A model generated the notes under the pieces. It ran no database searches. It was not told where the DNA came from and was given only the letters and a program-made list of their open reading frames with translations. From Chthoniobacteraceae bacterium (lineage in GTDB: Bacteria; Verrucomicrobiota; Verrucomicrobiia; Chthoniobacterales; Chthoniobacteraceae), in assembly GCA_031409335.1 (NCBI GenBank), contig JANNWY010000247.1, positions 1-10,599 of the forward strand: a DNA stretch of 10,599 nt, given 5' to 3'. This document shows, one piece after another, positions 1 through 10,599 of the stretch. The translations under genes and the position numbers were made by a program. Every line of letters starts with the position of its first letter. Position 1 is the stretch's first letter.

Positions 1-68
1 TTCGATCCGGGTCCGCGACCGAATAATAATGGGCCGAATGCTTGAAAAAACGGAGTGATGTTAGGCAT
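1..68 (-). CDS. Probable IS4-family transposase, N-terminal 22 codons (partial, continues beyond the left edge)
   Basis: ATG at 68-66 reads MPNITPFFQAFGPLLFGRGPGS and is open to the window edge. Its position just inside the IR is where a transposase start is expected. Too short for domain-level confirmation. Confidence 0.6.
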   Translation of the reverse strand, partial: MPNITPFFQAFGPLLFGRGPGS

Positions 69-123
69 ACTTACTTACCATTAACCACCCAGCGACATTA
101 GCAGCTTTTTATCCGCAATTGCC

Positions 124-141
124 CTTAACTTAATGCCATTC
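124..141. repeat. IS terminal inverted repeat (IRL), 18 bp
   Basis: CTTAACTTAATGCCATTC, 18/18 reverse-complement match to 10461-10478. Confidence 0.9.
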
Positions 142-257
142 CGATCTGACCCCTCGCTCTCACTGTTCCAGTTCTCGCGACGCTTCCATTCCGGGGTGGA
201 TGTCTTTGCCTCCCGGTGATCGCGTGGTAGTACTTGCCTCCCCGAAAACACAAGCGA

Positions 258-842
258 ATGAAACGCATCATCATCCATCTGACTCTCGCGGCGCTCTTCC
301 TCACTGGGGCGAGCCGTCTCCATGCGCAGAACCTCGTAACGAACGGCGGGTTTGAGAGTGGATTGACCGGATGGAGCAATAACACCAGCGGCGGTGCCAG
401 TGCGTCCTTCTCGGTGGAGACTTCAGAGCCTTATGCCGGCGCGAAAGCGATGGAAATTGCCGTCACCAATCCCGGCACCCAGCTTCATAACGTGCAGACC
501 CTCGGCCCCACTTTCGCTCTCGCCGTGGGCACTTCGACCACGATCACCTTTCGCGCACGCGCCACGACACCCGGGGTCAAAGTGCGCTTTGTGATGCAGA
601 ACAATACCTATAACAACAGGGAGTTCACACTCTCCACCGCGTGGGAGCGTTTCACCTGGCATCATACCACCACGGAGACCAGCCCGCGCCTTCGCATTCA
701 GTATCGCTCGGCGGGGACTGTTTGGCTCGATGAAATCTCGGCCGTGGCCAATCCCGCACCGGGGACCGGCATTCTTATTTCTTCCGATACCTCGATCCGG
801 CATCAGACTATTGACGGCATCGGCGGCGCGCTCACGTGGTAA
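258..842 (+). CDS. 5' part of the split gene: signal peptide + CBM4/9-type carbohydrate-binding module + first GH30 strand
   Basis: ATG 258 precedes a Sec-type signal peptide. NLVTNGGFESGLTGW ... LSTAWERF ... TVWLDEIS is a typical CBM4/9 pattern. Ends at the premature TAA. Confidence 0.6.
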   Translation: MKRIIIHLTLAALFLTGASRLHAQNLVTNGGFESGLTGWSNNTSGGASASFSVETSEPYAGAKAMEIAVTNPGTQLHNVQTLGPTFALAVGTSTTITFRARATTPGVKVRFVMQNNTYNNREFTLSTAWERFTWHHTTTETSPRLRIQYRSAGTVWLDEISAVANPAPGTGILISSDTSIRHQTIDGIGGALTW

Positions 843-851
843 GCCAGCCGG

Positions 852-2327
852 ATGATTTCCAGTCCGCACAAGGATGAACTGGAGGCGATGATTTTCGACG
901 ATCTCGGCCTTGATATCATCCGCCTCAAAAACTGGTATTTCCCCGCGGATTACCCGACCAACAAATCGCCAAGCAACATCCCCACGGCAAATGGCTACCA
1001 AGGAGCCTACAATAACAACAAAACATTCTACGACATGGCGAAGGAGAATGGCCGCGACATCAAAGTCCTCCTCTCCTCTTGGAGTCCGCCCGCAAATCTC
1101 AAAACAAACAACGACCTCCAAAACGGCGGCACCTTGAAAAAGGTCAACGGACAATACGTCTATGCCGACCTTGCCCAATACTGGGTCGATCTGCTCGACA
1201 ACTCGAATTGGACGCCCGACTACCTCAGTTTCCAAAACGAGCCGGGCTGGGTGGCAGCACACGAGACGTGCGATTTTGCCCCCACGCAGACCACGAGCCT
1301 CGCTGGCTACGCCGAATCTCTGGACGCCATTCACAACCGCATCAAGACTCGTCCGCAGGTGCCGGTTCTCGTCGGCCCGGAATCGGAAAGCATGAACAAG
1401 TTTCTCACCCAGGTCGTGCCGCTCCGCACCAAACCGCATCTCGGCATCAACGCGTTCCACAACTACAACATCGGCGACGCGGCGGGAATCGACGGCGCAA
1501 TCTCGAGTCTCAACCAAATCCGCACCGAGACCACAACCACCGGACGCCCGAACTGGATGTCCGAATTCTCAAAAGGCGAATTCAACTGGCTGGAGACCGC
1601 GAAGGTCATTCACAACACCCTCGTCGAGGCGAACTCCTCGGCCTACATCTTTTGGAAACTCGTCTGGGGAAATTCCACCAACCCCGATGAGATCATTTTC
1701 AACATCGATGGCGCGGGAAACTACGTGAAGGGCGACACCTACTACGCCATCAAGCACTACTCCAAACACATCTCCCGCGGACATCAGCGCTTCGAGGTGA
1801 CAAACTCCGGCACCAACACCAACGTGCGCGCCTCCGGATTCATCAATCCTGCGGGCAACAAACTCACCCTCATCGTCCTCAACACCGGCAGCACCGACGA
1901 TGTGATTTCCCTCCGCTTTCCCGGACTGCCGGTCGCCTCCGCCACCGGTTACCGGACGAGGCAGTACGACGTCGGCGGCTTTCCCTACAAATCGCTTGGC
2001 ACCGTGAATGTCGCCAACGATCAGACGCTGACCAAAAACTCGATCACCACTTTCGTCATCGATCTCGCCGATACGCTCAATCCCTATGACCCGGCACTCT
2101 TGCGCGTGGACGGAATTGCGCACCTTGGCGATCGCGTATCCCTCGCCATCCCCGCGCAGCCCGGCCACGGCTTCATCCTCTGGAAAGCGACCACACTCGC
2201 CGAGAGCTCCTGGCAGAAGGTGACCGATGCAGTCGTCACCGAAACCGACGGCCAGCTTTTCCTCACCGACCCAAACCCCGGCACCACCCGCGCATTCTAC
2301 CGCATCCAGCGCGACACGGACCTGTAA
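852..2327 (+). CDS. 3' part of the split gene: GH30 catalytic and beta-sandwich domains + C-terminal domain
   Basis: LGLDIIRL, SSWSPPANLK, QNEP, WMSEF, YYAIKHYSKHI and SGFINP...LTLIVLN are GH30 motifs. It lacks its own signal peptide and the first strand, so it is probably not an independent gene. Confidence 0.65.
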   Translation: MISSPHKDELEAMIFDDLGLDIIRLKNWYFPADYPTNKSPSNIPTANGYQGAYNNNKTFYDMAKENGRDIKVLLSSWSPPANLKTNNDLQNGGTLKKVNGQYVYADLAQYWVDLLDNSNWTPDYLSFQNEPGWVAAHETCDFAPTQTTSLAGYAESLDAIHNRIKTRPQVPVLVGPESESMNKFLTQVVPLRTKPHLGINAFHNYNIGDAAGIDGAISSLNQIRTETTTTGRPNWMSEFSKGEFNWLETAKVIHNTLVEANSSAYIFWKLVWGNSTNPDEIIFNIDGAGNYVKGDTYYAIKHYSKHISRGHQRFEVTNSGTNTNVRASGFINPAGNKLTLIVLNTGSTDDVISLRFPGLPVASATGYRTRQYDVGGFPYKSLGTVNVANDQTLTKNSITTFVIDLADTLNPYDPALLRVDGIAHLGDRVSLAIPAQPGHGFILWKATTLAESSWQKVTDAVVTETDGQLFLTDPNPGTTRAFYRIQRDTDL

Positions 2328-2437
2328 AGAAGCCATGTCAAACGCTATCATGTCCACCTCGTCAGGAAGAAGGCGGGATCAGGTTAGAAGTCAGAATTCT
2401 AACTCGCAAAACTGCCGATTCGGAAAGCAAAAAATTC

Positions 2438-2491
2438 AGCAAAAAGGGGTCGCTTCTACAGCAAAAAGGTGAGCAAAAAGGGGTCGCTTCT
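2438..2491 (+). repeat. 20-bp perfect direct repeat AGCAAAAAGGGGTCGCTTCT x2, with partial copies
   Basis: Full copies at 2438-2457 and 2472-2491. Partial AGCAAAAAGG at 2460-2469 and AGCAAAAA at 2426-2433. Confidence 0.9.
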
Positions 2492-2529
2492 GGAATTTCG
2501 CTTCGGTGTTTGCGGCGGCAGCACTGCGA

Positions 2530-2733
2530 TCACCCCAAATTCTTCCGCACGACCTGATGAGCCGATCGGTGAGTGTGCCGGCCTCGCGGATCTCCGCGCC
2601 GATCCGCCCGGCGAAGGCCGCAACGTCTCGATTCTCCGTGCAAACGATGATGCCTGGAGGAGTGACATCGTTTGCTGAAGCCGCTGGAAGTCCTGACGAT
2701 TGATGGTGAGCACGCAGCGATGTGAAGGGGCAA
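2530..2733 (-). pseudogene. Remnant (C-terminal half) of a DUF5615-family PIN-like protein with two frameshifts
   Basis: Joining three minus-strand frames gives HRCVLTINRQDFQRLQ / NDVTPPGIIVCTENRDVAAFAGRIGAEIREAGTLTDRLI / VVRKNLG*. This matches the R-x-VLT-x-NRxDF-xRL...GIIVCT...LIRV pattern I recognise for DUF5615 PIN-like proteins. The N-terminal half is absent. Confidence 0.65.
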
Positions 2734-2734
2734 C

Positions 2735-2810
2735 GGGGTCAGGTAGAAAGTCGCTCACAACAATGAAATCTTTTGGCGGCGAAGCCGCGGACGACTTTTC
2801 TACCTGACCC
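2735..2810. repeat. Palindromic mini-element (REP/REPIN- or MITE-like), about 76 bp
   Basis: GGGTCAGGTAGAAA (2736-2749) pairs perfectly with TTTCTACCTGACCC (2797-2810) and extends by GTCG/CGAC after a 1-nt bulge. Internal hairpin GCGGC-GAA-GCCGC at 2776-2788. Confidence 0.8.
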
Positions 2811-2818
2811 TCTGTTCC

Positions 2819-4729
2819 TCACTGGGTTTGATCAAAGGTGAGCGTGGTTTTCTGTGCGCCGCTTTCGATGGTGATGGGCACTTTCTTCGCGCGGGTTTCG
2901 TGCGGCGAATACGCGATCCGGAGATCGTAGCGGCCTGACTTTGGAGCTTTGAAACGGAACGTGGCGATGGAGTGGCCGTCGCCGCGTTTGTCGTCGTGGA
3001 CGTAGCCGGTGCCTATGTAGGGCTTGAACCCGCTGCTGGGTTTCCATTCGCCTTCCAGCGTGGCTTGCTGGTCATCGAGGACGATGCCGGGGAGCTTCGC
3101 AGGGGCGATGTTCATCGCTCCTTTTTGCTCGGGCGATGGCGCGGCGAGCACGGGGATTTCGAGCACTTGCTTCTGCGCCAGCAGACGTTCGCGCAGCGCG
3201 GGATAGGGCAGCTTCTGCACGGTCACGTTTTGCTTTGCAGCGAGTGCGGCGGCGACACCGGCGCTCTGGCCGAGGATCATCCACGTCGGCTCCACGCGGA
3301 TCGAGGAGATGCCCACATGCGTGCAGGAGAGCGCGACGGGAACGAGCAGGTTTTCACATTCGGCAGCCAGCGGCAGGATGCTGCGATACGGGATGTGATA
3401 GGCATAGCCGTGGCCACGACCGGGTATCCGCACCGGCATGATCGTGCCTTCATCGACGACGCCGTCCTTCGTCGCGACGCGCTGGCAGTCGTGCGAGTCG
3501 ATGGGGAATGACGAGACGACGATGGGGTCCTCCTTTTGCGGACTCTCCATGATGTCCTTCTGGCTGACGACAAACATGCCCTTCATGCGCCGGCCTTCGC
3601 GGACGTAGAGTTGCGGCGACCAGTGTCCGTAGCTGGCGAATTCATCGCGACAAAGGCCAAGTTCCGCGTGCTCCCTTCGCAGCGCCTCGGGCACCGCGGG
3701 GTCGGTGCAGAAAAAGTGATACAACTCCAAGGTGTATTGCTTGTGCGCTTCCCAGATCTTCGCGCGGCCTGCTTCGTCGGCCTCACTCCAGCCGTTGCAT
3801 GCGCCGACGAGGCCCATGGAGAACTGGCGCCCGATGCCATTGTTCGCATCAAACTTGCCGCCGGGGAGCGGATACAGATCCCACATCGCGACGGCCTTTC
3901 CTTTTGCAAAATAGCGCCGGATGACCTCGAAGCGCGCCGCGTCGTAGTGCGTCGGCGCGGGGAATGGCACGCGGTTCGCCGGGTCTTTCGTGAGGCAAAG
4001 CCGGAAGCTATAGACCATCACGTTCTTGTCGCCCGCATCCTCGGGGCCGGCGTCGTCCGTGGTGATGAGCGGTAGCAGTTTGCCCGCATCATCACGGCCC
4101 GAAATGCGCATCAGCGGCTTCGGGTAACGCGTCCCGGCGAGCGATTCGCCGAACTCCTTCCGCCCCTCGCGTCCGATGGTCCACGACACGCCCGCCGCCG
4201 CCATGAGATCGCCCTCGTAGCTGCAATCGATGAACACCTTCGCGCTGAAATCACCATCGCTGGTCCGCAGCCGCGTGATACGCGCGCCTTCCTTCGTGAC
4301 CGACTTCAGCGCGCGCTTCGTCAGCACCTGCACCTTCGCTTCATCGAGCATCTGCCTCGTGATCCGCATGGCCACGCCCGGCTCATACGTCCAGTGCTTC
4401 TGATCCTTTTCGCTGACCTTGTAAGGCAGTTTGACTCCGCGCGACGTGTAGTCCGCTTCGATGCGGGTATGCCATTCATCAAAGAGCCCCATCACCGTGC
4501 TGCGCACCGTCTGATTCGAGTCGCTGAAACACAGCCCGCCCGTATTCACCCCGCCGACATGATCCGTCGGCTCCAGCAGAATCACCGAAGCCCCCTCGCG
4601 CGCTGCAGCGATCGCCGCGCAGAAACCGCCCGGCGTGGAGCCATAGATGATTACATCCGCTTCTGCGGCGTGAAGCGCGGTCAGCGGAGCAAGCAGCAAG
4701 GCTATGAGGCAGGCAATGGGCGTTTTCAT
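2819..4729 (-). CDS. Secreted FAD-dependent oxidoreductase (FAD_oxidored type) with a xanthan-lyase/golvesin-like C-terminal carbohydrate-binding domain, probably C-terminally truncated
   Basis: Signal peptide, then DVIIYGSTPGGFCAAIAAAREG dinucleotide fold, FIDCSYEGDLMAAAGV, LYVREGRRM, YHIPYRSILP and SIRVEPTWMILGQSAG. The C-domain GIVLDD...GYVHDD...YSPHETRA ends abruptly at FDQTQ*. ATGA overlap with the upstream sulfatase (4726-4729). Confidence 0.9.
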   Translation of the reverse strand: MKTPIACLIALLLAPLTALHAAEADVIIYGSTPGGFCAAIAAAREGASVILLEPTDHVGGVNTGGLCFSDSNQTVRSTVMGLFDEWHTRIEADYTSRGVKLPYKVSEKDQKHWTYEPGVAMRITRQMLDEAKVQVLTKRALKSVTKEGARITRLRTSDGDFSAKVFIDCSYEGDLMAAAGVSWTIGREGRKEFGESLAGTRYPKPLMRISGRDDAGKLLPLITTDDAGPEDAGDKNVMVYSFRLCLTKDPANRVPFPAPTHYDAARFEVIRRYFAKGKAVAMWDLYPLPGGKFDANNGIGRQFSMGLVGACNGWSEADEAGRAKIWEAHKQYTLELYHFFCTDPAVPEALRREHAELGLCRDEFASYGHWSPQLYVREGRRMKGMFVVSQKDIMESPQKEDPIVVSSFPIDSHDCQRVATKDGVVDEGTIMPVRIPGRGHGYAYHIPYRSILPLAAECENLLVPVALSCTHVGISSIRVEPTWMILGQSAGVAAALAAKQNVTVQKLPYPALRERLLAQKQVLEIPVLAAPSPEQKGAMNIAPAKLPGIVLDDQQATLEGEWKPSSGFKPYIGTGYVHDDKRGDGHSIATFRFKAPKSGRYDLRIAYSPHETRAKKVPITIESGAQKTTLTFDQTQ

Positions 4730-6105
4730 GGCGATGCAGTCTTGGGCTTCCAGTGAGCGTCGAGTTTCGCGCGGAGTTCGGTAACAATTTCCAGGTGCGT
4801 GCTGGCGATGTTGGTCTCCTCATCTGGATCGGTTTCCAGATCATAGAGCATGGGCTTTGCGGATTGAAGCGTGGTTTCCAGCTCGGGAACCTGATACTTG
4901 TCGGGCGGAATTGTGTTCAGTACGCCTTCCGCTTCAAAGGTGCGTGGAAGAATCAGACGCCAGCGCCCGTCGGTGACCCAGCGCCACATGATATTCGCCG
5001 CCGGATCGTCCAGTGTTTGCGAGCGGATGGTGTAGTCTTCGCCAAACACATGCTTCCGCGATTCGACGGCTTTGGCGTCGAGCAAATTGACACCCCTTGC
5101 GCCTTGAGGTGCCGGTTTTCCGAGTGCGGCGAGCACCGTGGGCACGATGTCAACGGAGGATGCCAGGAAGTCCGACTTTGCGGGCGTGACGCGAGCGGGC
5201 CAGCGCACCAAAATTGGCGTTCGATGTCCCGCGTCAAACGGCGTAGTTTTGTTCTTGGGGGCGAACCATGCCACGGTCGGGGACTGAATCCAGCCATTGT
5301 CGGCCAGATAAATGACGATGGTGTTTTCGGCGAGCTTCTCGCGTTCAAGATGGTCGAGCAGTTCGCCGCAAGTTTCATCGAACCACTCGCACATGGCCCA
5401 GTAGCGAGCGATGTGGGGAGAGTCGGTTTTCGCAGCATACTTCTCGAACAGACGGTCCGGCGGCGTGTGCGGTGTATGCGGCATCATGGGCGCATACCAC
5501 ACGAAGAAGGGCTTATGCTGTTTGCGAGAATCGGCGATGAAGTCATAGATCGGCTTCAAACCCTGCCTACCAATGGCGAGCCCTCCGTCGCCGTGGCGAC
5601 TGCCCTGAGTCATGCCGTGCGTGAAGCCGCCGCGCGAGTAGTCGCCATGCCACCATTTGCCAGTTTGAAAGCTAAGGTAGCCCTCGCTTGCAAGCAGGCG
5701 CGGCAGCGTGGGCACTTTATCGAGCATGGCATTCCACTGCGCGGTGAGTTCGGGGGTGGAACCCCGTCCGCCTTTGGAATTGGCTTTAGCGCCTGGAGGC
5801 AACGGCGGGTCATTGGCTGTGACCTTGTGCTGATGCGGATAAAGCCCGGTGACCAGGCTCGCAAGACTGGGACAGCACACGCTGCTGGGGACAAACCCGC
5901 GAGGAAACGCAAGGCTCTGAGCCGCAAGCTTGTCGATGTGCGGCGTCTGAAGATGAGGATGCCGCATGAAGCCGTAGTCTCCGGCTCCCTGGTCGTCGGA
6001 AATGATGAAGACGATATTGGGTTTGGCCGGTGGCTTGGGTGCATCGGCAGCGTGAAGCGTCCCCAGCGGCGTGAGCAGCAGGGCAAAGATGAGCAGGTAT
6101 TTCAT
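4726..6105 (-). CDS. Secreted sulfatase (S1, formylglycine-type fold) with atypical CCPSL active-site motif
   Basis: KPNIVFIISDDQG, TPHIDKLA, CCPSLASLVTGLYPHQH, GKWW, NTIVIYLADNG and LYDLETDPDEETNIA. ATG 6105 precedes the signal peptide MKYLLIFALLLTPLGTLHA. Alternative start is GTG 6156, overlapping the upstream stop. Confidence 0.9.
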   Translation of the reverse strand: MKYLLIFALLLTPLGTLHAADAPKPPAKPNIVFIISDDQGAGDYGFMRHPHLQTPHIDKLAAQSLAFPRGFVPSSVCCPSLASLVTGLYPHQHKVTANDPPLPPGAKANSKGGRGSTPELTAQWNAMLDKVPTLPRLLASEGYLSFQTGKWWHGDYSRGGFTHGMTQGSRHGDGGLAIGRQGLKPIYDFIADSRKQHKPFFVWYAPMMPHTPHTPPDRLFEKYAAKTDSPHIARYWAMCEWFDETCGELLDHLEREKLAENTIVIYLADNGWIQSPTVAWFAPKNKTTPFDAGHRTPILVRWPARVTPAKSDFLASSVDIVPTVLAALGKPAPQGARGVNLLDAKAVESRKHVFGEDYTIRSQTLDDPAANIMWRWVTDGRWRLILPRTFEAEGVLNTIPPDKYQVPELETTLQSAKPMLYDLETDPDEETNIASTHLEIVTELRAKLDAHWKPKTASP

Positions 6106-6152
6106 GAGGTAGTTCGTGATGCGTGGGCTCGTGGCAGAGTTTTTTGCGCGAC

Positions 6153-7694
6153 TCACTCGGCCTTCTGCTTGCCTTGGCCCTTTCCTTTTTTCTTCGGAGC
6201 GCCACCGGCTGCGGTTCCGTCGTTCTTGGTCGGCATCGGAGCGTTCACTTCCTTGCGCCAGGCGACGAGGCGGGCGTGGAGTTCCTTCGCCTTGTCCGGC
6301 AGGTCCGAAGCGAGGTTCTTCGTTTCGCCGATGTCCTCGCGGAGATTGTAGAGCTCGAGCTTTCCGTCTTCGAGAAACTCCATGAGTTTCCAGTCGCCCG
6401 CTTGAATCACGCTGACCGGTGTGGTGCGCCAGAGGCCGGGACCGGAACCGAGGTATCCGGGGAAGTGCTGGAAAATAGCGTCGCGCTGGAGCTTCGCTGC
6501 CGGGTCGCGGAGAAGTTTCACAATGCTCTCGCCGTCGAGCACCTGGCGCGGTTTGGGCGCGGAGGCGAGTTCGAGAAAGGTCGGGAATACATCCACGTGA
6601 GCGGTAGGCACGTCGCTCGTGGAGCCGGGCTTCGTCACGCCCGGCCAGCGGACGATGAACGGCTCACGGGTGCCACCTTCGTAGAGGCTGCCTTTGCCGC
6701 TGCGCAGCGGGGTGTTGTCGGTGATGTCCCCGCCGTCTTCATCGTCGGCTGTTTTCCTCTTGGCCTTGCTCTCCTTGCCCGGCTCGCGGATGAGGCCGTC
6801 GGGACGGTCGTAACCGCCCACGCCGCCGTTGTCGCTGGTGAAGATGAGCACGGTGTTGTCGGCGAGTTTCAAATCATCGAGCGTCTTCATCACTCGGCCC
6901 ACACTGTCGTCCACGCTGGCGATCATCGCGGCGTAGGTCGGATTATTGTGACCGCCGACGCCAGGCTTCGGTTTGAACTTCGCGACAAGATCGGCCTTCG
7001 CTTGATGCGGCGAATGCACCCCGAAATGCGGGAGGTAGAGGAAGAACGGTTCGTCCTTGTGGCGTGTGATGAAGTCCACCGCCTTGTCGGTGAGAAAGTC
7101 GGCGAGGTATTGGCCCTTTGGATAATCGGTCTTTGGATTCGTGGCGAAATTGAAGTGGACGCCCGCGCTCACGATCGCTTCGTCGAAGCCGCGCTTGCCC
7201 GGCGCAAACTCGCCGCGTTCGCCAATGTGCCATTTGCCAAACATTCCCGTCGCGTAACCGCCGGCCTTGAGCTGCTTCGCAATGATGTCGCGGTCGAGCG
7301 GGAGTTCGGTGACGTTGTCCACGGGCCGCAGCGGACGCGAACTCCAGTCAAACCGACCGATGCCACCGACGGTATAAAGGCCGGTGCGCGCGCCGTATTG
7401 CCCGCTCAACAAAGCCGCGCGAGTCGGCGTGCAATTTTGACAGTGGTGATGGCTCAGGAGCTTCATGCCCTGCGCCGCGAGCCGGTCAATATTCGGCGTC
7501 TCGTAGTATTTGCTGCCGTAGGTCGCGGTGTCCGTCCACCCGAGATCATCTGCCATGATGAAGATGATGTTCGGCTTGGCAGCAGCGTGAAACGTGGTCA
7601 GCGGTGCAAGCAGCAGAGCCGAGAAAAGCGTCACAGCCCGCCAGGAAAATTGCAATGAGACGCGGGCAATGTTGAGAGTAGAGAGGTGCTTCAT
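6153..7694 (-). CDS. Secreted arylsulfatase-like S1 sulfatase (canonical CxPxR)
   Basis: KPNIIFIMADDLGW, YETPNIDRLA, CTPTRAALLSGQY, GKWHIG, FTSDNGG, GKGSLYEGGTREP and ELYNLREDIGETKNLA. N-terminal signal peptide and Lys-rich tail. Confidence 0.95.
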   Translation of the reverse strand: MKHLSTLNIARVSLQFSWRAVTLFSALLLAPLTTFHAAAKPNIIFIMADDLGWTDTATYGSKYYETPNIDRLAAQGMKLLSHHHCQNCTPTRAALLSGQYGARTGLYTVGGIGRFDWSSRPLRPVDNVTELPLDRDIIAKQLKAGGYATGMFGKWHIGERGEFAPGKRGFDEAIVSAGVHFNFATNPKTDYPKGQYLADFLTDKAVDFITRHKDEPFFLYLPHFGVHSPHQAKADLVAKFKPKPGVGGHNNPTYAAMIASVDDSVGRVMKTLDDLKLADNTVLIFTSDNGGVGGYDRPDGLIREPGKESKAKRKTADDEDGGDITDNTPLRSGKGSLYEGGTREPFIVRWPGVTKPGSTSDVPTAHVDVFPTFLELASAPKPRQVLDGESIVKLLRDPAAKLQRDAIFQHFPGYLGSGPGLWRTTPVSVIQAGDWKLMEFLEDGKLELYNLREDIGETKNLASDLPDKAKELHARLVAWRKEVNAPMPTKNDGTAAGGAPKKKGKGQGKQKAE

Positions 7695-7853
7695 GGATTA
7701 GAGAATACTGAAGGCGTCGGAGGTTGAGCGAGTTTTCCCTCACGCGAAATCAGCCGTCAGCACCGCGAAGCGTTTCCTTGCCTTGTCCGGCTCAAGCGTA
7801 ACGACACCCGTCTTCCTACAGCGCGCGTTTCCAATTGCTCTCAAACCCGTGAA

Positions 7854-7882
7854 TTGACGCACCGCAGGACTTCAGGCATGTT
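7854..7882 (+). promoter_or_regulatory. Putative sigma70 promoter of the toxin-antitoxin pair
   Basis: TTGACG (7854-7859), 17-nt spacer, CATGTT (7877-7882), directly upstream of the antitoxin ORF. Motif match only. Confidence 0.4.
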
Positions 7883-7897
7883 CCAACGGTTAGCACG

Positions 7898-8083
7898 TTG
7901 ATTGAAATCGAAAAGGCTATCGAGACGCTGCCTGCGGCGGAGATAGATCAGCTTGCCGTCTGGATCGCTCACCGCCATGCACAGCGGCGTTCGTGGCCGG
8001 TGCCACCGCCGCAGGTGGAGCGCAAGGAACTCGACCGAATTGAGGCGGAGATTGAGGCGGAGTTTCCGACCCTTTCCCGATAA
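7898..8083 (+). CDS. Putative antitoxin (VapB-like small protein)
   Basis: About 61-aa acidic helical protein (IEIEKAIETLPAAEIDQLAVWI) ending 3 nt before the PIN toxin gene. The start codon is uncertain (TTG 7898). Confidence 0.7.
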   Translation: MIEIEKAIETLPAAEIDQLAVWIAHRHAQRRSWPVPPPQVERKELDRIEAEIEAEFPTLSR

Positions 8084-8086
8084 CCA

Positions 8087-8464
8087 ATGTTGCTCGATAC
8101 CAATGCGATTTCTGCCAGGGCGAAGGACGATCCTGCGCTGCTGCAGGCGTTGCGCCCGGATCGGACATGGTTTCTCCCGAGTATCGCTTTAGGGGAGTAT
8201 CGTTACGGGCTTTTGAAATCGACGATGAGGGTGGAGTTGGAGGCTTGGCTGGAATCGATCGAAACGGCGTGTGTGGTATTGGCGGCAGATGGTGGGACCG
8301 CGGTGCACTACGCTGCGCTGCGGCGCTCGCTCGACGAGGAGCGCAGGGAGATTCCTTACCATGATATTTGGATCGGTGCGCTCGCGCTTCAGCACAATCT
8401 GAGCGTGGTGAGCCGGGATGCGCACTTTGATAAGCTGCCCGGGGTGACGCGCATCGGCTGGTGA
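8087..8464 (+). CDS. vapC: Type II toxin-antitoxin VapC-family PIN-domain ribonuclease
   Basis: 125 aa with the four acidic PIN residues: MLLDTN, IALGE, PYHDIWIGALALQH and SRDAHF. Confidence 0.92.
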   Translation: MLLDTNAISARAKDDPALLQALRPDRTWFLPSIALGEYRYGLLKSTMRVELEAWLESIETACVVLAADGGTAVHYAALRRSLDEERREIPYHDIWIGALALQHNLSVVSRDAHFDKLPGVTRIGW

Positions 8465-8501
8465 TGAGCGCGGCAGGATATTATTGGCGATAAACCGACG
8501 A

Positions 8502-8535
8502 TAGCCGATTAACTCCTTTTCTTTGTAGTCGGTTA
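8502..8535. terminator. Possible stem-loop between the convergent vapC and beta-helix genes
   Basis: TAGCCGATTA (8502-8511) pairs with TAGTCGGTTA (8526-8535) over 10 bp, including two G-U pairs on the + transcript, with a 14-nt loop. No U-tract follows, so terminator function is uncertain. Confidence 0.3.
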
Positions 8536-8539
8536 ACCG

Positions 8540-10186
8540 TCAGTCGCACCCCAGAAACTTGATGTCCTGGGTCGTGGCTTCGTCAATGTCCGTGAATTGG
8601 CGCTTGTTCTCCTCCGTCACGCACACGCCGCCGATCTTCAGGTTTTTCACCGTGATGTTCTTCACGTAAAACGTGCCGCCACCCACCACGGCATTGGTCG
8701 CGCCGCTGATGCCACCCTTCGCAAACTGCCGGTCCACTGTCACGTTCTCCACCCGGATGTCGCCTACATCACCCAGCTTGGATTTGTCCGGCAGCGGCTT
8801 CCCCAGTAACTGCCCTTTCTCCGTGCGCGGATGCAGGTTGAACAGTCCCGGAACGCTGCCCTCGATCCGTATGTCACGCAGCACGGTGGTCGGACCGGTG
8901 GGATGGAAGTCAAAATTGTTCTGCCCCATCACGAGGCCGTTGTTGTTTTGCATGCTGACCCATTCGGGGTTGATGAGGTCGATGTTCTGCAACACCGAGC
9001 CGCCGAGTTTGTAGCTGCCCCAGCCGAAGGTCAGCACCGCGCCGTTGTGCCCCGGCCACAACACCATGTTCCGCACGTCGAGTTCGTAGTTGTAGAAGAA
9101 GTCGTCCGCGCAGCGCATGAAGCAGTTGCGAATCTTCGTCCGGCTGTTCGGGCGGAAGCCGTCGTTGTTCCAATGCCAGCCGAGGAATTTCAAATCCTCA
9201 TAAACGCAATCCTTTCCGCTGACCGCGCCGTGCAACGGCGATTCCATGATCAGGATACCCTGGAGTTGCGCACGGTCGCCCAGGCTGATGATGCTGCGCC
9301 GGTCCTTGATGCTTTTGTGCCAGATGTATTGCCGTCCGCTCAGGATGCCGCGCCCGTAAATTTTCTGATCGTTGCCGGCATAATGAATGTGCGCCTCCAG
9401 AAACGCCCCACCCGCGAGATACACCGACTGCCCGTCGCGGATGATGAGCTTGCCCTCGTCTTCAATGCTGCCGGGCTTTTGCACGCCCTTGAGATTGTAA
9501 TGACCCGGCGGGAAAAAGATCACCTTTGCGTCATTCAACACCTTCGCCTCCACCTGCGGACGGTAAACCACCACGCCCGGCGCGTTGGTGTCCGGCACGT
9601 CCGTCTCCTTGGGATCAACGAACACGCACAGCATGTGCTTGATCCAGCCATGGGAAACGGTGTGATTGTCCTCCGTGTCAAAGTCCACCGACACATAGCG
9701 GTTCGCATTCGTGATCTGGAATGACTCCCGGCCACCCTGTTTCACGTCGGGCAAAAGTCCGTAGCTGCGTGGCGCGAGGGTGATCTTGTCAGTGGCCGTG
9801 CCAAAAATCTTCTCCACCCGAAACGTCAAGGCCTTGCCGCGGGCCGGATCATAGCTCACTTGCGCGAATGAGAACGTGCGCCCCTTCAAATCCGCCGCTT
9901 CGCCGTCCACGTATTCGCCGCCCTCGTAAATTGCGTCGCTGCGCAGCGCGGTCAGTTCGCGCTCCTCGCCCGCGCCGAGCTTCACCCAGACGCGATAATG
10001 CTCGGACTTCATCGCCTCCCCTGGCGCGGTCGGCCACTCGTAACTGACCAATTGCGCATTCGCATGAATGCCCAAGCCCATCAGCAGCAAGGAAAGAAAA
10101 AGTCCCGACAGCCGCGACCGATGGCGACCACCAGGGCAAGCTGTCCACCGCTGCCCAATTCGAGAGGACTGGTTATTCGTTTTCAT
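8540..10186 (-). CDS. Secreted right-handed beta-helix glycoside hydrolase, GH49 (dextranase)/GH28-like
   Basis: Signal peptide (...LLLMGLGIHANA). Motifs IFFPPGHY, VYLAGGAFL, KIYGRGILSG, WHWNNDGF and FMRCADD. The NDG...DD acidic triad is typical of clan GH-N enzymes. C-terminal beta-helix repeats DIRVENVTV and NITVKNLKIGG. Confidence 0.8.
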   Translation of the reverse strand: MKTNNQSSRIGQRWTACPGGRHRSRLSGLFLSLLLMGLGIHANAQLVSYEWPTAPGEAMKSEHYRVWVKLGAGEERELTALRSDAIYEGGEYVDGEAADLKGRTFSFAQVSYDPARGKALTFRVEKIFGTATDKITLAPRSYGLLPDVKQGGRESFQITNANRYVSVDFDTEDNHTVSHGWIKHMLCVFVDPKETDVPDTNAPGVVVYRPQVEAKVLNDAKVIFFPPGHYNLKGVQKPGSIEDEGKLIIRDGQSVYLAGGAFLEAHIHYAGNDQKIYGRGILSGRQYIWHKSIKDRRSIISLGDRAQLQGILIMESPLHGAVSGKDCVYEDLKFLGWHWNNDGFRPNSRTKIRNCFMRCADDFFYNYELDVRNMVLWPGHNGAVLTFGWGSYKLGGSVLQNIDLINPEWVSMQNNNGLVMGQNNFDFHPTGPTTVLRDIRIEGSVPGLFNLHPRTEKGQLLGKPLPDKSKLGDVGDIRVENVTVDRQFAKGGISGATNAVVGGGTFYVKNITVKNLKIGGVCVTEENKRQFTDIDEATTQDIKFLGCD

Positions 10187-10216
10187 TTGTTTGTTATTGT
10201 CTGCGATGGCTTGGAT

Positions 10217-10366
10217 TCAGGGTGAAACATCAATGACGATGCGTCGGTAGTCGTAGAGCGGAACAATCGCGCTGGTGTCACGCACTTCGAGAATCAAATG
10301 CACCTGCCGGCCGGCAGCGTCCGGCGGAACAGTCCACGCCACGTGCGCCGTTTCCGCTCCCCGCAA
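10217..10366 (-). pseudogene. 3' remnant of a DUF1593/Sde182-type (nucleoside hydrolase-like) gene, C-terminal beta-sandwich only
   Basis: Minus frame reads LRGAETAHVAWTVPPDAAGRQVHLILEVRDTSAIVPLYDYRRIVIDVSP*, matching the VP-x-DA-x-G-x-x-IH-x-ILEV-x-D...YRR C-terminus I recognise for DUF1593 proteins. The upstream sequence does not resemble that family and there is no ATG. Confidence 0.7.
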
Positions 10367-10460
10367 TTTCTGTCTGTCTGCTAGGAAATTGCTTTCGCGC
10401 CCGCCGCACCGGGGACTGTCAGAACTCGGGCAGGCTTCGGGGAGTGAGGGGGTCTGCTCA

Positions 10461-10478
10461 GAATGGCATTAAGTTAAG
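10461..10478. repeat. IS terminal inverted repeat (IRR), 18 bp
   Basis: GAATGGCATTAAGTTAAG, exact reverse complement of 124-141. Confidence 0.9.
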
Positions 10479-10599
10479 CGTCCTTTTGGATAAGTATGCG
10501 TGGCCGGTTTCGATGGGGTGGAACACGCATCTCCGCTCTTGGCTTGGTTAGTAAGTGATAGTTCTTCGCGCGGCGCTTCTTTGCGCGCGGTTCGCTGCG
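10474..10599 (-). CDS. IS4-family transposase, C-terminal 41 aa (partial)
   Basis: RSEPRAKKRRAKNYHLLTKPRAEMRVPPHRNRPRILIQKDA*. The R-x-EPR-x-x-KRR-x-K-x-Y-x-LL-x-KPR tail is characteristic of IS4-subgroup transposases. Confidence 0.8.
   Translation of the reverse strand, partial: RSEPRAKKRRAKNYHLLTKPRAEMRVPPHRNRPRILIQKDA

Follow-up and report, generated by a model that had tools for sequence, protein, structure and literature searches.

Background

IS231A of Bacillus thuringiensis, an element of the IS231 subgroup of the IS4 family, inserts into bent target DNA with A/T-rich arms and prefers the terminal repeats of the transposon Tn4430. Its target-site duplication is 11 bp long, and Table 1 of PMC2577343 gives its target motif as GGGNNNNNCCC. 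The IS4 subgroup is characterized in Table 1 of PMC2266710 by ends of the type -AATR--------WTW, a size of 1400-1650 bp and direct repeats (DR) of 10-13 bp, and the same paper describes a "spectacular apparent insertion specificity" for some of its members. Tn5/IS50 and Tn10/IS10, which belong to the same family as the insertion sequence (IS) studied here, resemble it in that a symmetric consensus spans the staggered cut and the duplication ends carry G/C, but their duplications are 9 bp long and their consensus sequences are AGNTYWRANCT and GNNGCTNAGCNNC. A fixed position in short dispersed extragenic repeats, again as found here, has been described in PMC1525189 for ISRm22, IS1397, ISKpn1, ISPpu9/10 and IS621; IS1397 and IS621 are of other families with other chemistry.

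The window analysed here (10,599 nt) is the entire contig C247 of a Chthoniobacteraceae genome. In the first-pass annotation it was read as carrying an IS paired with a host repeat that could not be placed in a named system. That statement was too strong, since target- or REP-specific IS4-family elements have been published (PMC2266710; PMC1525189).

Results

Each boundary of the window is a separate IS copy (Table 1). The stretch 1-141 is end B of one copy and 10461-10599 is end A of another, both collapsed in the assembly; the window therefore does not show the two ends of a single insertion, although it had been read in that way. The two copies have identical orientation. At the left junction the inverted repeat (IR) CTTAACTTAATGCCATTC runs up to 141 and is followed by CGATCT (142-147) and GACCCC (148-153), and at the right junction GGGGTC (10449-10454) and TGCTCA (10455-10460) precede the IR GAATGGCATTAAGTTAAG, which starts at 10461. 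Both hexamers lie 6 nt away from the 18-bp IS terminus, exactly as had been reported, and the internal copies reported with them are also present: scanning of the window gave GGGGTC at 2446, 2480 and 2735, GACCC at 2806 and GGGATC at 2375. GGGGTC/GACCCC occurs 8 times in the window, versus 2.4 expected from its genome-wide frequency. Because the assembly contains the partner of neither window junction, the 11-bp duplications listed for them are putative and were assigned from two paired insertions of the same genome and 21 external 11-bp repeats.

Table 1. Features of the window bearing on the two IS insertions
Feature	Position	Strand	Remarks
End B of IS copy 1 (transposase-proximal, "left")	1..141	-	cut by contig end
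Predicted transposase start ATG	68, reading towards 1	-	MPNITPFFQAFGPLLFGRGPGS
18-bp terminal inverted repeat, IS copy 1	124..141	-	GAATGGCATTAAGTTAAG when read inward
Putative 11-bp target-site duplication copy, IS copy 1	142..152	.	CGATCTGACCC; partner junction absent from assembly
Two tandem 32-nt repeat copies, each with AAAAAGGGGTCGCTTCT	2426..2491	+	
R2-family 75-bp palindromic MITE-like unit, tips GGGTCAGGTAGAAA / TTTCTACCTGACCC	2736..2810	.	14-nt perfect inverted arms
R3, 79-nt dispersed conserved repeat ending in GGGGAGTGAGGGGGTCTG	10378..10456	.	loose ends at 10378
Putative 11-bp target-site duplication copy, IS copy 2	10450..10460	.	GGGTCTGCTCA; partner junction absent from assembly
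End A of IS copy 2 (transposase-distal, "right")	10461..10599	-	cut by contig end
18-bp inverted repeat, IS copy 2	10461..10478	-	

End A closes seven contigs of the genome (100% identity) and end B five (at least 99.3%), in each case no more than about 141 nt from where the contig stops. Two classes of flank were observed at these 12 junctions (a slash marks the IS boundary). Four of them (C5, C324 and both of C247) have the flank GGGGTC-N6/IR, for which the binomial probability at the exact offset of 6 is 8e-14 with a background of 1.1e-4 per position and strand. In five (C22, C35, C46, C120 and C145) GACCC lies directly against the IR (P = 6e-14), and three show near matches there (TGCCCC in C66, TGTCCC in C69 and AGACCT in C319). 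This signal supports the sequence-based target selection that had been proposed, together with the occurrence of GGGGTC at offset 6 in other copies.

Left and right junctions could be paired for only two of about 10 insertions. The pairs C35/C324 and C46/C5 each showed a perfect 11-bp direct repeat, AAAGCTGACCC and CGGACCGACCC, respectively, both ending in GACCC and with unique outer flanks. It follows that the offset-6 motif is the distal edge of an 11-bp target-site duplication; it is neither IS sequence nor a separate spacer rule. Thus, of the GGGGTC-N6 site rule put forward earlier the motif is real, but GGGTC-N6 is simply the duplication, and the other junction reads N6-GACCC/IR. Exact GACCC was found at one duplication end in 7 of the 10 deduced insertions (P = 4e-19), and usually just one IS231A-type half-site is seen per insertion in this genome. 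The motif adjoins end A in six insertions and end B in four and hence follows no orientation rule. As had been thought, the six spacer bases come from the target: N6 varies among identical IS copies of this genome (AGATCG, TGCTCA, AGCTTT and GGTCCG), and the 12 nt flanking each IR are not invariant across copies.

The IS interior is unassembled in this genome, and its own transposase is therefore known solely from the first 22 codons plus relatives. Window positions 68-3 encode 22 aa identical to the N-terminus of the 489-aa IS4 transposase of L134, the closest full relative (1551 bp), whose end A is 87% identical to that in the window; full relatives range from 1410 to 1551 bp. The L134 transposase matches PF01609 (DDE_Tnp_1) at 95 bits and, marginally, PF13006 (Nterm_IS4) at 25.3 bits (cut-off 25), a match that is precomputed for many homologues, and 459-aa proteins inside such ends match PF01609 and NCBIfam NF033592 (215 bits; cut-off 115). 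The YREK signature Y-(2)-R-(3)-E-(6)-K was present in all six relatives' transposases checked, e.g. as YAQRWEVELHFHQIK in L134. With AATG in positions 2-5 and TTA in 14-16, GAATGGCATTAAGTTAAG matches the end signature of the IS4 subgroup, and the duplication of 11 bp is about one helical turn (8-13 bp), as in the IS4 family. The earlier assignment to this family is thus upheld, and the IS is like E. coli IS4 and its subgroup (De Palmenaer et al. 2008) in end signature and DR and, judged by its relatives, probably also in size and in a single-ORF DDE transposase with YREK and Nterm_IS4. We concluded from these sequence comparisons that the IS at the window edges belongs to the IS4 subgroup of the IS4 family; its size would be about 1.55 kb, judged by L134. 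A literature search with a 17-mer, which covered sequence readable as text, turned up no published IS4-subgroup element that shares these ends or the target.

The exact 18-mer end was found at at least 111 loci in many phyla, where it encloses IS4-family transposases (DDE_Tnp_1, Nterm_IS4, YREK) as well as many MITE-like derivatives. Among 116 unique external flanks, CCC occupies -3 to -1 in 30 and GGG occupies -11 to -9 in 27, versus 0-5 in other registers except -12 (the extra G of GGGG); the pooled consensus is AAAGGGGTCAGACCC/IR, i.e. AAAG-GGGTC-A-GACCC. Both half-sites occur together in only 2 of the 116, and 61 show no in-register GGG or CCC, which makes the preference statistical and lineage-dependent. 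A repeat of 10-13 bp with at most one mismatch flanks 26 of 46 two-ended external copies (21 of 11 bp, four of 12 bp and one of 10 bp); a clean repeat is absent in 20. Three of these 20, L028, L036 and L106, have inverted, not direct, 11-nt flanks (10/11 matching), which the simple duplication model does not explain, and the flank of L053, a contig of another bin with identical IS ends, is non-conforming. Long shared targets were seen in three Tepidisphaeraceae copies with the repeat TCGGCGTA[CG]CTC and in delta-proteobacterial copies with GGGGACGCTACC; other lineages having these ends show a loose consensus only.

The proposal that the IS sits in a dispersed host repeat family was correct in part. 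Four of the 10 insertions in this genome fall within the multi-copy short repeats R1 and R2 and one in R3, whereas five or six, including that at the left junction of the window, lie in unique DNA. Five of the 12 junction flanks have at least five other copies in the genome, versus 17-20 of 400 motif-matched or random sites (about 4.5%), and motif-bearing sites are generally no more repetitive than random ones. R1 (GCACRTATGCACGGACYGACCC) has 18 copies in this genome (G000) and occurs in six of the 41 relatives, against 0 hits in the controls. On an unrelated metagenome contig (L133) it lies beside a related IS, and in the congener G003 it forms the terminal inverted repeats of an approximately 158-bp MITE. 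The tips of R1-type repeats carry the 11-mer GGGTCAGTCCG. The R2-family unit in the window has related copies elsewhere in the genome and a DNA fold of -24.2 kcal/mol (z = -5.6). R3 has copies in G000 (two in C294 and one in C55) and in the congeners G003 and G004, and IS copy 2 begins 4 nt past its end. The similarity thought to continue outward from both junctions is real on the right, where the flank is R3; the genome search gave no other copy of the left flank. ORFs of at least 120 aa are uninterrupted at 11 of 13 junctions, and purging of insertions from genes could account for the repeat enrichment.

Discussion

The best explanation, to which we assign a probability of about 0.85, is that the contig is bounded by two IS4-subgroup copies with 11-bp target-site duplications, whose transposase likely favours (A-rich)-GGGTC-N-GACCC-(T-rich), one good half-site being enough. 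The IS would insert with an 11-bp duplication of a (pseudo)palindrome of GGG-N5-CCC type, leaving one junction that reads N6-GACCC/IR and another that reads IR/N6-GACCC, or GGGTC-N6/IR when read inward. The window shows the latter type for both copies, and this is why GGGGTC appears at an offset of precisely 6 nt on either side; what looked like a peculiar fixed spacing is the textbook mark of where a target-site duplication ends on its outer side. As in IS231A, the transposase-end complex may impose the preference on target DNA that is bent. The frequent siting at the MITE-like tips of R1, R2 and R3 may arise from the preferred sequence that they carry in intergenic DNA. The insertions are known from sequence alone, and post-insertion selection could add to the pattern.

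The target rule (11 bp, GGG-N5-CCC) is already published for IS231A, and no new kind of system is revealed. The IS resembles IS231A in its 11-bp duplication and palindromic target, and its insertions at R1/R2 tips parallel the preference of IS231A for the Tn4430 terminal repeats. The two differ in subgroup and phyla, in their ends (CAT-------AA--TAA for IS231 in Table 1 of PMC2266710, GAATGG...TTAAG here) and in that a single half-site, GACCC plus a C/T-rich arm, is usually enough here. The IS231A rule is extended to a second IS4 subgroup, which hints that it predates either one. This provides a testable rule (11 bp, GGGTC-N-GACCC, A/T-rich arms) for a very widespread clade of the IS4 subgroup, as yet undescribed, that occurs in Verrucomicrobiota, Planctomycetota and other phyla. 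The copies explain why contigs of this MAG break at these sites, and further copies are predicted in intergenic DNA, often at MITE tips.

A bolder reading, for which we see only a small chance, is a target-capture mode beyond the palindromic hot-spot model, acting for example on hairpin- or tip-structured DNA or on another element's end. In this reading, a cross-phylum clade with an invariant 18-bp terminus would home with base precision to sites where miniature transposons of unrelated kinds, or other short host repeats, have tips beginning GGGTC[A/G]G; some lineages would have locked onto lineage-specific targets of 12-20 bp, and the minority of copies with inverted 11-mers would belong to the same picture.

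Somewhat less probable still is a co-evolved system in which the IS recognises a dispersed REP/REPIN-like repeat family, perhaps RAYT-linked, with GGGGTC as the visible part of a longer target. The repeat enrichment at the junctions, the distribution of R1 and its place beside the related IS in L133 and at MITE termini, the position of the right junction on R3 and the reuse of long targets in the Tepidisphaeraceae and delta-proteobacterial copies all speak for it, as does the report that ISRm22, an IS4-family element, sits only in REPs (PMC1525189). However, unlike the REP-targeting elements, only about half of the insertions here are in repeats, N6 differs from copy to copy, same-ended elements of other lineages share a loose consensus only, and purging of genic insertions could produce the enrichment. 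The suggested link to a neighbouring RAYT gene was not found either: the flanks of two classical RAYT-size genes (C83 and C229), among 11 PF01797 matches in the genome, lack R1, R2 and R3, and the REPs there are unrelated GC-rich hairpins without GGGGTC. The repeats at the IS are MITE-like or other short ones, not the REPs of these RAYT genes.

It is very unlikely that GGGGTC-N6 is part of the element, within a 30-bp inverted repeat (GGGGTC ... TAAG) like those of the Tn3 family. The near-perfect inverted flanks of 11-12 nt in L028, L036 and L106, the same 11-mer at R1-type tips and the recurrence of A-rich plus GGGG[T/A]C flanks across phyla would fit, but identical copies in one genome have four different N6, GGGGTC is missing from offset 6 at 8 of the 12 junctions, and 26 of the 46 two-ended copies have repeats that are direct rather than inverted and vary in sequence. 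Tn3-family-type ends proper (GGGG...TAAG, 38 bp, 5-bp DR) are ruled out by the variable N6, the eight junctions without the motif and the 11-bp DR. Chance or composition alone has a negligible probability: the window itself shows just two junctions, but P is about 1e-13 or lower over the 12, GACCC-type words are under-represented in the genome (9573, against a median of 27288 among 5-mers with equal composition), and the signal is register-specific in the external flanks.

At the genes of a larger Y1 type (C53 and C88), AAAGGGACA repeats resemble the IS target, and the related IS L137 abuts a repeat of this type; these positions are suggestive of a possible Y1-gene link.

IS ends of the window and their copies in the genome

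The window (C247, 10,599 nt) is a complete contig of an assembly comprising 326 contigs and 7.94 Mb. The sequences of its two IS ends, end A and end B, diverge past the 18-bp terminal inverted repeat (IR), which identifies them as opposite ends of a single element. As end A lies at the right and end B at the left, the two flanking copies are separate and point the same way, and the window is what lies between them. The first-pass annotation had placed a GGGGTC motif six nucleotides from both IS ends and further copies in the interior, and all of these were found at their places, as listed in the table. The CBM4_9 and GH30-like ORFs are in the same frame with a single TAA between them, and may represent one nonsense-interrupted CBM-GH30 gene. 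An Rfam search of the window gave no match at E values up to 0.1.

Features of the window
Feature	Position	Description
End B	1-141	terminal 18 nt CTTAACTTAATGCCATTC at 124-141
Coding start in end B	68 (minus strand)	ATG, encoding MPNITPFFQAFGPLLFGRGPGS
GACCCC	148-153	exactly 6 nt from IR
CBM4_9 ORF	234-842	TAA at 840-842
GH30-like ORF	852-2327	
FAD oxidoreductase ORF		
Sulfatase ORFs (two)		
548-aa ORF		no Pfam match
GGGATC	2375	
GGGGTC	2446, 2480, 2735	
R2 member	2736-2810	75-bp palindrome
GACCC	2806	
R3	10378-10456	79 nt, CTGCTAGGAAATTGC...GGGGAGTGAGGGGGTCTG; about 190-270 nt upstream of the 548-aa ORF
GGGGTC	10449-10454	exactly 6 nt from IR
End A	10461-10599	opens with GAATGGCATTAAGTTAAG at 10461-10478, the reverse complement of 124-141

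The exact 18-mer of the IR occurs 13 times in the genome. Twelve of these are no more than about 141 nt away from a contig end; the thirteenth is internal, in an old shortened IS copy on contig C88. By BLASTN, end A was detected at 7 contig ends (100% identity) and end B at 5 (at least 99.3%), and no contig of this genome was found to carry the IS interior. The only IS4 transposase found in this search, on C227, is a different one with 38% identity. We infer that the multi-copy IS was collapsed by the assembler and that its interior of about 1.5 kb fell below the size cut (the smallest contig of the assembly is 1520 nt) or outside the bin.

Target-site duplication

The flanks of the 12 contig-end junctions showed two main classes. 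In the first, GGGGTC is separated from the IR by six bases (N6), as at C5, C324 and both window junctions (4/12, P = 8e-14); in the second, GACCC directly abuts the IR, as at C22, C35, C46, C120 and C145 (5/12, P = 6e-14), with near matches at C66 (TGCCCC), C69 (TGTCCC) and C319 (AGACCT). Two insertions could be reassembled from contig pairs: C35, where AAAGCTGACCC precedes end A, with C324, where AAAGCTGACCCC follows end B; and C46, where CGGACCGACCC precedes end B, with C5, where CGGACCGACCCC follows end A. Each pair shows a perfect 11-bp direct repeat, and the outer flanks are unrelated in both. These repeats indicate that the inward GGGTC-N6 is the opposite-strand reading of N6-GACCC and that both belong to a target-site duplication (TSD). 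Since N6 varies among identical IS copies, it is target DNA and not part of the IS. Orientation follows no rule: among the inferred insertions, the motif borders end A in 6 and end B in 4. Exact GACCC stands at the duplication edge in 7 of the 10 insertions (P = 4e-19). This word is uncommon in the genome, where pentamers with GGG or CCC runs (such as AGGGG, ACCCC, GACCC and GGACC) fall about 3-fold below other words of the same composition. If the TSD model is true, the missing partners of the window junctions would read CGATCTGACCC before end A and TGAGCAGACCC before end B.

The target rule was also visible in 116 unique external flanks of 18-mer ends. CCC occupies positions -3 to -1 in 30 of them and GGG positions -11 to -9 in 27, while the remaining registers hold 0-5 flanks each, except -12, which reflects GGGG. 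Both halves occur in 2/116 flanks and neither in 61/116. Column by column, the consensus reads AAAG GGGTC A GACCC followed by the IR, a palindrome exactly 11 bp across. Among 46 two-ended copies, 26 have a direct repeat of 10-13 bp in which no more than one position is mismatched; its length is 11 bp in 21 copies, 12 bp in 4 and 10 bp in 1. The 23 oriented 11-bp repeats (21 external ones and 2 of this genome) give NNNN-C-T-G-A-C-C-C, with an A-rich arm before it and C plus a T-rich arm after it; they were oriented by the better half, and the counts of the last three positions are thus inflated by design. Besides its core target, IS231A favours arms rich in A/T as well as the termini of Tn4430. 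The rule found here equals that listed for IS231A, a TSD of 11 with target GGGNNNNNCCC (PMC2577343, Table 1).

Searches for an empty site gave no match for the left flank (142-900) in 4 congeners, and the right flank matched congeners via repeat R3 only; among the matches listed from public contig-level runs over the window there was no empty-site contig. Word depth in the public runs was about 10-fold higher over IS and repeat bins; this depth is pooled over all organisms and does not measure copy number. One public record crosses the left junction but reaches just 30 nt into the IS and was excluded from the bridging count.

Three external loci with the same 18-bp ends (L028, L036 and L106) have 11-nt flanks that are inverted, not direct, with 10/11 positions matching. 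They are beyond the simple duplication model, and recombination among copies in like repeats could produce them. All copies of one Tepidisphaeraceae MAG (L022, L033, L085 and L090) have the common flank TCGGCGTA[CG]CTC, which forms a 12-bp repeat and was seen at three sites, and those of one delta-proteobacterial MAG (L021, L025, L028, L079, L092 and L096) have GGGGACGCTACC or its complement. Such long flanks common to all copies of a genome suggest lineage-specific extended targets.

Host repeats at the insertion sites

The first-pass annotation had also proposed that the target belongs to a dispersed repeat family, and three short dispersed repeats were found at insertion sites. R1 (yTTTTGCACATATGCACGGACyGACCCyTTT) is present in 13-18 copies, three of them occupied by the IS (C46/C5, C120 and C145), and the IS duplication at these sites is the last 11 nt of R1; a fourth copy adjoins a 56-nt IS remnant on C33. 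R2 (GGGGTCAGyTTTAGAA...) hosts the C35/C324 insertion. The right junction of the window lies 4 nt past the end of R3, which has copies at other loci of this genome and in the congeners G003 and G004 and no match in Rfam. At least five other genomic copies were found for 5/12 junction flanks versus 17-20/400 motif-matched or random sites, showing that repeats hold the IS more often than the motif by itself would predict. The threshold of five was chosen because at E 0.05 a criterion of at least one match gave about 45% everywhere and was uninformative. The involvement of repeats is nevertheless only partial, as the left junction of the window and 4-5 other insertions are in unique DNA. ORFs of at least 120 aa are uninterrupted at 11/13 junctions. 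The repeat enrichment may come from purged genic insertions, or from a longer optimal site within R1.

R1 was detected in 6/41 related genomes, with 0 control matches. In G003, three inverted R1 pairs, 136 nt apart, form a MITE of about 158 bp with tips GGGTCAGTCCGTGC.... A search for an autonomous element by GGGTCNG-type inverted termini gave only 4 pairs in the genome under study. On the minus strand of C295 (about 1460-1545), the 11-mer GGGTCAGTCCG is separated from the remaining R1-like repeat by an 81-bp MITE that has IS4-type ends and no visible duplication.

Y1 transposase genes

The genome has 11 matches to PF01797. The suggested connection with RAYT genes failed for the classical type, as the two RAYT-sized genes are bordered by other GC-rich hairpins, which lack GGGGTC. 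On C88 (L126:706-2064), two GGTAAAACAAAGGGACA repeats and then a 364-aa IS200-like (PF01797) gene come after the old shortened IS copy, which comprises the IR and about 60 transposase codons; the gene, of a larger Y1 type, is preceded by AAAGGGACA repeats. The same gene type and upstream repeats occur on C53, the arrangement of C88 with the other IS end on an unrelated MAG contig (L086), and a repeat of the AAAGGGACA type next to a related IS (L137). We note this co-occurrence and claim no link from it.

Classification and distribution

The ends fit the IS4 subgroup, listed with the signature -AATR--------WTW, a length of 1400-1650 bp and direct repeats of 10-13 bp (PMC2266710, Table 1). We assign the element to this subgroup of the IS4 family, as it has all the defining features that are testable with the window's own transposase gene unassembled. 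Strong target specificity is already described for this subgroup (PMC2266710), as is REP-restricted insertion for ISRm22 of the IS4 family (PMC1525189); the 18-bp terminus was not found in the searchable literature. The sequence-targeted IS is thus real but ordinary, target specificity of such kind being already known in the IS4 family.

With one genome per species scanned, the exact 18-mer was found in at least 111 loci of Planctomycetota, Verrucomicrobiota, Nostoc, delta- and gamma-proteobacteria, Entotheonella and others, with unrelated interiors. Proteins of 459-478 aa between such ends match PF01609 and NCBIfam NF033592 'IS4 family transposase' (up to 215 bits), and many other loci are MITE-like derivatives of 80-400 bp or solo ends next to ordinary genes. 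End A occurs in 2/41 related genomes, this one included; the other is G016, with a diverged copy. In this related genus the diverged end (L002, G016:C5:209084-212149) is split by an IS66-type element with a GTAAGCG terminus and a putative IS66-like transposase ORF, recognised by eye.

A metagenome scan with an N-terminal-codon pattern gave 0 matches and one with a second pattern gave 10 loci. The closest full copy among them, L134, is 1551 bp long, and its end A and end B are 87% and 76% identical to those of the window. Its 489-aa transposase, of which residues 1-22 equal those encoded in the window, matches PF01609 (95 bits) and PF13006 Nterm_IS4 (25.3 bits) and contains the YREK motif. Among 8000 candidates scored, 7360 proteins belong to its family at E<=1e-20, one of them named 'IS4 family transposase [Chthoniobacteraceae bacterium]'.

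Two contigs of other bins, L051 and L053, have IS ends identical to those of this genome and flanks that are absent from it. The L053 flank departs from the target rule; that of L051 could pair with C145 or C120, which is ambiguous because R1 sites have one 11-mer in common. In the cultured strain Chthoniobacter flavus Ellin428 (L015, ctg40, 1507-1724), which would suit experiments, a 218-bp MITE has the exact 18-mer at its ends and the perfect 11-bp repeat TCGCCTGACCC.
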